NCBI GenBank assembly: GCA_903231505.1
Contig: CAFBRK010000074.1
Coordinates: 6,640 to 30,639, forward strand
Reading direction: 5' to 3'
From: Olavius algarvensis associated proteobacterium Delta 3
GTDB taxonomy: Bacteria > Desulfobacterota > Desulfobacteria > Desulfobacterales > CAFBRK01
Length of the DNA stretch: 24,000 nt
Shown here: piece by piece, positions 1 to 24,000 of the stretch
Position numbering within the stretch: position 1 is the stretch's first letter
Layout: each line of letters begins with the position of its first letter
Position numbers and translations under genes: made by a program
The notes under the pieces: model-generated
Seen by the model: the letters and a program-made list of their open reading frames with translations, nothing else
What the model was told of the DNA's origin: nothing
Databases searched by the model: none

Positions 1-2
1 TC

Positions 3-203
3 ATCGCAAACATCCACTATGATGTGATGCAACACATTGTCGCTTCCGACGGCTTTTTGCAAAAACGCGGCTATATCCTGTCCGGCATTCTGCGAAGCCA
101 GGCCCGAGAGCTGGAATTCCGAGTGGCCGAACGAAGGCGCCGCGTGATCAGTAAATGGGATCATGAAAACACCTGGTTTACGTTTTACGGCCAGACGGCG
201 TGA
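3..203 (+). CDS. 3' end of a PrmA-like (ribosomal protein L11 methyltransferase family) SAM-dependent methyltransferase; 5' part is outside the window
   Basis: Frame 3 is open from the window edge to TGA 201-203. It reads IANIHYDVMQHIVASDGFLQKRGYILSGILRSQARELEFRVAERRRRVISKWDHENTWFTFYGQTA. The ANI ... G-x-I-LSGIL-x-x-Q ... W pattern matches the C-terminal region of PrmA-type methyltransferases. It is absent from the ORF track because it has no start codon in the window. Confidence 0.5.
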   Translation: MANIHYDVMQHIVASDGFLQKRGYILSGILRSQARELEFRVAERRRRVISKWDHENTWFTFYGQTA

Positions 204-326
204 CACGACATAGGGCTTCCCCAGTACCGGAGGAATAAATGGAATATTTCGAGGATTGAATGCTGCTGCCAACGAAGATATTGGGCATGAAGGGAATTTT
301 TGAAATCACTTCTACCGGGGAATGTT

Positions 327-1064
327 ATGGATGAGCTGATTGCCCGAGCCGCCAAAGATCTGACGGCCGCCACCCATGTCGTCGCGCTAACCGGGGCCGG
401 CATATCCGTGGAGAGCGGAATCCCTCCCTTCCGGGGCAAGGGCGGGGTCTGGGAAAAAATCGATCCCATGGAGTATGCCCATATTGACGCGTTCATGAAC
501 GATCCGGCCAAGGTATGGCATGTGCTGCTCAAGGACATGACACGCCTCCTGGGGCAGGCGGAACCGAATGATGCCCATATCGCTCTGGGAGAATTGGAAA
601 AACGAGGCACGCTCAAAACCATCATTACCCAGAACGTGGATGGACTGCATCAACGCGCCGGGAACACGGATGTCATCGAATTTCATGGGAGTTTTGCGCA
701 GTACCGATGCCTGACCTGTGAGCAGCAGGAGGCATCCGCCGGCATCGATATACGGGAAATCCCGCCGCGTTGCGCCTGTGGCGGAATATGGAGACCGGAG
801 TGCGTCTTCTTCGGTGAGATGATTCCTCCCCGGCATTTATGGCGCTCGAAGCTGGCGGCAACCCAGTGCGACCTCATGCTGGTTATCGGTACCTCTGCCG
901 TGGTCCAACCGGCTGCCTTCATGCCGGTGGTCGCCAAAGAATCCGGCGCCAGGGTGATCGAAGTCAACCCGGATCCGACGCCGCTGACCGGAAGCATCAG
1001 CGATTATCTGATTCAGGGTAATGCTGGAGATGTCATGAGTCGAATACTAAAAGAAATGCCTTAA
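327..1064 (+). CDS. cobB: NAD-dependent protein deacylase, Sir2/CobB family
   Basis: Sirtuin motifs are all present: GAGISVESGIPPFRG, TQNVDGLH, the catalytic HG, Zn-ribbon cysteines CLTC...CACG, and VFFGE. The track ORF starts at TTG 300. ATG 327 (MDELIARAAK) with GGGGA upstream is the more likely start. Confidence 0.9.
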   Translation: MDELIARAAKDLTAATHVVALTGAGISVESGIPPFRGKGGVWEKIDPMEYAHIDAFMNDPAKVWHVLLKDMTRLLGQAEPNDAHIALGELEKRGTLKTIITQNVDGLHQRAGNTDVIEFHGSFAQYRCLTCEQQEASAGIDIREIPPRCACGGIWRPECVFFGEMIPPRHLWRSKLAATQCDLMLVIGTSAVVQPAAFMPVVAKESGARVIEVNPDPTPLTGSISDYLIQGNAGDVMSRILKEMP

Positions 1065-1071
1065 ATAGTTG

Positions 1072-1164
1072 AATGCCTGAATTGCCTAAAATGCCTAAAA
1101 TGGAATGTCGTATTCGGCATCCTTTTTATTTTAGGCATTTTAGGCATTTTGAATTTTAGGCATT
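1072..1164. repeat. Long imperfect palindrome built from about 3 forward and 3 inverted copies of the motif (A)TGCCTAAAA(T); probable terminator-like hairpin after the Sir2 gene
   Basis: Forward copies lie at about 1074-1101 (tgcctga, tgcctaaa, tgcctaaaat). Inverted copies attttaggca lie at about 1128-1164. 1083-1101 is perfectly complementary to 1128-1146 (19 bp). The inner loop contains a second small stem, tgtcg/cggca. Confidence 0.7.
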
Positions 1165-1198
1165 ATTGAAACGCGATCGACCGAAGGGCCGCGCAACT

Positions 1199-2749
1199 AT
1201 GCCGGAAACCGAGCACCGTTGGGTCATTGACCTTGAGCTAACCCCTCCTTCCCTGGGAGACAATACCGCCGACGCGGACCGGCTGGTCGCCGGGTTGCAG
1301 AAGCAGCTGGGTTCTCCAAACGTCAGCCTCGACAGAACGGCACTGCTGCCGCTTCCGGATCTGCTTCGAAAAAACAATTACCGGGTTCGGTGCATTGTTT
1401 GCCGGGACCGGGGTGCGTGGAAGGTCATTTTTGCAACCGGGCCGGCGGATGACCGGCCCATTGCGGGTCTGGCCGTCGATCTGGGCACATCCCGTGTGGT
1501 CTTGCGGCTGGTCGGCCTGGCAGACGGTCGGACATTGGCCGAATCCGCTTTTGACAATCCCCAGCTAAACGTCGGCGCCGACATCCTGGCCCGGATCCAT
1601 TATGCCGATACCACCGACGGCCTGGAGCACCTGCAGAAATTGATTGTCGATGGATTGAACCGGCACATGGCCTTGCTGTGCCGGCAGGCGGACATCACCC
1701 AAGAGCAGATCCATCTGGCTGCCATCGCCGGCAATACGGCCATGAGCCATCTGTTGTTAGGCACCAATCCACACTGGATGATTCGGGAGCCCTATATTCC
1801 GGCGGTGAATCGGCCGGGGCTGACACGGGCATCGGATTTGGGTCTCAACATCCATCCCGGCGGACGTGTGCTGGTCTTTCCGAACATCGGCAGCTATTTT
1901 GGCGGCGATCTGATTGCGGGTATCCTGTACTCGGATCTCCACCGTCGGGAGAACACCGCTATCCTTGTCGATGTCGGTACCAATGCAGAGGTAGTGCTGG
2001 GCAATCACAACTGGCTCATGGCTTGCGCTGGAGCGGCCGGACCGGCCCTCGAAGGCGGCGTCACGAAAATGGGGATGATGGCCGGGCCGGGTGTCATCGA
2101 CCGTATCGACATCGACCCGAAAACGCATCAATTTCAGGTACACACCATAGAGAATCAAAAACCCATCGGTATCTGCGGATCCGGGCTGATCGATCTGGCC
2201 GCTCAGATGTTTCTGGCCGGCATGATCGACCTGCGGGGCAAACTGGTTCCCGGACGCTGCGACGGTCGGTATCAAGAGAAAGACGGTTTGGGTTACCTGG
2301 TCGTGATCGCCGCCGACAGGTCGGGCACCGGCAAAGACCTGACTATCGGCCAGGCGGATTTGGACAGCCTCACCCGATCCAAGGCAGCCATGTTCACCAT
2401 ACTGGAAACGATTACCACCACCGTGGGCGTGGCCATGCAGGATTTATCCAAATTTTATGTGGCCGGCACATTTGGATCGTTCATCCGACCAGCCTCGGCC
2501 ATCTCCATCGGCATGCTGCCGGACCTGGACATTGACCGCTACAAGCCGCTGGGAAACAGTTCTCTGGGGGGGGCGACCATGGCCCTGATGTCCACAGATG
2601 CCGTCGATGAGATCGATGCCATCCAGGAGCGTATCACTTACATGGAACTGAATGTGAACCAGGACTTCATGAATCGGTTCTCCGCTGCGAAATTCTTCCC
2701 CCACACGGATCCGAGTCGGTTCCCCTCCGTCCAAGTCTGGCAGGAATAA
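1199..2749 (+). CDS. ASKHA-fold ATPase of the RACo (reductive activator of corrinoid proteins) / DUF4445 family, lacking the N-terminal [2Fe-2S] ferredoxin domain
   Basis: Actin/sugar-kinase-like phosphate motifs are present: GLAVDLGTSRVV, IAGNTAMSHLLLG, ILVDVGTNAEVVLG, ACAGAAGPALEGG, GICGSGLIDL. No Cys cluster is found in the first ~95 aa. The track start is TTG 1166; ATG 1199 (MPETEHRW) with GAAGGG upstream is preferred. Confidence 0.75.
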   Translation: MPETEHRWVIDLELTPPSLGDNTADADRLVAGLQKQLGSPNVSLDRTALLPLPDLLRKNNYRVRCIVCRDRGAWKVIFATGPADDRPIAGLAVDLGTSRVVLRLVGLADGRTLAESAFDNPQLNVGADILARIHYADTTDGLEHLQKLIVDGLNRHMALLCRQADITQEQIHLAAIAGNTAMSHLLLGTNPHWMIREPYIPAVNRPGLTRASDLGLNIHPGGRVLVFPNIGSYFGGDLIAGILYSDLHRRENTAILVDVGTNAEVVLGNHNWLMACAGAAGPALEGGVTKMGMMAGPGVIDRIDIDPKTHQFQVHTIENQKPIGICGSGLIDLAAQMFLAGMIDLRGKLVPGRCDGRYQEKDGLGYLVVIAADRSGTGKDLTIGQADLDSLTRSKAAMFTILETITTTVGVAMQDLSKFYVAGTFGSFIRPASAISIGMLPDLDIDRYKPLGNSSLGGATMALMSTDAVDEIDAIQERITYMELNVNQDFMNRFSAAKFFPHTDPSRFPSVQVWQE

Positions 2750-2757
2750 AATCCCAT

Positions 2758-3005
2758 CGCAAAGACGCAAAGGTCGCAGAGATGATCTGTTTTATGTTTT
2801 CCGCTGCCCATTCGAGAGCCTCAGGGCAAGGAGGGCGGAAAACATAAAAGGAGCTTCCTGAAAGAACTTGTCGGAGGCGATATAATCGAAACGCTATTCC
2901 TCAAGTGCCACGTTCGGATGCCCGAAGGGCTGCGAATCATTTCATGTGCCGGCGTCTCAGCGGCACATGAAATATACTTTCTCTGCGAACTCTGCGTCTT
3001 TAGCG
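2758..3005. repeat. ~248-bp MITE/REP-like intergenic element bounded by ~25-bp imperfect terminal inverted repeats and containing nested perfect hairpins
   Basis: Left end cgcaaagacgcaaaggtcgcagaga (2758-2782) matches the reverse complement of the right end tctctgcgaactctgcgtctttagcg (2980-3005), with 2 mismatches and 1 indel. Internal perfect inverted repeats are 2790-2804/2835-2849 (15 bp) and 2939-2951/2961-2973 (13 bp). Confidence 0.55.
2939..2973. terminator. Candidate bidirectional terminator hairpin between convergent genes (ASKHA +, EamA -)
   Basis: Perfect 13-bp stem atttcatgtgccg / cggcacatgaaat with a 9-nt loop. It lies 63 nt beyond the stop of the minus-strand transporter gene, in a convergent gap. 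The flanking U-tract is weak. Confidence 0.45.
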
Positions 3006-3035
3006 CAGCGGGTGTTAATCCCTTGCGAGCGGCCG

Positions 3036-3986
3036 TCAGGATAACGGTTCGGTGACGCTGTCCGAAGTGCCGGGAAGCGAAGATGTGGCGGGTTTCCGCC
3101 TATAAAGCTCCCAGAGTTGAGACAACAGCATTCCGGCCAACATGAGTGCGCAACCGGTGAATCCTCTGGCGGAGAGCCGCTCACCCAGAAGAATCCATCC
3201 TCCCAGGGCGGCAAACACCGCTTCCAGACTCAGAAGAATGGCTGCATGGGCCGGGTGCGCATGGCGCTGGGCGACGACCTGGAGGGTATAGGCGATCCCT
3301 ACGGACATAACCCCGCCATAAAGGATCGGAACAAGTGCATTGACAATTCCGTCCATGGTCATGGTCTCGAAGATGACGGCCGTGATCAGGCTCAGGGCGG
3401 AACAGGCGGCATACTGGAAACAGGCGAGTTTCAGGGAGTCGGTGCGGGGAGACAGCCATCCGATAATCAGCACGTGGCCGGCCCAGAAAAACGCTCCGAT
3501 CAATTCAAGGAGATCGCCGAAGGCGATGGTAAAATTATCCGTGACGCTCAGCAGGTAGAGTCCCACCGCCGCCAGAAAAGCACCGACCCAGGTCCCGCCG
3601 CCCGGTCGCTGTCCCCAGATCAGCCCCAGAATCGGCACGATGACGACATACAATCCCGTGATGAATCCGGCATTGCCGGCTGTTGTATAGACCAGTCCGA
3701 CCTGCTGAAGAGATGCCCCGGCAAACAGTGCCAGGCCTGTGAGCGCGCCGGCGGCGATCAGTGCCTTTCCACCCACGGGATCGTGAGGCGATTCAAAGCG
3801 GTCTCGCCTGCCGGAGTTACGGATGATCATTGGAAGCAGCACGAGGCTGCCGAGCGCAAACCGGATGCCATTGAAGGTAAACGGCCCGACATGATCCATA
3901 CCGACCCGCTGGGCCACGAAGGCAAAGCCCCAGATCGTGGCGGTCACCAGCAGCAGTGCATCGGATTTTAGGGTGGTGGTTTGCAT
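3036..3986 (-). CDS. EamA/DMT-superfamily transporter (10-TM drug/metabolite exporter family)
   Basis: MQTTTLKSDALLLVTATIWGFAFVAQRVGMDHVGPFTFNGIRFALGSLVLLP is followed by two EamA-like hydrophobic halves. The track ORF extends to 4070, but ATG 3986 begins the conserved region. Confidence 0.85.
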   Translation of the reverse strand: MQTTTLKSDALLLVTATIWGFAFVAQRVGMDHVGPFTFNGIRFALGSLVLLPMIIRNSGRRDRFESPHDPVGGKALIAAGALTGLALFAGASLQQVGLVYTTAGNAGFITGLYVVIVPILGLIWGQRPGGGTWVGAFLAAVGLYLLSVTDNFTIAFGDLLELIGAFFWAGHVLIIGWLSPRTDSLKLACFQYAACSALSLITAVIFETMTMDGIVNALVPILYGGVMSVGIAYTLQVVAQRHAHPAHAAILLSLEAVFAALGGWILLGERLSARGFTGCALMLAGMLLSQLWELYRRKPATSSLPGTSDSVTEPLS

Positions 3987-4269
3987 GAGGTAATTTTCGA
4001 AAGCCGTTATCTTGTTTGGTGTTTCTCCCGATGAGCGGGAGAAGAGGGTCCAGGGATCACTCCCACGCAAGTTGAATTTCCAGCGTTTATGTATTTAAAA
4101 GCCACAACCGGACGGGAAATGATCCTCTTGATCCGCATCCGGGCGACGGCCGGAAAATGAGCACCATATCTGTCCTTCTGCAGCGGGTCAAGGGAAAGCG
4201 GCTCGATGGGACCCGGATATCGTCGCAACCTGCTGAAACGATTTCATGCGTGCTGGGTAACGCCAGGAT

Positions 4270-4298
4270 TTGACAAATGCATGTTCTGCCGCAATCAT
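4270..4298 (+). promoter_or_regulatory. Candidate sigma-70-type promoter for the rhomboid-MoxR cluster
   Basis: TTGACA (4270-4275), a 17-nt spacer, then AATCAT (4293-4298). It lies about 40 nt upstream of ATG 4336. Identified by sequence pattern only. Confidence 0.3.
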
Positions 4299-4335
4299 TT
4301 GGCCACATGCTTCTTCAACGAAAGTCACATTTGAC

Positions 4336-5187
4336 ATGAACCGTACATCCCGAACCTCGATCCTGTGTCCGAACTGCCGACGCCTTGTCAGCGCCGATGA
4401 AGCGCGCTGCCCCCACTGCGGTGAACGGCGGCCCGGCAGCCGATTGAAAAACAACTTTCTCACCCGCCACCTGGCGGAATCGGATCGACTGGTGCGCACC
4501 ATCATCATCGCCAACGTCGCCATGTTTTGCCTGTCGTTGTTTCTCAACTCCCGGATGCCCGGGTTGTCGATGAATCCCTTTCACGTGCTGTCGCCGGAGA
4601 ACCGGAGCCTGCTGTTATTGGGCGCCACAGGAACCATCCCCATCGACCGCTTCGGCCGCCTCTGGACACTGATATCGGCCGTGTACCTGCATGGAGGCCT
4701 CCTGCACATAGCATTCAACATGCTGGCGTTGAGCCAACTGGCGCCGGTGGTCATCCGTGAGTTCGGCGGTTACCGTGCCTTTAGCATCTACACTCTGGGC
4801 GGCGTTGCCGGATATTGGATTTCCTACAGGGCGGGGGTGACCTTTACGATCGGGGCCTCCGGGGCGGTTTGTGCGATGATCGGAGCCCTGCTTTACTACG
4901 GTCTGAGTCGGGGGGGACTCTACGGTCAGGCGCTCTTCAAGCAAATCGGCGCGTGGGCGGTCGGTATCTTGCTGTTCGGATTCATGGTGCCGGGAATCAA
5001 CAACTGGGCCCACGGCGGCGGCGTCCTTGCCGGTGCAGCCCTGGGTTTCTTTCTGGGGTATCGGGAACGCCGAAAAGAGGGCCGCCTTCACCGGATCCTC
5101 GGGCATGGTTGCGCCGGGCTGACCCTGGTAATCCTGTCTTATGCCGCCGCTTCAGGCATTTACGACCGCCTCCAGATCGGGGGATAA
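4336..5187 (+). CDS. Rhomboid-family intramembrane serine protease with N-terminal zinc-ribbon
   Basis: N-terminal CPNCRRLVSADEARCPHCG zinc ribbon. Rhomboid motifs are HGGLLHIAFNMLAL, the catalytic GASGAVCAMIGA (GxSG), and the WAHGGGVLAGAALG histidine helix. ATG 4336 is preferred over the track's TTG 4270. Confidence 0.85.
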   Translation: MNRTSRTSILCPNCRRLVSADEARCPHCGERRPGSRLKNNFLTRHLAESDRLVRTIIIANVAMFCLSLFLNSRMPGLSMNPFHVLSPENRSLLLLGATGTIPIDRFGRLWTLISAVYLHGGLLHIAFNMLALSQLAPVVIREFGGYRAFSIYTLGGVAGYWISYRAGVTFTIGASGAVCAMIGALLYYGLSRGGLYGQALFKQIGAWAVGILLFGFMVPGINNWAHGGGVLAGAALGFFLGYRERRKEGRLHRILGHGCAGLTLVILSYAAASGIYDRLQIGG

Positions 5188-5189
5188 CC

Positions 5190-6107
5190 ATGCGAGAACC
5201 CTTTGAGGAGATCGTCAGCCAGATCGGCACCGTGGTTCTGGGAAAGCAGAAACAGATCCAACTTGCCCTGACCTGTCTCCTTGCACGGGGCCATCTTCTC
5301 ATCGAAGACCTGCCGGGAATCGGAAAAACAACCTTGGCCAAGGTACTGTCCAAATGTCTCGGTCTCCGTTTCCAACGTATCCAGTTCACCAGCGACCTGC
5401 TCCCGGGGGACATCCTCGGCACATCGGTCTTCGATCGAAAGAACGGCTCATTTATTTTTCATCCGGGCCCTATCTTTACTCAGGTGCTGCTGGCCGACGA
5501 AATCAACCGGGCGACACCCAAAACACAGAGTGCCCTGCTGGAAGCCATGGAAGAGCGTCAGGTGACCGTCGAGGGAAAAACCCGGCGTCTGAAAGAACCC
5601 TTCTATGTCATCGCCACCCAAAACCCATTCGAGCAGTCCGGAACCTTTCCCCTGCCCGAGTCCCAGCTGGATCGCTTTCTGATGCGCATCCATCTGGGCT
5701 ACCCCGGACGTGAAGCGGAAAAAACACTGCTGCAAAAGGGCGATGTGCAGCAAGCGCTTTCCGATTTAAGACCGTTTCTGACCAACGGGAATGTCATGCG
5801 CATCCAGGAACAGATTGCGCAAGTTCACGCCTCCGACACACTTCTGGAGTATGTCGAAGATCTGCTCCTGTTTTCACGATCCGCACCCGACTTCGCCCTT
5901 GGCCTGTCGCCCCGGGCAGGGTTGTCCATACTACGGGCGGCGCGTTCATGGGCGTTTCTACGGGGGCGAGATTTCGTCCTTCCCGAAGACGTGCAAAAAG
6001 TGCTGCCCTGGGTCGTCGCTCACCGGCTCCGCTCAAGAGAAGATTACCGCGAATTTTCCCATGAGAAACTTATGGAAATTCTGCTTCAGGTTCCGGTACC
6101 GACCTGA
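5190..6107 (+). CDS. MoxR-family AAA+ ATPase
   Basis: MREPFEEIVSQIGTVVLGKQKQIQLALTCLLARGHLLIEDLPGIGKTTLAK (Walker A), VLLADEINRATPKTQSALLEAMEE (Walker B/sensor) and the ATQNP motif. ATG 5190 lies 2 nt after the rhomboid stop. The track ORF 4815-6107 has a spurious N-terminal extension overlapping the rhomboid gene. Confidence 0.9.
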   Translation: MREPFEEIVSQIGTVVLGKQKQIQLALTCLLARGHLLIEDLPGIGKTTLAKVLSKCLGLRFQRIQFTSDLLPGDILGTSVFDRKNGSFIFHPGPIFTQVLLADEINRATPKTQSALLEAMEERQVTVEGKTRRLKEPFYVIATQNPFEQSGTFPLPESQLDRFLMRIHLGYPGREAEKTLLQKGDVQQALSDLRPFLTNGNVMRIQEQIAQVHASDTLLEYVEDLLLFSRSAPDFALGLSPRAGLSILRAARSWAFLRGRDFVLPEDVQKVLPWVVAHRLRSREDYREFSHEKLMEILLQVPVPT

Positions 6108-6185
6108 CGAAAAAGAACCCGTGCCCAGATGTCCCAACCCGATGCTCCACCAGAGGGGGCCGGTTTGTCCTGGATACTTTCCGGG

Positions 6186-6260
6186 CATTGGAGTTCTGGA
6201 GTATTGGAGTGTCGAAAAAAAGATCTTGTGGCATCCATTGCTCCGTCACTCCATCACCCC
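6186..6260. repeat. REP-like imperfect hairpin made of GGAGT / ACTCC units in the moxR-DUF58 spacer
   Basis: cattGGAGTtctGGAGTattGGAGTgtcg (6186-6214) faces ccattgCTCCgtcACTCCatcacccc (6235-6260). It sits in an unusually long (228 bp) gap inside an otherwise tightly packed cluster. Confidence 0.45.
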
Positions 6261-6335
6261 GGTTGAATGCATTTCAGGTAGCATCGGTTGTCTCCGACAT
6301 CGCCCATGGCGCCGGGGTTACATGAACGAACCAAC

Positions 6336-7265
6336 ATGAGCCGCCAACTGCGCAACAACACCCAGATGCTTCGCCGGGGTGCCATCTATGTGCTGCCGAC
6401 CCGCACGGGCCTGGTATTCATCGCAGTGCTGGCAGCGATGCTGATGGGGTCGGTGAATCACAACAACAACTTCGCCTTCCTGCTGACGTTTCTGCTGGCC
6501 GGCATTCTCTTCGTGTCGATCTTCGACACCCATCAAAACCTCACCAAACTGGAAATCCAAGCGATCACCGCCTCCCCCGTGTTCCTGAACCGAACGGCAT
6601 TTTTTGAATGTCTGATCCGGAATCACGGTCCGAAGCGATGCAGCGTGGCGTTTCAATTTCCGGGATATCCGGAACGATTGCTCGCCGATCTGGCCCCTGA
6701 CAGCATCGACTGCGTGCGGGTGCCCTTGAAACCCATCCGGAGAGGTGTCGTCAAACCGGAAAAAATGCGCATATCCACGCGATACCCTCTGGGCCTGTTT
6801 CGAGCATGGGCCTTCATCGCCGTCGGCACCGACTGTATCGTGTATCCGGCACCGGCACCGGGAGCGTTTCGAACCGATCCCGCTCCGGATACCCTTGGCA
6901 GCGGCACCGCGCCTTCGAAGGCGAGAGGCTCTGCCGATTTCCAGGGATTGACCGCCTACCAGCCCGGAGATCCCTTGCAGCACATATCCTGGAAGGCGTT
7001 CTCCCGAGAGCAGGGGCTCTACGTCAAAACCTTTGCCGACCCGTCAGGGGAGACTATCACACTGGATTGGGGGGCTATCCGGGGGGCCGCTCCGGAACGG
7101 AAACTTTCCCGTCTGTGTGACATGGTCTTGAAGGCAGATCGCCTTGGGATGGCCTATGGATTGGCCCTGCCGGGACAACGCATCCCACCCGCCCGGGGAG
7201 AGACCCACAAACGTGCCTGCCTGCGATCCCTGGCGCTTTTTGGGAATCCGGAGGCCATGCCGTGA
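6336..7265 (+). CDS. DUF58-domain protein (MoxR partner)
   Basis: Two N-terminal TM helices (LVFIAVLAAMLMGSV..., FAFLLTFLLAGILFV) and the DUF58 core DFQGLTAYQPGDPLQHISWKAFSREQGLYVKTF. Position between MoxR and a transglutaminase is typical. Start ATG 6336 (MSRQLRNN) is preferred; 6288 and 6306 are alternatives. Confidence 0.8.
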   Translation: MSRQLRNNTQMLRRGAIYVLPTRTGLVFIAVLAAMLMGSVNHNNNFAFLLTFLLAGILFVSIFDTHQNLTKLEIQAITASPVFLNRTAFFECLIRNHGPKRCSVAFQFPGYPERLLADLAPDSIDCVRVPLKPIRRGVVKPEKMRISTRYPLGLFRAWAFIAVGTDCIVYPAPAPGAFRTDPAPDTLGSGTAPSKARGSADFQGLTAYQPGDPLQHISWKAFSREQGLYVKTFADPSGETITLDWGAIRGAAPERKLSRLCDMVLKADRLGMAYGLALPGQRIPPARGETHKRACLRSLALFGNPEAMP

Positions 7266-13337: not shown

Positions 13338-14312
13338 GTGAGGAACCGACCGTTCACATGGTATTGCGGATCGATCTGCCTGTTGGCGGCCACTCTGATA
13401 CTTTTTGTTGCGGGCTGCAGCGGTGACGCGGACTACAAGCCCGTCGATCTCACCCAGACCATCAAGGTCAAGGCGATGGAGGATTACATTGCCGAGAAAG
13501 ATACACTGCGCGTTGCGGTGGCGGCAATGATTTCCCCCAAGGAAACCCTGGTCTATTATCAGCAGCTGCTCGATTATATCGGCGATCAGTTGGGATACAC
13601 GGTTCGGCTCGTCCAGCGAAAGACCTACGGTGAAGTTAATGAACTGTTTCCGAAACGCCAGGTCGATCTGGCGTTTATCTGCACCGGACCCTACGCCCTG
13701 GGAAAGGATATGTTCGGTTTTGAAGCCCTGGCGACCCCGATCGTCCGCGGTGAGCCTTTCTATCGATCCTATCTCATCGTAAACAAAAACAGCCCCTACA
13801 AAAGCCTGGCGGATTTGCGCGGCAGGATGTTTGCCTTTACCGATCCCGAGTCGAACACCGGAACCCTGGTGCCGAACTTCTGGCTCGGCGAAATGAACGA
13901 GCATCCGTCCGATTTTTTCGGTAGTGTGGCATATACCTACAGCCACGACAATTCCATAATGGCCGTTGCAAAAGGCCTTGTCGATGGTGCTGCGGTCGAT
14001 GGACACAAATGGGAATATTACCGAATCCGAAACCCCTACTATACGGACATGACGCGTGTCATCCGGCGCTCCGAGCCTTTCGGAAGCCCGCCACTGGTGG
14101 CATCCGTGTATTTGCCCGAAGATGTGAAGGCCCGGATCCGGGATCTGCTGTACTCTATGCATGACGACAAAAAAGGAAAAGCGATTCTTGGTGAATTGAT
14201 GATTGAACGGTTTGTTGCGCCCAAGGAAGAGTGGTATGAGACGACGCGCAGAATCTATCGGCAATTGCGGAACCGCATGATGGAGGCATCCGATGAGGCC
14301 CAAGACTCTTAA
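13338..14312 (+). CDS. PhnD-like (phosphonate/oxyanion ABC-type) periplasmic substrate-binding lipoprotein, probably a sensor accessory
   Basis: Lipobox LILFVAGCSGD. PhnD-type fold motifs: LRVAVAAMISPKETLVYYQQLLDYIGDQLGYTVRLVQRKTYGEVNELF, VDLAFICTGPY, FAFTDPESNTGTLVP. No ABC permease or ATPase genes are adjacent. GTG 13338 has GAGGAG 9 nt upstream; the track uses TTG 13308. Confidence 0.8.
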   Translation: MRNRPFTWYCGSICLLAATLILFVAGCSGDADYKPVDLTQTIKVKAMEDYIAEKDTLRVAVAAMISPKETLVYYQQLLDYIGDQLGYTVRLVQRKTYGEVNELFPKRQVDLAFICTGPYALGKDMFGFEALATPIVRGEPFYRSYLIVNKNSPYKSLADLRGRMFAFTDPESNTGTLVPNFWLGEMNEHPSDFFGSVAYTYSHDNSIMAVAKGLVDGAAVDGHKWEYYRIRNPYYTDMTRVIRRSEPFGSPPLVASVYLPEDVKARIRDLLYSMHDDKKGKAILGELMIERFVAPKEEWYETTRRIYRQLRNRMMEASDEAQDS

Positions 14313-14556
14313 ACGGTCCATCATGCTGGCCGTCGCGCTGCTGATCGTCGCCAGCGCGACGGGGATCTCCCAGATTGTGGCCCACCGATACGGTCAGAGC
14401 CTCGTCAGGGCAGCCACCACCCGGGCAGAAAATATATCGCACACAATCTTGCGCTTATCGCCGCGGACAAGGTGCTTATCAACGATCTGGTGGCCCTCCA
14501 GAAACTTCTGGACGACCAGATGGCTGCCGAATCAGGGCTCGTTTACCTGTTCGTGA
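14293..14556 (+). pseudogene. Detached N-terminal (first TM helix) fragment of the downstream sigma-54 activator, separated from it by a 1-nt frameshift
   Basis: ATG 14293 overlaps the upstream gene by 20 nt. It encodes MRPKTLKRSIMLAVALLIVASATGISQIVAHRYGQSLVRAATTRAE, a signal-anchor. Beyond about 14430 this frame becomes nonsense, while frame 3 reads KYIAHNLALIAADKVLINDLVALQKLL and continues into the main ORF. Confidence 0.6.
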
Positions 14557-16514
14557 GCAAAGGTGGAAGTGTCATCACCCACACCTTCGGTGACGGAATG
14601 CCGGTGCGGCTGATTGATGCCAATCTCCCGCTTCACCCAAACAGCGGGCACCTGGAAAAACTGATCACCCAGGACGGGGAACATATTCTGGACGTTGCCT
14701 GGCCGATTTTCGACGGCAAAGCCGGGATTCTTCGATTGGGCCTTTCTGAAGAGCCGCTTCGAAGGCAGGTGGCAGACCTCTGGCTGAGGATGAGCCTGAC
14801 GACCGGTGTCATCGTATTGATATCTCTTTTTGTCAGCCATTTGCTGATCAATCGGCTGACCTGGCCCTTGGTCAGGCTGACAAGAGCGGCTGAAGAAATT
14901 GACGCGGGCACGCTGGACAGCCAGGTTGACATCGAAGGCCGTGAGGAAATCACCAAGCTGGCTCGCGCCTTCAATGGCATGCTTTTGCGGATCCAAACGT
15001 ATACGAAACAGCTGAAGGAGTATAATGTCAGGTTGGAGCGGAAAAATCTGGAACTGGACCGGGCCCACCGGCAATTGCAGACCTCATTTTCCATTTCACA
15101 AAAACTAGCCTCGCTTCCAGGGCTGAATCCGATATGCCAGTTTCTGCTTCGGACCTTAACGGGTATCGTGGAGTGCCGTGAGATGAGCTTGCTGGTTTTC
15201 AACAGTGCCGAACGTCGCATCACCCTTGCGACACCCAGGGCCCTCCAGAGTGTTGACTCCGAAACCTACGACGATGTCTACGACGCATTGGCCAGACACA
15301 CCGAAATGTCGATTATCGGACAGGCCGACATTTCGAAGCTGCATTTGCCGGAACCCCTTGACCGATCGAACCAGATTGCGCTGTTTCCGATCCGATATCA
15401 CGATATGTCGCTCGGGGCCTTGATTGTGACCTGCCCCGGAGATTGCCGATGCGTCCGGCATGAGCTCGATATCGTTACAATGATCCTCAATCAAGCCGCC
15501 GGTGCGATCCATCGCGCCAAGATCCATGAAGAAGAGATTCGTGATCTTCGACTACGTGTGGAGGCAGATACCGGCTTTAGCGGACTGGTCGGCAAGGACC
15601 CGAGCATGCAGGTGGTATTCAAACTGATCGAAGACGTGGCGCCAACCGATACTACGGTTTTAATTCAGGGGGAAAGCGGCACCGGAAAGGAACTAGTCGC
15701 CCAGGCCATCCACGATAAGAGCCATCGGCATGGCAGCCCCTTTGTGATCATCAATTGTTCAGCCTACCCTTCCACCCTTCTGGAAAGCGAGCTGTTCGGT
15801 CATGAGAAAGGAGCCTTTACCGGAGCCCTGCGCCGCAAGAGGGGAAAGTTTGAGCGGGCTGACGGAGGCACGGTTTTTATGGATGAAATCGGGGAGATCG
15901 ATCCGGCCGCCCAGACGAAATTGCTTCGTGTTCTGCAGCAGCAGACCATCAACCGGTTGGGCGGCGGCCGATCGATGAAGGTCAACGTGCGGATTCTGGC
16001 CGCCACCAACAAGAACCTCCTCGAGGAAGTACACAGGGGAACCTTTAGAGAGGATCTTTTCTACAGGCTGAATGTGATACCGATACAGCTACCGCCATTG
16101 AGAGATCGCCGGAGGGACATCCACTTGCTGGCCAGGCATTTTCTGGCCAAATTTGCCCATGAGCAGGATAAACCCATTACGGGGTTCCGAAGCGACGCGA
16201 TGAAGCGCCTGCTCGACTATTCGTGGCCGGGCAATGTGCGGGAGCTGGAGAACACCATCGAACATGCGGTCGTTCTGGCCAAAGGTGCCCTGATTGAACC
16301 GAAGGATCTCCCGGCCCCGGTCGCCGCGGCAACCACCTCTCCTGATCCCAAGGCCGTCCGCAGCATCGTGCATTCCGAGGAAAACCTGATTCAAAAAGTG
16401 CTCAGGGAGTGCCAATGGAACAAGACCGAAGCCGCCCGGCGTCTTGGTATCAGTCGAAGCACCCTTTATGAGAAGTTAAAAAAATATCAGATCATGGATC
16501 CCACGGTCCACTGA
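14472..16514 (+). CDS. Sigma-54-dependent transcriptional activator (bacterial enhancer-binding protein) with extracytoplasmic domain-TM-HAMP-GAF-AAA+-Fis HTH architecture
   Basis: TM helix LTTGVIVLISLFVSHLLI, then HAMP (NRLTWPLVRLTRAAEEIDAGTLD...ITKLARAFNGML). Next a GAF-like region, Walker A GESGTGKE, the sigma-54 contact loop GAFTGA, Walker B VFMDEIGE, and the C-terminal HTH NKTEAARRLGISRSTLYEKLKKY. The open frame extends upstream to 14313, so the true N-terminus is probably the 14293 fragment. Confidence 0.9.
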   Translation: MLINDLVALQKLLDDQMAAESGLVYLFVSKGGSVITHTFGDGMPVRLIDANLPLHPNSGHLEKLITQDGEHILDVAWPIFDGKAGILRLGLSEEPLRRQVADLWLRMSLTTGVIVLISLFVSHLLINRLTWPLVRLTRAAEEIDAGTLDSQVDIEGREEITKLARAFNGMLLRIQTYTKQLKEYNVRLERKNLELDRAHRQLQTSFSISQKLASLPGLNPICQFLLRTLTGIVECREMSLLVFNSAERRITLATPRALQSVDSETYDDVYDALARHTEMSIIGQADISKLHLPEPLDRSNQIALFPIRYHDMSLGALIVTCPGDCRCVRHELDIVTMILNQAAGAIHRAKIHEEEIRDLRLRVEADTGFSGLVGKDPSMQVVFKLIEDVAPTDTTVLIQGESGTGKELVAQAIHDKSHRHGSPFVIINCSAYPSTLLESELFGHEKGAFTGALRRKRGKFERADGGTVFMDEIGEIDPAAQTKLLRVLQQQTINRLGGGRSMKVNVRILAATNKNLLEEVHRGTFREDLFYRLNVIPIQLPPLRDRRRDIHLLARHFLAKFAHEQDKPITGFRSDAMKRLLDYSWPGNVRELENTIEHAVVLAKGALIEPKDLPAPVAAATTSPDPKAVRSIVHSEENLIQKVLRECQWNKTEAARRLGISRSTLYEKLKKYQIMDPTVH

Positions 16515-16690
16515 TCCCCTGGAGGTCAATTCCTTGTCAATGGCAGCCTTCGCCTGGGATAACCCCTTGCCCGGCTGTTATAGCAGTCGTCATAAATGTT
16601 CCGATTGAAGAAGGTACGGGTCCGGGGTCTGGATCTTCCCGCTGTTTGCAGCAATCGTCCCTTGCTGTCCGGTCGTTGTTTGAAAGGTTC

Positions 16691-16707
16691 GTCCGGATAT
16701 CGGACAT
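16691..16707. promoter_or_regulatory. Candidate enhancer (UAS) site 1: GTCCG-N5-CGGAC palindrome
   Basis: gtccggatatcggacat. It shares the arms GTCCG/CGGACAT with site 2, about 63 bp away, and lies about 240 bp upstream of the -24/-12 promoter. Confidence 0.5.
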
Positions 16708-16753
16708 CATAACAATTTAAAATTATATCATTTTAACTATCTTCAGGATTTCA

Positions 16754-16772
16754 ATGTCCGAAAATCGGACAT
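16754..16772. promoter_or_regulatory. Candidate enhancer (UAS) site 2: perfect palindrome ATGTCCGA-AAA-TCGGACAT
   Basis: Perfect 8-3-8 inverted repeat, about 175 bp upstream of the sigma-54 promoter. Related half-sites are tgtccgg at about 16666 and cgggacat at about 16923. Confidence 0.55.
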
Positions 16773-16938
16773 CTGAAACGCGTTTGAGATTCACATCTCC
16801 TCCTCCGGCAGTGATGCCCTGCGCAACAACCTAATCGGCGATCACGATCCCATATATTCATAACATATCAAAATTTCTACAAAATATTCTATTTTGAAAC
16901 CCCGTTAAACCGAACAGATACATCGGGACATGCTGTTG

Positions 16939-16953
16939 TGGCATCAAATTTGC
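16939..16953 (+). promoter_or_regulatory. Sigma-54 (-24/-12) promoter of the molybdoenzyme operon
   Basis: TGGCAT-caaat-TTGC matches the consensus TGGCAC-N5-TTGC at 9/10 specified positions with correct spacing. An AT-rich tract lies upstream (about 16850-16915). It is about 50 nt upstream of the first operon gene, whose GGAGG RBS is at 16988-16992. Confidence 0.7.
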
Positions 16954-17002
16954 GGATGCATGTGCACGATGTGACTCGGTGGTGGTCGGAGGACTCTAAA
17001 AA

Positions 17003-17416
17003 TTGTCCAACCAGTCGATATCTTACGGAAAAATTTTAATTCTCAGCACAGATGAAGAGGAGGTCAAGACCCTCATCCATGAGATTGAACACATGAACTA
17101 CCTGGTCCAGGCATTCGGAGCCATAGCCGATTTCAAGGATCAACTCCGTGCGGAACCCTGTCTCGCCGGGATTCTCGACATCGACAGCGTACCCCTGGAC
17201 AACCGCACCATTCGGGAACTGACGGTCCTGTTCCCTTCCGTCGGTTTTTTATGCACATCAAGAGAACGTTTTCATCCCCAACTCAAGGAAGCCATCAGTT
17301 TTCACATTTTCGCATGTTTATACAAACCGGTAGATCCGGACGAACTGCTTTACTGGTTGAGATGCATCCGGGAAAGCGAGGCGGAATCGAGTGATCCACC
17401 GGCGGCTCCGCGCTAA
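17003..17416 (+). CDS. Stand-alone response-regulator receiver (REC)-like protein with a degenerate acidic pocket
   Basis: REC pattern: KILILSTDEEE (beta1, S-T-D in place of D-D), AGILDIDSVPLD (candidate phospho-Asp), GFLCTS (T/S), FACLYKPVDPDELL (K-P). No output domain. TTG start with GGAGG 10 nt upstream. Confidence 0.6.
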   Translation: MSNQSISYGKILILSTDEEEVKTLIHEIEHMNYLVQAFGAIADFKDQLRAEPCLAGILDIDSVPLDNRTIRELTVLFPSVGFLCTSRERFHPQLKEAISFHIFACLYKPVDPDELLYWLRCIRESEAESSDPPAAPR

Positions 17417-17493
17417 AGCCGAATTCCTGGCCTCACGGATTTGGCGCCGGCGCATCGGTTCGACGCAACAACAAGCAATCACGGGGAGGTAAA

Positions 17494-20073
17494 ATGGAAA
17501 ACTCGAAGATCAAACGCAACGACCTGATGCAGGAATTTCTCGACAATATTTCCCTGTCGCGAAGATCCTTCATCAAGGCATCAGCGACCACCGGGGCCGC
17601 ATTTGCTTTGGGAACAGGACTCAAGCCTGAACTCAAGGCATTTGCAGCCGCAGGAGACGTTTCCAACGGAAAGGGGCAGTGGCTGCCGGCGACCTGCCAG
17701 GGGTGCACGTCATGGTGTTCCAAGCAAGTTTATGTGGTCGACGGCAGAGCCGTCAAGATCCGTGGAAATCCCAATTCAAATGTCAACGTGGGAGCAGGCT
17801 GTGTGAGGTCTCACCTGTCCCTGCAACAGGTCTATGACCCGGATCGGATCAAGACACCGATGAAGCGGACCAACCCGAAAAAGGGCCGTAATGAAGATCC
17901 CAGGTTTGTTCCGATCACCTGGGACGAGGCGCTGGGCACCATCGCCGACAACATTATGGAGCTTCGGAAAAATAATGAAACCCATAAGTACATGCTCATG
18001 CGAGGGCGGTATTCCTATATGCGGGATGTACTTTATGACCGAATGACCAAAATCATCGGTTCTCCCAACAACATTTCCCACAGTTCCCTGTGTGCCGAAG
18101 CGGAAAAGTTCGGCCCTTACTACACCGAGGGGATCTGGAGCTACCGGCAGTACGACGTTTTGAATTCCCATTACATCTTGCTATGGGGAGCCGATCCCCT
18201 GGCGGCCAACCGGCAGGTTTCCTATTATTCGAAAGTCTGGGGGGACGTTGTAGACAAGGCCACCATCGCCATCGTCGAACCTCGATTGTCGGCATCGGCA
18301 GGCAAGGCCGATGAGTGGCTTCCCATCAAACCGGGCGAGGACGGTGCCCTGGCCGTTGCCCTATCTCACGTGTTGCTCGCCGAAGGGCTCTGGTACAAGC
18401 CGTTTGTCGGGGATTTCAAGGAAGGCAAAAACCTGTTCATCAGCGGGCAGACGGTGGATGAGGACACATTTGAAGAGCTTCACACCAACGGTATCGTCCA
18501 ATACTGGAACCTTGAATTAAAGGATAAGACACCGGAATGGGCGGCGGCCATAACAGGGATTCCCGCCGAGCAGATTCTCCGTGTGGCCAGAGGATTCGGC
18601 GTGGCGGCACCCCACGCCATATCATGGCTGGGCGGCGGTCCCTGTATGCAGGTCCGCGGCGGATATACGGCCATGGCGGTCCACGCGCTCAACGGCATTG
18701 TGGGTGGGGTAGACAATTTCGGCGGCACCATGAAAGCGAACAAGGAGTATACGTCGAAGTTCCCGAAGCCGAACAAGTTCATGGACGATATCGCCAAAAA
18801 GGGCAAGAAACACGAAAAGATCGATCAGCGCGGCCGGCTTCATATCCCCTGCATAAAATCCGGAAAACCCGGCGCGGGGGTCATCACCAATAACGCCGCC
18901 GACGGCATCCTGAACGAAGATCCCTACGAAATTAAAGTGGCTATCGGCTACATGAACAATTTTTCGTTTTCCGCCCCCCAGCCGGAACGCTGGGAACGGG
19001 CCCTCTCCAAAATCCCGTTTTTGGTCCATATCACCACCAACGCGTCTGAATTTTCCTGGTTTTCCGACATCGTTTTGCCGGATACCCACCACATGTTCGA
19101 AAAATGGGGATATGTCAAAGCCATCGGCAACGGCTATCGCCATGTCACGCTGATGCAGCCCATCGTTAAAAACCTATGGGATTACAAAATCGACGAAACC
19201 GAAATCCCCTGGTTGATCGCCGAGAAATTGTCCGAGCGCGGGTTCGACAACCTGTTGCGACACTACAAGACGTACAAGGATCCGGAAACCGGGAAAGAGC
19301 CGGAAAACGAGAAAGACTTCGCCTTGTATGCCTTGAAATACGCCACCCAGAATCTCTGGGATCCTTCCAAGTACAAGGGCGGCGACAAGTTCAACGGATG
19401 GGAGGAATTTCGGAAGGTCGGCGTGTGGAACTCGAATCCGTATCCGCATCGCAAGCGCTGGGGAAACATGAAGACCAAAACCAAAAAGTTCGAATTCTAC
19501 AGCGAAACGCTCAAGGCGGCTCTTGAAAAACACGCTGAAAAGCATGGCGTTTCGGTCGACGACGTGATGGAGGCAACAAATTATTTGGCGCGCGGTGAAC
19601 AGGCCTTTATCCCCCATTATGAAGAGCCCTACATTCTCGGAGATGAAAAAACCTATCCGTTTATCCATGTGGATCATAAATCCCGTCTCAATCGTGAAGG
19701 CAGATCGGCCAATTGCTCCTGGTATTTTGAATTCAAGGATCTGGATCCCGGTGATGACGTCTGGGATGACGTGGCCAAGATCAATCCGATGGATGCCCAA
19801 AAACTCGGTATCAAGACAGGGGATCAAATACGGCTCGCATCGCCCACCGGGAGTCTGGTCTGCACGGCCAAACTCTGGGAAGGGGTTCGCCCCGGCACAG
19901 TGGCCAAGTGTTACGGCCAGGGGCACTGGGCCTACGGCCAGCTGGCCTCAAAAGAATTTGGAAAGGTGCCGCGCGGGGGCAGCAGCAATGACCTGATTCC
20001 CGCGCAGTATGAGGCATTGAGCGGCAGTTCCGCATATTATGCCGTAACCCGGATAAAAATCGAGAAGGTATAA
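17494..20073 (+). CDS. Tat-exported molybdopterin (bis-MGD) oxidoreductase catalytic subunit, PsrA/PhsA/TtrA/ArrA-type; substrate not assignable from sequence
   Basis: Twin-arginine signal LSRRSFIKASATTGAAFALG. N-terminal FS0 cluster motif CQGCTSWCSKQ...GAGCVR. Probable Mo-ligand Cys in ISHSSLCAEAEK. Size (859 aa) and the following FeS and NrfD subunits fit the family. Confidence 0.88.
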   Translation: MENSKIKRNDLMQEFLDNISLSRRSFIKASATTGAAFALGTGLKPELKAFAAAGDVSNGKGQWLPATCQGCTSWCSKQVYVVDGRAVKIRGNPNSNVNVGAGCVRSHLSLQQVYDPDRIKTPMKRTNPKKGRNEDPRFVPITWDEALGTIADNIMELRKNNETHKYMLMRGRYSYMRDVLYDRMTKIIGSPNNISHSSLCAEAEKFGPYYTEGIWSYRQYDVLNSHYILLWGADPLAANRQVSYYSKVWGDVVDKATIAIVEPRLSASAGKADEWLPIKPGEDGALAVALSHVLLAEGLWYKPFVGDFKEGKNLFISGQTVDEDTFEELHTNGIVQYWNLELKDKTPEWAAAITGIPAEQILRVARGFGVAAPHAISWLGGGPCMQVRGGYTAMAVHALNGIVGGVDNFGGTMKANKEYTSKFPKPNKFMDDIAKKGKKHEKIDQRGRLHIPCIKSGKPGAGVITNNAADGILNEDPYEIKVAIGYMNNFSFSAPQPERWERALSKIPFLVHITTNASEFSWFSDIVLPDTHHMFEKWGYVKAIGNGYRHVTLMQPIVKNLWDYKIDETEIPWLIAEKLSERGFDNLLRHYKTYKDPETGKEPENEKDFALYALKYATQNLWDPSKYKGGDKFNGWEEFRKVGVWNSNPYPHRKRWGNMKTKTKKFEFYSETLKAALEKHAEKHGVSVDDVMEATNYLARGEQAFIPHYEEPYILGDEKTYPFIHVDHKSRLNREGRSANCSWYFEFKDLDPGDDVWDDVAKINPMDAQKLGIKTGDQIRLASPTGSLVCTAKLWEGVRPGTVAKCYGQGHWAYGQLASKEFGKVPRGGSSNDLIPAQYEALSGSSAYYAVTRIKIEKV

Positions 20074-20085
20074 GGAGGCAAACAA

Positions 20086-20811
20086 ATGCCAAGATATGCG
20101 ATGGTCATCGACCTCCAACGGTGTGTCGGCTGCGGGTCTTGCAGCATTTCGTGTCGAAATGAAAACAACGTGTCCGAAGGAATCTATTGGTCACACAAAA
20201 TCACAGAGACGTCGGGTACATTTCCCAACGTCCGTTATCACTACATACCGACGCTCTGCAATCACTGCACGAATGCGCCCTGTGCCCAGGGGTGTCCCAC
20301 CAACGCCATGCACAAGCTCGACAACGGCATCACCATGCACGATCCGAAAAAGTGCATCGGCTGCAGGTACTGTATGATCAATTGCCCTTACGGCGTGATC
20401 TATTTCAACTGGAAAGACGCCCATCCCTCGTGGAGGGGAAACAAAGCGGTGATACAGGGGGCGACCAGCTCCCCCGCCGAGGAAGTGCGCAAGGTGGGTG
20501 GCAACGGAACGCCGTACTACAATCCCGAACGGGACGAAACGCTTCCCGGCATACGACCGAAAGGGGTCGTTGAAAAATGTACTTTTTGCGATCACCGTCT
20601 CAAAAGAGACAAACTGCCAAGTTGTGTCGAATCCTGCCCGGCCGATGCCAGAATCTTTGGAGACCTTGACGATCCTCAAAGTCAGGTGAACCAATTGCTT
20701 GGAAAATTCAGACCTTTTCGACTGAAGGAAGCGCTGGGGACCGAACCTGCGGTGTTTTACATCAGAGATTTCAGCGCAGCCGGTTACCCAAGGACAAAAG
20801 GAGGGATTTAA
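20086..20811 (+). CDS. Four-cluster [4Fe-4S] ferredoxin electron-transfer subunit (PsrB/DmsB-like)
   Basis: MPRYAMVIDLQRCVGCGSCSISCRNENN, CNHCTNAPCAQGCP, CIGCRYCMINCPYG, CTFCDHRL...CVESCP. Confidence 0.9.
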   Translation: MPRYAMVIDLQRCVGCGSCSISCRNENNVSEGIYWSHKITETSGTFPNVRYHYIPTLCNHCTNAPCAQGCPTNAMHKLDNGITMHDPKKCIGCRYCMINCPYGVIYFNWKDAHPSWRGNKAVIQGATSSPAEEVRKVGGNGTPYYNPERDETLPGIRPKGVVEKCTFCDHRLKRDKLPSCVESCPADARIFGDLDDPQSQVNQLLGKFRPFRLKEALGTEPAVFYIRDFSAAGYPRTKGGI

Positions 20812-21915
20812 ATGAAACGTCAACTGTGGATCGGTATTCTTGTCGCAGGCATCCTGCTGGGGCTTTGGACGACTTTCAAAGTATACACGGCCGGCTTTAC
20901 GGTGTATGCAAAAACAGACGTGCTGGTATGGACGCTGCCATTGTCGACCTATATCTTTTTGAGTCTGACAAGCGCCGGACTGGCTTTTGTTTCTTCAATC
21001 CCGGTTGTTTTCGGTATCAAGCGGTACGAAGCAATTGAAAAACGTACGGTTTACCTTGAAATTGCAGTCCTGCTCGGTTCCTTTGTGTGCCTTATTCTGC
21101 ACCTTGGCGCACCATTGAAGGTCGTTTATATTCTTCTGTCACCCAATCCGTCATCCCCACTGTGGTGGCTGGCCGTGCTCTACATGGTCTACTTCGTTCT
21201 TCTGGTGGCCGCATTCTGGAGAATACATACTGGGAAGATGAGCAGAGCACTCGGTACCCTCGTGTTTCTGATAGCCATTTTTACATCCACGACCCTGGGT
21301 TGGTTGTTGGGAATGACCGATGCGAGACCATCTTTAAATGCATCGTTTTTCTCGTTTTATTTTCCGCTTACCGGCTTTGCTTCGGGGTTGGCTGCTTTGA
21401 TTCTGTTCTGTATTTTGGATGAAGAGTTGTCGGGGCAGGAGAGATCGGAAGGACACACGGTGTTATACAACGAGGCTGCCAGATTGATGGGTATCACAGC
21501 AGGCATGGTCCTGGTGTTATTCTTGTGGCGCACGATTAGCGGCGGGATTTCATCTACCGCGATAGAATATGGGGCCTTCAGACATATGATCGGATCCATA
21601 CCATATAACATCGAGTTCTGGCTGGGTCTGGTGGTCCCGACGGTGTTGATGCTGATTCCTTCAATTCGAGCCACTGCTTGGGGCAAATTGACCGCCAGCG
21701 CCTTATTGCTCGTCGGCATGTTTGCCGGGCGGTTGGAATTTGTGCTGAGCGGCGTGGTCCGGCCCCTGGGACAGATGGCCGAAGGCCGCCCTGAAATCGT
21801 AAGTTATATACCGACCGTATACGAGGTCCTGGTGGCGTTGTTCGGGCTGTCGGTCATGTTGTTGATCTATACGCTGGGTGAGCGATACCTGAAACTCGAA
21901 GCCGTTCCGGAATGA
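20812..21915 (+). CDS. NrfD/PsrC-family integral membrane quinol-interacting anchor subunit
   Basis: 367 aa, strongly hydrophobic with 8 or more predicted TM helices. ATG follows the subunit-B stop directly (TAAATG). The position is typical of PsrC/NrfD. Confidence 0.8.
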   Translation: MKRQLWIGILVAGILLGLWTTFKVYTAGFTVYAKTDVLVWTLPLSTYIFLSLTSAGLAFVSSIPVVFGIKRYEAIEKRTVYLEIAVLLGSFVCLILHLGAPLKVVYILLSPNPSSPLWWLAVLYMVYFVLLVAAFWRIHTGKMSRALGTLVFLIAIFTSTTLGWLLGMTDARPSLNASFFSFYFPLTGFASGLAALILFCILDEELSGQERSEGHTVLYNEAARLMGITAGMVLVLFLWRTISGGISSTAIEYGAFRHMIGSIPYNIEFWLGLVVPTVLMLIPSIRATAWGKLTASALLLVGMFAGRLEFVLSGVVRPLGQMAEGRPEIVSYIPTVYEVLVALFGLSVMLLIYTLGERYLKLEAVPE

Positions 21916-22031
21916 TGCTTCGGTTCGATATTTCCATAGTTATGTAGTCCCGTCCTTCCGTTCTCTTCTCCGAACAGTCGAGGGCGGCGAGCCTGACAAA
22001 CTTGATTTGTAAAGTTTGACGGAGATTCACA

Positions 22032-22717
22032 ATGAATAATGCTGACCTGCTGAAATATGAGAAAGCTCGCGGCACCGCCTACAAGAATATCGCAGCATGT
22101 TATCACCCGCCCGGCATCGGTTTACATGAAACGTTGATGGAACTCGAACGCCAGGCAGAGATCCTGGGTTCGGAGGTTTCTCCTCATGTTGAAGTGATGC
22201 GGAGCGGATTTGCCGGCCGGGCAGATGACATCGATGACCTTTGTGTCGACTTTGCGCGGCTATTTATCGGGCCGTATGCCCTGCTGGCGCCGCCCTACGG
22301 GTCGGTATATCTGGACGGCGAGCGCAGAGTAATGGGTAACTCAACGATGCATGTACGCTCGTTTTACAGTGACGCCGGGCTTGAGCTCTCTGCCCAGTTC
22401 AAAGAACCTCCGGATCATATTTTGCCGCGGAGCTCGAGTTCATGCATTTCCTGGTTTTCAAGGAAGTTGAGGCAACGTTGACTCGTCATATGGACCGGGC
22501 CTTCGAATACGTTGATCAGCAGAGCGTGTTTATAAAAAACCATATTGCCGTCTGGGTCCCCCGGTTCGTCCAACAGGTGCTTAAGAATGCGGATACCGGA
22601 TTCTATAAAAATCTGGCTCTGGCAACAGATCTGTTTATCAAAGTCGAACATGATCGGTTTCTCTCCCTCACATCCGGAGCCGGCGGCGAAGCCCTGCAGG
22701 AATCTACATTACGTTAA
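22032..22717 (+). CDS. TorD/DmsD-family redox-enzyme maturation chaperone, interrupted by a 1-nt frameshift (track ORFs 22032-22481 and 22442-22717)
   Basis: Family pattern DFARLFIGPYALLAPPYGSVYLDGERRVMG...EPPDHI continues in the -1 frame as AAELEFMHFLVFKEVEA.... The junction is the T4 run at 22420-22423. One extra T would give PPDHIFAAELEFMHFL. Confidence 0.75.
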
Positions 22718-22728
22718 TTTAGGAGACG

Positions 22729-23409
22729 ATGATCGTGAAGGCCTTTCATGAACTGTTGAAAACCTCCGCCGGAGCCCACGGACATCTTTGCCCGGGGCAG
22801 GTCGTGGGCGTCCGCATGGCCATGCTGGGATGCCGGCTGATCGGCCTGGATGAACCGACCCGCCGGGACCAGATCAAGAAATTGATCGTATACGTCGAAA
22901 TGGACCGCTGCACGGCCGACGCGGTGGCCCACGTCACCGGCGTAAAGCTGGGACGCCGGAGCCTGAAATTCATGGATTACGGGATCATGGCGGCGACGTT
23001 CGTCAATCTGGAAACGGGCCAGGCATTCCGGGTGATTTCCACCGAGGAAGCGCGCAGCCTCGCCGCCCTCTATGCGCCGGAGGTGGAGGAAAAATCGGCC
23101 CGGCAGCTGGAGGCCTACAAGCGGATGCCCGACAGCGTGCTGTTTCGCGTGCAGCGGGTAAACGTAAAGTTTAACGAGTGGGATCTGCCGGGGCCGACCC
23201 GCAGCAAAGTTTCCTGCAGCCGCTGCGGGCAGGTGGTCCGGGATCGGCGGGAGCTGGTCGAAGGCGGTCGGACATTGTGCAAGCCGTGTTCGAAAACCTG
23301 TTATTTCTCCCACGCGCAGGAAGTGGCGTGGCCCGAAATGAACTTTGTGCCGGAGCCCACCGCTGGAAGGTGCGATCGGAACATCAAGCGACATCGTCGC
23401 GTTTCATAA
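22729..23409 (+). CDS. FmdE/FwdE-family protein with C-terminal zinc ribbon
   Basis: AHGHLCPGQVVGVRMA is the FmdE-family H-x-C-P-G motif. The DRC motif is present, along with a C-terminal CSRCGQVV...CKPC ribbon. GTG 22735 has better RBS spacing than ATG 22729. Confidence 0.8.
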   Translation: MIVKAFHELLKTSAGAHGHLCPGQVVGVRMAMLGCRLIGLDEPTRRDQIKKLIVYVEMDRCTADAVAHVTGVKLGRRSLKFMDYGIMAATFVNLETGQAFRVISTEEARSLAALYAPEVEEKSARQLEAYKRMPDSVLFRVQRVNVKFNEWDLPGPTRSKVSCSRCGQVVRDRRELVEGGRTLCKPCSKTCYFSHAQEVAWPEMNFVPEPTAGRCDRNIKRHRRVS

Positions 23410-23468
23410 AAGCGTTGCACGCTTTTTTTCGCGCTGGAATAACATCTTAAACACGAGGAGAGCATGCC

Positions 23469-24000
23469 GTGTTAAAGAAAATCAAAGTCGAAGATGCCGT
23501 CGGAACCCATCTGGCCCACGATATCACTGAAATCCGGCCCGGAGAATTCAAGGGCCCCGCCTTTCGAAAAGGCCACGAAGTCTGCAATGAAGACATCTGC
23601 CGCCTGCAAAAGCTGGGGAAACACCACCTGTATCTCATCGATCTGGACGAAGACGAGATCCATGAGAACCAGGCGGCATCGATTCTGGCGAACAGCCTGG
23701 CCGGAGAAGGTATCGTCTGGGAAGACAACTCGAAGGAGGGGAAAATCGGACTTCACGCGGGATGCGACGGCCTGCTGACCATTGACGCCGCCGCCCTGGC
23801 GGCATTCAATATGGTCGATGAAGTCATGTGCGCCACCCTGCACAGTCACACACTGGTCAAAAAAGGTGAACTGGTTGCGGCCACCCGCGCCATTCCGCTG
23901 GTGATGAAACGGGCGCCGGTGGAGCGTGCTGCCGCCATTGCGGCCCAAAACGGGGGGGTGCTGTCCGTCAACGCCTTGCGAAGGGCCAGGGCCGGTTTGG
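23469..24000 (+). CDS. Molybdopterin-binding protein of the MoeA-like family (5' part; continues beyond the window)
   Basis: The GTG 23469 frame, with GAGGAG 8-9 nt upstream, is open to the window end. It reads VLKKIKVEDAVGTHLAHDITEIRPGEFKGPAFRKGHEVCNEDICRLQKLGKHHLYL..., matching the recalled N-terminus of MoeA-like molybdopterin-binding proteins. It is absent from the ORF track because no stop lies in the window. Confidence 0.65.
   Translation, partial: MLKKIKVEDAVGTHLAHDITEIRPGEFKGPAFRKGHEVCNEDICRLQKLGKHHLYLIDLDEDEIHENQAASILANSLAGEGIVWEDNSKEGKIGLHAGCDGLLTIDAAALAAFNMVDEVMCATLHSHTLVKKGELVAATRAIPLVMKRAPVERAAAIAAQNGGVLSVNALRRARAGL

Follow-up and report, generated by a model that had tools for sequence, protein, structure and literature searches.

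The closest described systems are the three-protein arsenic sensors. In ArrX-ArrS-ArrR of Chrysiogenes arsenatis and Desulfurispirillum indicum (Badilla et al. 2018; PMC5908839), an ArrX-type gene lies just before the gene of a membrane sensor, ArrS, with the arr genes adjoining; ArrS ends in HisKA_3 and HATPase_c domains and passes its signal to a second protein, a REC-GerE (NarL-type) regulator. The AioX-AioS-AioR and ArxX-ArxS-ArxR systems sense arsenite for oxidases through kinase phosphotransfer to an NtrC-type REC-AAA+-HTH protein, a sigma-54 activator that comes last in the chain and acts at palindromes preceding a -24/-12 promoter; the DNase-footprinted AioR site is GTTCGGATTTCCGAAC (PMC5335332). 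The locus analysed here is compared with both below. A periplasmic module that reports an oxyanion or oxide to the membrane sensor of a molybdoenzyme operon, as proposed for this locus, is also found in TorT/TorS and in TtrS-type systems; these sensors are histidine kinases with response regulators, and we know of no sigma-54 activator among them. Regulators of the ToxR/CadC type are, like the activator described here, single membrane-spanning DNA-binding polypeptides without a phosphorelay, but they are winged-helix sigma-70 activators and not AAA+ ring ATPases.

The window, that is, the whole 24-kb stretch of DNA analysed, carries a gene for a binding lipoprotein, a membrane-bound activator, palindromes, a promoter and a molybdoenzyme operon (Table 1). 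Judged from sequence comparison, the locus is likely to be a cassette that senses arsenate without a kinase, placed upstream of an operon for a respiratory arsenate reductase. Nearly all the features listed in an earlier sequence-only reading of this DNA are present where it had placed them, far beyond chance.

Table 1. Features of the cassette and the adjoining operon, in window coordinates.
Feature	Position	Strand	Basis or remark
arrX-like gene, periplasmic oxyanion-binding lipoprotein (predicted)	13338..14312	+	GTG start; alternative TTG 13308
Activator 5' piece: start codon, TM1, periplasmic domain onset, out-of-frame residues, stop	14293..14556	+	translation, hydropathy
ATATAT run with two extra bases, polymorphic, frameshifts activator	14432..14437	+	contigs of sequencing runs
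Activator remainder, other frame: sCache-like domain, TM2, HAMP, four-cysteine GAF, AAA+, HTH_8	14439..16514	+	Pfam, NCBIfam
Extra TGTCCG half-site	16666..16671	.	exact match; conserved in L001
Distal enhancer palindrome CGTCCGGATATCGGACA (predicted)	16690..16706	.	one mismatch to TGTCCG-N5-CGGACA
Proximal enhancer palindrome TGTCCGAAAATCGGACA (predicted)	16755..16771	.	perfect; 8-3-8 over 16754-16772
Sigma-54 -24/-12 promoter TGGCAT-N5-TTGC (predicted)	16939..16953	+	50 nt before receiver gene
Receiver-fold protein, first operon gene	17003..17416	+	TTG start, GGAGGA ribosome site
arrA, Tat-exported molybdopterin subunit, respiratory arsenate reductase	17494..20073	+	NCBIfam, 6cz7 alignment
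arrB, four-cluster iron-sulfur subunit	20086..20811	+	NCBIfam ArrB 324 bits (cut-off 450), Fer4_11
arrC, NrfD-type membrane anchor	20812..21915	+	Pfam NrfD E 8e-19
arrD, TorD/DmsD-type chaperone, frameshifted near 22420	22032..22717	+	Pfam Nitrate_red_del
FmdE-family gene	22729..23409	+	Pfam FmdE E 3e-30; synteny

The product of the arrX-like gene has the type II binding-protein fold of the PhnD superfamily (Pfam Phosphonate-bd, E 5e-64) and a VAGC lipobox whose cysteine is invariant across 11 homologues. Among solved structures it is closest to ArrX (6x6b, E 6e-54), ahead of AioX (2e-40), and transport-type binding proteins score more weakly (HtxB 5e-17, PhnD 8e-11). In an alignment to 8ed5, the AioX pocket Tyr88, Cys106, Tyr131, Ser161, Ser163, His192 and Asp210 (AioX numbering; PMC5908839) reads Y/C/Y/S/T/H/D in the lipoprotein, six of the seven residues being identical and the remaining Ser replaced by Thr; all of these except the Asp are invariant across the 11 cassette homologues. 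We assign the protein, by sequence, to the AioX/ArxX/ArrX subfamily, to which the binding proteins of the AioXSR and ArxXSR systems belong, and nearer to ArrX and AioX than to transport proteins. As the earlier reading had it, ABC transporter partner genes are absent from the 24-kb window; the pairing of the gene with a membrane-sensor gene is likewise consistent with a sensing role. The pairing is close, the stop codon of the arrX-like gene (14310-14312) lying beyond the activator ATG at 14293 in the 20-nt overlap already described, and an identical 20-nt overlap is shown by the called genes of three related loci (L001, L003 and L005). The same gene order holds in all 80 related Desulfobacterota loci: wherever the contig extends beyond the lipoprotein gene, the activator gene comes next.

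The activator is predicted to be a transmembrane sigma-54 enhancer-binding protein. TM1 (residues 9-30), a periplasmic domain (31-163) and TM2 (164-187) are followed by HAMP, a GAF region that is weak in Pfam (E 0.0074) and across which the NifA model aligns, an AAA+ domain (PF00158, Sigma54_activat, E 5e-71) with EKGAFTGA in its translation, and a C-terminal HTH_8 (E 1.6e-16); rpoN is present in the genome. From the periplasmic domain through TM2 to HAMP, the activator shares homology with the ArrS kinase of D. indicum, a similarity that is confined to the sensor half (28% identity across 187 residues, E 6e-20), and the fold predicted for the periplasmic domain (pLDDT 88.7) matches the Cache/PDC domains of CitA, WalK and Tlp3. 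Thus, ArrS and the activator share a homologous periplasmic, transmembrane and HAMP part, whereas the HisKA_3 and HATPase_c of ArrS are replaced here by GAF, sigma-54 AAA+ and HTH. No kinase domain (Pfam, NCBIfam) and no fused receiver (Pfam) were found in the activator, and no kinase gene in the cassette, either in the window or in the related loci with called genes. The locus therefore differs from the XSR systems in that the S component is not a histidine kinase and no receiver is fused to an output domain; sensor and activator would be one polypeptide, and the target is a reductase instead of the oxidase of the Aio and Arx systems. The domain order proposed in the sequence-only reading stands, GAF being its weak element, but the single reading frame does not, since the gene is split by a frameshift; its core inference of a membrane-anchored sigma-54 activator working without a kinase is supported by the ArrS-like sensor half, the gene pairing and the conserved palindromes and promoters.

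Within the 24-kb window, CGTCCGGATATCGGACA and TGTCCGAAAATCGGACA are the only matches to the palindrome with zero or one mismatch. They are 65 bp apart and sit about 240 and 175 bp upstream of the TGGCAT-N5-TTGC promoter; the closest related locus, L001, retains the distal site, the same spacing and the 16666 half-site, and its alignment with the window reveals footprint-like conserved blocks at the palindrome and promoter sites. Both palindromes were among the elements noted previously, as were two half-sites, of which that at 16666 held up and that at 16923 did not, being imperfect (CGGGACA) and poorly conserved. Across 69 related upstream regions, TGTCCG-N5-CGGACA palindromes occur in 51 (1.1 expected from shuffles), solely with a 5-nt spacer and at distances from the promoter that cluster about 165-190 and 230-255 nt, and the -24/-12 element, likewise found earlier in the window, has equivalents in 65 (0.09 expected from shuffles). 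The footprinted AioR site resembles GTCCG-N5-CGGAC, the spacer here being one base shorter.

The promoter faces a molybdoenzyme operon, as reported before, and that operon is arr, in the order receiver-arrA-arrB-arrC-arrD-fmdE; an FmdE-family gene also comes after arrD in most related arr loci. ArrA is 59% identical to ArrA of Shewanella ANA-3 (6cz7) over 804 columns, covering the whole length (1167 bits); its NCBIfam ArrA score of 1305 bits is under the equivalog cut-off of 1600 and by far the best, against 254 for PhsA. The RGRY and HSSxCAEAxK motifs, which we take to be the active site around the Mo-ligand Cys, align identically with ANA-3 ArrA. The downstream enzyme is accordingly predicted to be an ArrA-type respiratory arsenate reductase, and the earlier expectation that the ligand would reveal the substrate is superseded by this assignment and by the ArrX-like nature of the binding protein.

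The first operon gene encodes a small protein with no Pfam match, whose AF2 model (pLDDT 89.7) has a (beta-alpha)5 fold with receiver domains as top Foldseek matches (TM 0.78). The receiver layout is present, with Asp after strand 3, Ser/Thr after strand 4 and Lys after strand 5; D59, S86, K108 and P109 are each retained by 48-51 of the 51 sequences compared. The acidic-pair site after strand 1, which in receivers serves Mg2+ and is required for phosphorylation, reads S-T-D in the window and is degenerate in the family (Asp at position 15 in 23/51 and at position 17 in 35/51), so phosphorylation is uncertain. The gene is present in 68 related loci representing all operon types. The earlier statement that the circuit has no receiver step is thus right for the activator itself and wrong for the cassette, in which a separate small receiver gene is conserved; whereas ArrS signals to a receiver joined to a GerE output, the sole receiver here is this small separate protein.

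We propose that arsenate-loaded ArrX would dock onto the periplasmic domain of the activator, and that the signal, passing via HAMP and GAF, would allow the AAA+ ring to assemble on the palindromes and open the sigma-54 promoter. The cysteine-bearing GAF may provide an extra cytoplasmic input, redox state or arsenite, and the small receiver may feed back on the activator.

Arsenate is not proven as the ligand, because the cassette also precedes TtrA-like and PhsA-like operons and the binding-protein tree is unsorted by operon type: it requires 14 label changes, compared with 16.1 after shuffling. A working cassette with another ligand (arsenite, thioarsenate, phosphate or a sulfur or selenium oxyanion), or a lipoprotein that presents oxyanions generically while specificity lies elsewhere, would account for the three enzyme families behind it and for a pocket that does not fix the ligand, its residues being the same in arsenite- and arsenate-binding members (PMC5908839). 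We nevertheless regard this as unlikely, since ArrX, to which the lipoprotein is closest among solved structures, binds arsenate and the operon at this locus is arr; TtrA homologues have moreover been reported as respiratory arsenate reductases (PMC11462812), and therefore the other operon types may be arsenate-linked too. Rather less probable is control mainly from inside the cell, by the four-cysteine GAF (oxygen or redox, an iron-sulfur cluster, arsenite) or by the small receiver, with the periplasmic module as an accessory. Cys294, Cys380, Cys384 and Cys386 are indeed 95-99% conserved in what is otherwise the least conserved activator domain, and the receiver gene accompanies every operon type; against this, the periplasmic domain is conserved like the other domains (mean column value 0.66) and is still recognisably homologous to the sensor of a kinase that partners ArrX, and the binding-protein gene is never missing from related loci. 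That the lipoprotein serves an ABC importer for phosphonate or phosphite whose other genes lie elsewhere, and adjoins the regulator by chance, is scarcely credible. Pfam and NCBIfam do place it in the PhnD/PtxB superfamily, but it scores 143 bits against a PhnD equivalog cut-off of 261, it is much closer to ArrX and AioX than to PhnD, PtxB or HtxB, and its gene overlaps the activator gene, its partner in every related locus. A distant transporter, raised in the earlier reading as a possible refutation, was sought by profile search, and no PhnE permease scored above the family cut-off in the 94%-complete genome (best 60 bits versus 216.7).

The split of the activator bears on whether the proposed arsenate-sensing cassette operates in this strain. 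In the window the activator is not one open reading frame but an 87-aa frame and a second one open over 14379-16514, a 2-nt insertion ending translation after the first membrane helix. Among assemblies of ten sequencing runs, the insertion is present in the contigs of five (X1, X2, X3, X9 and X10), which come from three studies with depths up to 47x and are not all independent, as some may be the source sample or data filed twice. It is missing from the contigs of four (X5, X6, X7 and X8) and is therefore an allele, not an error: the insertion is a real polymorphism, and an unbroken gene persists in other strains of this population, its product (P0004) having 739 aa; that protein and differs at 4 residues from the window read-through. 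The short AT dinucleotide run at the site and the two alleles in the population could suggest a mistake in sequencing or assembly, or else a frameshift, programmed or phase-variable, from which the complete protein is still made, but we consider either very improbable. An error fits poorly with an insertion seen in five runs from three studies yet absent from four others, efficient slippage would need more than three AT units, and the site had no frameshift signal that we noted. A second insertion, which breaks arrD, fits decay instead: arrD has two extra T relative to L001, whose intact protein has 236 aa, and this frameshift was seen in 4/4 runs checked. Because activator and arrD are both frameshifted, the sensing circuit is probably inactive in the worm-associated strain. 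Among annelid metatranscriptome contigs, three runs had none on the locus and a fourth had short fragments only.

The architecture had been called uncommon, a view not borne out by its occurrence in at least 299 protein clusters and at least 385 loci of species-representative genomes, almost all of them Desulfobacterota. The activator is typically followed by the small receiver gene and then by arrABCD or by either of two further molybdoenzyme operons. No published description of a cassette combining ArrX with a kinase-less sigma-54 activator was found, and the comparisons made here identify it, at the level of sequence, as a variant, hitherto undescribed and lacking the kinase, of the known arsenic sensors built from three proteins. 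The cassette is thus common among sulfate-reducing relatives, yet apparently undescribed.

The PhnD-superfamily protein at the head of the cassette carries a signal peptide ending in the lipobox VAGC, and among solved structures it is closest to ArrX, which serves Chrysiogenes arsenatis as arsenate-binding sensor protein (E 6e-54). It matched AioX with an E value of 2e-40 and transport proteins with 5e-17 or worse. At the seven positions listed for the AioX pocket (PMC5908839), six residues are identical and one is exchanged from Ser to Thr. A role in transport was rejected, given a score below the PhnD cut-off and the lack of any PhnE permease above cut-off in the genome (94% complete). The same genome contains rpoN and no other strong member of the binding-protein family. 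The main genes of this region are all encoded on the + strand.

Features of the sensor cassette and its surroundings (window positions unless stated otherwise)
Feature	Position	Strand	Remarks
PhnD-superfamily protein gene	13338-14312	+	Pfam Phosphonate-bd, E 5e-64
First activator frame	ATG at 14293, stop at 14556	+
Second activator frame	open 14379-16514	+	sensible continuation, AHNLALIAADKVLINDL...
Run with two surplus bases (ATATAT)	14432-14437	+
Joined 739-aa activator	residues: TM1 9-30, periplasmic domain 31-163, TM2 164-187, then HAMP
Predicted enhancer palindromes	16690-16706 and 16755-16771		65 bp apart
Predicted -24/-12 promoter	16939-16953	+	TGGCAT-N5-TTGC
Small receiver gene	17003-17416	+	137 aa
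arrD frameshift region	22405-22445	+	two extra T
FmdE-family gene and following ORF	22729-23999 region
arsR-family gene, hgcA, hgcB	9461-11453
Second TGGCAY-N5-TTGC match	3856-3870	-	inside EamA-family gene

In the window, the activator gene, whose ATG is overlapped by 20 nt by the end of the binding-protein gene, is split between two reading frames. Translation from this ATG yields a signal-anchor helix, reaches ...TTRAENI and then runs as nonsense to a stop, and the HAMP, weak GAF, sigma-54 AAA+ (with GAFTGA) and Fis-type HTH domains are encoded in the second frame (Pfam, NCBIfam). When two bases were taken out of the ATATAT run, the frames joined into a single 739-aa protein. Therefore, the domain string that the sequence-only reading had assigned to the regulator holds for the repaired gene, not for the gene in the window, which is broken by the frameshift. 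As the sequence stands, translation of the activator in the window's strain stops behind TM1; if it restarted at GTG 14472, the product would be without TM1 and without the first third of its sensor domain.

Sequencing runs labelled annelid metagenome contain the window's DNA, and Logan contigs of these runs (X1 to X10) were compared at the split. The two extra bases were carried by contigs of X1 (47x), X2, X3, X9 and X10 and were absent from those of X5, X6, X7 and X8; in X4 the contig breaks at this site. Moreover, a database protein (P0004) represents the intact 739-aa activator, with four residues differing from the window read-through. Thus, intact and frameshifted alleles co-exist in the population, and runs of both forms were found inside one single study. 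Assembly error as the cause of the split was rejected on the basis of the contigs of several runs carrying either allele, and a 1-nt deficit in an A-run was likewise discarded, as the intact alleles reveal a 2-nt surplus in the AT run. In three related loci (L045, L098 and L025) the activator gene aligns as two separate pieces or lacks a stretch; therefore, the window's strain may not be the only one in which this gene is broken.

A counterpart of the sensor half is found in Desulfurispirillum indicum, where the genes after arrX encode first a kinase of 498 aa (sCache-like, HAMP, HisKA_3, HATPase_c) and then a REC-GerE regulator. Residues 47-227 of the activator, comprising the periplasmic domain, TM2 and HAMP, are 28% identical to this kinase (E 6e-20). 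Whereas ArrS has a kinase as output, the window's activator has GAF, AAA+ and HTH domains in the same place; by homology, it combines an ArrS-type sensor with the output part of a sigma-54 activator. The periplasmic domain was modelled from the orthologue in L001, the closest related locus (84% identical; 89% over the domain), using 77 sequences. The model (pLDDT 88.7) combines a five-stranded sheet with one long helix and another at the C-terminus, and in structure it most closely resembles the Cache/PDC sensor domains of CitA, WalK and Tlp3. Furthermore, Cys294, Cys380, Cys384 and Cys386 are 95-99% conserved among 75 homologues inside an otherwise poorly conserved GAF region, which may point to a second, cytoplasmic input through a bound metal, iron-sulfur cluster or arsenite.

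A search with the sensor half retrieved at least 299 protein clusters, nearly all of 735-750 aa and mostly from Desulfobacterota assemblies, and a scan of species-representative genomes returned 385 relatives of the binding protein. Among the best 80 of these 385, nearly all are labelled Desulfobacterota or deltaproteobacterial MAGs (two are labelled otherwise), and the activator gene directly follows the binding-protein gene in every locus wherever the contig continues. The architecture, which the sequence-only reading had considered uncommon, is therefore common. A homologue of the small 137-aa gene comes next in 68 loci, and three types of operon lie beyond it. In 44 loci, the window among them, the operon is arrABCD, as a rule together with fmdE; the two other types are an FeS, NrfD and TtrA-like set (459-515 bits on the TtrA model) and a multihaem cytochrome, FeS and PhsA-like set. 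In some genera the operon is not co-directional with the sensor pair but points away from it. The same sensor-activator-receiver cassette occurs in another worm-associated deltaproteobacterium, Olavius sp. associated proteobacterium Delta 1 (L088, 6394-15960), where the operon behind it is not arr but one for a multihaem cytochrome, an FeS protein and a PhsA-like molybdoenzyme of 844 aa. In the full-text literature searched, which covers few subscription journals, no description was found of a sigma-54 activator that spans the membrane, lacks a kinase and is paired with ArrX; this is absence of evidence only.

Within the window, only the two predicted enhancer palindromes match TGTCCG-N5-CGGACA with zero or one mismatch, and the predicted promoter lies 50 nt before a TTG start preceded by GGAGGA. 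The spacer is 74% identical between L001 and the window, and the conserved blocks are the palindromes at the same 65-bp spacing, the promoter, the start region and a half-site at 16666; the half-site also proposed at 16923 is imperfect and not well conserved. In a survey of 69 loci covering all three operon types, YGGYAY-N5-TTGC was present within 260 nt of the receiver gene in 65 loci (0.09 in shuffles), and 51 loci had one or more palindromes in which at least 10 of the 12 positions match (1.1 in shuffles). A 5-nt palindrome spacer accounted for 64 sites, other spacers for 1-6, and the palindrome-to-promoter distances cluster at approximately 165-190 and 230-255 nt. The predicted half-site resembles the footprinted AioR site GTTCGGATTTCCGAAC (PMC5335332). 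The second exact promoter match in the window, with no palindrome close by, is probably due to chance. Scans for sigma-70 promoters and terminators in 12700-17500 remained at chance level, and no promoter was identified for arrX and the activator gene. No contigs on 13200-23500 were present among the assembled contigs of three annelid metatranscriptome runs and a fourth run gave only short fragments, which leaves transcription and its start uninformed either way.

The product of the small gene has no Pfam or NCBIfam match. Its model (51 homologues, pLDDT 89.7) forms a (beta-alpha)5 domain. Receiver domains are the closest structures to it (TM up to 0.78), the one in the sigma-54 activator DctD among them. 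The acceptor Asp59, Ser86, Lys108 and Pro109 are conserved in 48-51 of the 51 sequences, and the acidic pair for Mg binding is degenerate, reading S-T-D in the window. Judged by this model, the gene encodes a receiver. No kinase gene is encoded near it; as the first gene of the activated operon, the receiver could give feedback on the activator. The homologue at L053:12591-12965, in another related locus, contains one in-frame stop codon, which could reflect a pseudogene, a recoded codon or an error.

The 859-aa Tat-signal subunit of the downstream operon scored 1305 bits on the NCBIfam ArrA model, short of the strict cut-off of 1600, with PhsA as the next-best family (254 bits). Over its whole length it aligned with ArrA of Shewanella sp. 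ANA-3, for which a crystal structure exists (1167 bits; 59% identity over 804 columns), and it retains both segments that surround the Mo-ligand cysteine, RGRY and HSSxCAEAxK. ArrB-like, NrfD-type and TorD-type genes lie 3' of arrA (Pfam, NCBIfam). A Psr-type enzyme of unspecified substrate was rejected, the catalytic subunit being ArrA-like. Thus, the likenesses to ArrA and ArrX mark a predicted arr operon with an ArrX-type sensor and largely answer the substrate question raised by the sequence-only reading. In most arr-type cassette loci, arrD is followed by an FmdE-family gene with a zinc-ribbon tail (66-89% identity); in the window an ORF without family match comes after it. Approximately 2 kb upstream of the arsenate cassette, this annelid-associated bacterium carries an arsR-family regulator (ArsR/SmtB model, 72 bits) followed by the mercury-methylation genes hgcA (440 bits, cut-off 275) and hgcB (120 bits, cut-off 99).

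The TorD-type chaperone gene arrD is also interrupted. Compared with the L001 orthologue, which reads straight through as a 236-aa protein, it loses its frame after ...FKEPPDHI, and the continuation AAELEFMHFLVFKEVEA... sits in another frame. This frameshift was present in four of four DNA runs examined, regardless of the activator allele; arrA, arrB and arrC keep open reading frames. With the activator cut after TM1 and arrD broken, the regulon looks to be decaying in the window's strain.

Arsenate is only the probable ligand of the ArrX-type binding protein, since the cassette also precedes Ttr-like and Phs-like operons and the binding proteins of the three contexts are intermixed, some as close neighbours. 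An argument for arsenate from co-evolution failed, the binding-protein tree being unsorted by operon type, which lends some weight to the less likely reading of a ligand other than arsenate. Either the cassette has been re-used with small changes in specificity invisible in the pocket residues, which do not reveal ligand specificity in the ArrX/AioX family (PMC5908839), or the other cassette enzymes also act on arsenic species. For the Ttr-like set the latter is plausible: Anaeromyxobacter PSR-1 and Geobacter OR-1 have TtrA homologues that are reported to be respiratory arsenate reductases (PMC11462812).

The cassette's parts and their homologies are established, as are the strict linkage of these parts and the conserved layout of enhancers and promoter; as the most likely mode of operation, we propose the following. 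Periplasmic arsenate would be bound by ArrX, which would dock on the sCache-like domain, as thought for ArrX with ArrS; the change would be transmitted by HAMP and GAF, the AAA+ domains would assemble on the two palindromes, and the ring would remodel the sigma-54 holoenzyme at the promoter, after which receiver and Arr enzyme would be made. The sequence-only reading had observed something real while missing the frameshift, and had interpreted it correctly in outline, erring on the frequency of the cassette, the enzyme's identity, the presence of a receiver and function in the window's strain. A joint reading, which we hold only tentatively and consider rather unlikely, is that of a phosphorelay-free lipoprotein/activator/receiver cassette whose membrane-embedded AAA+ sigma-54 motor would act as an AND gate, with periplasmic arsenate (via ArrX and the sCache domain) as one input and a cytoplasmic cue at the four-cysteine GAF (an iron-sulfur/redox signal or the product arsenite) as the other. 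The receiver, induced by the activator itself, would feed back in trans, and Desulfobacterota would have put the same cassette before the Arr, Ttr-like, and Phs-like plus multihaem cytochrome families. If so, all three reductase families might be arsenic-linked respiratory enzymes.

To our knowledge, arsenic oxyanion sensing has been described only as a three-protein relay of binding protein, kinase and regulator (AioXSR, ArxXSR and ArrXSR types). The cassette is a new kinase-less variant of these sensors: where they use a phosphotransfer step, it has none and places a sigma-54 AAA+ activator in the membrane. Such a one-protein arsenate switch would be a compact biosensor part, and the fixed enhancer motif and promoter make target prediction simple, including for Ttr-like and Phs-like enzymes without an assigned substrate. 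The co-existing intact and frameshifted activator alleles, together with the fixed arrD frameshift, offer a natural experiment on the loss of arsenate respiration in an annelid-associated bacterium. Relatives among the sulfate reducers mobilise arsenic in sediments; the cassette is widespread in them and therefore probably governs the onset of arsenate respiration gene expression in these habitats.
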